Part shown: positions 1 through 64,000 of the stretch, piece after piece
Layout of the letters: each line of letters opens with the position of its first letter
How positions within the stretch are numbered: position 1 is the first letter of the stretch
Source of the DNA: Candidatus Latescibacterota bacterium
GTDB taxonomy: Bacteria; Latescibacterota; UBA2968; UBA8231
Direction of reading: 5' to 3'
Assembly: GCA_965197905.1 (NCBI GenBank)
Contig: CBDAOB010000005.1
Span: forward strand, 288,001 to 352,000
DNA length: 64,000 nucleotides
The notes under the pieces: model-generated
What the model saw: the letters and a program-made list of their open reading frames with translations, nothing else
What the model was told of the DNA's origin: nothing
The model's database searches: none
Made by a program: the position numbers and the translations under genes

Positions 1-1
1 G

Positions 2-1225
2 ATCGCGGGCGGGACCCACGTCGCGTTCTCGGCGGACGAACTTGCTCGCGGATTGGATCCCGCACGCACCGAGCTCGTCGTCGAAGGCGTGCTCGTCATC
101 AATCGACCTGGCAGCGGTGAAGTCACGTTGACCTCCGACCGGGACAACCCGGCTCCCGGCGATTGGTACGGAATATATCTGCGACCCGCTGGTAGCCTGT
201 TTGCGTCTTCCACCACGATCGAATTCCCCCTGGTCGGACTGCGTTCGGGAACGCTTGAAGGGGTTCATCAGCTGGAGGAGCTTTCCATACGCTGGGCGGA
301 TCAGGGCATTGGACTGGACGATCTGCAGGGTCAGATGGACCTGTCCGATCTGGACGTGCGTGACTCACGGGGCGCGGGTGTCGTGGTGAACGGTCGCGGT
401 TCGTTGAATCTGCACTCGGCGGCTTTGGTGAACAACGGCGGTGCAGGTCTCGTAAGGTCCGGTGGAGAGTTGGTGTTTACCCGCGGCGAGCTCACCGGAA
501 ACGGTCTTGTCGCGGCCGCGGCTGCCAACATGGATCTGCGGCTCGGCACATTCGGTCGAGTCACCAGTAGCACCTTCCGCGAGGGAATCGGGATGCGATT
601 GTCTGATACCCAGGAGGTGCTCATCCGAGCCAATAGCTTCTCCGATCAGCAAGTGGGGATAACCTCGAGCAACTCGCGGCCGCAGATTCTCAGCAACCGA
701 TTCTCCCGCAACGAGCTCGCCATGGAACTCTCCGGCGACATGGTGCCCGTGAGGCTGGAGCTGAACACCGTTCACGATAGCGATCGGTTGCTGGAAAACA
801 ACGCCGCCGTCGAGGTCGTGGCCACCAACAACTGGTGGGGCACCAGCGACTCACGGTCGATAGCCGGGCGCATTCTGGGTGCGGTCGTGTGGCAGCCGTT
901 CCTGAATTTCGATCCGCGCAATCCGGTGGATTTCGGGCTGGCTCAAAGCTACCCCAATCCGTTCAACGGCAGTGTCGTCATAGAATACACCGTTGGTCTG
1001 GACGATTCCGTGGTGGAAGAGGAAAACGAAGTACTGGTCGAAGTGCGCAACACCGCCGGCGCCCTGGTGCGCCGATTGGTGCGCGAAGCTGCCTTTCCGG
1101 GGGTCTACAGCATCACCTGGGACGGGCGCGATGAGGCGGGAGTTCAGGTCGGCACCGGGGTCTACTATTACTGGTTGCGGATCGGATCGACCGTCGCATT
1201 TCGAAAAATGATGGTTCTGCGCTAA
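2..1225 (+). CDS. Secreted right-handed beta-helix protein with C-terminal FlgD-Ig/T9SS-like domain (5'-truncated by the window edge)
   Basis: Frame open from position 2; parallel beta-helix repeats (PGDWYGIYL, NNWWG); C-terminus QSYPNPFN...LVRRLV...WDGRD...GVYYY...RKMMVLR. Confidence 0.8.
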   Translation: MAGGTHVAFSADELARGLDPARTELVVEGVLVINRPGSGEVTLTSDRDNPAPGDWYGIYLRPAGSLFASSTTIEFPLVGLRSGTLEGVHQLEELSIRWADQGIGLDDLQGQMDLSDLDVRDSRGAGVVVNGRGSLNLHSAALVNNGGAGLVRSGGELVFTRGELTGNGLVAAAAANMDLRLGTFGRVTSSTFREGIGMRLSDTQEVLIRANSFSDQQVGITSSNSRPQILSNRFSRNELAMELSGDMVPVRLELNTVHDSDRLLENNAAVEVVATNNWWGTSDSRSIAGRILGAVVWQPFLNFDPRNPVDFGLAQSYPNPFNGSVVIEYTVGLDDSVVEEENEVLVEVRNTAGALVRRLVREAAFPGVYSITWDGRDEAGVQVGTGVYYYWLRIGSTVAFRKMMVLR

Positions 1226-1446
1226 GTATATTGAAGGAAAGAATTTCCGCTGTCCGCGCCCTTTCCAATTGGGATCGATCGAGACAGCCACCATGGATCG
1301 TGGTGTTCGAAGCAAGCTACCAATATGTAGACATGGCCGGGGGTCGTAGGCGTTCTAGCAAATTCCGCGCGGCGGCAACGTAAGCTTGCTTAACATCCAT
1401 AATTTACTAAAGATTAGGGTGCTCCAACCGATTTAACTACAAGGAA

Positions 1447-1462
1447 TGGCCTTCAATTTGCT
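1447..1462 (+). promoter_or_regulatory. Putative sigma54 (-24/-12) promoter
   Basis: TGGCCTTCAATTTGCT has GG-N10-GC spacing, with an AT-rich tract upstream (~1390-1440) and ATG 1549 about 90 nt downstream. Confidence 0.5.
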
Positions 1463-1548
1463 CAAAACCAGTTTCGGCGAATTCCGGGTGTGGCACCTAC
1501 TCGGCGCCGCGAATTACCCCAGGAAGGAAGCAGTCGAGCACTGAGGAC

Positions 1549-2586
1549 ATGACCATGATAAAGAGAAAACTGGCGCTGATTTCTGTACTACTGCTGTTGG
1601 CCACAGGCAGCCACGCGGGAGAGGGACTGATCACCAAGGTCCGCGGTTCCAACTTGACCGTCGACAAGGGTGCCGAAGACGGGCTCACCGTCGGCATGAA
1701 GGTCATCGTCATTCGACCGCCGACAGAAGCCGTCATTCATCCCGTTACGGGAGAGAATCTGGGAGCGCCCGAGATCAATCTGGGTCCCGGCGAGATCACC
1801 AAAACTTCTGGCAGAGCCTCCAACGTGAATCTGGCACAGCGTCCGCTCATGGGCGTGCGTCCCGGAGACCTGGTGCGTTTCACGACTCCAGAAGAAGAGA
1901 TGATCATGGAGCAGGAGAGCGCCATGGTCAGCAAGGAGAAGGCGCAAGGCGAGCGCCGGGCCCTGCGCGGCAATATCTCCGGCCTCACCAAGAAGATTCA
2001 AGCTACGCAGCGACGTATTAGCGGCTTAGAAGCCATCCTCAAGCGACTCGATCGCACGCAGAACGGATTTATCACCCAGCTTCAGTTGGCCCACAAAGAC
2101 ATCACCCTTATGAAAGAGGATATCGACGACATCAAAGAGTCGATTTCCCTGATGGGCGCCGTGCCGGTGGATGAGATGGGGGAAGCCGGAGCTGCCGGTT
2201 TCGATCTGCAAAACGAAGAGAATCTGACCCAGCTCAAGGATGTGGTTCAGGGTATGATCGACGAGCTGCGGGCCGAAATCCCGGCGCAGGTGATGGAGCC
2301 GGAGGAGGAGATCGATCTAGGCGAGGACGAAGATCTCGATCTGGAAGAAGAGGTAGAGGAAGAGCCTCCGTTCTACACACAGACCTGGTTTTTCGGAATC
2401 ATCGGAGCTATCGGTATTCTCGCGGTTGTTGCATTCCTCTATTTGAAGATGGCAGCGGCCAGCGAGGAAGACGAGGAGGATGAGGAGGACGACGAAGAGG
2501 AAGAGCTCGATGACGAAGAAGACGAGGATGATGAAGACTTTGAGGTCGAAGAAGAAGACGATATCATCGTAGAAGAGACATCGTGA
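1549..2586 (+). CDS. Envelope protein: signal peptide, FlgT-C-like domain, coiled coil, TM helix, very acidic tail
   Basis: VDKGAEDGLTVG...IHPVTGENLG motif; heptad region; TM FFGIIGAIGILAVVAFLYL; D/E-rich C-terminus. Confidence 0.7.
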   Translation: MTMIKRKLALISVLLLLATGSHAGEGLITKVRGSNLTVDKGAEDGLTVGMKVIVIRPPTEAVIHPVTGENLGAPEINLGPGEITKTSGRASNVNLAQRPLMGVRPGDLVRFTTPEEEMIMEQESAMVSKEKAQGERRALRGNISGLTKKIQATQRRISGLEAILKRLDRTQNGFITQLQLAHKDITLMKEDIDDIKESISLMGAVPVDEMGEAGAAGFDLQNEENLTQLKDVVQGMIDELRAEIPAQVMEPEEEIDLGEDEDLDLEEEVEEEPPFYTQTWFFGIIGAIGILAVVAFLYLKMAAASEEDEEDEEDDEEEELDDEEDEDDEDFEVEEEDDIIVEETS

Positions 2587-2633
2587 CCAGAGGAATCAAA
2601 AACGCGTTAGATACGCCGGACCGAGGTGCCGTC

Positions 2634-3431
2634 ATGCTCAAGACTTTTTTTTGGCTTTGTCTGGCCATCGCCCTGTTATGCCAGACCGCCGAGGCGAAGA
2701 TGGCGGACAAGGGAGTCATCATCAGAGTGGTCGAAGGGCTCGTCTACATCGACCAGGGACAACGGGATGGCGTGATGGAGGGAGATCTTTTCGACATCAT
2801 TTCTCACGAGGTGCTCTCCCATCCATTGACCGGCGACACGTTGGCGGTAACCCCCAAAAGCGTTGGAGCTCTACGCGTGCGGCAGGTGCTCCCGAAGATG
2901 TCCATTGCGCAGGTTATGCAGCTCCATTCCGGCTTCGACCCCATGTTGATGGAGATTGCCCGGGTGCAGACTCCCGAGCGGCTTATGGAGATCGAGATGC
3001 TGGCCAAACGCACCATGTTCGCCAACATGGGGATTTCCCGGAGAATGGCGTTTATTCCCGCCCTCTATCAGATGAAGATGGGGGACGAGCGCAAGGGGTG
3101 GACGTTGCTGGCTCTGGATGGTGCCGCCCTGGCCGCGGGCATAGGCTACCGCATGAACAGCAACGACTGGAAGGATCGATACGATCGTCTACCCGCCGGA
3201 ACTGCACAAAGCGATTTCGATTTCTACTTCAACGAAGCGAACGACCGGCGCAAGAGAGGGAATCGATTTCTATGGCTGGCCGGCGCCCTCTACGCCTACA
3301 ATTGGGTGGACGCGCTGTGGATGGGCAATGGGGGCATGAGCTACAAGAAATCTCAGCAACCGATGATTGATCTCGGGCTCGGTTTTGGCCGCGAGGGCAA
3401 CGCGATGCTGCAGCTGTCGAGTCGATTCTGA
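2634..3431 (+). CDS. Exported protein with FlgT-C-like N-domain and C-terminal membrane region
   Basis: VYIDQGQRDGV...LSHPLTGDTL resembles the upstream gene; YAYNWVDA region; ends in F. Confidence 0.65.
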   Translation: MLKTFFWLCLAIALLCQTAEAKMADKGVIIRVVEGLVYIDQGQRDGVMEGDLFDIISHEVLSHPLTGDTLAVTPKSVGALRVRQVLPKMSIAQVMQLHSGFDPMLMEIARVQTPERLMEIEMLAKRTMFANMGISRRMAFIPALYQMKMGDERKGWTLLALDGAALAAGIGYRMNSNDWKDRYDRLPAGTAQSDFDFYFNEANDRRKRGNRFLWLAGALYAYNWVDALWMGNGGMSYKKSQQPMIDLGLGFGREGNAMLQLSSRF

Positions 3432-3441
3432 GCTAACGAAG

Positions 3442-3900
3442 ATGTCGGCTCTCAAACATTTCTCGTTTCTTCTCCTCGGTCTCTGGCTCACCGCGTGCGG
3501 GGAGTTCGATCGCGACAATCCGGTCGATCCCGTCGTCAGCGGCGGGGTGGATCTCAGGGAACTCCTCGTGGGCACCTGGAGTCGGGCAGACACGGAAAAG
3601 AACGAAGTCTACTTCTTTACCGGTGACGGGCGCGTCGAGCTGCGGGACTACACCTCGACTGGAGAGGGGGCCATCGATCGCAACGCATCGTTTCCACCTA
3701 CGAGAGTCCGCAGCTTTACGGGCTCCTATTCCCTGGTGGGGAACGTGCTGCGGATCACTTTCACCCTCGCCCAATCCAGCGATCCCAACGAGCGCCTGAG
3801 TCTCCCATCCAGCGACAAGGTCGTTGAGATATCCATATCGGGCACCCGCCTGGTGCTGAAGGAGCGGGACGGCGACCGCCAGTACGCCCGCATGAGCTGA
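3442..3900 (+). CDS. Lipoprotein, hypothetical
   Basis: Lipobox LTAC followed by DRDNPVDP and LVGTW. Confidence 0.7.
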   Translation: MSALKHFSFLLLGLWLTACGEFDRDNPVDPVVSGGVDLRELLVGTWSRADTEKNEVYFFTGDGRVELRDYTSTGEGAIDRNASFPPTRVRSFTGSYSLVGNVLRITFTLAQSSDPNERLSLPSSDKVVEISISGTRLVLKERDGDRQYARMS

Positions 3901-4009
3901 ATTGCCGCGGGTTCTGCCCGCAGACTCAGCTTCGTTCAACAGCTTGCTCCGAGTACTCCCAACCTTATATTCCTGATCCAACCCCCTTTGCCGGTGAACG
4001 GACCTCTCT

Positions 4010-5806
4010 TTGGGCATAGCCGTCATCGATTTCGGTGGGCAGTACGCCCACCTGATCGCCAACCGCATCCGCCGACTCAAGGTGTTTGCGGAGATACACC
4101 CTCCCACGTCAACCCCAGCTGATCTTGCCGCCGCCGACGGCTTGATTCTGTCGGGCGGCCCCTCCAGCGTCTACGCCCCGGACCAGCCTCGGTACAACCC
4201 CGAAATCCTGCACCTCGAAAAGCCGATTCTGGGTCTGTGCTACGGCCACCAGCTTTTATGCCAGGAGTTCGGCGGGGTCGTCTCTCCGGGGGACACCATG
4301 GAGTTCGGAGCCGCCCATTTGCAGGTGGGGCAAGCGGCCGGTGTGCTCGCTGGATTGGCCGACGAAGAGCCGGTCTGGATGAGTCACCGGGACGCCGTCA
4401 CCGCCCTGCCGACCGACTTCGAAATCCTCGCCAGCACCAGCGACTGCGCGGTGGCGGCGATGGGCGACCTGCAACGCAACATCTACGGCTTGCAGTTTCA
4501 TCCCGAAGTGAGCCACACGGCTTCCGGAATGGAAGTCCTCGACAACTTTCTGGATATATGCGGCAGCCCGCGCGACTGGACCATGGAGCATTACATCAAA
4601 GAGGTGATGGGCCGGATCGAGAAACAATGCGCTGGTCGCAAGGTGTTCCTCCTGGTCAGCGGCGGCGTCGATTCCACCGTCTCATTCCTGTTGTTGAATC
4701 AGGCTCTGGGCGAAGAACGGGTCCTGGGATTACACATCGACAACGGGTTCATGCGCAAGAACGAAACGGCGCTGGTGCGCCGCCTCATGAATGAATCCGG
4801 ATTCCGCAATCTGCAGGTAGTGGAAGCCAGCGCAAGCTTTCTGGATGCCGTAGAGGGTGTCGTCGAGCCGGAGGAGAAACGCCGCCTCATCGGAGCGGAG
4901 TTTCTACACGTTCGCGATCGCGCGTTGCAGGAAATGAAGCTCGATCCGAACGAATGGCTCCTGGGTCAGGGGACCCTCTACACCGACACCATAGAGTCGG
5001 GCGGCACTGAAAACTCGGCGGTCATCAAGACCCATCACAACCGAGTCGACATCATCGAACAGCTGCTGGCCGAAGGCAAGGTGGTCGAGCCGCTGGATCA
5101 GCTCTACAAGGATGAAGTCCGCGAGCTTGGGGAGACACTTGGCTTGCCGCACCACCTCGTCTGGCGCCATCCGTTTCCGGGGCCGGGCCTCGGGGTTCGT
5201 GCCCTTTGCAGCGAGGGCAGCCCGGGAAGCAATGGAATCGCTGACGCAGCGCCGGCCCTGCAGGCGACCGGCGCCCGCTTCGGGCACCTGGAGATCGGAA
5301 TCTTGCCGCTGCAGAGTGTCGGAGTACAGGGAGACTCGCGCACCTACGCGCACCCGGCGGTGATCTCCGGGCGCGCGGATTGGGATCAGCTGGAGGAGCT
5401 ATCCACGGAGCTGACCAACGAGATTCCGCAGATCAACCGGGTAGTGTATCTGCTGGGGCCAGAGGTGCGACCAACACAACGGATAAAACCGGCCTTCTTG
5501 AGTCGCGATCGTCTCGACCTTCTGCGCGAAGCCGATGCCATCGCCATGGATGCTCTCGAACGCCACGGACTCATGACCGAGGTTACCCAGATGCCGACGG
5601 TCCTTGTGCCGCTTTCCTCCAACGGGGTCAACGAGAGCGTGGTGTTGCGACCGATCTCCACCGACGACTTCATGACGGCGCGATTCAGCCATCTTCCGCA
5701 CGCCTTCATCGACGACGTCACCGCTAGGCTATTGGAGCTGGAGGGGATCGAGGCGGTGTTCTACGACGTTACCCACAAACCTCCCGGAACCGTGGAGTGG
5801 GAATAG
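4010..5806 (+). CDS. guaA: GMP synthase (glutamine-hydrolysing)
   Basis: DFGGQY, PILGLCYGHQ, QFHPEV, SGGVDS, IKTHHN, HPFPGPGL, KPPGTVEWE. Confidence 0.97.
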   Translation: MGIAVIDFGGQYAHLIANRIRRLKVFAEIHPPTSTPADLAAADGLILSGGPSSVYAPDQPRYNPEILHLEKPILGLCYGHQLLCQEFGGVVSPGDTMEFGAAHLQVGQAAGVLAGLADEEPVWMSHRDAVTALPTDFEILASTSDCAVAAMGDLQRNIYGLQFHPEVSHTASGMEVLDNFLDICGSPRDWTMEHYIKEVMGRIEKQCAGRKVFLLVSGGVDSTVSFLLLNQALGEERVLGLHIDNGFMRKNETALVRRLMNESGFRNLQVVEASASFLDAVEGVVEPEEKRRLIGAEFLHVRDRALQEMKLDPNEWLLGQGTLYTDTIESGGTENSAVIKTHHNRVDIIEQLLAEGKVVEPLDQLYKDEVRELGETLGLPHHLVWRHPFPGPGLGVRALCSEGSPGSNGIADAAPALQATGARFGHLEIGILPLQSVGVQGDSRTYAHPAVISGRADWDQLEELSTELTNEIPQINRVVYLLGPEVRPTQRIKPAFLSRDRLDLLREADAIAMDALERHGLMTEVTQMPTVLVPLSSNGVNESVVLRPISTDDFMTARFSHLPHAFIDDVTARLLELEGIEAVFYDVTHKPPGTVEWE

Positions 5807-5807
5807 A

Positions 5808-7052
5808 TCACCTGATCAAGGTGTATTTGCTCTTGCCGCGGCGGATGACCAGAAACTTGCCGTGCAAGCCGTCTGCCTTGCGCAACGCTCGATCCAGCTC
5901 GGTGCACCGCTCTCCATTCACGTAGATCGCGCCATTCTTGATGTCCTCCCGCGCTTGCCGTTTGGAGGACGACACCTTCGACGTTACCAGTAAATCCACC
6001 AGATTCAATTCTTCTTCCACCATCGAGTGCGACGGGACATCGTTGAAACCCTCCTCGATCTCTGCTTCTGCAAGCTCCTGAAGGTTCCCGTAGAACAGGG
6101 CCTGGGAGATCTTCTCGGCGGTCTTGGCTGCGTCTTTACCGTGCACCGTCTCGGTCACCTCGGCGGCCAAGCGGCGCTGCGCTTCCCGCTTTTCCGGTTG
6201 GGAACGAGTAACGTCCTCGATCTTGCCGATCTCCTTCCGGCCCAGGAAGGTGAACATACGCAGGTAGTTCAGGGCGCTGTTGTCATCGCTATTGACCCAG
6301 AACTGGTAGAATTGGTACGGGGAGGTTTTCCCGGCGTCCATCCACACCGCACCGCGCTCACTCTTACCGAACTTGCCGCCATCCGCTTTGGTCACCAGCG
6401 GGTTCGTAAGACCGAACGCCTTCTTGGAGGTAGCGCGGCGAATCAGATCGGAACCCGCTGTGATATTGCCCCACTGGTCCGACCCGCCGATCTGCAGCTC
6501 GCACTGGTGATCCTGCAGCAGGCGGAGGAAGTCGTAGGCCTGCAAGGTCATGTAACTGAACTCGGTGTAGGAGATTCCGGCGGCAAGGCGAGAGGCGACC
6601 GAATCCTTGGCCAGCATGTACGGAATCGGGAAGTGCTTGCCCACATCGCGAAAGAAATCGATCGCCTTTATCTCTCCCAGCCAGTCGTGATTGTTGACCA
6701 CCTTAGCCGGATTCGTCGCGACCTCGAAGTCCAGAATCGGCTCCACCTGCCGGCGAATCCTCTCCGTCCAGGCGGCGACCGTCTCGGCCGTGTTGAGACC
6801 GCGCTCTTCCGAGCGGCCGCTGGGATCGCCGATCAGTCCGGTGCCCCCGCCCACCAGCGCGATGGGGGAGTGGCCGGCCAGCTGGAAACGGCGCAAGACC
6901 AAAATCGGCAGCAGGTTGCCAATGGTGAGACTGTCGGCCGTAGGATCGAATCCGCTGTAGAGCGTGATCGGTCCCGACTTCAAGCGCTCCGGCAATCCAT
7001 CTGTGGACTGGTACAGCAACCCCCGCCATTGTAGATCTTCTAGAATGTCCAT
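5808..7052 (-). CDS. tyrS: Tyrosine--tRNA ligase
   Basis: YSGFDPTADSL, GGSDQWGNI, KFGKS, C-terminal S4 domain (RRGK). Confidence 0.97.
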   Translation of the reverse strand: MDILEDLQWRGLLYQSTDGLPERLKSGPITLYSGFDPTADSLTIGNLLPILVLRRFQLAGHSPIALVGGGTGLIGDPSGRSEERGLNTAETVAAWTERIRRQVEPILDFEVATNPAKVVNNHDWLGEIKAIDFFRDVGKHFPIPYMLAKDSVASRLAAGISYTEFSYMTLQAYDFLRLLQDHQCELQIGGSDQWGNITAGSDLIRRATSKKAFGLTNPLVTKADGGKFGKSERGAVWMDAGKTSPYQFYQFWVNSDDNSALNYLRMFTFLGRKEIGKIEDVTRSQPEKREAQRRLAAEVTETVHGKDAAKTAEKISQALFYGNLQELAEAEIEEGFNDVPSHSMVEEELNLVDLLVTSKVSSSKRQAREDIKNGAIYVNGERCTELDRALRKADGLHGKFLVIRRGKSKYTLIR

Positions 7053-7071
7053 AGTGCTCTCCGTTTAGAAC

Positions 7072-7099
7072 AAAAAAAACCCCCGAGAATCGGGGGTTT
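7072..7099 (-). terminator. Intrinsic terminator (attenuator) just upstream of tyrS
   Basis: Minus strand AAACCCCCGA-TTC-TCGGGGG followed by T8, ending 20 nt before the tyrS ATG. Confidence 0.85.
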
Positions 7100-7130
7100 G
7101 CACAGATCGTCGCGAAACACGTCGGTGATA

Positions 7131-7187
7131 TTATCCCCCGTACTGTTTTTCAAGACGATAATAATAGGATTTCAGCGTCATATTCAT
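7131..7187 (-). CDS. Tyr-rich leader peptide MNMTLKSYYYRLEKQYGG (putative tyrS attenuator peptide)
   Basis: ATG AAT ATG ACG CTG AAA TCC TAT TAT TAT CGT CTT GAA AAA CAG TAC GGG GGA TAA; lies between the promoter and the terminator. Confidence 0.8.
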   Translation of the reverse strand: MNMTLKSYYYRLEKQYGG

Positions 7188-7207
7188 TTGCCCGTGGATT
7201 CAATCGG

Positions 7208-7236
7208 AATATAGGGGGCCACGAGACGAACGGCAA
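7208..7236 (-). promoter_or_regulatory. sigma70-type promoter for leader-tyrS
   Basis: TTGCCG-N17-TATATT on the minus strand. Confidence 0.65.
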
Positions 7237-7260
7237 CCCTGTCCTGGCCGTTCGTCGCTC

Positions 7261-8052
7261 CTATACCATGTCGGTTTCCTCGTTGCCCTTGAACAGGGTG
7301 AAGGTACCACCCTGCGGATCGGACACGACCGCGAAGCGGCCCACAGGGATGTCGGTCGCCGGCACACAAACCTTGCCGCCAAGCTCGGTCACCTTCGCGG
7401 CCCCGCCGTCGACGTCGTCGCAGCCGATATAGACCATCCAGTGCGCCGGGACCTCCGCCGGAAAGTCATCGCCCATGGCGAAAATGCCACCGTTGCCGCG
7501 GTCGCCCACTTTGCCGATGTAATAGGTGCCCATCTCGCCCAGGTCCATCTCTTCGTAGGTCCAGCCCAACAGGTCGCCGTAGAAAGCGCAGGCTTTCTCC
7601 TGGTCGCGGGTTGCCAGCTCGTTCCAGGTCAGCGCGCCATGCTCGTTGAAGACAGTGGCTCCAGTGTGTTCCTTCGGTTGCCACAGGGAAACCACCGCCC
7701 CGGTGGGGTCCTGGATAATGCTCATGCGTCCCGCGTCCATCACGTCCATGACTGGCATTATCACCGTGCCGCCCAATTCGGAGGCGCGCGCGGTTGTAGC
7801 GTCGGCAACCTCGACCAGGATGTAGGAATTCCACACCGGCGGCATCCCGGATTGCTCGGGGTTCTGAGCGCCCATGCCGGCGACATCAACGTCGCCTTTG
7901 GAGAACATGGTATAGAAACCGTACTCGCCGGCGGGCTTGTCCTCGTGGGTCCAGCCAAAGAGGGAGCCGTAGAATGTCTTTGCGGACTCCACGTCCGGAG
8001 TCATGAGATCGCACCAGCAAAACATCGTGGGTTTCAGCTCGACAGCGGGCAT
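7261..8052 (-). CDS. VOC/glyoxalase family protein (two-domain, CFP32-like)
   Basis: FCWCDLMTPD...FYGSLFGW and WNELATRD...FYGDLLGW; DPTGA/DPQGG. Confidence 0.9.
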   Translation of the reverse strand: MPAVELKPTMFCWCDLMTPDVESAKTFYGSLFGWTHEDKPAGEYGFYTMFSKGDVDVAGMGAQNPEQSGMPPVWNSYILVEVADATTARASELGGTVIMPVMDVMDAGRMSIIQDPTGAVVSLWQPKEHTGATVFNEHGALTWNELATRDQEKACAFYGDLLGWTYEEMDLGEMGTYYIGKVGDRGNGGIFAMGDDFPAEVPAHWMVYIGCDDVDGGAAKVTELGGKVCVPATDIPVGRFAVVSDPQGGTFTLFKGNEETDMV

Positions 8053-8219
8053 CTGGTCGTTCCTTTCTTGAGGGCGAGGGCGTCAATATGGAGGTAGGAT
8101 GAGAGATCGATGCAACCGAGTCAAGAAAGATTTCGCGGTAGTTTTGGGGGGGGTTCTTGCTGAGTGGGGGAGATGGAGTCTTGTTGCGTTCTGGGAGGTC
8201 TGTTCTATTTTCGGAGCCA

Positions 8220-8296
8220 GGGCGATTAGCTCAGCTGGTCAGAGCACCTGCCTTACAAGCAGGGGGTCGCTGGTTCGAGCCCGGCATCGCCCACCA
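8220..8296 (+). tRNA. tRNA-Val(TAC)
   Basis: GGGCGAT acceptor stem pairing with ATCGCCC-ACCA; anticodon arm CCTGC-CTTACAA-GCAGG; GGTTCGAG T-loop. Confidence 0.97.
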
Positions 8297-8299
8297 TCC

Positions 8300-8336
8300 A
8301 AAAAAGCCTTCGGAGCACTCCTCCGAGGGCTTTTCT
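8300..8336 (+). terminator. Hairpin terminator after the tRNA
   Basis: AAAAGCCTTCGGAG-cactc-CTCCGAGGGCTTTT. Confidence 0.75.
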
Positions 8337-8363
8337 ATAATGACTCGGTGTGACGGTTGCCTA

Positions 8364-8395
8364 TTGACTCCGTACCATAGTGCAGGGTCTATATT
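8364..8395 (+). promoter_or_regulatory. MerR-type operator/promoter with long spacer
   Basis: TTGACT-N20-TATATT; begins TTGACTCCGTAC like mer operators; imperfect dyad ACTCCGTAC/GTGCAGGGT. Confidence 0.75.
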
Positions 8396-8413
8396 CAGTT
8401 TGGAGGATGAAAA

Positions 8414-9514
8414 TTGAACCAGATCACGATAGGTCAACTGGCCAAAAAGGCCGGCGTAAAGGTTGAAACAGTGCGCCACTATGAACGCCGAAATCTGATA
8501 TCCGAGCCCCCACGGAGCGATTCTGGATACCGCCAGTACAGATCCAAGGATGTACAACGAATTCGGTTCATCAAACGAGCGCAACGACTGGGATTCACGT
8601 TGCGTGAAATCGAGGAACTCCTGCAGTTGAGAGTAGATCCAGACACAACGTGCGCTGATGTGAAGACCGAGGCCGAAGCAAAAATCGAAGACATTCGCCA
8701 AAGAATTCGCTCTCTGCAGAAAATGAAGCGCGTACTTACAGAATTGACAGTGTCGTGCGACAGTCGTGCGCCAACGAATAACTGCCCGATTCTGGAATCT
8801 CTGGCTAAAGTCGATTTCATATATGATGACGATTGTCCGAACGTGACCGCTGCCCGACAAAATCTCGAGCGCGCGTTTGAGCGGACGGGTCGGAAGCCAG
8901 TTTGGCGTGAATGGCGGCGTGCCGAGAGTTCCGAGGATTTCCAGCATTACGGATCCCCGACGATACTTGTCGACGGCGTCGATGTTGGCGCAAATGGTGC
9001 GGTCAAGGCAGGTGAGTCGTGCCGCCTTTACCACGACAACGCCGGCAATCTTTCTGGTGTGCCGTCCGTGGAGTCAATTGCATCGAAGTTGCAGAGCGAT
9101 GAGGGGCACAGCTTACAACCGAGAGATCGCTGGAGCCGGATGTGGGCGGTGGCCCCAGCAATCGCGACCTCACTGTTACCCAAACTAACCTGTCCGGCCT
9201 GCTGGCCTGCATATGCCGGGGTTCTGAGCACGCTGGGATTGGGGTTTGTGGACTATACGCCTTATCTGATGCCGCTGACGATTGCGTTTCTTTTGATCGC
9301 GCTAGGGTCCTTGGGCCGAAGCGCATACAGAGAGGGCGACTACAAGCCTCTTTTCCTCGGGATTTTAGGGGCTCTGTTCGTTTTGGTCGGGAAGTTTGAG
9401 CTTGATATGGAGGCGGCGATGTACGGCGGCATAGCTTTACTGATGGCCGCATTTGTCTGGACCTCCTGGCCAAAGCAAAACCATGACTGTGCGCAGCATG
9501 CGAGCCAAACATAG
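8414..9514 (+). CDS. MerR regulator fused to a thioredoxin-like domain and a MerC/MerT-type membrane domain
   Basis: MerR HTH (TIGQLAK...VETVRHYE...GYRQY) with three Cys (TTC, SC, CPIL); YDDDCPNV...GSPTILVDG...SCRLY; LPKLTCPACWPAY plus about 4 TM helices. Confidence 0.85.
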   Translation: MNQITIGQLAKKAGVKVETVRHYERRNLISEPPRSDSGYRQYRSKDVQRIRFIKRAQRLGFTLREIEELLQLRVDPDTTCADVKTEAEAKIEDIRQRIRSLQKMKRVLTELTVSCDSRAPTNNCPILESLAKVDFIYDDDCPNVTAARQNLERAFERTGRKPVWREWRRAESSEDFQHYGSPTILVDGVDVGANGAVKAGESCRLYHDNAGNLSGVPSVESIASKLQSDEGHSLQPRDRWSRMWAVAPAIATSLLPKLTCPACWPAYAGVLSTLGLGFVDYTPYLMPLTIAFLLIALGSLGRSAYREGDYKPLFLGILGALFVLVGKFELDMEAAMYGGIALLMAAFVWTSWPKQNHDCAQHASQT

Positions 9515-9530
9515 GAGAGCATGAAAATGA

Positions 9531-9779
9531 GTGATAATCTTCACGGCCGGCTGTCCGGCCTGCGATGACACTGTGGAAATGGTTAATCAAATGGTTTGTC
9601 CCTGCTGCGATGTCAGCATTCTCGATATGCATGAGAAGGAAGTCGCCAGTCGTGCGCGGGCGCTGGGCATACGCTCGGTGCCCGCTGTTGCCGTTGACGG
9701 AAAATTGGCCGATTGCTGCAGCGGTCGTGGTCCGGATGAAAGTAGCCTGCGAGCAATGGGCGTTGGACAGCCTTTGTAA
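9531..9779 (+). CDS. Small thioredoxin-fold Cys-rich protein
   Basis: GCPAC, CPCC, SVPAVAVDGKLADCC; start codon uncertain. Confidence 0.8.
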   Translation: MIIFTAGCPACDDTVEMVNQMVCPCCDVSILDMHEKEVASRARALGIRSVPAVAVDGKLADCCSGRGPDESSLRAMGVGQPL

Positions 9780-9885
9780 CTGAGGTGCCTCGTTGCTGGC
9801 CCACAGGACAATTTCCTCAAGTTCACTTTTCCGTTGTCGATCTATGTAGTGGACCTTCCGGGTCCAAAATTCCACGGACGGATGT

Positions 9886-9924
9886 CCCTGTCGAGCATAG
9901 CTCTGTCTCGGCAGGGTTTTTTTT
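9886..9924 (+). terminator. Intrinsic terminator ending the mer-like operon
   Basis: CCCTGTCGAG...CTCGGCAGGG followed by T8. Confidence 0.75.
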
Positions 9925-9997
9925 GGCAGTTCGTGACTCCCTGCAGGCCGAAGTTTTTACCATACTCCATTCCTGAAACGGCCGAAGGGAGTAGATC

Positions 9998-10402
9998 ATG
10001 CGACGCCTCAACATTCTGCTTGGGATTTGCCTCCTTGCTCTAGTTGGTGCTTGGTCCTTGCACACGACAAGCTCGTTCGCGCAAGATGAGAAGCAGGCTG
10101 AGAAGGTCACCCTGCCATCGGAGTGCATGAAGGGCTGCTATGACGTTTACGAAGTCCAAATGTCTTCGTGCGAGAAAAAGGGGAACGGCGTTGTCAAAGG
10201 TATCTGCGAGGGCAACGCCTTTGAAACGTACACGCAGTGCATGAAGGACTGCAGAAACTTGGCGGACAGCGCGTGCCAGGACCGGATGGTAGTACACCTC
10301 AAGGCTTGCGACGAGGTGGTAGGGACTAAAGAGAAGTGCGAGAAGAGGGCCCTTGCCACGAGCCGCCATGGTTCAAGAGGAGTCTTCGCCAGGGCGGAGT
10401 AA
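9998..10402 (+). CDS. Secreted cysteine-rich hypothetical protein
   Basis: Signal peptide; repeated CMKGC/CMKDC and further Cys. Confidence 0.7.
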   Translation: MRRLNILLGICLLALVGAWSLHTTSSFAQDEKQAEKVTLPSECMKGCYDVYEVQMSSCEKKGNGVVKGICEGNAFETYTQCMKDCRNLADSACQDRMVVHLKACDEVVGTKEKCEKRALATSRHGSRGVFARAE

Positions 10403-10693
10403 CTCGCTGTGGAAGGACGCTACTCAGGCGGGGCGCAAGCTGAGTACTGAGGATCTTGGCTTGCTCAGCGGAAAGCGGCAGTGAGCGCTGCTAATTGAAA
10501 TCGGCAGAGAACGGAGGAGCCGCCAGTGTTTAGTGTAGATGTTATTTCTGAGTATCTCCTACTTGGGGGCTTGTGCTCGGAATCTTGGCGGCCCCTTGGG
10601 CAGGGTACTTGGGCTGAGTCACACGCTGGTCCGGTGAAATATGCGGAACTGGTATTTGCCGGGATTCATCGGTACACGATAAGAGAGGGGGAT

Positions 10694-10903
10694 TTGGCAG
10701 ACGAGCAGCCTAGATTGTCGCAGGAGATAGCGGATCAACGCCGCGGAGTTACGGTGGGCGTGGTGAAGGTGCCGGTTGCCGTGATTGAGCGGTGGGAGGA
10801 GATGGCGAGGGAGCTGGAGGGACTGCCTTCCCGAGACAACGCTCTAGAGACAGTCCCTTCAACAGTAGATAGAACTACGCCGCAAGCCTCTTCGACGGAT
10901 TGA
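10694..10903 (+). CDS. Small hypothetical protein (repeat family A, copy 1)
   Basis: Purine-rich RBS plus TTG; QEIADQ..GVVKVPV.VIERWEEMARELEG shared with 13133..13300. Confidence 0.55.
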   Translation: MADEQPRLSQEIADQRRGVTVGVVKVPVAVIERWEEMARELEGLPSRDNALETVPSTVDRTTPQASSTD

Positions 10904-11132
10904 GCCGACGGGAAATTTGAGCTAGCGAGAGCCCTTCGTTGACCCGCAGATCATTAATCAGGTGTTTGAGCAGAATAACCTCCGCTGCATCAAACAGATC
11001 CTTATTGCCGACACAATCTGCCACTTTAAGCAGGCCTTTGGACTTGTACTGGCGCATTTGAGGAACCGATTTCCCGAAAAGACTGGCCGCCTCCTCAATG
11101 CTGATAAGGTTGAGCGATATGACTGCCATCAA
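10875..11132 (-). CDS. Small MerR-type HTH protein (Xis/BldC-like), copy 1
   Basis: ISIEEAASLFGKSVPQMRQYKSKGLL...EGLSLAQI; GGAGG RBS. Confidence 0.75.
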   Translation of the reverse strand: MMAVISLNLISIEEAASLFGKSVPQMRQYKSKGLLKVADCVGNKDLFDAAEVILLKHLINDLRVNEGLSLAQISRRLNPSKRLAA

Positions 11133-11173
11133 TAAAGACCTCCATGTCTAAATCGCAGGCAGGGGATTGCGTG

Positions 11174-11215
11174 GGGTGCTATCTACTATATCGGGTGCTA
11201 CGGAGAAATCTTCAA
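11174..11215 (-). promoter_or_regulatory. Promoter of the HTH gene with direct repeats (identical at ~15397-15438)
   Basis: TTGAAG-N19-TATAGT; GGGTGCTA at 11174-11181 and 11193-11200. Confidence 0.5.
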
Positions 11216-11242
11216 AAAATCCTTCGGACTCGCTGCGACTAC

Positions 11243-11280
11243 AAAGAAAAACGCGGCACCGACCGAAACCGATGCCGCGT
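11243..11280 (-). terminator. Intrinsic terminator
   Basis: ACGCGGCA...TGCCGCGT followed by TTTTCTTT on the minus strand. Confidence 0.7.
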
Positions 11281-11315
11281 AAACCAGGTGATCTGTTTGA
11301 ATCTCTAATCCGAGA

Positions 11316-11887
11316 CTAAAACCTCGAAGGAGGTGCCATCAGCGGTCCTAGTTGTATGGGATCACCGCCCGATGCGCAAGTTGCCACGAGTCGGTACCCG
11401 TGGCCGCAAGTTGCACCAGGACAGAGTTGATAAGTAAGCGAGTAGTCACCTGAGCCTGTTCCCTCGAGAGTGGCCAGATCCTGGAACGTTGTCACCCCAG
11501 TCTCGGGATCGAACGCAATGCCGCCCTGGATAGTGTAGAGCACAGAGCCGGTCGTGCCCGTGGTGGTCCAGGTCCATTCTACCAAGCCGCTGAAGCTGAT
11601 GATGGTGACACCGATACTGCCGACCAATTCCACCTCACACGAAACTGGCGCGGGATCACAGTTCTCATCCAGACTCTCGGTACCGGGCAGCACGTCACCG
11701 TGGTTGAGATGAGCGTTCAACGCATTGCCATTGATGTTTATCAGATTCCACCCACCGTTACCGGTGGTGTGGCAGACACCGACCCTGGGTGCTTTCTTGG
11801 CAGCCGGTTCTAAAGCAGTTGGAGAATTGGAGTTGTCAGTGCAGCCGATGAACAGGGCAACATTGCGAGAGAAAGTAGGATTTTCAT
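11316..11887 (-). CDS. Lipoprotein with VCH...AHLNHGD motif; 1-nt frameshift at ~11858 in the signal peptide
   Basis: MKILLSLAM / ALFIGCTDNS...VGVCHTTGNG...NALNAHLNHGD in adjacent frames. Confidence 0.6.
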
Positions 11888-12245
11888 GCGGATCTCCGTT
11901 GTGGTATATCGATCTACTGAACTACATCAATGCTGATTGCAATCGCGGTGACAGACTCGTCCGTGCTCCGTGCGAGCAACTGCCTCGGTGTTCTCAAGGG
12001 ACCGAGATTCAGCTTCACGGAGCTCGAGTTGCCGTTTTGAATGGCGTCGGCCAAGATTGTCCCGTCCTCCAATATTTGGCCGCTACACTGTGCCGGTTTG
12101 AACTGAGCGGTCGTGGAACAGCTGGATATTGTGCTTCAGTAGCCACAGTTATCTCCAATATGCACCTTTCGTCCCGACTGAGTGCGGAGTCGGGCACGGC
12201 ATCGAGCTTATCCTGGCAGCGATAGGATTGAGTGGGGGCATCGGA

Positions 12246-12839
12246 CTAAGGCTGCAACCGGTCTCCCTTAGTTTTTTTCTTCCACTCATCAATCTCCGGC
12301 TTTACTTCATTCTCGTAGCAGGACGGACAGATCGTGTGACTGAGGTCGGCGTCCGTCTTCTGGGTCAGGTATTTCTCCATCGACATCCACTGCGCTCCCT
12401 CGTCCTGTATGTTTTTGCAGTACGCGCAGATCGGCAGCAGGCTAGCGAGTTGATCCAGCTCCTTGCGCAGTCCGAGTATGCGCTCGGCGACTCGCAAGCG
12501 CGCCTGCAGCTCATGGCGATCGAAGGGCTTCGTCATGAAATCGTCAGCGCCGGCTTCCATGCCCTCCAGATAGTCGGATTTCTCTTTCTTGACCGTCAGC
12601 ACGATGACATATGTGTACTCTCTCTTGTGCTGGCGGCGGATGCGCCGGCACAGCTCGATTCCGTCGAGTCCTGGCATCAGCCAATCGGTCAGCACGACCC
12701 GTATATCCACGTCCGCCGTAAAGGCGTCCCAGGCCTGCTCTCCGTCGTCGGCCATGACTGGCTCGTGGCCGAATTTACGCAGGGTGGCTTCGAGTACCTC
12801 GCGGGTCACCGCCTCGTCTTCTGCGATCAGAACTTTCAT
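12246..12839 (-). CDS. Response regulator (receiver plus C-terminal CxxC...CxxC domain)
   Basis: LIAEDE, DWLMPGLDG, GADDFMTKPF; LLPICAYCK...SHTICPSC. Confidence 0.92.
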   Translation of the reverse strand: MKVLIAEDEAVTREVLEATLRKFGHEPVMADDGEQAWDAFTADVDIRVVLTDWLMPGLDGIELCRRIRRQHKREYTYVIVLTVKKEKSDYLEGMEAGADDFMTKPFDRHELQARLRVAERILGLRKELDQLASLLPICAYCKNIQDEGAQWMSMEKYLTQKTDADLSHTICPSCYENEVKPEIDEWKKKTKGDRLQP

Positions 12840-13132
12840 TTTTCACCTGTCCTTCGAGACATTAGGGCGAATGCGCCCACGTTGCGTTGTGACATATGGC
12901 GTACGAAGAAAAACGCCGCTCACCTGAGTGGCCGCTCTCTCCGCCTTCACTGTGAGCCGATTTCACAGTTTCGAAGGCTCCCGTTTGTCGCTAACCAAGA
13001 TACCAAACTGCTCCAGACAACTCCAAAGCCAGAATTAAAAAGAAGAGGGAAACGCTCACTCGGAAATTCTCTGGAGCTATTACCCCTTTATCTGTGACAC
13101 ACTGTACATGGAAGGCTTACGAGGAGAGAGGA

Positions 13133-13300
13133 ATGGCAAAGCAGCCTGATGGAGTCGGATTGGCGCAGGAGATAGCGGATCAATACCGCGGAGTTACAGC
13201 GGGTGTGGTGAAGGTGCCGGTTACCGTGATTGAGCGATGGGAGGAGATGGCGAGGGAGCTGGAGGGGCTTCAGCAGGAGACTCCGGAAGAGGAGACCTAG
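13133..13300 (+). CDS. Small hypothetical protein (repeat family A, copy 2)
   Basis: GAGGAGAGAGGA RBS plus ATG; paralog of 10694..10903. Confidence 0.6.
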   Translation: MAKQPDGVGLAQEIADQYRGVTAGVVKVPVTVIERWEEMARELEGLQQETPEEET

Positions 13301-13379
13301 CAAAGAAAAATTGCTGGCGATTGCTCACACACATTCCGTTCTTCAGGCTCTACGTCTAAACAACCAAGGAGCAGCTCCG

Positions 13380-14953
13380 CTGGCACTCCAGAGTCGATTC
13401 CAGTTATCAGTCCCGATTACGTCGAAGAGAGTCTCGATCATAGCAACGGCCTTCTACCTTGTCGCTTGCGGGTCATCGATAGAAGACAGTATAGACAAAC
13501 TCGGCGCCGGACCCGACGAGCAAGCCGCAGCAAAACATGAGCTTGTCCTGGCCTCAGAAAGAGCCGTTGAGCCCCTTATTCAAGCGCTGGCATCGGATCG
13601 AGAGACGAAAATCCGTGCTGAAGTGGCGGACATTCTGGTGAGTCTTACGATGCGAACCGCCGACGAGCGGATCGCCGCCGTGCTCGAGAAACATTTACTG
13701 AACGATCCCGAGCCTGTGGTGCGTGGACGCATCGCCGAGGAGCTGGAACTGCGCATGCAATCCGAGTTTTTTGACCTCTTTCTCCGGGCCATTTCCGATC
13801 CCTCTCCAATGGTGCAGGCCCCAGCGCTGCTCTCTTTCGGCAATGCTATGGGCAAGCTGAGCGACGAGCAGACCCAAACGTTGCGGCGGCTCGCAGGTGA
13901 AAGGGCACTTTCAGAAGACCAGGAGGTTCGCGCGGCCGCGCTATACCTGGTCGAAGAGTACGTCGCTCAGTGGGCAAAGAAGGCGCGAGAGGCAGCTCTT
14001 AAAGCAAATCTTTCAGAAGCCGACTCCCTTCTTGGCGTGGCAGTGGCTTATGCACCGGCCAGCAAACAGGCCAGATATTACCAGGGAAAATTTTACTTCG
14101 ATTACATGGAACGCGAGCATGGAATTAAGATGTTGAGGACACATCGACTGTTAGTTGATGTACCCAAACTCGAATCGCCCCCAACCATCGACGGACTGTT
14201 GGGCGATGAAGCCTGGGAAGGGGCGGCAAGGATTGATTCGTTCTATGTCCATGGGAGTACCCGTACGACGAATCCACCCCAGGTTCAGACTCACGTCGTG
14301 ATGGGGTATTCCGATACTGCACTCTATTGGGGCGCGCACTGCTTCGACGCCCATCCAGAAAGCCTGGTAGTGCTACCATTTGAAGATGAGGCTCCTTTTA
14401 AGCTACAGGACGTAATGATGTTTCGTCTCGATCGTAACCTGGACACGAAAGTCGCTCAAATGTTCGTCAACACCTTGGGATTGCAAAGAGATAGGGGGTA
14501 TTCCGATACTGCACTCTATTGGGGCGCGCACTGCTTCGACGCCCATCCAGAAAGCCTGGTAGTGCTACCATTTGAAGATGAGGCTCCTTTTAAGCTACAG
14601 GACGTAATGATGTTTCGTCTCGATCGTAACCTGGACACGAAAGTCGCTCAAATGTTCGTCAACACCTTGGGATTGCAAAGAGATAGCTGGAACGACTTCG
14701 AGGACTGGGCATGGGCCTAAAAAATGGGATGCGGACGCGATGGGATGCGGACGCGAGGGCGGCAGCCTATGTCGGAGACGACTTCTGGTCCGTCGAATAC
14801 GAGCTTCGGTGGGATCCGATATACCATCCGCCGCCGGTTTCGGGCGAGATCTCCGGTATGAACTTTATCCGACTTTTCCGCGCGATAGAGTGGAGTCACC
14901 CGTTTGTCGGGTATGACAAAAAGAAGGCACGAGGTTTCCTCCTCTTTCAATAG
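13380..14953 (+). pseudogene. HEAT-repeat + CBM9-like lipoprotein, copy 1; disrupted by a 192-bp tandem duplication and a frameshift at ~14716-14740
   Basis: LVAC lipobox, HEAT repeats, PPTIDGLLGDEAW; C-terminus continues in ORF 14711..14953; start uncertain. Confidence 0.75.
14303..14686. repeat. Exact 192-bp tandem duplication
   Basis: 14303-14494 equals 14495-14686 (64 codons repeated). Confidence 0.92.
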
Positions 14954-15100
14954 TTCGTCCGGACTGATCGCGCAACGGTATTCTCAGCCCTTTCACTTGG
15001 GTACTTATTTGTTGTTTTGATTGAGGTTGGGCGGCGATGGCTAGGGAGCTGGAGGGGCTGCCTGAAGACGAATCTCTAGAGGCAGCCCCTTCAATGCGAA

Positions 15101-15355
15101 CTACGCCGCAAGCCTCGTCGACTTGAGGCGTTGAGCAATCTGCGCCAGCGAGAGCCCTTCGTTGACCCGCAGATCATTAATCAGGTGTTTGAGCAGAATA
15201 ACCTCCGCTGCATCAAACAGATCCTTATTGCCGAGACAATCTGCCACTTTAAGCAGGCCTTTGGACTTGTACTGGCGCATCTGAGGAACGGACTTTTCAA
15301 AGAGGTCCGCCGCCTCCTCAATGCTGATAAGGTTGAGCGATATGACTGCCATCAA
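15101..15355 (-). CDS. Small MerR-type HTH protein, copy 2
   Basis: Close paralog of 10875..11132. Confidence 0.75.
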   Translation of the reverse strand: MMAVISLNLISIEEAADLFEKSVPQMRQYKSKGLLKVADCLGNKDLFDAAEVILLKHLINDLRVNEGLSLAQIAQRLKSTRLAA

Positions 15356-15977
15356 TAAAGACCTCCATGTCTAAATCGCAGGCAGGGGATTGCGTGGGGT
15401 GCTATCTACTATATCGGGTGCTACGGAGAAATCTTCAAAAAATCCTTCGGACTCGCTGCGACTAGTTGGGACAAAGAAAAACGCGGCACCGAACGAATCG
15501 ATGAATGGGCATTGCGCCTCGACACCTCGCTATGATATCCACCGAATTGAGGCCAGCACTCGGCGATTTATTCAAAGGTGTTTTTGTTACTTTCGCGTTC
15601 TTCAGCCTCGAGTTCCTTGAGATGCTGCAGGTGCTTCTGGCGACAACTGTACTGCATCCGCAAATAGAATCGGCCAAGCACAAAGAGACCGATCAGTACA
15701 CCCACGAGAACGACGCCGTACACCACGAGTTCTTCGTTACTGGGACCTCGGCTGAACTGCACATGGGCGGCTTCGACCCGCTCCGTTGTCGGTGCCGCCG
15801 TGCCCAGACCGATCAGAGTCATGTTCTACCAACATTGTCAAAAAGGAACGAGAACCTTCTGAATATTCGACTCCTCAGGCAGCGTTGTGGTTTCGTTCAA
15901 ACCACGGATGCGCCAATGCAACGGCTGCGAATGGCCCTTCTCTGTCACCTGGCGAACTGCTTCGTCCTTGAATTCTG

Positions 15978-17513
15978 GTGTATAACGCTGCTGACTCATT
16001 GGACTCCTCCGGTTGCCTCAAAGATAGCATCCAAGGTGTCCACATTACCGGGTCAATTCCAGACCTAGCAAAGAAATTGCTGGCGATTGTTCTCACACAT
16101 TCCGTTCTTCAGGCGTTACGTCTAAACAACCAAGGAGCAGCTCCGCTGGCACTCCAGAGTCGATTCCGGTTATCAGTCCCGATCACGTCGAGGAGAGTCT
16201 CGATCATAGCGACGGCCTTCTACCTTGTCGCTTGCGGGTCATCGATAGAAGAGGGTATTGACGGGCTCGGCGGCGCGCCCGATGAGCAAGCCGCAGCAAA
16301 ACACGAGCTTGTCCTGGCCTCAAAAAGAGCTGTTGAGCCCCTTATTCAAGCGCTGGCATCGGATCGAGAGACGAAAATCCGTGCTGAAGTGGCGGATATT
16401 CTGGTGAGTATTACGGTGCGAACCGCCGACGAGCGGATCGCCGCCGTGCTCGAGAAACATTTACTGAACGATCCCGAGCCTGTGGTGCGTGGACGCATCG
16501 CCGAGGAGCTCGGACTGCGCCTACGATCCGAGTTTTTTGACCTCTTTCTCCGGGCCATTTCCGATCCCTCTCCACTGGTGCAGGCCCCGGCGCTGCTCTC
16601 TTTGACTAATGCTATGGGCAAGCTGAGCGACGAGCAGACCCAAACGTTGCGGCGGCTCGCAGGTGAAAGGGCACTTTCAGCAGACGAGGAGGTTCGCACG
16701 GCCGCCGTATACCTGGTGGAAGAGTACGTGGCTCGATCGGCAGAGAAGGCGCGGGAAGCGGCGCTCAAAGCGAACCTTTCGAAAGCCGACTCCCTTTTTG
16801 CAGACTTGGTGGCATATGCACCTAACAGCAAACAGGCCAGATACTACCAGGGAACGTTTTATCTGGACTACGTCGAGCGCGATCGCGGAATCGAGATTTT
16901 GAGAGACCATCGCCTGCTGGTGGATGTTCCCACCCTTGAATCGCCTCCGACCATCGACGGCCGCTTGGACGATGAAGCCTGGGAGGGCGCGGCACTAATA
17001 GATTCGTTCTATGTCCACACGCGGCGCGGGCGCACGACGTTGCCACCACGTGTCGAAACCCGCGTGCTGATGGGGTATTCTGCAACGGCGCTCTATTGGG
17101 GCGTGCACTGTGCCGACGCACATCCGGAAAGCCTGGTGGTGCTGCCACATGAGGATGAGGGGCGTAAACCCCGCCAAGATCGGTTCTACTTCCGCTTCGA
17201 TCGCAACCGGGACACGAAGACGATCTCCCACATCTTGGTCAACAGCCAGGGGGCGACGGTTGACGTGCGGGACAGCAAGGAGAGGGATGGTGATTTCAAA
17301 TGGGACGCGGAAGCGACAACGGCGACTTATGTGGGAGACGATTTCTGGTCTTTGGAATGCGAGCTTCGGTGGGATCCGATCTACCACCCACCACCGGGGT
17401 CGGGCGAGTTCTCGCGTGTGAACTTTATCCGCTTATTCCGTACCGTCGAGTTCAGTCAATCGTTCGCCGAGTACGACAACCTAATCGCATCAGGATTCCT
17501 TCTCTACCAATAG
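15978..17513 (+). CDS. HEAT-repeat + CBM9-like lipoprotein, copy 2 (true start probably near 16147-16190)
   Basis: LVAC lipobox; PPTIDGRLDDEAW; intact frame. Confidence 0.8.
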   Translation: MYNAADSLDSSGCLKDSIQGVHITGSIPDLAKKLLAIVLTHSVLQALRLNNQGAAPLALQSRFRLSVPITSRRVSIIATAFYLVACGSSIEEGIDGLGGAPDEQAAAKHELVLASKRAVEPLIQALASDRETKIRAEVADILVSITVRTADERIAAVLEKHLLNDPEPVVRGRIAEELGLRLRSEFFDLFLRAISDPSPLVQAPALLSLTNAMGKLSDEQTQTLRRLAGERALSADEEVRTAAVYLVEEYVARSAEKAREAALKANLSKADSLFADLVAYAPNSKQARYYQGTFYLDYVERDRGIEILRDHRLLVDVPTLESPPTIDGRLDDEAWEGAALIDSFYVHTRRGRTTLPPRVETRVLMGYSATALYWGVHCADAHPESLVVLPHEDEGRKPRQDRFYFRFDRNRDTKTISHILVNSQGATVDVRDSKERDGDFKWDAEATTATYVGDDFWSLECELRWDPIYHPPPGSGEFSRVNFIRLFRTVEFSQSFAEYDNLIASGFLLYQ

Positions 17514-17866
17514 TTCGTCGGGACAGAGGCCGTAGATGACTGCTCCAAAGTGGGGCGTAAGGAGCAAACCGTGCCCGCGAGACATGCTGAAGCACATTGG
17601 TAAACTCACGATCAAACCAGCACTAAGTCCTACGGACTGATCACACAACCTGTATTCTCAGCCCTTCCATTTGGGGCCTTACTTGCTGTTTGATTGAGGT
17701 TGGGCTCCAGCGCGATTTTATGCTAGCGTGCGCACCCGGGCGAAAACGGTTGGTTGAGTTTGGAAACTGCCGTTACGTGGCCCCAGCTTCACGCAGAAGT
17801 CTGGCCACCTCATTATGATCACTGGCCCAAGCCAGAGGCAGCGTGGTTCTTAAGCCTTGATCAAAA

Positions 17867-19372
17867 TTACATCGACTCCGAACCAGACTCTATAGGCAAG
17901 CTGATCGTCACCTCCGTACCCTTTCCCACCTCGCTCTCGATCTGGATCTCTCCCTGGTGATCCTGGATAATCCTGTAGTCCGTGGACAATCCCAAACCCA
18001 TTTTCACCCGAAGATCGGTGGCGTGAAAATCAAAGTCGAAGATGCGTTCCAACTGCTCCGGCGGAATTCCCACGCCTGTGTCGCTGATCTGGACATAGAC
18101 TTTGTCATCGGCCTCAAAGGTACTGACGCTTATCTCTCCTCTTTCCTCTATAGCCTGGAGCGCGTTTTTGAGCAGGTGCATGAAGACCTGGTTCAGCTGT
18201 CCGGGAGAACAGTAGATCGGTGGGATGTCCCCGTATTTCTTGACCACGGTGATGTTTTCACCGATCCGGTTTTGCAGCAGCGTCAACGCGCTATCGATCC
18301 CCACGTGAAGACCTACCACCTGGAACTCGGCTTCGTCCAGCCGGGCGAAATCCCGCAGACTGCCGACAATGCTGCCCACCCGTTCGGCACCGCTGGCCAT
18401 CACCCGGCTGGCATCGGCTATTACCTTGAAGACCGATTGAATAGTCTTATCATCTTTATATTTGGGAAAGGTCCTCTCCAGCGTTTGGTTCAGTTTATCT
18501 GTTGCCCGGGTCAGCGTGTCGTGCATGCTGCTGATGGCCCCCAGCGGCGTGTTCATCTCGTGTGCCACGCCGGCCACCAGATCGCCTAAAGAGGCCATCT
18601 TCTCCTGCAGGACCAGTTGGTTCTGCGTTTCTTTGAGCAGGCGCAGATTCTCTTCCAGTGCCCGGTTCTGCTCCTCCAACCGCTGAAAATCGAGATAGCG
18701 CACATAGCCCAATGACAGGGCATCGGTCAGTTCCTGGACGATGGTCAGGTGCTCTTCCACTCGCGTGGATTCTATAAAGGCGACGACGCCATGCTCGAAG
18801 GGCACATAGTTAAAGGCCCATTCGGCTCTTTCGGGTATTGGATAAGGCCGGTCCAGGCCCCAGGGCTCGGTCAACGCCTTAAACCTTGACGCATAGTCCT
18901 CGCCGCTGACCGCAACAGTTATCACTTCTCCTCGGCGCCACGAATCGATCATTATTTGATCCCTTGAACTGGGCAATTCCACTTCCCCTACCACTATCTC
19001 TTCATTGAACTCAAACAAGTGGGACGAAGTCCATGAGATGCTGAACTTTCTCGGGTTGTGGAAGGCGTAGTAGCGTCTTCTAACATGAACACCATCCTCA
19101 TCCTCTTCCAAGAATCGAATGGTGGGTCCCAAGTTCTCAATTCCCAGATTCACCATCTCCTCCCACATCATTCCCATTACCTTGAGGAGATCATCGCTGG
19201 ACCGCATGGCCATAGCCTCTGACCGCATCCGCTCTACAGCCAGTCTGCGGTTCACCGAAGGCACATCGCCTTTTGGTACCTGCTGGCGCAATTCAGCGTG
19301 GTCTCGGCGCAACGCTTCCAGTTGGGCGATGAGTTGCTTCTGGGTTTTCTCCACGTCTTTCAAGCTAAACAA
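17867..19372 (-). CDS. Sensor histidine kinase (NtrB-like HisKA + HATPase)
   Basis: EKMASLGDLVAGVAHEMNTP, QLNQVF..LLKNA, DTGVGI. Confidence 0.92.
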   Translation of the reverse strand: MFSLKDVEKTQKQLIAQLEALRRDHAELRQQVPKGDVPSVNRRLAVERMRSEAMAMRSSDDLLKVMGMMWEEMVNLGIENLGPTIRFLEEDEDGVHVRRRYYAFHNPRKFSISWTSSHLFEFNEEIVVGEVELPSSRDQIMIDSWRRGEVITVAVSGEDYASRFKALTEPWGLDRPYPIPERAEWAFNYVPFEHGVVAFIESTRVEEHLTIVQELTDALSLGYVRYLDFQRLEEQNRALEENLRLLKETQNQLVLQEKMASLGDLVAGVAHEMNTPLGAISSMHDTLTRATDKLNQTLERTFPKYKDDKTIQSVFKVIADASRVMASGAERVGSIVGSLRDFARLDEAEFQVVGLHVGIDSALTLLQNRIGENITVVKKYGDIPPIYCSPGQLNQVFMHLLKNALQAIEERGEISVSTFEADDKVYVQISDTGVGIPPEQLERIFDFDFHATDLRVKMGLGLSTDYRIIQDHQGEIQIESEVGKGTEVTISLPIESGSESM

Positions 19373-19408
19373 CCTTGCTTTTGGGCTGCATGGCCTCTAG
19401 TGGTCACT

Positions 19409-19960
19409 TCACGATTGCAAAAGTGCTTCCACATCTATGGTGATCAGCACATCATCGCTGACGACAACACCGCCTTTATCCATCGGCGCGTTCCAACTTA
19501 CACCAAAATCGTGGCGGTTAATCGTGGTCTCAGCGACGAATCCAGCGCGTGGCATGGGACCCTTGTCAACACCATCTTCCCAAAATGGCGTGTCCCACTG
19601 GCCTAAGTATCGCACGTCTAAAGTGACCTTCCGCGTTATGCCACGAATCGTTAAATCACCTATGACTTTGAAGTCATTCGTACTGGTGAGTTGAATTTGG
19701 TTGCCGGAGAACGTGATCTTCGGGTGGTTTTCGACATCCAAAAAATCACTTTGACGTAGGTGGTCGTCCCGGTCTTCGTCTCCCGACCAGAGCGAGGCCG
19801 CATCAATCTCTGCCTCAACAGAAAAAGTGAGAGGATTTTCTGGATCAAATTCCATCGTGCCCTCAATATTCTTGAAGCACCCACGAATCCAAGTGACCAT
19901 CATGTGTCGGGCGCAAAATTCTGCGGCTGTATGTCCGGGTTCAAATACCCATTTTGCCAT
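19409..19960 (-). CDS. YceI family protein
   Basis: W..EPGHT..EF..RHMM, RDDHLRQSDFLD, GDLTIRG, INRHDFGV. Confidence 0.92.
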   Translation of the reverse strand: MAKWVFEPGHTAAEFCARHMMVTWIRGCFKNIEGTMEFDPENPLTFSVEAEIDAASLWSGDEDRDDHLRQSDFLDVENHPKITFSGNQIQLTSTNDFKVIGDLTIRGITRKVTLDVRYLGQWDTPFWEDGVDKGPMPRAGFVAETTINRHDFGVSWNAPMDKGGVVVSDDVLITIDVEALLQS

Positions 19961-20010
19961 GACTATTCCTCATCATGTTGTCCGACGTGCTTACCAGTGT
20001 GTTTGAAAGG

Positions 20011-20202
20011 TTAGGCTTTGATTTCTTCGCGAACCACATTGTAATCTACGCCGAACTCCTCCAAGACCTGGCAAGCTGCTCCTTCTCGATCTCTGAATAG
20101 CGCAAGCAAAAGTTGATCCCCTTCGACTACGTGACTCTGCATCTTTCTTGCTTCCTCAACTGCCGCTTCCAGAACTTGCTTTGCCCTTGGAGTATGATGC
20201 AT
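20011..20202 (-). pseudogene. Clp protease N-terminal repeat fragment
   Basis: TPRAKQVLEAAVEEARKM...LLLALFRDREGAACQVL. Confidence 0.6.
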
Positions 20203-20415
20203 TCCCGCAGCACTATGGGCGCCACCCGACGGATATACGTAACTATCAATCGATTTCTTCAGCTTGGCTTACACATTTAATATCGGCGCCTAGTTCATCG
20301 CGGCCCGGAAAATTCGATCTCCCGCTCGCCCTTTCTCCGTCACCTCCAGCCTAACCATCAGCTCCGCTCCTTCATTATAGTAGTGTTTAGCAACATTCCC
20401 GTTTTCAATCCGCGT

Positions 20416-20587
20416 CTATATTAACTCGACGAAGTCGTCTTCCTGCGCCTCGTCGGCGAACTCCATTCCTATCTTCTGCTTGCCCCAATCGAGATACGTC
20501 CGCCTGAACATGCGTGCCCGGCCAGCGTCAATTTCGCGCTTGTCCGTGCCGCGTGGATTTTTGTTCGGTTCGGGCTTGGAAGGCATG
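20416..20587 (-). CDS. Possible small hypothetical protein (MPSKPEPNKNPRG...)
   Basis: ATG just downstream of TTGAAC-N17-TACCTT; no recognised homology. Confidence 0.3.
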
Positions 20588-21220
20588 CCGGAAAGGTAGG
20601 AAGCCGGCGAGGGCGGTTCAATTGCGGGAGATACGGGCGTTGGAGCTGGTTTCGGGACGAGGTTGAGTGAGCCCGCGCCTCCGGGGCTTTCGGATCGTAC
20701 CACTACTGGTTCGCGGCACGTAGATAACGACGCATGTGCCACGCAAACTCGGACTCAATCTCATCCTTCTGGCCATTTGTGCCGGTGATCTGCAGCCTTA
20801 CCAAGGCTTGGGTGGCCATGTGAAAAGGTTTTCGGCATTACGGTCTTTTACAAACCTTTCCTTGTTACCGGCAAATCTGTTAGTTCTGATCGACCCTATG
20901 TTTGGACAGATCTAAGTGGGGACTCCGAGGAGAGCAGATGTGCGTTCTCGGGGCCCCACCAAATTGCTTATCTTTAGTAAGAAAAAATATCGCCTCCTTT
21001 TGCGACACCTATCCCGATGCCTTCTGAATTATTGCTCTGAATTTGACTCGTACATTGTCTCTGCGACATCGGAAAACAAACGACAGAATAATTCAACTCG
21101 TGACTTTGCGAAAAGCCGCATGACCAAACGAAAGAGCTTAGGAGTGAAAAGTCTCCTTTTGGTAAAGGACCAAGGCACTTGGATAAAGCGCGAGAAGGTC
21201 AAACGCATGGCCAGTGGCGG

Positions 21221-24200
21221 ATGAAAGTCCTTATAAGTTTTATTCTAATCGGCTTGCGGACAGTGTTCGGACAATCATCGCAAGTCAAGACACCTGAAGC
21301 GCATGCCGAGCTGCCCAACTCCCCGGCACAGTCCCCGCGCTTCGAGAAGATCGCGACAGGGTTCGATTTATACGCGATCCTTCAAGATCGGGACGGCTTT
21401 TTGTGGTTGGCCACGCAGAGTGGACTGGTCAAGTACAACGGCTACGATTTCCACCGTTACTCCGCTGGCGAGCACTCCATCACCGGAAACTTCGTGAACG
21501 CCCTCTACGAGGACAGCGAGGGTATCCTTTGGATCGGCACCACAAGCGGGCTCTGCTCTTACGACAAGGCGAGCGACCGGTTCACTCAATACAAGCACGA
21601 TCCCCGGCAGCCCGAAAGCATCAGCAACGACAACATCCTGATGTTCCAGGCGATCGTCGAGGATCGCGATGGAGCGATATGGGTCGGGACCTCAGACGGG
21701 TTGAACCGGTACGATAAGAGTGAGAAGCGCTTCACCCGTTACAGTAGCGACCCGACCGACTCCGCAAAGCTCATCGATAACTTCATAAGCGCGATAATCC
21801 GGGACCGACATGACTTCCTTTGGATCGGCACGAAACACGGTTTGCATAAGTTCGATCCCACCAAGGGGATCGTTGTCGAGCGATACCCGAGCCAGCGTGA
21901 CGACCCGATGAGTCTGCATGGCATCAACGTCACCGCCCTCATGGAGGACAGCGAAGGAAAGATCTGGGTGGGAACCCATGAGGACGGGCTGCAGAGGCTC
22001 GACCCTGTCACTCGGACCGTGACGCACTATGTCGCCGGCTCCGAGCGTGCATCCAGCCTGAGTAGCAATTTTGTCTATTCGATGATCGAGTTGCCGGACG
22101 GCAAGCTGTGGATCACGACGTTTGGGGGCGGACTCAACATATTCGACCCCGACACCGAGACGTTTTCGCCCTACCAGTACAACTCCGAGGCCAACGATCC
22201 CGATGGCATCAGCAGCAACCTGCTGGGGGACATCGTCATGGACAACTCGGGCGCGGTATGGATTGCCACCCTGGACGGCGAGATCAATCGATACGACCCG
22301 AAGGGGCCGAGGTTCCAGACGGTGCGGCATGTGCCCGGCGTACATAACAGTGTGAGCAAAGGATCGTATATCGGCCAGATCATCGAGGATCGCACCGGCG
22401 TAGTGTGGATTGCCGTAGGGGGGGCGGGGCTGGACCGCTACGACCGCAAGACCGGCGTGTTTACGCACTACCGCCACGTTCCGGACGACCCCGAGAGCCT
22501 GCCGGAATCGTACGGGCACGCGCTCATCGAGGATACGCAGGGAAACCTATGGATGACGTCGATGAATTGGATCGTCCTCGTCGACCGGGAGACGGGCAAA
22601 GCAAAAAAGACCTATCCTGCCAGGGCCTGGCCGCACAGCCCCATCGAGGACCGCGGCGATCCGGATATCCTCTGGTTTGGCACCGGCGGCTTGGGGCTGC
22701 TGAAATTTCACAAGCCCACGGGGGAAACGACCTATTTCGAACCGGATCCTTCATCCGAGACGAGCGTCAGCGTTGGCGTCGCGCTCTCCATCTACCAGGA
22801 CGATGAGGGCTTCATCTGGATTGCGTCGCTGGGAGGCGGACTCGACCGATTTGACCCGCGTACCGGTAAGGTTGTAGCCCAAGTACAAACACAACCCTGA
22901 CGATCCGACAACGCTCGCCAGCAACACCCTGTACCAATTCTTCAGGGATTCGTCGGGTACCTATTGGATCGGCAGTGAAGCCGGGCTGAACCGTTTCGAT
23001 CCCAACACCGGGACGTTTCGCCGCTTCTCCGAGCGCGATGGCACGTTTCCGATGAGCTCGGCCGGGCAGATCGCGGAGTATCCGAGAGGCCAGCTATGGA
23101 TAGGCGGTGACGGGGGAATCGTCCGCTTCGATCCCGATACCGGCGATGCTCAGCTCTACAGAGTGGACTTTCACATCGGGGCTTTTCGGCCGCTGGTCAC
23201 CGAGGACGGTGAGCTCTGGTTCTATGAAGACAACACCATCATCCGCTTTCACCCCGAGGCGATCACAGATGAGACCACCTCCACCTCTATCCCGGTGTAC
23301 ATTACCTCGCTCACGCAGCGCGGTAAGCCGCTCAATCTGGGCGCTGCGTCCGAGAAAAGCCGATCGATCCATCTCGATTGGCGAAGCAACTTCTTCGAGT
23401 TCGAGTTCGCCGGGCTGGACTACCAGAGGGTCGGTGACATTCAGTACCGCTATCGGCTCGAAGGCGTCGACAAGAATTGGTACGAAGCCGGCACCACACG
23501 GCGTGGTCGCTACACCAGCTTGCAGGGAGGAACCTATGCGCTCCAGGTTATGGCGACCAACAAAGACGGCCAATGGAGTGACCACATCGCCGAGCTGAGC
23601 GTCGTCGTAGACCGACCGCCCTGGCAAACCTGGTGGTTTAGGATTGTTGCAGGTGCATCCGTTTTGGCTTTGGCGTTTGGCGGCTACAGAAGAAGGATAA
23701 GGAATATTGAGACCCGAAAGAAACAACTTGAAATTCAGGTAGCAGAACAAACCAAAGAGATACGAGATACGCAGGTGCAGTTGGTGCAATCAGAAAAGAT
23801 GGCGGCGTTGGGAAAGCTTACCGCAGGCATTGTTCATGAAATTAATACGCCGGTAGGTGCGCTCAAAAGTACAGTGGACACCATGAGTCGATGCGGCGCT
23901 AAAATAAATCAAATTTTGGAAAACAGTAGCACTCTTGCTGAACTCAAAGATAACAGCGTCTATCAGAAGTCTCTTCAAATCCTCGAAGAAAATCGTCAGG
24001 TCGCATCATCGGCCGGTGAAAGAATTGTGAAAGTTGTAACTAGCTTGCGAAATTTTACCAGACTGGATGAAGCCGAATTAGAAAGGGCAGACATTCATGA
24101 AGGGTTGGATAGCGCCTTGACGTTAATCCAACACGAGATGAAAGAGAGCGTGGGCGTTGAAAAAAATTATTGTGATATTCCAGAGATTCGATGTTATCCA

Positions 24201-24542
24201 GCCGATCTCAATCAAGTTTTCATGACTTTATTGCGGAATGCAGCGCAAGCGATTGAAAATAAGGGTACCATCACAATCAAAACATCTTCAGAGGAAAATA
24301 ATGTGCGTGTTCAAATCTCAGATACGGGTAAAGGCATGCCCCCAGAAAAAATAAAGACGCTTTTCGACGTAGGTTTTACAACAAAGGACACCAGAGTCGG
24401 GATGGCCATGGGCCTAAGTAATGCGTACAACATAATTCAAAACCATGAAGGTGAGCTAAAGGTAGAAAGTGAAGTAGGCAAAGGCAGCACTTTCACGATT
24501 ATTTTGCCGATGGATTTGAAAGAAACTCTCAAAACTGTGTAA
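21221..24542 (+). CDS. Beta-propeller (Reg_prop) + Y_Y_Y + TM + histidine kinase sensor; 1-nt frameshift at 22878-22880
   Basis: EDxxGxxWIGT repeats; removing one C joins VVA-KYKHNPDD into frame 23052..24542; YRYRLEG, PPWQTWW, AGIVHEINTP. Confidence 0.88.
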
Positions 24543-24802
24543 ACTTCATTGGCGGTTTTCGAATGGCTACCTCAAATCGTCCAATCTATCCACAAGATAT
24601 TGGGGCTACTCACAGTAATTCCGGATGGCCTGAAAGGGGTGACCTGGTGGCCATCTTTCCGGTGCAAAGCTGGCACTATTTGAGGCAGGTGATTGAATTT
24701 GTATAATGTTTTCGGGATGCGAGCCAATTGAGAGCAACCCTGAGAAATAGGTATTAATTACATATTTTGGTCTTAGCTAGGTCCTAGTAGACCTACGGGG
24801 TC

Positions 24803-26148
24803 ATGACGGACAATACCACCAAGGAACCCGCCGACGAAGAGATCGCACTGGTTGTTCAGCAACCGGGCGAACAGCAGGCGGCTGTGTTTCAGTTACTCGA
24901 CGTGATGTTGAGTTTCCTGTACGGGTTCAACATCAAGACGGTGGAACGCATTGCCGACGCTAGCCCACTATTGATGGAGCGTGCCAAGCAGGTGCGCTGT
25001 GTCTTCGTGGTCCATGACGAGAAGATCACTAATACCACGAGTCTCACTGCCCTCTCGCTTCGAGGCTCGATTCCGGTGTTTCTCCTCGTGCCCCGAACAC
25101 TGCTCGAACATCACGCGGAAATATCCAAGAACGCCAGGAACGTTTTTGCCTTTGCCTTCGAAAACGTCTCTGACAGAGCCGATCCCTCTTTCCGTGAGTT
25201 AGTCGACGACGTCTTCGAGCGCAACGGCATCGCTGGCCTGTTCGACGGGGCGCGGCACCTCTCCTTTCGCGTTTTGCAGCAACGGGTTCAACGACGGTTA
25301 AAAAACCTGAACACCTTGCCGACGCTGCCAGCGATCATCCTGCGGATCATGAAACTGCTAAACGATCCCGAGTCCACGGCCGCGGACCTCGAGGAGGTTC
25401 TGCTCACCGACGCATCGATCGTACATAAATTAATTCAGCTTGTGAATACGCCGATTTTTGCCGGGCCGGGACACAAGGGAGAGTGGACACTGGGGGAGGC
25501 GATCGTGCGCCTGGGACGCAAGAAGATCGCCAGTATGGCGGTGCAGATTAAGCTAATCAATACTCTGGTCAAGCCCGAGGAAAGCAAGTTCGACCTGCAG
25601 CGGTTCTGGCGGCATTCGGTCGGCACGGCGATGCTGGCGGACAAGATCTATCTAGATCAGATGGTCCACGTGGACAACTGGGAGGAGTGCGACAACTATT
25701 GGCTTGCCGCGCTGCTGCACGACATCGGCAAACTCATACTTGGTTTTTTCTTTTGGAATTACTTCGAAAAGGTACTCGGACAGATGGATGGGACGACGCG
25801 GTCCTTCAGCGATGCGGAGACGCGCATGGGCGACACGGCCACCCACGAACAGATCGGAAAGCTGTTGCAATCAGGACGAACATGTCGCAGGAAGTGGTCA
25901 GCGCCGTGGCCAATCACTCCGATCCCGAACAGCTTCCCACTCCGCTGGTCAGTCTGGTCCACTTGAGTGACCAGATCTGTAAAGATCTAGGCCTGGGTTA
26001 CGTGAGTGGCGAACGCGGCGAGTACAGCGATTCGGTACTCCGAGCCCTAGGCCTCGACTCCGCCGGACTCGACCGATTGCGCGAGCAGCTGCGCGAGAGC
26101 ATGGTCGACGAGATCATGGATGTCGTGGAGCGCTGCACGACCGTATAG
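24803..26148 (+). CDS. HDOD domain protein; 1-nt frameshift at ~25867
   Basis: LPTLP..ILRI, FWRHS, AALLHDIGK; continues AIRTNMSQEVVSAVANH...VHLSDQIC in the next frame. Confidence 0.85.
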
Positions 26149-26302
26149 CTCCGATTAGCCATTTTCGGGGATCGCTCAGAGATATTATACCGTGTAGATT
26201 CGAGCCCTGCTTGAAGGCGACCGAGCTAGTCAAGACCTATGCCATTAGGTGCCAGGAGTAGGAGGGTTGGCAGACAGCAAGGCGCCGCGGCTCAGTGATG
26301 CG

Positions 26303-27331
26303 CTACACAAATTGGTCGTCAGAATCACCGCGGACGATCGTGACCTGACCTTGTTCTTCCAATTGCCGCACCTGCTGTACGATGCGTAGCTGTACTTCCT
26401 CTACCTCGCTCAGGCGCATGGGTCCCTGAAACTCCATCTCTTCTGTTATGAAGGTCCGAACACGCTCCGACATATTGCCGAGAACTTTGTCCTTGAGCTC
26501 GTCCTCGGCACTCTTGAGGGCCACTACCAGGTCCTTCTGATCCACTTCGCGCAACAGCGTCTGAATCTCCCGGTCGGTCAGTTTTACGATGTCGGCAAAC
26601 ACGAACATCAGGTTGCGAACTGCTTCCGCTATTTCGGGGTCCTGCGCATCCATTTGATCCAGCACACTCTTTTCTACACTCGAACCGGTGAGGTTTAGGA
26701 TATCAGCAACTACCTTGGGGCCACCGACATCCTGGTCGCCACCTAGCATGTCTCTTAAAGTTTGTTCGAGGGCTTCTTCAATTTCCTTTATCACGTTAGG
26801 CGTTATGTTCTCCATTGTGGCCAGGCGATAAGCAACATCAGCTTGTAAGCGCTCGGCCAGATTCGCTAAGATACCGGCTGCTTGGGCCGACTCCAACTGT
26901 GACAGTATCAGGGCAATCGTTTGCGGATGTTCATTGGAAATGAAGGGCGCGATCTGATCCGCGGCAACATTCTTGAGAATGTAGAACCCCGCTGAGACCT
27001 TGCTGCCCACGCGCTCCATAATCTCCTGCGCCCGGCGTGGCCCCACGGCCCGCTCCAACGCCGCCCGGGCAAAGTCTATGCCGCCCTGAGCAATCCATTC
27101 ACCCGCAGTCAGGTGCTGCTCAAATTCCTCGAGCACCTTGTCTATGATATCCGTGGAAATATTCTTGAGGGCGGCGATAGATTGGGTGATTTCCTCTATT
27201 TCGTAGTCGCTAAGATGCTTCATGACCTCGCCGGATACCTCTTCTCCTAAAGCCACCATCACGATACCCAACTTTTGGCGCATCGGAATATCAGGCTCTT
27301 CGTCCCCGGCAGTTTCATCAATTTCGGCCAT
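26303..27331 (-). CDS. fliG: Flagellar motor switch protein FliG
   Basis: EHPQTIALILS, GGPKVVADILN, MFVFADI, NMSER, GPMRLSEVEEVQ. Confidence 0.93.
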   Translation of the reverse strand: MAEIDETAGDEEPDIPMRQKLGIVMVALGEEVSGEVMKHLSDYEIEEITQSIAALKNISTDIIDKVLEEFEQHLTAGEWIAQGGIDFARAALERAVGPRRAQEIMERVGSKVSAGFYILKNVAADQIAPFISNEHPQTIALILSQLESAQAAGILANLAERLQADVAYRLATMENITPNVIKEIEEALEQTLRDMLGGDQDVGGPKVVADILNLTGSSVEKSVLDQMDAQDPEIAEAVRNLMFVFADIVKLTDREIQTLLREVDQKDLVVALKSAEDELKDKVLGNMSERVRTFITEEMEFQGPMRLSEVEEVQLRIVQQVRQLEEQGQVTIVRGDSDDQFV

Positions 27332-28138
27332 ATCCACGTCCAATTCGCATGTGAGATAAGCTGATAATCCACAAGCTAATCGAATTCGATTCAGTAAACA
27401 ATTCTGCGATTCGCTTCGCGGTAGAGACAACTTCAACGCTCGTGGGCAGCGTCACAACGCCATGAGATGGGAGGGTGACAATGGCAAAGCACGATGGAAT
27501 TACGCCACGAGCCTCTTCGCCCGATTGAGTCGACGAGATGGCACGCTGCCGAGTCTGTTCCCTTCGGACGCTTCTGCCATGCTATGCCATCTGTAGAAGT
27601 GGCGTAACCGATAATTCGGTCGTAGGTGCCTCCGGTCCAGGTACTGTACCGCATCTTGTAGGGTTCAAAAAATGAAGGCGTCCGATGATAGACTTTTAGT
27701 GCTCAAGTATTGTAAAATCAACAGGTTGGCTCGCCTCGTTTTCTTTGGGAAGAGCTAGTGCTCCAACTGACCCTGGTTAGTGGTACGAAGTTGTAACGAA
27801 AGAGAGCTGACAATCCCGTGCTGTTGATGTAGTATTTCTCGTCGAAGCGATGCAATACTGCGTGGGTCTCTGCTGTGCACTCCTGGGACCTTGGCTGCCA
27901 ACTCCAACGTCCAGAGTTGCCGAGGCGCCAGTTGCGACAGGTGTTTGCAGCGAACGACTTCGATCAACCGGGGCGCGTGCAGGCTGCCGAGAATCCCCCC
28001 AATAGGTATCTTTGAAACCGGCCTGACCGCGGCGAGATTCATCTCGAGCAGATGCTGACGCACCAGGACCCGAAGAGCTGGCGAAATTGAGGGCGAGCTC
28101 CTAGTGGTTCAGCCTTACTCACCGATACAGGAGGTCCG

Positions 28139-29182
28139 ATGGTTCCGAATCTCAGAGAGCCTCTTGACCCTGAAACTGTCTATCGCGCTGACCTGACCAA
28201 CGGAACGAAAGTGTCCGGGTGCGTTGTTCATCAAGACGACCAGCGCATCCGACTCAGGTTGAACGACGGTTTCGCAACCACGATTCCCTTGTCGCGGATT
28301 CACGCTCTGTCCGAAGGCGACGGATCAAATGTGATCCAGGCCTTACCGACCGATGCTAGATCGAAAGACTACAAGACACTTGCATTGAAGACCGTGCATG
28401 AAGTCACGATCCGCAAGAACCCGACGACGCAAGTACACCTGCGTGCCGTCGAATGGCCGGATCAGACCTTCCTGCTATGGTTTCCAGAAGCAGTCGTGCC
28501 TGGCGTGTGGAAGCAATGGGATGCTGAAGTGGCCCGCCAGGACTTCGTCACGAAGGAAGACGGCTCACTGGTTTGGACGAAGGACCTGCCCGGGATCGCG
28601 ATCTTGAAGGCGACACTGACCCCTGGCGATCATTCCGTGAATCTCGAAGTCCGAGTCAAAGCGGAACCAGATCACGAAATTCCGATGGCGGCGCCGGAGA
28701 TCTGCTTGCACTTTTCGGCGGCTCCCGAGTTTGCCTGCAACGACTACAGCCGGATCTTTGTTCGCGTCGAGAAGCAGTGGAGGTCACTGCTGGAGCTGCG
28801 AACTGCTCCGGGTGCACCGACGGAACAAAGCCCGGCCAGCGTCATCTATCGCGAGGAGCTTCTCAAGTCGGATCGACCAAATGTCTGGAAGGGCAGAATG
28901 GAGAAGCGGACGATGCCCGAACTTGCCGATCATCCCCTAATCGCTTGTGTTTCCAAGTCCGGCGATCGAACGGTCGCGACCGCTACGGAAGACTGTCTGG
29001 GACTCTTCCACAACCAGGGGATACCCTACTTGCTCTGTATTCACAGCGCTGAAGCCGGAGTTCGAATTCCCAAAGGAAAAGAGGCCGTATTCCGTCAGGT
29101 CATCTGGTTTGTTGATGGCGACGTCGAAAAAGCGGTCGCCGCATTCGATCGTGATGTTGCCGGCAAGATTCTGAATCCTTAG
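28139..29182 (+). CDS. Hypothetical protein
   Basis: 347-aa ORF with AGGAGG RBS. Confidence 0.65.
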   Translation: MVPNLREPLDPETVYRADLTNGTKVSGCVVHQDDQRIRLRLNDGFATTIPLSRIHALSEGDGSNVIQALPTDARSKDYKTLALKTVHEVTIRKNPTTQVHLRAVEWPDQTFLLWFPEAVVPGVWKQWDAEVARQDFVTKEDGSLVWTKDLPGIAILKATLTPGDHSVNLEVRVKAEPDHEIPMAAPEICLHFSAAPEFACNDYSRIFVRVEKQWRSLLELRTAPGAPTEQSPASVIYREELLKSDRPNVWKGRMEKRTMPELADHPLIACVSKSGDRTVATATEDCLGLFHNQGIPYLLCIHSAEAGVRIPKGKEAVFRQVIWFVDGDVEKAVAAFDRDVAGKILNP

Positions 29183-29278
29183 GACGACCGCTCCTTTGGG
29201 CACAATAAGAGTAAGCGGATCTTGCTCCGCCTTTCACCGCCTTGCGCGGGTTGCACGCAACACTCACAATGAGAACTC

Positions 29279-30508
29279 ATGGAGTGCCTTGCGCCGACGG
29301 CCCGCATCTGCTGCCTCGATCTGGACACCTTCTTCGTCTCGGTCGAGCGACTCTTCCGGCCCAACCTGATCGGCCAGCCGGTGGTGGTCGGCGCCCTGCC
29401 GGGGACCCGGGGTGTCGTCACCGCAGCCAGCTACGAAGTGCGCGCCTTCGGAGTCCGCGCTGGCATGCCGATTGCCGAAGCGTACCGGCTGGCGCCACAC
29501 GCGGTCTACCTCTCGGGTAGGCACGGCGAATACGGAAAATATGCGCGACGGGTGCGGGAGATTCTCGAGCGCTACACGCCGATCGTCCGCACCGCGAGCA
29601 TCGACGAGTATTTCCTCGACTTCCGACGCTGTGAGCGCCTCTACCGCAAGAATGGCGACTCCGACGGCGATGCGACGATCGAGCGGGTCGTGCGCGAAAT
29701 CTGCCATTCGATCCGGACCGAGACCGGTCTGCCTGCCAGTGCGGGCATCGCTACGTCGCGGCCGGTCGCCAAGATCGCGTCGGGCGTTGCCAAGCCAGCA
29801 GGCGTGCGAATCGTGCACGGAGGCGAGGAGCGCATCTTTATCGAGCCACTCCCCTGCCGCAAGTGGCCCGGCATCGGGCCGGTCACCGATGAACGGCTCC
29901 GGTCATCCGGCATAAGCACCCTCGGCCAACTGCTGTCGTTACCGGAGAAATCTCAAGAAGCATCCCTCGTCGCTTCTGTTCGCCAGGTGTTCTCCGGCGA
30001 GTTTGCGAACAAGCTCGGGCGCGACCGCCCTGCCTTTCGCGAGCATGACCCGAAGGGGCTGACCCTCGGCAGCATCTCCAACGAAAGCACTTTTGGGCAC
30101 GACGTCGGCGACCTGGAGTCCATCCACGCGCGCCTGCGCTCCCTGTGCGAGCGCGTCAGCTGGCGGGCGCGGCAACGCGACGTCTACGCACGGACAATCA
30201 CCCTCAAGCTTCGCTACGCCGACTTCGAGACCCTCACCCGGGCACGCACCATAAAGCCGACGAACGTCGACGCGCGGGTTCTCGCCTGCGTTAAGCAGCT
30301 CTTCCGCGACAACTACGACGGCAAGCGGGAAGTTCGGTTACTGGGCATCGCCCTGTCGGGCCTCGAGGAGACCCCCTGGCAACTCGAGCTGTTCGACGGA
30401 TGCCAGCGTCCGCCGATGCAGAACGCGATCGACGCGGTGCGCAAGCGCTTCGGATACGATGCGATTCGCCTCGGTCATGCGCCGCGACCGAGGCGAACCG
30501 GGTTTTAG
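29279..30508 (+). CDS. dinB: DNA polymerase IV (Y-family)
   Basis: DLDTFFVSVE, ASYEVRAFGVRAGM, SIDEYFLD, PGIG, VRLLGI. Confidence 0.95.
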   Translation: MECLAPTARICCLDLDTFFVSVERLFRPNLIGQPVVVGALPGTRGVVTAASYEVRAFGVRAGMPIAEAYRLAPHAVYLSGRHGEYGKYARRVREILERYTPIVRTASIDEYFLDFRRCERLYRKNGDSDGDATIERVVREICHSIRTETGLPASAGIATSRPVAKIASGVAKPAGVRIVHGGEERIFIEPLPCRKWPGIGPVTDERLRSSGISTLGQLLSLPEKSQEASLVASVRQVFSGEFANKLGRDRPAFREHDPKGLTLGSISNESTFGHDVGDLESIHARLRSLCERVSWRARQRDVYARTITLKLRYADFETLTRARTIKPTNVDARVLACVKQLFRDNYDGKREVRLLGIALSGLEETPWQLELFDGCQRPPMQNAIDAVRKRFGYDAIRLGHAPRPRRTGF

Positions 30509-30622
30509 CAGTAGGGCTGCCGACTGGTAACGGCGCGCGGGCATTCATGGGGGTGGCGCAGACATGCTCAGCTCAAAGGGGTCGCACGTGCCGCCTCGCT
30601 CCGATGAGTCCGAGAGCAAGGC

Positions 30623-31330
30623 TCATGCCGACGCAACGCGAAGGCCAAGACAGCGGTGCCGCAGATCGGGTGGGTCTTCATGACGGTGAGCCGCCCAGAA
30701 CGGTGAGGGCTCGTTCGTCATGAACGAACCACCGACAAGAACGCGGTTAGTTTGAGCCGGTTTGCCTGTGGGAGTATTGGTGGGTGGATCATCGGCAACA
30801 TCGATATAGAGGTCTGCCAACCATTGCCAGATGTTTCCGACCATATCGTAGAGTCCAAATCCATTGGGCTCAAAGGATCCAACCGGCAAAGGAGCCCCGT
30901 CGTCAGGCTGACCATACCAGCAGCGGCCGCGGGGATCGTCGTTGCCCCAGGGGTGACGCATGCCGTCCAAGCCGCCACGCGCCGCTTTCTCCCACTCATC
31001 CGCATGCGGGAGCCGATAGGCACGGCCGGTCTTGTCGCTCAACCATGCGCAATACGCATCCGCGTCTTCGGCAGACACACCGCACACAGGTAGACGCGGA
31101 TCGGCGAGAACACGGTCGTTCCAGTCCAGCGGAAGCGGATGATCGGTATCCTTGACGAATCGCTCGTATTCCCCGCGGATCACGGTGTGGCGGGCGATCT
31201 GATACTCCTTCACTTCGACCTGCTTGGGACCACGCCAACGGTGGAGCGGGAAATCGTCGGGACAGCGAGGCGCGCCGAGTGTGACGATACCTGCCGGGAT
31301 CGTCACCATCTGTGGCTCAAGTGGACTCAT
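30623..31330 (-). CDS. FGE-sulfatase (SUMF1-like) domain protein
   Basis: YRLPHADEWEKAARGG, PNGFGLYDMVGNIWQW, LGLRV. Confidence 0.9.
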   Translation of the reverse strand: MSPLEPQMVTIPAGIVTLGAPRCPDDFPLHRWRGPKQVEVKEYQIARHTVIRGEYERFVKDTDHPLPLDWNDRVLADPRLPVCGVSAEDADAYCAWLSDKTGRAYRLPHADEWEKAARGGLDGMRHPWGNDDPRGRCWYGQPDDGAPLPVGSFEPNGFGLYDMVGNIWQWLADLYIDVADDPPTNTPTGKPAQTNRVLVGGSFMTNEPSPFWAAHRHEDPPDLRHRCLGLRVASA

Positions 31331-32352
31331 GCCGACACCTCCGTTAGTCGAACGGCGCGCTCGGTCGTGCTACTCTGCTCCACCGCTAAAAGGACGCGAA
31401 CGATTTGCTCCGCTGTCTCGAGCGTGACCGGCCACGGCTCTCGCTTCTCGATACACTTCAAGAATTGTCCTACCTCGTCATGGTAGCACGACTCGTAGTT
31501 GTAGCCCTCGGGCTCGTCGATGCGGGTCCAGGTCTTCTCTGCCGCCTCGTACTGTTGCAGACACTTGTCCAACGTTGACCACTTGACCGTTGATTTGTCC
31601 GTCGCTAATCGAATCGACCGTTCGTGGGTGCGATCGACGAGGTCGAGGTGGATCGACAACGCCGGCCCGTTGCGAAACTCGATGATGATGGCCTGCTGGT
31701 CGGGCGTGCCGTCCGCCAATTCCAGCGAACTGGTCTTGGCTTCCCGGCAGGTGACGGCGCCGACGGCATGATCGATCACCCAGAAGATCCACACTAGCTC
31801 CTGCGCGAGGATATCGAGGTTGCCGCCGCCCATCGACTTGCTGGACGCGTAAAACGTGCGGTAATCCTCGTAGGGATGCCAATCCGGCAAATACATGCCG
31901 CACGCGTAGCTCGCGGCAAGGACTGGACCACCGAGCGCTCCGGTTGACTACTCCTTCAGGGCTCGACCAAGCGGATGATACAGTACCTGACAGCCCGGCG
32001 CGCCCACCAGTTCCTGGCGACGCGTCAACGCCTTCAGTTCGTCGATCCCGCTGAGATTGACCGAGAGAGGGACCTCGCAGAACCAGTGTTTTCCCGCCCG
32101 CGCGGGGGCCAGACAATATTGCATGTGAAGAAAGCCCGGCACGCAGACAAACACCGCTCGAATCGAGGCCTGCCTGAGCACACCATCGTAATCGGCGGTC
32201 ACGTTGACGCCGTATTTTTCCTCCGACTCCTGCAACCGATCCTCACGTGTATCGAACACGGTGATCTGATCCGGCAGGACGTCGTTAGCCAACAGACACC
32301 GCACGCGTCGTTTCCCCATCGACCCTTGGCCGACAACCAGGTAATTCGTCAT
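31327..32352 (-). pseudogene. Gfo/Idh/MocA oxidoreductase with in-frame TAG at 31948-31950
   Basis: VVGQGSMGKRR, GKHWFCEVP; the same frame continues STGALGGPVLAASYACGMYLPDWHPYEDYR. Confidence 0.8.
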
Positions 32353-32477
32353 CTTTGACCTGATCTCAGTTGTTTGTATCACGGGAGTATTCTCTAATCA
32401 ACCCACAGGATGTGGGTGTCCGCGGACACGCGAGCGCCTGGGCGGCATCAGTTTGATTCGATTTGTCAGCCGATTAT

Positions 32478-33305
32478 TTATCGTTGGATCGCACGAATAT
32501 TCACCGCCCGTTGTTCAAGTTGTTCCGCTTCCTCCGTCCGATTCGTGGATCGATACAGCGCAGCCATATTCTCAAGGCTCGTGGCTACATGGCGATGATC
32601 CGGTCCGAGGGTCTTCTCCCTTATCGCCAGCGCGCGTTCGTAGAGCGGCTCGGCCTGCGCGTACTGGCCTTGGGTCTTGTACAGGCCGGCGAGGTTGTTC
32701 AGGTCTTTTGCCACATAGCGATGATCCAGACCAAGAGCTTTCTCATCGATCGCCAGTGCGCGCTTGTAGAGCGGCTCGGCCTGCGCGTACAGGCCTTGGG
32801 TCTTGTACAGGCCGCCGAGGTAGCTTAGGTCTGTCGCCACATAGCGATGATCCAGACCAAGAGCTTTCTCATCGATCGCCAGTGCGCGCTTGTAGAGCGG
32901 CTCGGCCTGCGCGTACAGGCCTTGGATCTTGTACAGGCGCGCGAGGTTGTTCAGGTCTATCGCCACATCGGGATGATCCGGACCGAGGGCCTTCTCCCTG
33001 ATTGCAAGCGTGCGCTTGTAGAGCGGCTCGGCCTGCGCGTACTGGCCTTGGGTGTCGTACAGCAACCCGAGGTTGTCCAAGCTGGCAGCCACATCGGGAT
33101 GATCTGCGCCAGCTTTTTTCTCGGCAAGCCCCACAGACTTCTTCGCCAAAACCACGGCTTGGTCATACTCTCCCGTGCGGTAAAGGTCCATGACCTCTTG
33201 ATTCAGATTTTCCAATTCAGAGTCCGCGCATTGCACGAGCACGCAGGTCGCGGACAGTAACAGAAGCAACACAGCTTTATCAGTTCGTCTTATGGGTTTA
33301 GTCAT
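32478..33305 (-). CDS. Exported TPR protein (42-aa kinesin-light-chain-type repeats)
   Basis: GPDHPDVA..LNNLA.LY..QG.YAQAEPLYKRALAI repeats with 126-bp period. Confidence 0.92.
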   Translation of the reverse strand: MTKPIRRTDKAVLLLLLSATCVLVQCADSELENLNQEVMDLYRTGEYDQAVVLAKKSVGLAEKKAGADHPDVAASLDNLGLLYDTQGQYAQAEPLYKRTLAIREKALGPDHPDVAIDLNNLARLYKIQGLYAQAEPLYKRALAIDEKALGLDHRYVATDLSYLGGLYKTQGLYAQAEPLYKRALAIDEKALGLDHRYVAKDLNNLAGLYKTQGQYAQAEPLYERALAIREKTLGPDHRHVATSLENMAALYRSTNRTEEAEQLEQRAVNIRAIQR

Positions 33306-33504
33306 GAGTAATCGTCCCTCAATCTATTCGGAATCAGAGCGAACGCGCTTGCTGAGAAAATACAAACGGAATAACCGCAAGCGAGCACAAGTATAGTCGC
33401 AATTCCAAGTTTGGTGCTTAGGCAGTACGACAAACCGTTGGTCGATTGTGAAAGGGTTGGATTCATCCTATTGTTTGGAGCAGTCGCTTACAGGAGATCA
33501 ATCG

Positions 33505-34311
33505 ATGAAATTCAGCTTTATGACCAACGTACTGGAATGGCTCACGCTCGAAGAGACAATCGATCAACTCGCCGACATCGGGTATCAGGCTTGCGGACCC
33601 ATTTGTGGGCCGGGGGGGCATCTGGACCCCGAGGCTATGGGGGACAGCCAGCGACGGTCTCTGGTTAATTATGCCAACGACCGCAACATGGCGTTCAGCA
33701 TTCTCAATCCGTGGCACGTCGGCAATTTCGTCGCCGGAGTGGCCAGCGGTGACACCGAACGTTTTTACTCGTCGGCCATCGAACTGGCGGCGGACGTCGG
33801 TGCATCAGGCGTCCGTTTTCTGCCCGGTTCCTTCAAGGATGGAGAACGGCCCGGGTGGCAGGCAATGATCCAGGTTTTGAAACCACTCTGCTACCGGGCC
33901 GAGCAAGCAGGCGTCGATCTGCTCATGCACAACCACGAGAATCAGCTGATCGACACCGCCAACGGTTTCGCCCTGCTGCGTCACCACGTCGGTTCGGAGC
34001 GACTGAAGATAAACCTCGATTGTGCCAATCTGGCTATCCTCATGGACGACCCCTGTCGCGCCATCAGGGACTTTCGCGACCATATCCGCCACGTGCGCTT
34101 TAAAGGCATGAATGACTACTATCCGGTCGGTCATCAATGCGTCCCCGGAAGTGCTGGCGACATCGTAGACTGGGTTGCGATCATGGCTCTCCTGAAGGAG
34201 ATCGGTTTTTCGGGATACGTGGAGCTGGTGCCGTACGACTGGTTCCCACGGAATTTCCCGGAAACCGGTTTCAAATGGGCTTCGGAACTCGCTGAACGAG
34301 TGGGTGCGTAG
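33505..34311 (+). CDS. Sugar phosphate isomerase/epimerase (xylose isomerase-like TIM barrel)
   Basis: HNHE, NLDCAN, IRHVRFKG, GDIVDW...GFSGYVEL. Confidence 0.85.
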   Translation: MKFSFMTNVLEWLTLEETIDQLADIGYQACGPICGPGGHLDPEAMGDSQRRSLVNYANDRNMAFSILNPWHVGNFVAGVASGDTERFYSSAIELAADVGASGVRFLPGSFKDGERPGWQAMIQVLKPLCYRAEQAGVDLLMHNHENQLIDTANGFALLRHHVGSERLKINLDCANLAILMDDPCRAIRDFRDHIRHVRFKGMNDYYPVGHQCVPGSAGDIVDWVAIMALLKEIGFSGYVELVPYDWFPRNFPETGFKWASELAERVGA

Positions 34312-34560
34312 GACGGCACATTGAATCGATAAGAATTGCATACAGAGTCGGCCGTAGCTGCCGTGGCGGTTAGTGCTGCGGAACAGGCGATGGTTTTCGG
34401 TGAGGAGAATCTGTCACCGGCAAATAGTATCCTCCTGACGAAGACGCCCTATACTGAAAATCGAAGGCGGAACACTCATCGTAGATGACATGCTTGCCGG
34501 GACGCGAAACCCGCGTCCGATCAAGACGCGGGGCAAACCATATCGGCAGGCGGGAAACGG

Positions 34561-35394
34561 ATGGTCGAAATGGATGGGATCGAACGCGGGTTGCTGCTTG
34601 GAAAAATCGTGTGGGTTACCGCTTCCGCCCGGGGTCTGGGCAGGGCGATCGCCGAAAGGCTTGCGAGGTGTGGCGCATCGATGGTGGTTCACAGTAGGTC
34701 GGAGAAGACAGCGGCCGAATTCGGAGAGGCACCATCGACCCATCACGTTGCCGAAGAAATCGCATCGATCGGGAATCCGGTCACGACCGTATTCGCGGAC
34801 GTCTCCGACCCCGATCAGGTGAAGGCCGCCGTCGAGCAGATCGAAAGCGACCTTGGACCGATTGACGTGCTCGTCAACAATGCGGGAGGTGACATCGCGG
34901 CGGCAGGAGGAAAACCTGAACCCAACAACAGCTTTGCCGTGTCTTCGGAAGATGTGAAATCCGTGGTCGATCGCAATCTCATCACAACGCTCGATTGCTG
35001 CCGGGAAGTAATCCCTCGCATGATCAAGCACGGGAGCGGCCGGATCGTCAACATCGGATCTGTCGCGGGGTTCATCGGGAGATCGGACGGCGTCATCTAT
35101 GCCTCTGCCAAAGCCGCTCAGGCGAACTATACGAGATGCCTGGCCTCCGAACTGCGCGAACACAACATCACCGTGAACATGGTCGCGCCCGGCGGATCGC
35201 TCAGCGGCCGCTTCCTCGCCACTCGCCAGGGCGATCCAGAATTCCTGGACGCCATGGACAAACCGACGCTCCTGCGATACGCCACCCCCGACGAAATCGC
35301 CGCAGCCGTTCAGTTCTTCCTGTCACCGCTAGCGAACTTCGTCAGCGGACAGATCCTCCGTGTCGACGGTGCGGCGCAACTCTGCGCAGCATAA
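34561..35394 (+). CDS. SDR family oxidoreductase
   Basis: TASARGLG, VNNAG, YASAK, VNMVAPG. Confidence 0.93.
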   Translation: MVEMDGIERGLLLGKIVWVTASARGLGRAIAERLARCGASMVVHSRSEKTAAEFGEAPSTHHVAEEIASIGNPVTTVFADVSDPDQVKAAVEQIESDLGPIDVLVNNAGGDIAAAGGKPEPNNSFAVSSEDVKSVVDRNLITTLDCCREVIPRMIKHGSGRIVNIGSVAGFIGRSDGVIYASAKAAQANYTRCLASELREHNITVNMVAPGGSLSGRFLATRQGDPEFLDAMDKPTLLRYATPDEIAAAVQFFLSPLANFVSGQILRVDGAAQLCAA

Positions 35395-35408
35395 ATGACG
35401 GCGTGCTG

Positions 35409-37220
35409 CTACTCAGCCGGCGCACCATCGGGCCAGGTCGTTCCACAAGACACCCTCTGCAGCAACGTCGGGTTGGCGAAGATCATCGTTGTCGATCCGT
35501 TGTAGGAGATCAGCGTCGGATCGTGCCGTAGATCCTGACCGCTTGCCAGTGTCTGGTGATCGCGGTGAAAAAAAGCCTTGACGTTTGGCGTCATCGGATC
35601 GAGCAGTACCCACCGATCGAACATCCGGACCGTCGTCAATGCGTGTCCCCCTACGTTGAGTCTCCGGGCACGAAAGCGATCGCCGGTCGTGGCGCTGGTC
35701 ATGTGAGCAAGCAATCCTGCGTGCGAGCGCCCGAATTCACCGCACATCCCTCCGCCCAGCCTCAGATTGGACAGCGGATCGAGCAAAGCCGCAAAATGAG
35801 CCCGCCTCGAGGCATAGACATACACCGCCTGTTGCGCCATGAAAAAGGTCGAGCCGATGACACGATCGATATCGTTGTCGTACGGCGAGCACAGCCAGTC
35901 GGCCATCTGCTGCATGGCGCCATCCAGCATCAGATCGAAGGAGACCGACCCGTCCACCGCCTCGATGTAGAAATCGCTCGGCGCGCCCTGGCGCGTAGTC
36001 CGTCGACGCAGGAGCGGCTGGCGCGACACGATGTACCGAAGCCGTTTCTCGATAAAGTCAGGATCGTCCAGTGCCGGCGTCGCCATGCCCTTCTCCTGCC
36101 CGAACGGATACACTACCGCACAGGTTCCGAGGTTGTAGGTGACACGCATTAGCCGATCACCTTGGGCATGGTCGCGCACTTCCAGTTCGATGTACTCGGG
36201 CAAGAAGCGCACGGGCATGTGATATTCAAACATCGTCGAAACGCTTTTTTGCGCGGGGATTTCCACCGGGCCGGACTCGACGGAATAGTTGGTATGCGTG
36301 TTCCGCGGTTCTGCGCCGCAGACGCCCCGCGAAATCATCACCACCCTCAACGCTCGACCTGTATTGTTGCTGAGCCGTACCGGCGCATGGTTGATTCCCC
36401 AACTGCAATTGGGAAAGTCGATCGATTCCAGGTTGACCTGTGTGGGACCTAGCGACATGAAGCCCATTTTGATCGGCGAACCCAATATACCTGGGTACTG
36501 CGGCATCCACGTGAACTGATAGTCGAAGTTTTCGACGGGTCGCTCGGTGGCGGTCCGAATGACCTCCAAGCCCATGGTCAGGCCTGGGATCGGCGTCTCG
36601 ACATCGAGGCTGGCAAGCGGAATGGTAAGCTCGGCAGTCCATTCCGTGTCCCCGGCGCACGCCGCGCCGCGCAGACCCATTTCCCTCGCTTTGGCTGCGG
36701 TATCGGGATTCATCTCCATGAGGGTCCACCAGTAATGCTGAAACCCCACTTCGTCGGAAAAGCCTGCCATGTGGGAGAGGTCGTCATACCACTCGAGCTC
36801 ACCCCGGGCGTTGATCGAAATGGTTTGCATTTCGCTATGGTTGTGCCGCATGTCGATGGCCACCGCAACCTTCTCTGCGCTGAGGCGATCATGTTCAGCG
36901 GCGCTTCCTTTGTCGACAGAGACGGGCAGCGCCGGCAAAGTAGCGCGAACGCCGACATACAGGGCCGTGAGATCCCAGGCCACATACACCATTGTCGAGA
37001 CAAGTGGACTGTCGTGATGAAACGGCGCCTTAGGCTCGACCCCGTCCACGCCTCTCCAGATCGGATCGGTCAGTGTACCGTCTAGAGTTGGAGGCCGTTC
37101 CACGTGGGTAGCGGCGAGGTGCAGGATTCGGTTCGGCCAGCCTCGCTTGAGGTTTGGAATAATGTTGTGGGGTTCCCACGGTGGAAACTGAATCTGGGTG
37201 ATCCTGGGCAGAGCAGACAT
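35409..37220 (-). CDS. CBM9-like domain + transglutaminase-like domain protein
   Basis: PPTLDGTLTDPIW...VAWD..ALYV...WTAELTIP; GGMCGEF...GGHAL...WVLLDP. Confidence 0.7.
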   Translation of the reverse strand: MSALPRITQIQFPPWEPHNIIPNLKRGWPNRILHLAATHVERPPTLDGTLTDPIWRGVDGVEPKAPFHHDSPLVSTMVYVAWDLTALYVGVRATLPALPVSVDKGSAAEHDRLSAEKVAVAIDMRHNHSEMQTISINARGELEWYDDLSHMAGFSDEVGFQHYWWTLMEMNPDTAAKAREMGLRGAACAGDTEWTAELTIPLASLDVETPIPGLTMGLEVIRTATERPVENFDYQFTWMPQYPGILGSPIKMGFMSLGPTQVNLESIDFPNCSWGINHAPVRLSNNTGRALRVVMISRGVCGAEPRNTHTNYSVESGPVEIPAQKSVSTMFEYHMPVRFLPEYIELEVRDHAQGDRLMRVTYNLGTCAVVYPFGQEKGMATPALDDPDFIEKRLRYIVSRQPLLRRRTTRQGAPSDFYIEAVDGSVSFDLMLDGAMQQMADWLCSPYDNDIDRVIGSTFFMAQQAVYVYASRRAHFAALLDPLSNLRLGGGMCGEFGRSHAGLLAHMTSATTGDRFRARRLNVGGHALTTVRMFDRWVLLDPMTPNVKAFFHRDHQTLASGQDLRHDPTLISYNGSTTMIFANPTLLQRVSCGTTWPDGAPAE

Positions 37221-37334
37221 AGCATGCCTCCCTTTTTATCTAACGCCGTTCACCCCATTCCGCGGCATCGGAACGCGGATACGCCAAGGAAGCTAGAGGA
37301 CAGCGAAAGTCCATCAATGTTGGCCGAGCGTACT

Positions 37335-38315
37335 TCATTCGCTGTACACCGCCTCGATCAGTCCGCGCATGTAGCCGATGGCGTAGAGGCGCTCCATCGA
37401 GTATTCGTCCTCGAAGTCTCCGTAGGTCAATCGGGCAAAATGATCCGGCCGGGCAACACCCTCGTAGTTGGTGTCGCGATACGCCCGGACGCAGGCGGCC
37501 ATGTCGTGTTTGCCGTCGTCGTGGAACGCCTCTACGAATTTCTTTGGTGTGCCCTGAATGTCGCGGAAGTGGACGAAATGAATCTTTTTCTGCTCGCCAA
37601 AGTGGCGGATGACGGCGGGAAGGTCGTTGGTCATCAACCCGAAGTTGCCCTGACAGAGTCCAATGCCATTGGCAGGGCTGGGAACGAGATCAATCATCTT
37701 CTGGTAGTTGTCGACACTGCTGATGATGCGCGCGACGCCCTGGATCGGAGACAGGGGCGGGTCGTCGGGGTGCATGCCCAGCTTCACGCCGGCCTCTTCG
37801 GCAACGGGCACCACGCGCTCGAGGAAATACTTGAGATTCGCCCACTGGCCCTCCTCGGTGATTTCGCCGTGTTCGCCCGCCGGGTGTCTCTTGTTGAACT
37901 CCTCCAGGTCAAAGCCTGTCACCTCGGCGCCGCCGCGGGTGGGCAGATCGCTCGATGTGCGGATCACGAAGTGCACGGGCATCCATGCCGGACACCAGAC
38001 GGGAATCCCGGCGGCGCCCATGTTTCGAATAAATTCGCAGACGACGGCGATCTCATCGTCGCGGCCGCTCTGTCCCAGCTTGATCTTCTCCATCGGTCGA
38101 CGGCTTTCGATCACCGCGAGCCGATAGCCGTTGGCTTCATACTGCGCTATGCGATGGGCCAGTGACTGGCGGCTGAACGGTTGCTCCGGGTCGCCAATTT
38201 CCAGACCCGGCCTGGGGTCGAGACTGAAATGGCCTACGGCGTGCTTCACGCCGCACTGCGCGCCGAATGCCGCCACGGCACCGGATTCGGGTTCGAGACC
38301 CAATGCGATTTTCAT
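37335..38315 (-). CDS. uxuA: Mannonate dehydratase
   Basis: LKYFLERVVPVAEEAGVKLGMHPDDPP, IHFVHFRD, RPDH. Confidence 0.9.
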   Translation of the reverse strand: MKIALGLEPESGAVAAFGAQCGVKHAVGHFSLDPRPGLEIGDPEQPFSRQSLAHRIAQYEANGYRLAVIESRRPMEKIKLGQSGRDDEIAVVCEFIRNMGAAGIPVWCPAWMPVHFVIRTSSDLPTRGGAEVTGFDLEEFNKRHPAGEHGEITEEGQWANLKYFLERVVPVAEEAGVKLGMHPDDPPLSPIQGVARIISSVDNYQKMIDLVPSPANGIGLCQGNFGLMTNDLPAVIRHFGEQKKIHFVHFRDIQGTPKKFVEAFHDDGKHDMAACVRAYRDTNYEGVARPDHFARLTYGDFEDEYSMERLYAIGYMRGLIEAVYSE

Positions 38316-38441
38316 GATGTTATTCCTTTCTGGTGGAGGGCATCTGTACCGAAACACCGAGGATTCGGGCGAAATATACTGCCGCCGGCGCCGGCGGCAA
38401 AAAGTGTGGGTTGCCAAACCGCGTGGCATCAGCCACTTTGA

Positions 38442-39236
38442 ATGCTCATGAACTCGCAGAGAATCCTCATCATCGGTATGAGCGGTCTGATCGGCGGCAT
38501 CGCCCGTCGCCAGCTGGAGGGCACCTACGAGCTCCGGGCCCTCAATCGACGACCGCTGCCCGACGTTGACTGCCATTGCGCCGACATCGGCGATCTCGAT
38601 GCCATTCTTCCCGCCTTCGACGACGTTGACACCGTTCTCCACCTCGCCGCCTACGTCGACATGGATGCCACCTGGGAGGCGGTGCTGCACAACAACGTGA
38701 TCGGCACCTACAACGTCTTCGAGGCGAGCCGCCGGTCGGGTGTCCGGCGCGTCATTTTTGCCAGTGCCGGCGCCGCGATTTCGGGATGGGAGCGTGAAAT
38801 GCCGTGGGGCGCCCTTGTCGCAGCCCGTTACGATGAGGTGCCCCCGACATGGGACATGGTTACCAATGAGCTTCCCTGTCGTCCGACGGGCCTCTATGGT
38901 TGCAGCAAAGCCTGGGGGGAAGCCCTGGCTTGGCATTTCGTCGACTCCTCCGACCTGTCGATCATCAATCTGCGCATCTGCGCGGTACCGGCGGAAAACC
39001 GGCCCATGCGTCCGCGTGATTTCTCCATCTGGTGCAGTCACGAGGATCTAGGCCGCATCGTCCAGCTTTGCGTCGAGCTGCCGAGCAGTGTTCGCTACGA
39101 CACATTCTTCGCCCAATCGGATAACCAGTGGGCGTACCGCGACATCCAGCATGCCAGGGATGTGCTGGGATACGAGCCGCAGGACCGGGCCGAGGACCAC
39201 CGACCAGGGGGACAGGACGACAATTCGCATCCTTAA
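38442..39236 (+). CDS. NAD-dependent epimerase/dehydrogenase (uronate dehydrogenase-like)
   Basis: GMSGLIG, HLAA, YGCSK, LGYEPQD. Confidence 0.85.
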   Translation: MLMNSQRILIIGMSGLIGGIARRQLEGTYELRALNRRPLPDVDCHCADIGDLDAILPAFDDVDTVLHLAAYVDMDATWEAVLHNNVIGTYNVFEASRRSGVRRVIFASAGAAISGWEREMPWGALVAARYDEVPPTWDMVTNELPCRPTGLYGCSKAWGEALAWHFVDSSDLSIINLRICAVPAENRPMRPRDFSIWCSHEDLGRIVQLCVELPSSVRYDTFFAQSDNQWAYRDIQHARDVLGYEPQDRAEDHRPGGQDDNSHP

Positions 39237-39294
39237 GTGGAGAGCCCAAAGGTCGAGCATGCTAGGGGGATCCCGTCGGGACTCCCCTCGCGAA

Positions 39295-40629
39295 CTATTG
39301 AAAGAGAAGGAATCCTGATGCCTCTAGTCCGTCGTACTCGGCGAACGATTGACTGTACTCGACGGTGCGGAATAGGCGGATAAAGTTCACACCCGAGAGC
39401 TCGCCGGACCCCGGCGGCGGGTGGTATATCGGATCCCACCGAAGCTGGCATTCCGCAGACCAGAAATCGTCTCCCACATAAGTCGCCGTTGTCACTTCCG
39501 CGTCCCATTTGTAATCACCATCCCTGCCCTTGTTGTAGTCGGTCCACACGTCAACCGTCGCCCCCTGGCTGTTGACCCAGATTTGGGAGATCGTCTTCGT
39601 GTCCCGGTTGCGATCGAAGCGGAGGTAGATCCGATCTTGGCGAGGTTTAGCCCCCTCATCCTCATGTGGCAGCACTACCAGGCTTTCCGGATGGGCGTCG
39701 GCACAGTGCACGCCCCAATAGAGCGCCGTTGCGGAATATCCCATCAGCACGCGGGTTTCAACACGTGGTGGCAACGTCGTGCGCCCGTGCCGCGTGTGGA
39801 CATGGAACGAATCTATTAGTGCCGCGCCCTCCCAGGCTTCATCGTCCAAGCGGCCGTCGATGGTCGGAGGCGATTCGAGCCTGGGAACATCCACCAGCAG
39901 GCGATGGTCTCTCAAAATCTCGATTCCGCGATCGCGCTCGACGTAGTCCAGATAAAACGTTCCCTGGTAGTATCTGGCCTGTTTGCTGTTAGGTGCATAT
40001 GCCACCAAGTCTGCAAAAAGGGAGTCGGCTTTCGAAAGGTTCGCTTGGAGCGCCGCTTCCCGCGCCTTCTTTGCCGATCGCGCCACGTACTCTTCCACCA
40101 GGTATAGGGCGGCCGCGCGAACCTCCTCGTCTTCTGAAAGTGCCCTTTCACCTGCGAGCCGCCGCAACGTTTGGGTCTGCTCGTCGCTCAGCTTGTCCAT
40201 AGCGTCACCGAACGGGAGCAGCGCCGGGGCCTGCACCAGTGGAGAAGGATCGGAAATGGCCTGGAGAAGGAGGTCAAATAGCTCGGATCGCAGGTGAAGT
40301 CCTAGCTCCTCTGCGATGCGTCCACGCACCAAGGGCTCGGGATCGTTCAGTAGATGTTTCTCGAGCACGGCGGCGATCCGCTCGTCGGCGGTTCTCACCG
40401 TAAAACTCACCAGAATGTCCGCCACTTCAGCACGGATTTTCGTTTCTCGATCCGATGCCAGCGCCTGAATAAGCGGCTCAACGGCTCTATTTGAGGCCAG
40501 AACCAGCTCGTGTTTTGCTGCGGCTTGCTCATCGGGCGAGCCGCCGAGCTTGTCAATACTGTCTTCTATCGATGACCCGCAAGCGACAAGGTAGATGGCC
40601 GTTGCTGTGATCGAAACTCTACTCGGCAT
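39295..40629 (-). CDS. HEAT-repeat + CBM9-like lipoprotein, copy 3
   Basis: MPSRVSITATAIYLVAC; very similar to 15978..17513. Confidence 0.85.
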   Translation of the reverse strand: MPSRVSITATAIYLVACGSSIEDSIDKLGGSPDEQAAAKHELVLASNRAVEPLIQALASDRETKIRAEVADILVSFTVRTADERIAAVLEKHLLNDPEPLVRGRIAEELGLHLRSELFDLLLQAISDPSPLVQAPALLPFGDAMDKLSDEQTQTLRRLAGERALSEDEEVRAAALYLVEEYVARSAKKAREAALQANLSKADSLFADLVAYAPNSKQARYYQGTFYLDYVERDRGIEILRDHRLLVDVPRLESPPTIDGRLDDEAWEGAALIDSFHVHTRHGRTTLPPRVETRVLMGYSATALYWGVHCADAHPESLVVLPHEDEGAKPRQDRIYLRFDRNRDTKTISQIWVNSQGATVDVWTDYNKGRDGDYKWDAEVTTATYVGDDFWSAECQLRWDPIYHPPPGSGELSGVNFIRLFRTVEYSQSFAEYDGLEASGFLLFQ

Positions 40630-40726
40630 GATCGGCCTGCTATCTGGGGAGCGATTCTGGTGGGCTGCTCGCGGCGGCCCGAAGCCCGGGTCGGGAAGCG
40701 TCGCACGACGAAGCTTATGGCGGCCC

Positions 40727-42655
40727 CTACGAGGGTCGAGCCCTTGACGTAACGAAGTCCACGTTCTCCGTCACTCTCGTGCCGTCGCGTTCGAACGCTT
40801 CGAGGTACTGGGCTATGCGCTGGCGAGCGGTCTGAAGGTCGTGGTTGTTCAGGTTGATATTCAACAGATCGATGTACCAGGGTGGTTTTGTATCGTCCGT
40901 AACGTAGGCCTCGGCGATGGAACGCGCGATCGGCAACGTCGTGGCCTTCGAGTCTGTGTGCACGTCCCGGCCCTCGGCCGCGATGAGCTTGTCGTACTCC
41001 TCCGTGAGCAGCCGCTCGAAGAGCTCTTTGCTGAAGGTGTCGCCTTGAGCGAAGCCGATAGAGTAGTCACCCTCGGTAAGCCTCGCCCCCTTTTGGACCC
41101 ACTCCCACAAGATGCTCAGGCGGATCTCCCCCGTCGCCATATCTTCCATGAGATAGAGGATGTCCTCGTTGCCGAAGAAGTCGGCCGGTTTCAGCGCCGC
41201 CGCCGCGAAACCCTGCCCGAAAGCGTTGCCGTATTGTACGGCGACGCTCACGAGATCGCGCGCTCCTCTCGTTGTTCGCGGCGCAGGCTCGAGTAGCGTC
41301 AACCCCTCGGCGTCCGCCTGCGTGTAGGTCAGCGCGGGGAACTCGCGCCCGGTCTGATTATCCTCGCCCACTGACTCCCACACGGGGCGCACGATGTGGA
41401 CCATCTTCCAGTGCGCGACCCACTTGCCGCTGGCGCCCTCGCGCTGCTCGCGTTCTGCGCCTGCGACGGCCTTCTTCATGCTGGCTTCGACGCCCTCTGT
41501 GGAGCCGACGGGAATGTTGGGCTCCATACCACCTTGCCAGAGGGCGCAGCGACCATCGACGTCAGGCGTGTTGACGGCGCGACGAACGCGGTCCTCGTAG
41601 TTCCGCATGTAGGAGTAGGTCATCGTGATGGCATCGATATTGGGGTTGATGAAACCGGGATCCCAGGCCATCGCATCCGAGACGCTGTTGATATAGTCCC
41701 AGCGGCCGGTGTTGTAGCCGACGAAGTGCTTGCCGAGCGCAGCGCGGATCTCCATCAGCTGATAGGACGCCTCGAGCTGCTCGACCAGGACATAACACTT
41801 GATCGTCCCCCTCGAGAGTCCCAAGTGATCCTCGAGCGCCGTCAGGATGTGGTTCCAGATGGCGGCCTCGCCCGCGGTCTGGATCTTGGGCAGGTAGAGA
41901 ACGACCGAGGAGCCAGCGTGCGCGAGCTGCTCGTGGTTGTTGGTGACGTAGAGCACCGCATCGACGATGGACGCCGAGAAGCCCTTGCCGTCCCCAGCCC
42001 GGATGTGCCGGTCGTCGAGGTGTAGTCCCCGGGCGCGAAAGATCTTCGTCGTGAACTCGAGTTGCTTCTGCCAGTCGTCGATGATCGGGCGCCCGAAGAA
42101 TCCCTGACCCCATTGATTCATCTGCGCGGCCACCTCTTCGGCGGCCTTCAGGAAAATGGGATCCCTGGCGATGGCGAGCTTGAGGTTGCGCTGATTATCG
42201 AGGGACATGGTCCTGATCTGCCCCAACGCGTCCTCGCCGTCGAACATCCAGCCGTCGGCGCCGGAAAGCAGCGCATAGGCGACATTGCGGATGCTCCGCT
42301 CGATCGGCGAGTTGGGCTTAGCCGCCGGGCCGGTGCCCTGGATCCACTGGCGTTTCAGATCATCGGGGATTTCCCCCGCGGTGAACTGGCCATCGCGAGC
42401 ATCCTGGACGCGAATCTCCGTACCGGGAATGCACCCGTCGACATCGAGGAAGGTAATGCGCTCACGATTGCTCGCGCGTGCACTACGGCGCTCGATCCGC
42501 GCAGCCATGACCGCGCGGCGATCGGCCTCGAAGCCGGCCAGCGCAGACAGCGCGCCGAGCGCTGCCGGCGTGTAGATGTCGTCGTAGACCGATGCGAGAT
42601 CGCTCGCGATCTCCATTTCGCGGAGTTCGCCAGTGCCAGCTATGGAATTCGTCAT
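40727..42655 (-). CDS. aceB: Malate synthase
   Basis: WMFDGED, RARGLH, YLPK, NTGRWDY, GKWVAH, LMEDMATGEI. Confidence 0.9.
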   Translation of the reverse strand: MTNSIAGTGELREMEIASDLASVYDDIYTPAALGALSALAGFEADRRAVMAARIERRSARASNRERITFLDVDGCIPGTEIRVQDARDGQFTAGEIPDDLKRQWIQGTGPAAKPNSPIERSIRNVAYALLSGADGWMFDGEDALGQIRTMSLDNQRNLKLAIARDPIFLKAAEEVAAQMNQWGQGFFGRPIIDDWQKQLEFTTKIFRARGLHLDDRHIRAGDGKGFSASIVDAVLYVTNNHEQLAHAGSSVVLYLPKIQTAGEAAIWNHILTALEDHLGLSRGTIKCYVLVEQLEASYQLMEIRAALGKHFVGYNTGRWDYINSVSDAMAWDPGFINPNIDAITMTYSYMRNYEDRVRRAVNTPDVDGRCALWQGGMEPNIPVGSTEGVEASMKKAVAGAEREQREGASGKWVAHWKMVHIVRPVWESVGEDNQTGREFPALTYTQADAEGLTLLEPAPRTTRGARDLVSVAVQYGNAFGQGFAAAALKPADFFGNEDILYLMEDMATGEIRLSILWEWVQKGARLTEGDYSIGFAQGDTFSKELFERLLTEEYDKLIAAEGRDVHTDSKATTLPIARSIAEAYVTDDTKPPWYIDLLNINLNNHDLQTARQRIAQYLEAFERDGTRVTENVDFVTSRARPS

Positions 42656-43476
42656 TCTGCAAACGTCCACACGGAAAGAGCTGTCTTGCTGAATAGCCAC
42701 TCCTTGTCCTCTTCGGTGAGGAAGTCCATGTGGGTCCGAAACATCTCCAGCCCCGGGTTGTAGCCCGGGGCTTTGAGCACGTGGGGGAAGTCGGTCCCCC
42801 ACATCAGGCGCTCGGGACCGAAGGCATCGTAGATGCGCTCGTAGGTCGGGAAAGCGTCCTCGTGCGGATAGGGCAGTTTCGATGTGGGCAACTGGGGCGT
42901 GAACTTGACATACACATTGGGATGCTTCGCCATGTTCAGCACGATGCTCAATACCGGATAGGGCGGATCCTCGTCCGTGGGAGCGCGGCCCATGTGGTCG
43001 AGCACTACCTTGACGTCCGGGAACCGTGCGATGATAGGCTCGACGGCCGGCAGCAGCGGGGCCGGTCCGTAGACGATGAAGGTGGCTCCAAGCTTCTCCG
43101 CGCGCTGCCAGGTCGGATCCTGGTCGGGGGCAGCCCATTCGGCGGGATCGTCGGGTCGTGAGAGGTGAATGCGGAGACCGGCGAAGCCGTCCTCCTCAAC
43201 CAGACGCTGGAGCTGGTCAGGTGCGTCCTTGGCGTGGCGGTCCAGTAATCCGATGGCGGCGAACTTTCCGGGGAAGCGCCGTAGGCACTCGGCCACGTAG
43301 CGGTTGTCGTAGAGGTAGTAGGCCGGCTGGACAATGACGGCCTTGTCCACTCCCGCCTCCTCCATGGTCTCGTTCAACAGCTCCACCGGTGCTCCGTCCT
43401 TCCTGGCTACTCCTTCGGCAAAGGGGTAGCGCTCGAAGTCATCGCTCCAGACGTGAAGGTGGGCATCAACGATCAT
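42652..43476 (-). CDS. Amidohydrolase_2 family protein
   Basis: IVDAHLH, VLDHMG, RLMWGTDFP; ATGA overlap with malate synthase. Confidence 0.9.
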   Translation of the reverse strand: MIVDAHLHVWSDDFERYPFAEGVARKDGAPVELLNETMEEAGVDKAVIVQPAYYLYDNRYVAECLRRFPGKFAAIGLLDRHAKDAPDQLQRLVEEDGFAGLRIHLSRPDDPAEWAAPDQDPTWQRAEKLGATFIVYGPAPLLPAVEPIIARFPDVKVVLDHMGRAPTDEDPPYPVLSIVLNMAKHPNVYVKFTPQLPTSKLPYPHEDAFPTYERIYDAFGPERLMWGTDFPHVLKAPGYNPGLEMFRTHMDFLTEEDKEWLFSKTALSVWTFAE

Positions 43477-43795
43477 ATTTCCTCCTTCGTTCCTGTTCGA
43501 GTCCTCGTTGGCCTGGCTTGAATGTGTGGATTTGACCGTCGAGGACCATACACACCTCTGTCCATACCATACCAATCAAGTTAAAAAGAGGGGTCTTCTC
43601 CACTGTAGGAATGCCCTTCCTGGTTTAATCTACTGTCGTGACCGGCTCGGACCGACGATTTGTTTGCTCACTCGAGCCCGTGGCGATAGAGTTGTTTTAC
43701 ATGGGCCGACGCGTCCGGCGTCGCCTCGTCGACCCTCAGGACCGGGCCCGCGTGCGTCCTTGACACGCCGAATCAATGGCTCACTTTCAGCATCG

Positions 43796-44263
43796 ATGAA
43801 TTTACAGACATCACCGCATCGATCCGCCGCTATGCTGTGTAGCATGTTGTTGGCCGGTTTGCTGACCGGTCAGGATATGCTGGGGGATTTCGTGCTGTGC
43901 CTAGGCACGGATGGCCACGCAGCGCTGGAACCCGCAACCGGTCCCGGTGGGACATGCGAGACCCGTTCTGTTCAGGACCCCGATCGTGAGCTCAGTCTCC
44001 GGTGGTCGCCGGACAACCGCAGTCTGGGACAGCACTGCGGCCCCTGCGAGGACTTCATTCTCGCGCGTGCGAGCCGCACTTATTCCGAGCCGTCCCGTCT
44101 CCAATTCAGCCTCGGCGCTGCTTCACAAGTAGGCATGCCACTGGCGGTACTCCATGTGTCCGCCGCGCACAGTCGATCGGTCAAGCCTCTCGATCGATTC
44201 CATCATCGGGCCCCACTATCCTCGAGCCTGATTGCTCTTCGCAGTACGATCCTGCTGATCTGA
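43796..44263 (+). CDS. Small exported Cys/His protein upstream of the RND pump
   Basis: Hydrophobic N-terminus, VLCLGTDGH, HCGPCED, C-terminal HHRAPL...LRSTILLI. Confidence 0.6.
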   Translation: MNLQTSPHRSAAMLCSMLLAGLLTGQDMLGDFVLCLGTDGHAALEPATGPGGTCETRSVQDPDRELSLRWSPDNRSLGQHCGPCEDFILARASRTYSEPSRLQFSLGAASQVGMPLAVLHVSAAHSRSVKPLDRFHHRAPLSSSLIALRSTILLI

Positions 44264-44395
44264 GCAGGTCCTCCCGCGCCAACAGCGCAGCCCGTTCTAC
44301 CATCTCATTCGCACGCGCTAGCCTGTAGATAACAGGCTAGCCGTCTGTCGCGTGCGCGGCCTAGCATAACCGCAGTGTATCGCTTGGAGGACTCT

Positions 44396-45652
44396 ATGTA
44401 CGTCAAACGTGCCGTTTTGGTATGCCTCATTCTGATACCGTGGCATCCATCGGCCCCTGGAGCGGAGGAACTCATGACGCGCCAGGATGCCATCCGAATC
44501 GCCCTTGAAACCAATCCCGAGGTTGTCGCCGCACGAGCGGAATGGGAAGCGGCGAAAGCGCGAGCGGTACAGGCGGGCGCCTTCCCCGATCCCGAGCTTG
44601 AGCTCGAATATGAAGAGCTGCCGGGAGCGACCGATCTGGGCGCGTTCGGAGAACGCAATCTCGGAGCGACTCAAACCATCGAGTTTCCCCTCAAGTGGTG
44701 GCGGCGCAGGCGCGCCGCTCAACAGGCCGCGCACGCTACGCAGTCATCCGTTTTGGAAGCGACCCGTCAGGAGATCAGCTTGCGTGTCAAGACGGCGTAC
44801 GACCGGGTGCTGTTCAATCAAGAGCGACTCGAGTTCAACAGGGAAAACGTCCAACTGACTCAGAGTTTCCTAACAAAGGCGCGGTTGCGAAGGGAAGCCG
44901 GCGATGTCCCATCTCTCGATGTCATTCGGGCTGAGGTCGAGACGGGCAGGGCAGCCAACCGGCTCTCTCAAGTCCAGAGCGACCTGGACGATGCACGCGC
45001 GACCTTGAACGCTCTGCTTGGGCGGGAAATCAGGATGCCGTTCCGGCTCGCGAGCAATCTTGACTATCAGTCTTCCTCTCAGAAACTCAGCAATCTACAG
45101 GAGCTCGCTCTCAGGCGCCGTCCGGAGATACGCGGCGCCGACTCGGCCCTCGCCAGCGCGCGCTCGCAACATGGAGCCGCTCGGGCCGCTCTGTTTCCCG
45201 ACGTGAGAGTAGGCGTGTTTCGACAGAGGATCGATGCGCCCACAGGGGATGAAGGCTTTTGGAGCGTCGGATTCGGGTTGGAGCTGCCGCTGTGGGGAGC
45301 TGTCAAGCAGCGGGCAGAGCAGGCAGAAGCAAAGGCAGCTGCCGCGCAAGCAGCCGCCGAAGGGACCGGAGCTCGACTGCAAGTCCTGCTGGATGTTGAG
45401 CGAGCGTTATTGCAGTTGAGAAATGCAGAACAACAGGTGCAGTTATTCCAGGGCAAGATCATGGCCGCCGCCGAACGCGCTTTCGAAGTCGCCGGTCGCA
45501 GTTACCGGGAAGGCAAAGCCACTTACCTGGACGTGCTAGAGGCGCAACGGGCGCTCATGGAAGTGCGAGAGGAATATGCGAGCGCACTTTTCGATCACCG
45601 TGCCGCACTCGCCCAACTAGAATGGGCCACAGGAGGGGAGCTGGCCGAATGA
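44396..45652 (+). CDS. czcC: TolC-family outer membrane factor (CzcC-like)
   Basis: ALETNPEV, AFPDPEL, SYREGKATYLDVLEAQR. Confidence 0.88.
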   Translation: MYVKRAVLVCLILIPWHPSAPGAEELMTRQDAIRIALETNPEVVAARAEWEAAKARAVQAGAFPDPELELEYEELPGATDLGAFGERNLGATQTIEFPLKWWRRRRAAQQAAHATQSSVLEATRQEISLRVKTAYDRVLFNQERLEFNRENVQLTQSFLTKARLRREAGDVPSLDVIRAEVETGRAANRLSQVQSDLDDARATLNALLGREIRMPFRLASNLDYQSSSQKLSNLQELALRRRPEIRGADSALASARSQHGAARAALFPDVRVGVFRQRIDAPTGDEGFWSVGFGLELPLWGAVKQRAEQAEAKAAAAQAAAEGTGARLQVLLDVERALLQLRNAEQQVQLFQGKIMAAAERAFEVAGRSYREGKATYLDVLEAQRALMEVREEYASALFDHRAALAQLEWATGGELAE

Positions 45653-45681
45653 TAAAAACAAAAGATGTGAGGAGATATTCT

Positions 45682-46893
45682 ATGACCAGTCTCATCCACG
45701 TCGGTGCAGACGTAATAGGCATCGCATGTGCGGCTATGCTGTCGTTAATCATCCTGGCGGGCGCGACAATGGCCGACGAATCGGAATCCATACGCGGGAA
45801 GCGCGCTGCCCATGAGGCTCACGGCGAAGAAGAGAACATCGTACACCTGAATGCCGAGGAGTTGAAGGAATTCGGAGTGCAGGTGGCGGAGGCCGGGCCC
45901 GGCAGGCTGCAGATACTTATAGAACTGCCCGGTGAAATTGCGATCGACCCCGACCGGCTGGCTCACATCGTTCCCAGAGTGGCCGGTGTGGTGCGCCAGG
46001 TTGACAAGAAGCTAGGCGATCGAGTGCGGGCTGGTGAATTACTCGCTGTACTGGACAGCCGGGAGCTCTCAGAGCTGAAGTCCGCCTACCTGGTCGCCCG
46101 AGAACGCGCCCAGCTGGCCGACGCGACGTTCAATAGGGAAGAGAAACTGTGGCAGGAAGAGATATCGTCGGAGAAGGAGTACCTGGAAGCGAGACAGGCA
46201 CTCGCGGAAGCGCGGATCGAGATGCGGGCGGCCGAGCAGAAGCTGCACGCCCTCGGGTTCTCGGATCGATACGTGCAGGAGCTCAGCTTCGCTGAGGACG
46301 AGCTCTTCACCCGTTACGAGATGATCGCACCCTTCGAAGGCAGGATCATCGAAAAGCACATCACGTTTGGAGAAATGATCCAAGACGACGCGGAGGCGTT
46401 CGTCATCGCCGATCTGACCTCGGTTTGGGCGGTTCTGACGGTGTATCAGAAGGACTTGCCCCGCATCGATCTGGGGCAGCAGGTGAGGATTTCAGTTGGC
46501 GACGCTATGCCCGCGGTCGCGGGTTCGATCGCGTATGTCAGTCCGGTCGTGAACGAGGCCACCCGAACCACTCAGGCACGTGTCGTATTGCCCAATCCCG
46601 ACGGTGCGTGGCGGCCGGGATCCTTTGTCACCGGAAGCTGGGTTGTAGAACAGGTCGACGTTGGGTTGCGCGTACCGACATCCGCCGTACAGATGATAGA
46701 GGGTAAAACATCCGTATTCATAGAAACCGAAGAGGGATTCGAGCCACACCCCGTTCAAGTGGGACGAACGAACGAGACACATGTTGAAATCACGGCCGGT
46801 CTGGTGCCGGGGCAGCACTACGTCGCTGCTGGTGCCTTCACACTGAAGGCGCAGCTGGCCAAGGGCTCGTTCGGCGATGGCCACGGACACTGA
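45682..46893 (+). CDS. czcB: Heavy-metal RND periplasmic adaptor (CzcB-like)
   Basis: HIVPRVAGVV, IADLTSVW, WRPGSFV, C-terminal GHGH. Confidence 0.88.
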   Translation: MTSLIHVGADVIGIACAAMLSLIILAGATMADESESIRGKRAAHEAHGEEENIVHLNAEELKEFGVQVAEAGPGRLQILIELPGEIAIDPDRLAHIVPRVAGVVRQVDKKLGDRVRAGELLAVLDSRELSELKSAYLVARERAQLADATFNREEKLWQEEISSEKEYLEARQALAEARIEMRAAEQKLHALGFSDRYVQELSFAEDELFTRYEMIAPFEGRIIEKHITFGEMIQDDAEAFVIADLTSVWAVLTVYQKDLPRIDLGQQVRISVGDAMPAVAGSIAYVSPVVNEATRTTQARVVLPNPDGAWRPGSFVTGSWVVEQVDVGLRVPTSAVQMIEGKTSVFIETEEGFEPHPVQVGRTNETHVEITAGLVPGQHYVAAGAFTLKAQLAKGSFGDGHGH

Positions 46894-46902
46894 GGGGGAT
46901 CC

Positions 46903-49900
46903 ATGGTAGATCAGTTTATCCAGTTCTCACTCAGGAATCGTCTGCTAGTGGCCGTGCTAGGCACTCTGCTCATGGGCGGTGGATTCTACAGTTACCGTCA
47001 ACTTCCCGTCGACGCTTTCCCCGACGTGTCCCCCAACCTTGTGCAGGTCTTCACCGTCACGGAAGGATTAGCGCCGGAGGAGATCGAGACCTACGTCACC
47101 TATCCGGTCGAAACGGCGATGAACGGTCTGCCGGGGGTCGAACGCGTCCGCTCGGTTTCGAATTTCGGTCTTTCGGTGGTCAACATCTATTTCGAAGACG
47201 GGATGGACATCTACTTCGCCCGCCAGCTGGTCAACGAGCGGCTGCAGGAAGCGCGCGAACAGATTCCGGAAGGGTTCGGGGAACCCGAAATGGGTCCCAT
47301 CTCCACAGGGATGGGGCTGATACTCTTCTATTACCTGGAAGATGACACCGGTCAGTATTCCCTGGAAGAGCTGCGCACGATCCAGGACTGGTTGGTCAAG
47401 TTCCAGCTGCAAACGGTGCCTGGCGTGACCGAAGTGCTGGGCATCGGAGGATACGAGAAGCAGTACCACGTGGTCGTGGACCCCAACTCCCTTCTGCGTT
47501 ACGACGTTGGGATTCAGGATGTCATAGAGAAGATCGAGGCCAACAACCTGAACGTTGGAGCCCAATTCATCGAGAGAGATGCAGAAGAGTACGTCGTCCG
47601 CTCAGTCGGTCTGGCCTCCAGCATCGAGGATATCCGCAACATCATCATCAAAGCGGAGGATGGAACGCCGGTTTTTCTGAGCGAGCTGGCCGACGTGCGC
47701 GTCGGTGGAGCCATCCGCCGGGGCGTGCAAACCGCCCATGGCGTAGGGGAAGTGGTGTCCGGCATGGTGATCAAGCTTTTCGGCGCCAACTCTTCCACCG
47801 TGATCGAACGAGTAGAAGCGAAGATGGTTCAGATCAATCGCATCTTGCCGGAGGGGGTGCGGATCGTTCCCTACTATGAGCAAAAGACTCTGGTGGCAGC
47901 TTGTGTCGCCACGGTGACCAGCGCCCTGGTAGAGGGCATCGGCCTGGTCGTCGTTGTGCTGCTCGTCTTTATGGGCAGCGTGAGACCCAGCCTCGTTGTA
48001 GCTCTGTGCATACCCTTTTCACTGTTGTTCGCCACGCTCTGGATGAACTACCTCGGGATGTCCGCCAATCTCATGTCCATGGGCGGTCTGGCAATCGCCA
48101 TCGGCATGATGGTGGACGGCACGATCGTCGTCGTCGAGAACGCCGATCGCATGCTGCGGCAGGCATCGGAGGATGAGTCGCGCCTCAGTGTGATCGGTCG
48201 AGCCTGCATGGAGGTCGGCAGGCCGATCCTGTTCGCGATTGCGATCATCATCATCGTATTTCTGCCGCTTTTCACCCTCCAGGGTGTCGAAGGGAAGACC
48301 TTTCGGCCACTGGCTCATACGGTGGCGTTAGCCATGCTGGGCTCGCTGGTGTTTGCGCTCTTTGTGGCACCGATGCTGGCCAGCCTGCTGATGCGTTCCA
48401 GTAAGAGCTCGCAAGGGGCAGAGGGTCGAGGTGAGAATCGCGTCGTGCGCGCTCTGGTCGATGGTTATCACCCTCTGATTTCACACTTCGTGCGCCATCG
48501 CGCTCGAGCGCTGGGACTGGCAGGGGCACTACTGGCGATCGGTGCCTTCCTGTTTCCTCGTTTGGGATCGGAATTCACACCTGAGCTGCAGGAGGGGACC
48601 ATGGTCCTGCGATTGACCATGGCGCCGTCAATTTCCCTGAAGGAGAGCACCCGGATCACGCTGCTGGTCGAGCGCCGCTTGATGAGGATGCACGAGATCC
48701 GAGGAGTCGTCTCGCGTATCGGCCGCGGAGAAATTGGAGCTCACACGGACCCGATTAACAATGCCGAGATCTACATTCTGCTCAAGCCGCGGTCGGAGTG
48801 GCGCGAGGCGAGCAACCAGAAGGAGCTGCAGGAGGTCATCCGCGACCATCTCGGCGAAGTGCCTGGAGCACTGACCAACTTCACGCAGCCGATCGCCATG
48901 GCCGTCGACGAACTGATGGAGGGCGTTCGCGCCGAGCTCGCCGTCAAGCTTTTCGGCGACGATCTGGAACTGTTGAAAAGCAAGGCGGAGGAGATCGCTG
49001 TGGTGGTGGGACAGGTCGTAGGAGCAGCCGACGTGCAGGTGGACCAGGTCAGCGGTACACCGCAGTTGCTGGTTAGAGTCGACCGTCAGGCCATAGCCCG
49101 TTACGGCATCAACGTCGCCGATGTTCAGGGGGTGATTCGCGCTGCGGTCGGAGGTCAAACAGCCGGCCAGGTGTTTGAAGGCGTGCGCCGGTTCGACATC
49201 CTGGTCCGGTTCGCGCCAGAGTACCGCACCACGAAAGAGGACATCTCGCAGATCCTCGTGCACGGACCGGATGGCCTGAAGGTGCCCCTCAGTCAGCTCG
49301 CCCATGTCGAAGAAATCGTCGGCCCCAGACAGGTCACGCGGGAGAACAGTCAACGATTCATCGCGATACAGTGCAATGTAACCGACAGGGACATCGGCAC
49401 CTTCGTCGAGGAAGCCCAGAAAGCCATCGAGGCGCGCATCGAATTGCCGCCGGGATATCTGGTCACCTGGGGTGGACAGTTCAGGAATCAGCAGCGGGCG
49501 ATGGAGCGCCTGTCGGTCATCGTGCCACTGACGGTGTTCCTGATCTTCATCATGCTGTACTCGGCGTTCAACTCCCTGAGAAACGCGGTACTCATCATTC
49601 TCAACATCCCTTTTGCCCTGTCCGGCGGCATCGTGGCGCTGTTTGTGACTGGCCTCTACCTCAGTGTGCCGGCGACCGTGGGTTTCATCGCCCTGTTCGG
49701 TGTCGCTGTTCTGAACGGTGTCGTCATGGTGAGTTACATCAACCAGCTACGCGACGAGGGTATGGCGCTGGAGGAGGCCGTGATCCACGGTGCCAAGCTG
49801 AGGCTCCGGCCGGTGCTGATGACGGCGCTGGTGGCCAGCCTGGGGCTGGTCCCGCTACTGCTGTCGTCGGGTGTGGGCTCGGAGGTGCAGCGGCCGCTGG

Positions 49901-50007
49901 CGACGGTTGTCATAGGCGGGCTGCTTACATCGACGGTGCTGACGCTGTTCGTTCTGCCTACCCTCTACGGATGGTTAGAGCAGCAGAAGGAGCGAGCCCA
50001 GATCTAA
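46903..50007 (+). CDS. czcA: CusA/CzcA-family heavy-metal efflux RND transporter
   Basis: LPVDAFPDVS, ANLMSMGGLAIAIGMMVDG, RLRPVLMTA, QRPLATVVIGGL. Confidence 0.93.
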   Translation: MVDQFIQFSLRNRLLVAVLGTLLMGGGFYSYRQLPVDAFPDVSPNLVQVFTVTEGLAPEEIETYVTYPVETAMNGLPGVERVRSVSNFGLSVVNIYFEDGMDIYFARQLVNERLQEAREQIPEGFGEPEMGPISTGMGLILFYYLEDDTGQYSLEELRTIQDWLVKFQLQTVPGVTEVLGIGGYEKQYHVVVDPNSLLRYDVGIQDVIEKIEANNLNVGAQFIERDAEEYVVRSVGLASSIEDIRNIIIKAEDGTPVFLSELADVRVGGAIRRGVQTAHGVGEVVSGMVIKLFGANSSTVIERVEAKMVQINRILPEGVRIVPYYEQKTLVAACVATVTSALVEGIGLVVVVLLVFMGSVRPSLVVALCIPFSLLFATLWMNYLGMSANLMSMGGLAIAIGMMVDGTIVVVENADRMLRQASEDESRLSVIGRACMEVGRPILFAIAIIIIVFLPLFTLQGVEGKTFRPLAHTVALAMLGSLVFALFVAPMLASLLMRSSKSSQGAEGRGENRVVRALVDGYHPLISHFVRHRARALGLAGALLAIGAFLFPRLGSEFTPELQEGTMVLRLTMAPSISLKESTRITLLVERRLMRMHEIRGVVSRIGRGEIGAHTDPINNAEIYILLKPRSEWREASNQKELQEVIRDHLGEVPGALTNFTQPIAMAVDELMEGVRAELAVKLFGDDLELLKSKAEEIAVVVGQVVGAADVQVDQVSGTPQLLVRVDRQAIARYGINVADVQGVIRAAVGGQTAGQVFEGVRRFDILVRFAPEYRTTKEDISQILVHGPDGLKVPLSQLAHVEEIVGPRQVTRENSQRFIAIQCNVTDRDIGTFVEEAQKAIEARIELPPGYLVTWGGQFRNQQRAMERLSVIVPLTVFLIFIMLYSAFNSLRNAVLIILNIPFALSGGIVALFVTGLYLSVPATVGFIALFGVAVLNGVVMVSYINQLRDEGMALEEAVIHGAKLRLRPVLMTALVASLGLVPLLLSSGVGSEVQRPLATVVIGGLLTSTVLTLFVLPTLYGWLEQQKERAQI

Positions 50008-50233
50008 AAACTCGCGAACTGGTTGACGATACACAGCCCCCGAAGCACCCCTTCCATCCCGCTGGCGACAGCGACAGGACACCGCCGCTGATCACCCTGC
50101 GGGCGATGATCCTGGGCCTCTCGACCATTTGGGCGAAGCAACGAGGTCGGGGTACCCAAGTTGTGTACAAGTTCGCGCGTGTGGAGGCCAGCTCATGAGA
50201 CGGGGCGGCCGGCGGCCGAAGATCCGCGTCGCG

Positions 50234-51565
50234 CTATTCTTCCGCAATGCAATAGAGACTTCGTTCGCCCCGGAGGAACAGTTCACGCCCGGCCAAGGCG
50301 GCTGAGGCGCTGAAGCTGTCATCCAGCTGGTTGATGGCGAGGACCCTGGGATGGTCATCGTGACTCAATACCAGCGTTGCTCCGTCGCGGTCGGTGATGT
50401 AGACCCGGTTCGCCGCGCCTACAGGTGAAGCGAACACATTGCTGATGCCATTCAGCCGCATCGGACCTGGCCGGTCTTGGCCCGACCGGGCGTCGACGCG
50501 GGTCAGAACGTTTTGGAAGTGCCGGATAAAGTAGAGGGAATCCCCATAGAGCAGCGGTGAGGGCACGTAAGGCGCTCCTCTAGCACGTTTCCAAACGACC
50601 TGCTTGGTCCCTGTAATGTCACCTTTGGCGCCGGCGAGCTGAATGGCAAGCATGCCCTGCCGGTCGTAGCTGCTTCCTGCATACACCATGCCGCTCCCGG
50701 TAATCGGGGTGGCGACTACGTTTTCCAGCGACAGCCCGTCGCATTTCCAGATGACTTCGCCATTGGCCAGGTCGTAGCTTTGGACGCGCCCCGAGCCGCT
50801 GATGATCACCTGTGGTCTGTCGCCGTGCTCGACAATAATGGGTGTGGACCAGGACGAAACCGCGTCCCGTGAAACCTTCCAACGCTCCTTCCCAGTACGT
50901 TTGTCGAACGCCAAGAGATAGGACTGGCCTTCGTGATCCCAATTGACCACGAGGGTTTCTGCATGAAGAGCGGGCGAGCTGCCTTCGCCATGCCCATGCA
51001 TCATCTGTTTGCGGCCGAGGTCCCGCTCCCAAAGCAACGCCCCTTCGAGGCTCATACCATACAGACCGAACGATCCAAAAAATGCGAACAAGTGCTCACC
51101 GTCTGTAACTGAGGAGTTAGAGGCAAGGCTCGCGGTGACATGGCCGCCGAAGTCAGGCAATTCCTCCCGCAGAGTACGTTCCCAAACGATCTCGCCGTTG
51201 CGGCGGTTGATCGCCATAACCATAAACCGGTGCCTACGCGTTACTGCAAGTTCATCATGCGCTCCTGAGATGCCGCTGAAGCCTGGTTCCAGAGTCTTGC
51301 CAAATGGAACCGCCGCCGTAACAAAGACCCGCTCGCCCCAGATGATCGGAGTCCCGTGCCCTTTGCCCGGCAACTCGATTTTCCAGCGGATGTTCCGCTC
51401 CTCACTCCATTCGATCGGAGGGGTGGCATGTGAAGCAACGCCGTTGCCCGGGAACCCGCGCCACTGAGGCCAGTATTGAGCGACACCGGACCCACCGTCC
51501 GCGTCGATTGCGGCCGCCGACCCGACCGCGACTAGACAAACGAATACAGAAAACTGTTTTTTCAT
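50234..51565 (-). CDS. PQQ-like beta-propeller protein (BamB-like)
   Basis: WPQWRG, W...TPII, AFDKRTGKERW, PYVPSPL. Confidence 0.88.
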   Translation of the reverse strand: MKKQFSVFVCLVAVGSAAAIDADGGSGVAQYWPQWRGFPGNGVASHATPPIEWSEERNIRWKIELPGKGHGTPIIWGERVFVTAAVPFGKTLEPGFSGISGAHDELAVTRRHRFMVMAINRRNGEIVWERTLREELPDFGGHVTASLASNSSVTDGEHLFAFFGSFGLYGMSLEGALLWERDLGRKQMMHGHGEGSSPALHAETLVVNWDHEGQSYLLAFDKRTGKERWKVSRDAVSSWSTPIIVEHGDRPQVIISGSGRVQSYDLANGEVIWKCDGLSLENVVATPITGSGMVYAGSSYDRQGMLAIQLAGAKGDITGTKQVVWKRARGAPYVPSPLLYGDSLYFIRHFQNVLTRVDARSGQDRPGPMRLNGISNVFASPVGAANRVYITDRDGATLVLSHDDHPRVLAINQLDDSFSASAALAGRELFLRGERSLYCIAEE

Positions 51566-51779
51566 TGGATGCACACCCCACTACGGGAATGAAGGCGAAG
51601 GTGTGACCCGCGACAAGGCGCGGGTGCCGCAATCAGTGTCAGTTGCGTGTATTGAGAGAATATGTCCCTCAGGGATCTGTCCGACCGCGCCGCCAACTTG
51701 CTTTGATCCGAATTAGACACATTTTTCCGGTACCAGGAACACTGTCTTTTCGGCCTCCTTCCCAAAGGTTTTCTTTGTT

Positions 51780-52448
51780 ATGTGCGGCCGTATTTCACTC
51801 AGACAAAACACGGTCGACCTCCCTCAACTGCGTTCCCTGCAGCTGGAGTTGTGTTACAACGTACCACCCACGGCCATGGTACCGATTCTCCGCGTCCGCC
51901 ACGATGAGAAGGAATACGCAGCGGCTAAGTGGGGTTTGATTCCGTTCTGGGCTAAGGATCACAAGATCGGCTACAAGACCATCAACGCCCGTGCGGAAAC
52001 GGTGGGCGAGAAGCCGGCGTTCAAGGAGGCTTTCAATCGTCGGCGTTGCTTCGTGGTGGCGGACGGCTACTACGAGTGGAAGCGGGAAGGGAAGGCGAAG
52101 CAACCTTTCCACATCCGCCGCGCCGACGATCAACCGTTCTTCTTCTTTGGATTGTGGGAGAGTTGGCGTGGACCGAAGGAAGAGAGGTTCGAGGAGTCCC
52201 TGCATACATGCACCATCATCACCACATCCGCCAACGAACTCACGGCGCCGATCCATGACCGCATGCCGGTGGTGTGCGACATGGACGCCGAGTGCGTCGA
52301 GCCCTGGCTGGATCCGGAATTCGAAGACTTCAACTACTTGGAATCGCTACTGGGGCCCTACGAGGGGGACGACCTGGTGACCGTGCCGGTGAGCAGCTTC
52401 GTCAATAACGCGGCAAACGACGGCCCGGAGTGTGTGCAGCCAGTCTGA
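51780..52448 (+). CDS. SOS response-associated peptidase (SRAP/YedK/HMCES family)
   Basis: N-terminal MCGR, WGLIPFW, INARAET, GYYEW, IHDRMP. Confidence 0.95.
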   Translation: MCGRISLRQNTVDLPQLRSLQLELCYNVPPTAMVPILRVRHDEKEYAAAKWGLIPFWAKDHKIGYKTINARAETVGEKPAFKEAFNRRRCFVVADGYYEWKREGKAKQPFHIRRADDQPFFFFGLWESWRGPKEERFEESLHTCTIITTSANELTAPIHDRMPVVCDMDAECVEPWLDPEFEDFNYLESLLGPYEGDDLVTVPVSSFVNNAANDGPECVQPV

Positions 52449-52489
52449 TGTATAGAAGGTCACATTAGTCGTGTCCGAGTGAGCTCGCG

Positions 52490-53110
52490 TTGACGAAACC
52501 TCAAGGCCGGATGCTGCCTGTCCTCTCCCCGCTTCCCTTGATTCAACAAGCCTCGCCTTTCAGCGATTCCGACTGGCTGTTCGAGGTCAAATACGATGGC
52601 TGGCGGAGCCTCGCCTACATCGAAGACGGTAAATGCCGGTTGGTGTCACGCAACGGCAACACCTTCCAGCGGTTCAGGCAAGTCTCGAAAGCTCTATGCG
52701 ACTTACGGTGCGAAGCGATCCTGGACGGAGAAATTGCCTGCGTTGACGACACTGGCCTACCACAATTCAACGATCTGATGTTCGGGAGTGCGCCGGCGCG
52801 CTTCTTTGCGTTCGACGTACTGTTTCTCGACGGCGAGGACCTTCGAGACCAGCCTTGCGTCGAACGGAAAAAGATACTACAGGAACGGGTCAACGGCGAC
52901 ATCCAGCGACTGCATTACGTGGAGCATATCGCCGAATTAGGAGAGCAGTTGTTCGATCAGATCTGCGAGCGGGATATGGAGGGCATCGTGGCGAAGCCCA
53001 AGGATAGTCCGTACCGGGAGATTCGTGGGAAAACTCCGTGGAGAAAGATCAAGAACCCGGACTATTCGCAGGTCGAAGGCAGGGGAGAGCTATTTCAGCA
53101 AGATCGCTGA
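52490..53110 (+). CDS. ATP-dependent DNA ligase, adenylation domain only
   Basis: EVKYDGWR, LDGE, FAFDVL, EGIVAK, WRKIK. Confidence 0.88.
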   Translation: MTKPQGRMLPVLSPLPLIQQASPFSDSDWLFEVKYDGWRSLAYIEDGKCRLVSRNGNTFQRFRQVSKALCDLRCEAILDGEIACVDDTGLPQFNDLMFGSAPARFFAFDVLFLDGEDLRDQPCVERKKILQERVNGDIQRLHYVEHIAELGEQLFDQICERDMEGIVAKPKDSPYREIRGKTPWRKIKNPDYSQVEGRGELFQQDR

Positions 53111-53332
53111 GACGGGCGGGTTGTGGGAAATGTTTGATGCTGGGACGCACCTAACGAAGTCCGATCCGACAACGACTTCCCACCCATTGCTCAGCGCGAT
53201 CAGGTTGGCGATCGTCTCCAGGCCGTTGCCTAGGGCGCTTCCAAACGCGATCGAGAATAGGTCAGACCGGATCTCAACCTCTTGGGCGCCACTGGCAAAT
53301 TCGGTGCGGATCTCTTGTATCAATTCATGCAC
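53090..53332 (-). CDS. Possible small hypothetical protein
   Basis: 80-aa ORF convergent with the ligase. Confidence 0.35.
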   Translation of the reverse strand: MHELIQEIRTEFASGAQEVEIRSDLFSIAFGSALGNGLETIANLIALSNGWEVVVGSDFVRCVPASNISHNPPVSAILLK

Positions 53333-53598
53333 GCATGCAAGTTACGGCGTGGAAGTGGAATATTCCAAAGTAATTCTTCGAGATTGTTGTCGATTACCTA
53401 TTGTTTTTTGTCCAAAAAGTCTACTCAGAAAGTCGACGAGCTGCGTATCACCATCCGGGAAATGATGGCCAAGACTATGAAAGACGTTGACTTTCGAGGA
53501 GAATGCGCCGAAGACGGAACACACGCGGCCGGCTCCAAGATTAGACACCTCAACACTCCGACTTCGAACCGCACAGCAACGGAAGGAGTAGTACGCCA

Positions 53599-55218
53599 AT
53601 GACTCATTCAGCTACACATGTCGGATGGAAAGCCGTAAGCAAGACGGGCGCGGTCGCCGCGGGCGGCGCGCGGGCGGTGGAGGCGGGGATCGACATTCTG
53701 GAGAGAGGTGGTAATGCGGCCGACTCGGCGGCAGCCACGATTCTGGCCCTGCAGATAACTGATCATGGCGCCTGCTGCATTGGCGGAGAGGTGCCCGTGT
53801 TGATCTACGATTCGGGGAATCGGGAGGTGAAGTCGCTCAGCGGCATGGGTCGGGCGCCGTTGTCTCAGGATGCGATCGACTGGTACATGGCGAACGGGAT
53901 TCCCGGCGACGGAGATATCAAGATGGCGCCGGTGCCATCGGTCGTTGATCTGTGCACGACTTTGCTGCAGCGCTATGGCACAAAGAGCTTTGAGGAGGTG
54001 GTTGGGGCGACGCTGGTGTTGCTGGACGAGGGTGGGGAGGACTGGCACCCCAATCTGGCCAAGACGCTGCGGCGTATGGTCGAGTCGGAGCAGCAGACCG
54101 GTGGCAGCCGCGAGGAGAAGCTGCAGGCGGCCAGCGACCGGTTCTATGGGCGCGACGGCGCGATCGGTGACGTCGCCGATGAGATCGAGGCCTTCTGGAT
54201 AGAGCGGGGTGGTTTTCTGCGCCGGGCAGACCTCGCTGCCCACGAGACACTGATCGAGGACCCGGTATCGGCTGACTACCGCGGGTATCAAGTGTATAAA
54301 TGCGGGCCGTGGACGCAGGGACCGTATCTGTGCCAGGCGTTGCGTTTGCTGGAGGGTTTCGACGTGAAGGGGATGGGGCAGTTCTCGGCGGACCACTTCC
54401 ACGTCATGGCCGAGGCGCTCAAGCTGGCCATGGCCGATCGCGATGCCTATTACGGCGATCCTAACTTCGTCGATGTGCCACTGGCAGCGTTGTTGTCGGA
54501 TGCCTACACCCAGATCCGCCGGCCACTCATCGACTTGGCGAAGGCCTCAATGGAGGCGCGCCCCGGCGATCCGTTGGCGATGAGGGCGCTAAGGGAAGGA
54601 GAGGCTGTCTTCAGGCCGGGGAGCGGCGGCACAACGACCTGTGTGGTCGCCGACCGCTGGGGCAACGTGGTCTCGGCGACACCAAGTGCGAATGTTGCCC
54701 CCAAGGGGGGTGCCCAGGCCGGTGTAACCTATGGCAATCGTCTGCGCAGTCTCAATACGACCCCTGGGCACCCCAACTGCATCGCGGCCGGCAAGCGTCC
54801 CCGCATCACGCTCACGCCAACGCTGGTGCTGAAAGACAATCGACCGGTTCTGGCCATCAGCGTCGCAGGCGCCGACCGCCAGGACCAAGCGGCGCTGAAC
54901 CTGATTTTGGACCACATCGATTTCGGCATGCAGCCTGAGCAGGCGGTGACAGCGCCGCGCTTCGCCACGACTCACCACGAGGACTCGTTCGATCCCAATC
55001 CGAACCGGCAGGAGACGTTCGGTGAGGTGGGGTCGCTGAACATCAACAGTGTCGACGCGGGGATTCGAAAGGAGTTGGCCAAGCGGGGACATAAGGTCGT
55101 GGCTGTGGAAGGCGCGATCGCCACGCCAGTGATGCTGCATATCGACCATGAGAGCGGTCTGATTTCGGCTGCCGGCGACCCGGCAGCGCGACGGCATGCG
55201 GCGGGGTTGTGCGGGTGA
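53599..55218 (+). CDS. Gamma-glutamyltransferase family protein
   Basis: GGNAADSA, ADRDAYYGDP, GTTTCVVADRWGN, GKRPRITLTP. Confidence 0.92.
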   Translation: MTHSATHVGWKAVSKTGAVAAGGARAVEAGIDILERGGNAADSAAATILALQITDHGACCIGGEVPVLIYDSGNREVKSLSGMGRAPLSQDAIDWYMANGIPGDGDIKMAPVPSVVDLCTTLLQRYGTKSFEEVVGATLVLLDEGGEDWHPNLAKTLRRMVESEQQTGGSREEKLQAASDRFYGRDGAIGDVADEIEAFWIERGGFLRRADLAAHETLIEDPVSADYRGYQVYKCGPWTQGPYLCQALRLLEGFDVKGMGQFSADHFHVMAEALKLAMADRDAYYGDPNFVDVPLAALLSDAYTQIRRPLIDLAKASMEARPGDPLAMRALREGEAVFRPGSGGTTTCVVADRWGNVVSATPSANVAPKGGAQAGVTYGNRLRSLNTTPGHPNCIAAGKRPRITLTPTLVLKDNRPVLAISVAGADRQDQAALNLILDHIDFGMQPEQAVTAPRFATTHHEDSFDPNPNRQETFGEVGSLNINSVDAGIRKELAKRGHKVVAVEGAIATPVMLHIDHESGLISAAGDPAARRHAAGLCG

Positions 55219-55465
55219 TATTTTGGAGAGCGGCGACTACCGTAGCCGGCCATGAGCATCTTGCGCATTCAGTGAAATCGGCCACTTGTTCCGCGTTGCC
55301 AGAGCTTCCTCAAGCGGTTTCTTCTTTGACTTTTTGACCATGGCAGATCCACTGGTATCAGATGCGACACCGACGCGGCTGTGCGTTTGCAGGCTGCTCT
55401 AAAATATACTAAGTACCTCTGAACTGTACTAACCCGCCGGTTGGGCATGTAAGAGGAATGCAGTC

Positions 55466-56359
55466 ATGACAGATCAAGAAATCAAGGAATCCTACGAGCG
55501 TGATGGCTACGTCGTGGTCAGAGACCTCATCGATTCCGGCGATTTAGATCCCATCCGCGACTTCATCAAGGCCCGGGTCGATGACTATGCCCGCGAGCAA
55601 CACGCCCAGGGCAAGCTCTCGTCGCTCTATGAGGACGCGTCTTTCGAGCGCCGCTATGCCGCAATTTGCGAGGAACAGGAAATTTCGCCGCGCAACTGGA
55701 GTTTCGGCTCCTTTGGCCGCGAATTTTACCGCCTCTACAACCTCTCGGGTATCCGTCACGTCATCAGTCTCATCCTGGGCCCTGAAGTTTCGAATCTCGG
55801 CGTTGCAGCCTTGAGGACAAAGCTTCCCGGAAGCGTGGTAACCTCGTTTCCCTGGCATCAGGACAGCCAGTACATCGACCAGTCCACGATTGGACAAATG
55901 GAACGGCACACAGAGCATCTGCAGATGATCACGGTGTGGGTGCCTCTGGTCGAGGCTACCGTCGAAAACGGCTGTTGCTGGGTGATTCCAGGTAGCTACC
56001 GTTGGGGTTTGTTGGACGGAGCTCGGGGTGAAGATTCAAACATTCGGATGGAGGAAGACGCTGAAGCCCGCGGCACTCCGGTCCCGGTTCCTCTCAAGCC
56101 AGGAGGCGCCCTGTTCATGTCGAACCTCTGCGTACACACAAGCAAACCCAACGCCACCCAGGAATGCCGCTGGAGCATCGACTTCCGCTACTTTCCCACA
56201 CCGGACCGGGCGGCCCTGACCCCCGAGCAACGCAAGGGGGCGGAATTCGTGCAAAGCAGGTGTATGCAGAGCTTCTCGGCTCCGCTCATCGTTCTCAGCG
56301 AAGGGCACAAACCCACCTGGGAAGAGTGGGAAGCCGAGGTTCTCAAGCAGACGACGTAA
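55466..56359 (+). CDS. Phytanoyl-CoA dioxygenase family protein
   Basis: WHQD, ENGC, HTS, RWSIDFRY. Confidence 0.92.
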   Translation: MTDQEIKESYERDGYVVVRDLIDSGDLDPIRDFIKARVDDYAREQHAQGKLSSLYEDASFERRYAAICEEQEISPRNWSFGSFGREFYRLYNLSGIRHVISLILGPEVSNLGVAALRTKLPGSVVTSFPWHQDSQYIDQSTIGQMERHTEHLQMITVWVPLVEATVENGCCWVIPGSYRWGLLDGARGEDSNIRMEEDAEARGTPVPVPLKPGGALFMSNLCVHTSKPNATQECRWSIDFRYFPTPDRAALTPEQRKGAEFVQSRCMQSFSAPLIVLSEGHKPTWEEWEAEVLKQTT

Positions 56360-56524
56360 TAGAATGATTACAAGTTTCGACTACTTTTTCGGCGGACACA
56401 TAGAAAATGCGACAACTCGGGTTCGCCGGCATCCCCATCTCCGCCGAGTGTGCTGCGCCAGGAGATCGAGACATTTGGCCTAGAAGTAATGCCGAAATTT
56501 CCCGCTGCCAGGAGGTGATCGACA

Positions 56525-57322
56525 ATGACGGAACGATGCCGGATCAACAAAACGAAATCCTCCCTTTTGCGGGGGGAAACTGTGCTCATCGCCGAGGTCA
56601 ACCGGATGTTCAATCCCGTGGTGACGGAGGTGATCGCCCAGGCGGGTTTTACGAGCGTATGGTATGACATGGAGCACAGCCACCTCGACGTCGACACCCT
56701 GTCGACGATGATACTGGCAGCCCGCACCGTAGACGTGGAGGTCTTCGTCCGCATCCCTCACGGTCCCTACAACACTGTCATCAAACCTCTGGAGATGGGG
56801 GCGGCAGGCCTGATATGGCCCCATTGCAGAAGCGTAGACGAAGCCAAGGAGTTCGTGCGCATGGCGAAATTCCGGCCTTTGGGCTTGCGCGGCGTGGGTG
56901 GCGGCAGAGACAGCGGCTACGGCACGGTTGAGCTGGCAGAATATCTCGACCGCGCCAATGCCGAGACGCTGCTGGGGGTCATGATCGAAGACGCTGAAGG
57001 AGTAGAGGAGGTGGATGAAATTGCTGCCCTGGACGGGATCGACCTGCTGTTTGTGGGGCACGGAGACCTGGCTCACAGTTACGGTGTCGAGCGCGATGGA
57101 GGTCATGCTATCATGCAGCCCCGAGTTCTCGAGGCTTTCGACCGGGTCGGCGCAGCGTGCCGCAGGCACGGCAAGGTCATGGGAACGGCCGCCGGCCCCG
57201 GTGAACAGATGACTCAGGTGGTAGAGAGGGGAGCTCGCTGGCTCAACTGCTGTCACGACACCGAGGCGGTCAGGAACGGTTACAGCCAAGCTCGCAATGA
57301 AGCTGAGGCGCTCGTCGGCTAG
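56525..57322 (+). CDS. HpcH/HpaI aldolase family protein
   Basis: DMEH, PLGLRG, MIED, FVGHGDL. Confidence 0.92.
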   Translation: MTERCRINKTKSSLLRGETVLIAEVNRMFNPVVTEVIAQAGFTSVWYDMEHSHLDVDTLSTMILAARTVDVEVFVRIPHGPYNTVIKPLEMGAAGLIWPHCRSVDEAKEFVRMAKFRPLGLRGVGGGRDSGYGTVELAEYLDRANAETLLGVMIEDAEGVEEVDEIAALDGIDLLFVGHGDLAHSYGVERDGGHAIMQPRVLEAFDRVGAACRRHGKVMGTAAGPGEQMTQVVERGARWLNCCHDTEAVRNGYSQARNEAEALVG

Positions 57323-57498
57323 CTGGCACGCCGTTTGATCGAGCTCGTCACCGAAGAGAAGCCCGATTTTGTCATCAATGGCGGCGATCACAGCAACGGT
57401 GCGGTGAACCGCGCGTCAAGCCGCCTGGATGACGGACACTGGGAAAACACCCCTTACTGGAATCCGCAACCCACAAGAGTGCGACAGAAGGAGTCCTC

Positions 57499-58680
57499 AT
57501 GACACGTTCTACGCCCAAGCTTACAGATCTACGTCACATAAAGGTATGCTACAGCAAGGAAACCTACTGCGGTCATATTAGTCAGGGTGGCATCTACAAT
57601 TTCGGCAATGGAGAGATTGCCATGATTCACACGCACGCCCCCTGCACGTATGACACCTCTGATTCGGTCAACCACGGAGTCTATGGCAAACCCGGTGTGC
57701 ATTTGCTGCAGCGCTCGCTCGACCATGGCGACACCTGGAGCCGTGACCACGACGTGGTGGTATGGGACAATGCGACCCCGCACGGGGAAAAGGTGGCAAT
57801 CCATCAGAAGGCCGAGGAGCCCGGGGTCGAGCGTGAGAGTATCGACCTGAGCAGTCCCGACACGGCTATCTGGTTCCAGCGCTTTGGGACCGAGGGCAAG
57901 AAGGACGCCCGTGGCAATCAGATGCACGAGTGTTACGCCTTTCGCTCCGCAGACCGGGGCCACACATGGGAGCAGGTGCCCACCCGCCTGAAGCCACCGC
58001 ATGGGTATGATTACCCGCTGGTTGACGGGTATCCGCCTGTCCGTTTCCCCGATGGCACCTTCGCCGTAGCGGTCGATATGGACCAGTATCATGTGGCTGT
58101 ATACGGCACCGATGACCACGGGCTCCACTGGCGCTACCTGGCACTGGTGGCTAGTGATCCTGACGAATGGGGGCGGATGTGTTATCCGCGTATGCTGCGG
58201 TTACCGGGAGGGAGGTTACAGTGCTACATGCTCAACCTGGCGGGCCGGCGCAACAATGTCATTGTGATGAGCTACTCTGACGACGGCGGTTTCAGCTGGA
58301 GCACGCCCAAATCGATCGTGGCGTGGGGGCAGTCGCCGTGGGCGCAGCTGAGCCGGGAGCATGTCTGCTCCGGTGCGATCCCGGGGCCGCCTTATCGCTC
58401 GCCCTGGCCGCTGCAGCTGCGTGATGGGCGCATCGCGGTGATTTTCGGCCGGAGAGTAGCACCCTACGGAATGGGGGTGATCGTGAGCGAGGACGAGGGA
58501 GCGACCTGGTCGGCGGAGGCGGTGATTCGGGCCGATGCCAGCGACTGGGACCTGGCTTATCCCGTGGCTACCCAGCTCGATGACGGGCGGATCTTTACGG
58601 CCTACTACTACATGCAGAATGACGGCAACAATCACGGTGGAACGCGTTTTATCGCGGGCAGCTCCTTCGGGCTGGATTAG
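57499..58680 (+). CDS. Sialidase/BNR-repeat protein
   Basis: Asp-boxes SLDHGDTW, SADRGHTW, SDDGGFSW, SEDEGATW; DLAYP. Confidence 0.88.
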   Translation: MTRSTPKLTDLRHIKVCYSKETYCGHISQGGIYNFGNGEIAMIHTHAPCTYDTSDSVNHGVYGKPGVHLLQRSLDHGDTWSRDHDVVVWDNATPHGEKVAIHQKAEEPGVERESIDLSSPDTAIWFQRFGTEGKKDARGNQMHECYAFRSADRGHTWEQVPTRLKPPHGYDYPLVDGYPPVRFPDGTFAVAVDMDQYHVAVYGTDDHGLHWRYLALVASDPDEWGRMCYPRMLRLPGGRLQCYMLNLAGRRNNVIVMSYSDDGGFSWSTPKSIVAWGQSPWAQLSREHVCSGAIPGPPYRSPWPLQLRDGRIAVIFGRRVAPYGMGVIVSEDEGATWSAEAVIRADASDWDLAYPVATQLDDGRIFTAYYYMQNDGNNHGGTRFIAGSSFGLD

Positions 58681-58733
58681 CCACAGGGGCTCACCTTGAT
58701 CTACTCCAATACGTCGCTACGAAGGCGAATCTC

Positions 58734-59777
58734 ATGATTGTCAAGAAAGCCGATGAGCTTCGCGACTTGGTCAGGAAGATATTCCTGGCAGCGGGCGCAG
58801 ACGAGCCAAACGCGAATGTCGTCGCCGAGCATCTGGTGCTGGCAAACCTGAGCGGCGTCGACACTCACGGGGTCATACATGTGCCGATGTATGTGGATAA
58901 CGTCCGCAAAGAGCAGATTGTGCCCACGGCTTGGCCGGAAATAATCGGCGAGAGCCCGCCGAGTGTGCGCGTCTCCGGCAACTGGACCTTCGGGCAGGTC
59001 GCGGCGAAGTACACGATGGAGGTGGTGATCCAGAAGGCTAAGGAGCAGGGTATTGCCGTCGGCGGACTCGTGGAGTCGAACCACATCGGACGGTTGGGTC
59101 ATTTTGTAGAGATGGCCACACCCCAGGGTTTGATCGCCATGGTGTGGGGGGGCGGGTACGGCGCGGAAACTCCGGTCGCCGTGCCCTTCGGCGGGAAGGA
59201 ACGAGTCCTGTCTACGAATCCGCTGGCGTTTGGATTTCCCACAAGCGACGGGAACCGAATGATGTTCGACTTCGCAACCACAGCGCTTTCTGGAGTGAAG
59301 GTGCGGAACGCCCAGCGAAGGAACGATTCCCTGCCGCCCGGCTCTATCGTGGACAAGGACGGGAATCCGAGCACCGACCCGAAGGATTTCGAAAACGGCG
59401 GCGCGCTGCCCTTCGGCGGCCACAAGGGATATGGCCTGATGATGGCGGCGGAGTTTCTGGGCCGCATCTTCACCGGCGCGGACGACCATGCGGATCCGAA
59501 CCGAGGCGGACCGATCTTCAGGCGCCAGGGGGTCACGATGATCGCTTTCAAGGCGGATCAATTCCAAACCATGGCAAACTATTCGAACCGGGCCGAGGAG
59601 ATGGTGAACCGGGTGAGGGAGGTCCCGCCGGCGCCCGGTTTCGAGGCGGTGCTCGCGCCGGGGGATCCCGAAGCGATGACGCGGGCGCTTCGAGAGCAAG
59701 AGGGGATTCCAATCGACGAGGATATCTGGCAGACCATTTCAGAGACTGCAGAATCGCTGAGTGTTGATCTAGACTGA
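58734..59777 (+). CDS. Ldh_2 family oxidoreductase
   Basis: GVDTHG, NHIGRLG, STNPLAFG, DFATT, GGHKGYGL. Confidence 0.93.
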   Translation: MIVKKADELRDLVRKIFLAAGADEPNANVVAEHLVLANLSGVDTHGVIHVPMYVDNVRKEQIVPTAWPEIIGESPPSVRVSGNWTFGQVAAKYTMEVVIQKAKEQGIAVGGLVESNHIGRLGHFVEMATPQGLIAMVWGGGYGAETPVAVPFGGKERVLSTNPLAFGFPTSDGNRMMFDFATTALSGVKVRNAQRRNDSLPPGSIVDKDGNPSTDPKDFENGGALPFGGHKGYGLMMAAEFLGRIFTGADDHADPNRGGPIFRRQGVTMIAFKADQFQTMANYSNRAEEMVNRVREVPPAPGFEAVLAPGDPEAMTRALREQEGIPIDEDIWQTISETAESLSVDLD

Positions 59778-59814
59778 GTTATTGCACGTTCGTCAGCCAC
59801 CTGGCGACGCACGC

Positions 59815-60417
59815 TCATTCCACGTCGAAAAACTGCCACCAGATCCGCTCGTCACCGGTGGCCTGCCATCGGCGAAACTGGGCTCCAGACAGTTTCACCC
59901 GCTTGTGGTCGTCGCTCAGCCACATCCAGATGCGGATAGTGAACTCGACTGCAGCAACGGGCCAGCCCGCAAACAGGGTCTCGACTTTGGCGCGATCACT
60001 TTCGTCAAAAGCCTCCATGGTGGCGTTGACGCTTTCTGTCACCCTCTCTCGATGGACGGGAACGGTACCCTGTTGTCGACGCAGGGCCGCAGCCATTACC
60101 GCCTTAGGTGCGTCTGCCGCCCGCTTGCCTTCTTCTTCTCCCGCCTGAGTCAGAATGAAGTTGCGGTGGAAGCGAACCCGATTGTCCGGAGACCGTTCCT
60201 CCCGGCCGGTGAACAGATCGACGGCATAGACCGCCGCCAACTCCTTGGCGATGAAGGCAGCACTCGGCACTGAGAACTGTCCCATGTATTCCATGAGGTG
60301 AGTGCGTTCGTCAGAGCTCAACTCCTCCAGCACCTGGTCGGCGCTGCGCCGGAATAGCTTTCTTCCACTCCCCATCCTCGGTCGACTGCTCGAGGTATTC
60401 AGCCAGGGCGGCTTCAT
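59815..60417 (-). CDS. Hypothetical protein
   Basis: 200-aa ORF downstream of the GH-like gene. Confidence 0.55.
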   Translation of the reverse strand: MKPPWLNTSSSRPRMGSGRKLFRRSADQVLEELSSDERTHLMEYMGQFSVPSAAFIAKELAAVYAVDLFTGREERSPDNRVRFHRNFILTQAGEEEGKRAADAPKAVMAAALRRQQGTVPVHRERVTESVNATMEAFDESDRAKVETLFAGWPVAAVEFTIRIWMWLSDDHKRVKLSGAQFRRWQATGDERIWWQFFDVE

Positions 60418-60447
60418 ATATTTCGTTGCTCATTTCGATCTGCCCGG

Positions 60448-61836
60448 CTATTCGGTCCAGTAGGAGTAGAATCGGCACTGCCGCGCCCGGAAGCGCAGCG
60501 CCACGGAACGCCCCTCAAGGCTTTCCCATGAGCTGCTCTGCCAGCTGAATTCGCCGCGGATCGAATCCCCACTAAGAGGTGCGGCTACGGCCAGCGCCGA
60601 CCCACTCTCGTCTACCACTTCGACTCCCAACTCACCGTCGGGCGCATCGATGTTGACGCATAGACGCCGTCCGCTCGCTTGGAAGGATTGGGTAACCAGA
60701 AGGCCCTCGTCCGTGCCAGCGTCCAGCGAGATGAAGCCGTCTCGCCGCAGCACCGCCAGACAGATGGCGGACCCGTCGGGATCCTTCTTGAAACCCGGCG
60801 GAAAATCATCCCGGTACTTCAACCCGCTGTAGTAAAACCAGAGCTCCTCGCCTTTCACGAGCGGCGTCGAAGGTCCGATGATCTGGGTCAGATCGTAGGC
60901 GCCCGATTCGGTGGGGCTGGGTCCAATGAAAGGTTGCCGGTGGCCCAACCGCTGCCAATGCCTAAGGTCTCGACTGCACACCAGCTGTACGAGGTGGAAC
61001 CCTGCCCGGTTGCGGCCGTCGGCACTGGGAGCCACAGCGTGGAACATGGCCGGCGTGCCGATGTAGAGCCCCTCATAGGCAAAGGCGCCCATGTTGTAGA
61101 CGTCCACATTGTAGGCCGCCGGTTCATCGGCGTATCGCGGCAGCAGCGCCTGGTTCGCGAAGCGTTCGCGAATGTGCTCTTGTCCCAGCAACTGATCTGC
61201 ATCGTCGGCGTGGAAGACCAGCTGCGGTTCGCTCCAGACGGCGAAGTCGGCACTGGTGCAAAGCCAGACGGAGCGGCCGTACGGACCGCGCAGCTTGAAG
61301 GTCAGGATGAATTGATGTCGTCCGGCGTCAAAGGAAATATTGTACTCGTCAGAGGTCTGGATCGCCGGCGGCTCCATCATCTGCCAGCCCGATCCGTCCG
61401 GAGACGAGGCAAAACCCACATTGGGCAACGCCGTCTTGAACGGCCGTTCCGGGTCGGCCGGGTCGCGGACCACGAGCTGGATTCCGCGCGGTCCGGCGTC
61501 GGTCTCCACCTGACAGCGCTGCCTTTCTTGCTCGCCATCGTAGGGACAGACCCAGTGCAGGCCGTCTTCGCTCTCCCAGTATGAATGTCCGCTGCCGATG
61601 AGCCAGAGCTTGTAGACATTCTCGACCGGATCCCAGATGGGGGCGTTGCGGGTCTGCAGGTCTCCACCCAACCTGCCATTGTCTTCAGGTCGGATCACCG
61701 CTCCCTTCTTGTCAGGCCGGTGCATCGTACGCACCAGATGCTCCATCTGCGCCACGCCACAGTCGTCGACAAAGAGTTGGCGCTCGCCGACAGGTACGGA
61801 AAAGGTGTCCTGTTTACTCCTGACCGGATTTTCCAT
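60448..61836 (-). CDS. Five-bladed beta-propeller glycosidase-like (GH32/43 clan) protein
   Basis: RQLFVDD, ESEDGLHW, QLVCSRD, LRRDGFISLDA. Confidence 0.75.
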   Translation of the reverse strand: MENPVRSKQDTFSVPVGERQLFVDDCGVAQMEHLVRTMHRPDKKGAVIRPEDNGRLGGDLQTRNAPIWDPVENVYKLWLIGSGHSYWESEDGLHWVCPYDGEQERQRCQVETDAGPRGIQLVVRDPADPERPFKTALPNVGFASSPDGSGWQMMEPPAIQTSDEYNISFDAGRHQFILTFKLRGPYGRSVWLCTSADFAVWSEPQLVFHADDADQLLGQEHIRERFANQALLPRYADEPAAYNVDVYNMGAFAYEGLYIGTPAMFHAVAPSADGRNRAGFHLVQLVCSRDLRHWQRLGHRQPFIGPSPTESGAYDLTQIIGPSTPLVKGEELWFYYSGLKYRDDFPPGFKKDPDGSAICLAVLRRDGFISLDAGTDEGLLVTQSFQASGRRLCVNIDAPDGELGVEVVDESGSALAVAAPLSGDSIRGEFSWQSSSWESLEGRSVALRFRARQCRFYSYWTE

Positions 61837-62109
61837 GACCCCATTCTCTCAATAAAGGGAGTCTCCGGCAACCCCGGGGCATTCCGCTGCGACTTCGTTC
61901 TGCGTCCTCAATTTGCGTTGACACGCCTGTGACCCGTTTTTCGAGCGAATTGCTTGGCAATTCGATCTGTGGCGGCAGCTGGCTGGCCTACTGGTTCTGC
62001 GCCAAGGAACAGGACGAACCGATCGAGGAGTCCAGATCGTGCGCCATATCGCCGGCACATTCTTCAAGTCGGATTGACGCGAACTTAGGACTTAGTAAGG
62101 ATTACCCAC

Positions 62110-63015
62110 ATGTTGGAAATGACGGAGCGCGAAAAGTTCCTCTTCGACCTGCAAGGGTTTCTTCACGTCAGGGATTTTCTGAATGCTGACGAGGTCAGGG
62201 CCCTCAACGACGCTGTGGATGCCAACGTCGTGCCGATGGAGGAGTACGAATGGACGGGACCCAATCAGTACGCCGGCGGCATGGATGGGGACTACAGCAT
62301 TCGCACTGCATCGGGAATGCTCACCTGGGAAAAACCCTGGTGCCAACCGTTTCGGGACCTGATGGCCCATCCGAAGGCAATTCCATACCTGAACTCGCTT
62401 TTCGGCCGTGGCTGGAGACTAGAGGGCGGGCCCAGCATGATAATGGCTCGCAAGGGGTGTGGCGGCCATGGTCTGCACGGCTACACTAGCCGGCAGTACG
62501 ACGGAGCCCAGTGTTATGTCTACGCCAACGGTCAGTTCCGCACCGGCATGACCTTATTCCAATATCAGCTGCGGGATATCGAGGAAGGTAAAGGAGGGGT
62601 TACCGTCATGCCGGGCAGCCACAAGGCCAACTTCAAGTGCCCCGAAGACATCCTGCTCTACAACACGGATAGAGAGGCCGTGCGCAACGTGGGGTGCAAG
62701 GCGGGCGACCTGATAATATTTATGGAGACGACGATCCACGGCTCGCTGCCCTGGACACTGGATTACGAACGGCGCTCGATTCTATACCCTTACAGCCCCA
62801 AGTGCAACAGCTTTGGCACCGGGATTTACGAAACCGTGATGCCGGATTGGTTCGACGAACTCACCGAGGTGCAGAAATCGGTATTGGAGCCGCCTTATTA
62901 TTACGGTCGATCGCTGATCGAGGATGACGTGGAAACGCTGGTCAGTCCCCACGCGGAGCCCAAGGATCACATTCCGCGCAAGCGCCATGAGTTCATCCAG
63001 TCATCGCGCTCCTGA
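62110..63015 (+). CDS. Phytanoyl-CoA dioxygenase family protein
   Basis: FLFDLQGF, PGSHKANF, KAGD...HGSLPW...RRS. Confidence 0.88.
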   Translation: MLEMTEREKFLFDLQGFLHVRDFLNADEVRALNDAVDANVVPMEEYEWTGPNQYAGGMDGDYSIRTASGMLTWEKPWCQPFRDLMAHPKAIPYLNSLFGRGWRLEGGPSMIMARKGCGGHGLHGYTSRQYDGAQCYVYANGQFRTGMTLFQYQLRDIEEGKGGVTVMPGSHKANFKCPEDILLYNTDREAVRNVGCKAGDLIIFMETTIHGSLPWTLDYERRSILYPYSPKCNSFGTGIYETVMPDWFDELTEVQKSVLEPPYYYGRSLIEDDVETLVSPHAEPKDHIPRKRHEFIQSSRS

Positions 63016-63769
63016 TGGCATCGAGCTGTTTCTTGGTCACTCCGGCGTCGCTTAAATATCCTGCTACCCCGCCGTAACGCTCGTCCAGGTAATCGAGGGT
63101 CAATTCCATCGTCGCGGGGTTACAGGCCCCGACCTGGTAATCTCTCCAGGTGTACTCTTCGGGAGACACGTCCGGGTTTTGCTCAAAGTGACGCACGATC
63201 ATGTAACGCGCGGTCAGGGCATAATCCTCGACGATCGTCTCTCTTGGCACTCCCGAAATGTCCAGGACAAACGCCGCGACGATTCCCGCCCTGTCTTTGC
63301 CGGCGTTGCAGTGAACGATTGCCGGAAGCCCGTCTGCCCGCGCGAGTATGGATATGATTTCGTGGAGGATGTGTTTGCGCTGTTCGAGGATCAGGCAGTA
63401 GCGGCGGCCTCTGAGCGTGGCCACGTCTTCGATTTCGATCGCCTTCTCGCCCTCCTCCAGATCGACGTCACCGACCATGTTCTGATGATAGTAGGCGACC
63501 GCGTCGCAGCCGATGAAAACGCTGGGTTTGAACTGGAGGTCGGCGCTGCGCCGCAGGTCTATGACGCTGCGCACGCCATAGTCGATGAGGGCATCCCTCG
63601 AGCCGGGCGTCAGATCGGCCAATGTGTCCGACCTCAAATATTTACCCCAATTGGTGGTGCGGCCGTCGATGGTTGCATATCCACCGAGATCTCGTGTGTT
63701 GTAGTTGCCGTCGAGGGGGAGGTGCCGCCTCCGGCGGCCGTCTTCCGATGTAGCGTGAGCATGTCGCAT
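62993..63769 (-). CDS. Tyrosine-protein phosphatase family (Y_phosphatase3)
   Basis: NTRDLGGY, IDLR, HCNAGKDRAG. Confidence 0.92.
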   Translation of the reverse strand: MRHAHATSEDGRRRRHLPLDGNYNTRDLGGYATIDGRTTNWGKYLRSDTLADLTPGSRDALIDYGVRSVIDLRRSADLQFKPSVFIGCDAVAYYHQNMVGDVDLEEGEKAIEIEDVATLRGRRYCLILEQRKHILHEIISILARADGLPAIVHCNAGKDRAGIVAAFVLDISGVPRETIVEDYALTARYMIVRHFEQNPDVSPEEYTWRDYQVGACNPATMELTLDYLDERYGGVAGYLSDAGVTKKQLDAIRSAMTG

Positions 63770-64000
63770 ACGATTTCCGTTCGAATACGGGACGGAGGTG
63801 GTCCCGTCAGAGCTTAAGTAGAGAGCAGCCGTCCTATCGATAGTATCGAGCGAAGATCGAGCCTTGTCGAGACTTGCTTCGAAATGCGCTGTAGCTTGGA
63901 AAGCTGCAGAGGTCTGGCAGTTTTGCGTATAAGACCTCACAGGCACACCGATGGCAATATGCGTATTCTTTTCGGCGCGCAGGCATGGCGTGGTTGCCAT

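Follow-up and report, generated by a model that had tools for sequence, protein, structure and literature searches.

A conserved tyrosine-codon leader upstream of tyrS in a family of Candidatus Latescibacterota, read as a predicted transcription attenuator

Does the tyrosyl-tRNA synthetase gene of an uncultured Candidatus Latescibacterota bacterium carry its own sensor of tyrosine supply? On the minus strand of the window (the whole stretch of 64,000 nt analysed here), a short open reading frame with Tyr codons lies between a promoter-like sequence and a hairpin ahead of tyrS, an arrangement that the original prediction read as a leader-peptide attenuator. The sequences show the parts of this leader, the order in which they lie and their retention across the family. 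Together with folding of the nascent RNA, they make it likely, in our judgement, that the Tyr-rich upstream ORF (uORF), the G-run and the terminator form a classical ribosome-mediated transcription attenuator, which would raise tyrS transcription when charged tRNA-Tyr is scarce.

The tyrS leader of the source genome

The locus comprises the following features.

7208..7236, minus strand: sigma70-type promoter candidate TTGCCG-N17-TATATT (-35 at 7236-7231, 17-nt spacer, -10 at 7213-7208)
7131..7187, minus strand: leader ORF (uORF) MNMTLKSYYYRLEKQYGG, 18 aa from ATG 7187, probably 16 aa from ATG 7181
7158..7166, minus strand: predicted sensor codons TAT TAT TAT (three Tyr), from the sequence, family Tyr enrichment and footprint folding
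7140..7142, minus strand: fourth Tyr codon, TAC, overlapping the antiterminator strand; predicted non-sensor
7133-7131, minus strand: uORF stop codon
7135..7140, minus strand: region 2, CGGGGG, 5' strand of the predicted antiterminator, immediately 5' of the stop codon
7106..7159, minus strand: predicted anti-antiterminator hairpin of the ribosome-free leader (7159-7154 with 7111-7106; 7140-7138 with 7125-7123, clamping the G-run)
7091..7099, minus strand: region 3, AAACCCCCG, partner of either region 2 or region 4; includes CCCCCG 7096-7091
7072..7099, minus strand: intrinsic terminator (stem 7099-7077, -15.6 kcal/mol; U8 at 7079-7072)
7059..7062, minus strand: Shine-Dalgarno-like GGAG of tyrS, not part of the terminator stem
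5808..7052, minus strand: tyrS, tyrosyl-tRNA synthetase, 414 aa (TIGR00234, 411.6 bits), single copy

The promoter, the ORF with its three TAT codons and one TAC, and the GC hairpin followed by U8 were verified at their predicted coordinates, and the segments proposed to pair in alternative ways (UAUUAUC 7163-7157 with GAUAAUA 7135-7129; CGGGGG 7140-7135 with CCCCCG 7096-7091) are present exactly as described. The profile match confirmed the downstream gene as tyrS, and a genome search found only this one tyrS in the source genome (G000). An identical leader was recovered in contigs assembled from public runs of two studies, one of which (X2, possibly the source sample of the genome itself) covers 6850-7336 in three pieces and the other (X5) 7056-7164. 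No clear Shine-Dalgarno sequence was found upstream of the uORF start in this genome.

A glyoxalase-family gene (7261-8052) is the upstream neighbour of the leader on the same strand. Just 3' of this gene, a 10-bp hairpin (7225-7256, minus strand) overlaps the -35 box of the tyrS promoter; it was not above shuffles (z -0.88). Elsewhere in the window, a tRNA gene occupies 8220-8293 and the region 8220-9875 resembles an island that entered at the tRNA gene, carrying what we take to be a fusion of a MerR-like regulator with a thioredoxin-like and a MerC-like part, then small redox genes. The ORF at 13230-14720 (plus strand) closes with some 60 residues repeated almost exactly in tandem, which may reflect a duplication in the assembly.

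Taken alone, the locus did not clearly exceed chance. The leader region held one promoter-like pattern against 0.6 expected from shuffles and two terminator-like patterns against 1.4, and the leader fold had a z of -1.43. In a genome-wide scan for terminators preceded by biased uORFs (420 terminators, of which 229 have a gene downstream), the tyrS leader ranked 13th of 57 uORFs with an excess of one amino acid. The element rises above chance because it is conserved across the family.

Conservation and codon content of the family leaders

A family-wide search located tyrS in 70 of 76 genomes, and upstream DNA was compared for 69 of these, representing 18 genera. The uORFs were called by a rule that took the terminator, the nearest promoter and the longest ATG ORF between them and made no use of Tyr; the rule was settled once the sequences were known (from first ATG to longest ATG ORF) and is thus not fully blind. 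A terminator was found in 64 of the 69 upstream regions, a promoter with a terminator in 62, a uORF in 61 and a Tyr-bearing uORF in 60, a count that rises to 62 with two starts picked by hand (G003 and G023). The promoters were mostly TTGAC(G)-N17/18-TATATT. Of the nine loci that the rule missed, the Tyr ORF of G003 has a GTG start and that of G023 follows an unmatched promoter; both were added by hand in later folds. The contig of G008 ends within the region, with the G-run and terminator still there, and G017 keeps the Tyr frame, G-run and terminator and has no ATG or GTG start. The locus of G017 (L010) also shows three tandem 9-nt repeats at the position expected for the uORF start. In G010 (L022), a Tyr uORF and promoter are followed by a hairpin with no U-tract; its output is possibly a different one, such as Rho-dependent or translational control. 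In G004 and G020 (genus g3), tyrS comes after a formate-tetrahydrofolate ligase gene, and the tyrS loci of G012 and G018 are broken or odd.

Tyr was the most enriched uORF residue, with 43.3 codons against 7.7 expected (5.6-fold; base shuffles, genus-weighted, 14 genera), followed by Gly (1.6-fold); Arg reached 1.5-fold overall and Phe was depleted (0.52-fold). The genus-weighted TAY triplets, of which both TAT and TAC occur, numbered 43.3, 2.4 and 3.5 in frames 0, +1 and +2, respectively. The leaders are 13 to 28 aa long and their Tyr runs reach six; six of the ten leaders in genus g18 contain a single Tyr, inside RRYRR. The 26 leaders of genus g13 have an invariant ATG and stop and lengths of 57, 60, 63 or 66 nt, all multiples of three, and their post-stop spacer differs in length by 1-2 nt. 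Within this genus, TAT and TAC interchange at two sites (16:8 and 15:9), and the non-Tyr positions vary freely (of the variant codons, 40 are non-synonymous and 18 synonymous). Across leaders, the only conserved residues are Tyr, the Arg-Tyr pair and the Gly encoded by the G-run. As read from the sequences, this pattern marks a translated frame under selection for Tyr codons.

These observations bear first on an alternative in which the hairpin merely terminates transcription of the upstream glyoxalase-family gene and the ORF arose by chance. That gene does lie on the same strand, and the element of the source genome by itself does not stand out from dozens of chance uORFs. However, the architecture recurs in 60 of 69 genomes even though the sequence beyond the promoter changes from genus to genus, and the excess of Tyr in frame, together with length changes in whole codons, also speaks against chance. 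This explanation is effectively refuted, and we assign it next to no probability.

The same data weigh on arrest by the nascent peptide. TnaC and ErmCL halt the ribosome through peptide sequence plus a ligand, and a tyrS leader of this type would act in that manner, not through empty Tyr codons. The recurrence of the Arg-Tyr pair, including in 7 of 17 trp leaders of the family, would fit, but the leaders differ in length (13 to 28 aa), conserve only the few residues named above and, in g13, tolerate free change outside the Tyr positions. We consider peptide arrest highly improbable and retain the codon-based attenuator.

The frame of the predicted 18-aa ORF was upheld, but its start probably lies elsewhere: the first ATG (7187) is AGG in the congener G002, and the second ATG (7181) is thus probably the true start. 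In three representatives of genera g18 and g6 (G019, G086 and G021; loci L020, L145 and L013), the uORF ATG lies 7 nt past the -10 hexamer, which suggests that translation of the Tyr leader may be leaderless there.

The Arg-Tyr pair raises a further alternative, namely that the leader reads slow decoding broadly, the rare CGA before Tyr acting as a pause or second sensor, and that Arg-tRNA, tRNA modification and elongation rate matter as much. Weighted by genus, 10.1 of 13 genera have the pair, and CGA encodes its Arg in 8.0 of 11.6 cases, compared with 14% genome-wide. TAT makes up 63% of the leader Tyr codons vs 33% genome-wide, the lone Tyr of the six g18 leaders is flanked by Arg on both sides, and pairing of the Arg-Tyr block with post-stop RNA does not account for the pair family-wide. 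In some genera, however, CGA-TAY may serve local pairing (an 8-bp helix in G003, reached by 0 of 200 shuffles), Arg is enriched far less than Tyr (1.5-fold vs 5.6-fold), the leader of the source genome has no Arg ahead of its Tyr run, and the gene downstream is tyrS. Sensing of slow decoding in general is, in our view, unlikely, and the attenuator responding to Tyr-tRNA charging is the reading that we carry forward.

Predicted switching between antiterminator and terminator

In the proposed attenuator, the uORF would be translated as RNA polymerase transcribes the leader. With ample Tyr-tRNA, the ribosome would reach the stop codon (7133-7131) and cover the G-run (7140-7135); the hairpin 7099-7077 would then form and transcription would end in U8. 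With scarce Tyr-tRNA, the ribosome would stall on the TAT codons (7166-7158), open the long hairpin and expose the G-run, which could pair with the emerging CCCCCG (7096-7091) before the 3' arm of the terminator exists and let the polymerase read into tyrS. If no ribosome were present, the long hairpin would clamp the G-run and termination would be the default.

The G-run is itself a conserved element. A run of at least four G near the uORF stop, complementary to the terminator C-run, was found in 51 of 59 leaders, and its retention (11.4 of 13 genera vs 3.6 expected from synonymous recoding, genus-weighted) exceeds what the peptide would need. Nascent RNA was folded for 62 genomes with the ribosome footprint masked. 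A ribosome placed at the first or second Tyr gave a mean probability of C-run sequestration of 0.91-0.94 (> 0.5 in 15/15 genera), and one at the stop gave 0.14 (> 0.5 in 1/15). Shuffling the spacer reduced sequestration from 0.91 to 0.58; the observed value was higher in 15 of 16 representatives, and in nine of the 16 at most 5% of shuffles were as high. One representative (G086) did not switch in the predicted way. Ribosome-free nascent RNA already favoured the antiterminator in 10 of 15 genera, so this state is mixed among genera.

In the source genome, the predicted antiterminator probability was 1.0 for a ribosome on each TAT and 0.0 for one on the TAC or the stop, and the result was the same with footprints of 10, 13 and 16 nt. 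Folding thus supports the proposal that a stall on the TAT codons would free the antiterminator. The three TATs stand as the predicted sensor, but a stall at the fourth Tyr codon, the TAC (7142-7140), would favour termination because the footprint there hides the G-run, and on this prediction the codon was rejected as a sensor. Within genus g1, only the source genome and G002 have Tyr at this position.

The helix between UAUUAUC and GAUAAUA (a 1:2 helix), put forward by the original prediction as the counterpart of the antiterminator, did not hold as the main anti-antiterminator. It reached 0.15-0.29 in short transcripts and at most 0.01 once position 7104 had been made; the longer hairpin (7159-7154 with 7111-7106, plus 7140-7138 with 7125-7123) dominated in the source genome (0.84-0.99). 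All 12 pairs of this long hairpin are kept in the three genus-g1 sequences (3/3), with one compensatory change, a result not above shuffles (164/500). Genus g13 has a 1:2 helix of its own, 94% paired and not above the shuffle control, and an ungapped family-wide 1:2 helix at the first Tyr was not distinguishable from shuffles (5.18 vs 4.95, p = 0.30).

Alignment of the relatives recovered the expected Tyr runs and a covarying terminator stem, in which all 26 distinct anchored rows pair at the variable position (C-G 10, U-A 15, U-G 1), but no antiterminator covariation outside the G/C core (14 of 42 free positions, compared with 12.7 in permutations, p = 0.35; the full anchor was present in only 37 of 63 genomes and is ambiguous inside G-runs). 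No two-sided change was seen in the antiterminator of genus g13. In full-length RNA, the terminator probability stayed at 1.0 when a ribosome was stalled on the leader. With the terminator thus favoured at equilibrium, the predicted switch must be a kinetic, co-transcriptional trap.

A translated uORF that merely sets a fixed or weakly regulated read-through, with no Tyr response in vivo, would agree with the dominance of the terminator at equilibrium and with the missing antiterminator covariation; precedents are the aroR leader, reported to be insensitive to Tyr supply despite its Tyr codon (PMC11802643), and the ilvB leader, in which altered codons reportedly made no difference (PMC1262725). 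Such an explanation leaves unaccounted for both the in-frame enrichment of Tyr, Thr and Trp before matching genes and the Tyr runs of up to six, and we regard it as very unlikely. The Tyr codons, frame, promoter, terminator and G-run/C-run alternative are all conserved in the family, in line with the attenuator reading, and Tyr sensing is what we infer from them.

Related leaders, origin and known systems

Cognate leaders also precede thrS and trpE in this family (trpE, trpS and thrS were identified by searches). Most family genomes have a promoter, a Thr-rich uORF and a terminator before thrS; 15 uORFs were called in 19 loci (L162-L173 and L185-L191), with Thr the most enriched residue (66 vs 26.3, 2.5-fold) and up to six Thr in a run (L189). 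The thrS of the source genome lies on contig C5 (start 2060944, minus strand). Before trpE, 13 uORFs in 17 loci (L193-L208 and L212) were most enriched in Trp (35 vs 7.4, 4.75-fold). The Trp leader of the source genome (C4:1908807-1908881, plus strand; 24 aa with two Trp, three Tyr and one Phe) is followed by a terminator and a fused trpE(G) operon ending in trpS, presumably trpE(G)-trpG-trpD-trpC-trpS. Since the enriched residue matches the downstream gene three times (tyrS, thrS and trpE), this lineage evidently uses leader-peptide control. Among 16 synthetase-like genes of the source genome inspected by eye plus alaS (argS, gltX/glnS and lysS were not located), only tyrS and thrS had a cognate leader.

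The thrS genes of families f2 and f3 (L174-L184) have a different leader type, with a conserved promoter, a leader of about 110 nt and a U-tract terminator; no Thr-rich ORF with an ATG or GTG start was found in these leaders. On contig C4 of the source genome, a gene at 2102393 (plus strand) that we take to be pyrB-like is preceded by a promoter and a terminator 56 nt apart, with no uORF; a UTP-sensing attenuator is possible there.

The tyr and trp sensor blocks both often open with Arg-Tyr, and seven of the 17 trp leaders contain Arg-Tyr-Trp. A common origin of the two was considered and rejected: nhmmer profiles built from 29 tyr and 17 trp leaders missed each other (best E 1.3), and the switch sequences differ. 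Outside the family, no Tyr leader was found at 20 further loci of the phylum or at three loci of family f3, and none of the other non-family loci examined had a Tyr leader with a terminator in the tyrS arrangement. In sister families, tyrS directly follows trpF. The TyrS proteins of the family group as a single clade (SH-aLRT 100) that includes genus g3, whose members lack the leader; the nested position of g3 suggests that the leader was gained once and lost at least once. In this quick, midpoint-rooted tree, from which eight loci had been excluded beforehand, the clade is placed among Bacillota and Patescibacteria sequences; of 12 Bacillota tyrS loci scanned, the nearest TyrS relatives outside the phylum, eight have a T-box.

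A bolder scenario, which we offer tentatively and consider doubtful, is that the family invented a Tyr attenuator from scratch as tyrS left its position after trpF, in the form of a two-codon Arg(CGA)-Tyr device in which the slow CGA would pace the ribosome and one Tyr would suffice, in some genera on apparently leaderless mRNA. If true, this would be a minimal attenuator design that reads tRNA-Arg or tRNA modification besides Tyr charging, in a phylum from which attenuation has not been reported.

The mechanism itself is classical; what has no counterpart among the reports that we found is the combination of amino acid, gene and phylum. Neither a published Tyr leader for tyrS nor published attenuation work on Latescibacterota was found in the literature consulted, mostly open-access main texts; supplementary tables could list such a leader. 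Tyr is the aromatic amino acid for which we found no dedicated published leader-peptide attenuator. Because the mechanism is textbook, the surprise is moderate. The tyrS leader, as read from its sequence, would solve a feedback problem with a ribosome-read switch in an uncultured phylum. Its confinement to one family and its range of about 60 natural variants, with one to six Tyr codons and probable leaderless forms included, make it a usable case for studying the origin of attenuators and the minimal number of control codons.

The T-box was described on tyrS. No T-box (RF00230) was found in the window, none over 6950-7400 with E values allowed up to 10, and none in the source genome, which is 91% complete (the search control was positive in 5 of 14 genomes); the proposed exclusion of a T-box by Rfam thus succeeded, and T-box control of this tyrS was rejected. 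The T-box of Bacillota tyrS shares with the present leader the gene, the effective signal (uncharged tRNA-Tyr) and the choice between terminator and antiterminator. It differs in binding the tRNA directly, whereas the predicted sensor here is a translated uORF.

Among published attenuators, the C. glutamicum aroR-aroF leader is the only one that we found with Tyr among its control codons: it carries Phe-Tyr-Phe codons and responds to Phe, not Tyr, supply (Neshat et al. 2014, as summarised in the accessible part of PMC11802643). That leader belongs to a biosynthetic, Phe-responsive operon, whereas the tyrS leaders enrich Tyr alone and are depleted in Phe. Closer in gene class are the leader attenuators of Streptomyces trpS2 and leuS, described in the available text of PMC1262725, which places tyrosine under T-boxes and reports that codon changes had no effect in S. 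coelicolor ilvB; the leaders of S. lividans alaS, thrS, trpS and leuS (PMC8079986, in part); and, in Rhodobacterales, uORFC-8-2 before cysS and a Phe uORF before aroF (PMC8632094, in part). His leaders are reported from Firmicutes in the accessible portion of PMC9413887. Like the tyrS leaders, these synthetase leaders are lineage-restricted, cognate and placed before the synthetase gene, and some are leaderless, as may hold for the three tyrS-leader representatives with the 7-nt gap; unlike them, they do not include Tyr or tyrS in the accessible lists of PMC1262725, PMC8079986 and PMC8632094, and tyrS does not occur in the main texts of the latter two. The consulted portions of PMC12612679, PMC12310071 and PMC4833913 held unrelated mentions of tyrS or none.

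In Rfam searches, Phe_leader scored 22 bits on the leader, mainly over the terminator half (7070-7135), and His_leader 16 bits, against gathering thresholds of 55 and 49 bits; the tyrS leader is not a member of Phe_leader because its score falls below gathering. The leader peptide of E. coli pheST likewise controls an aminoacyl-tRNA synthetase (Springer et al. 1985, cited in the accessible part of PMC11802643). The pheST attenuator uses Phe, not Tyr, and belongs to a different phylum, but it has the same components, namely a uORF of cognate codons, an alternative pairing and an intrinsic terminator before a synthetase gene, and the same feedback logic as that proposed here for tyrS.
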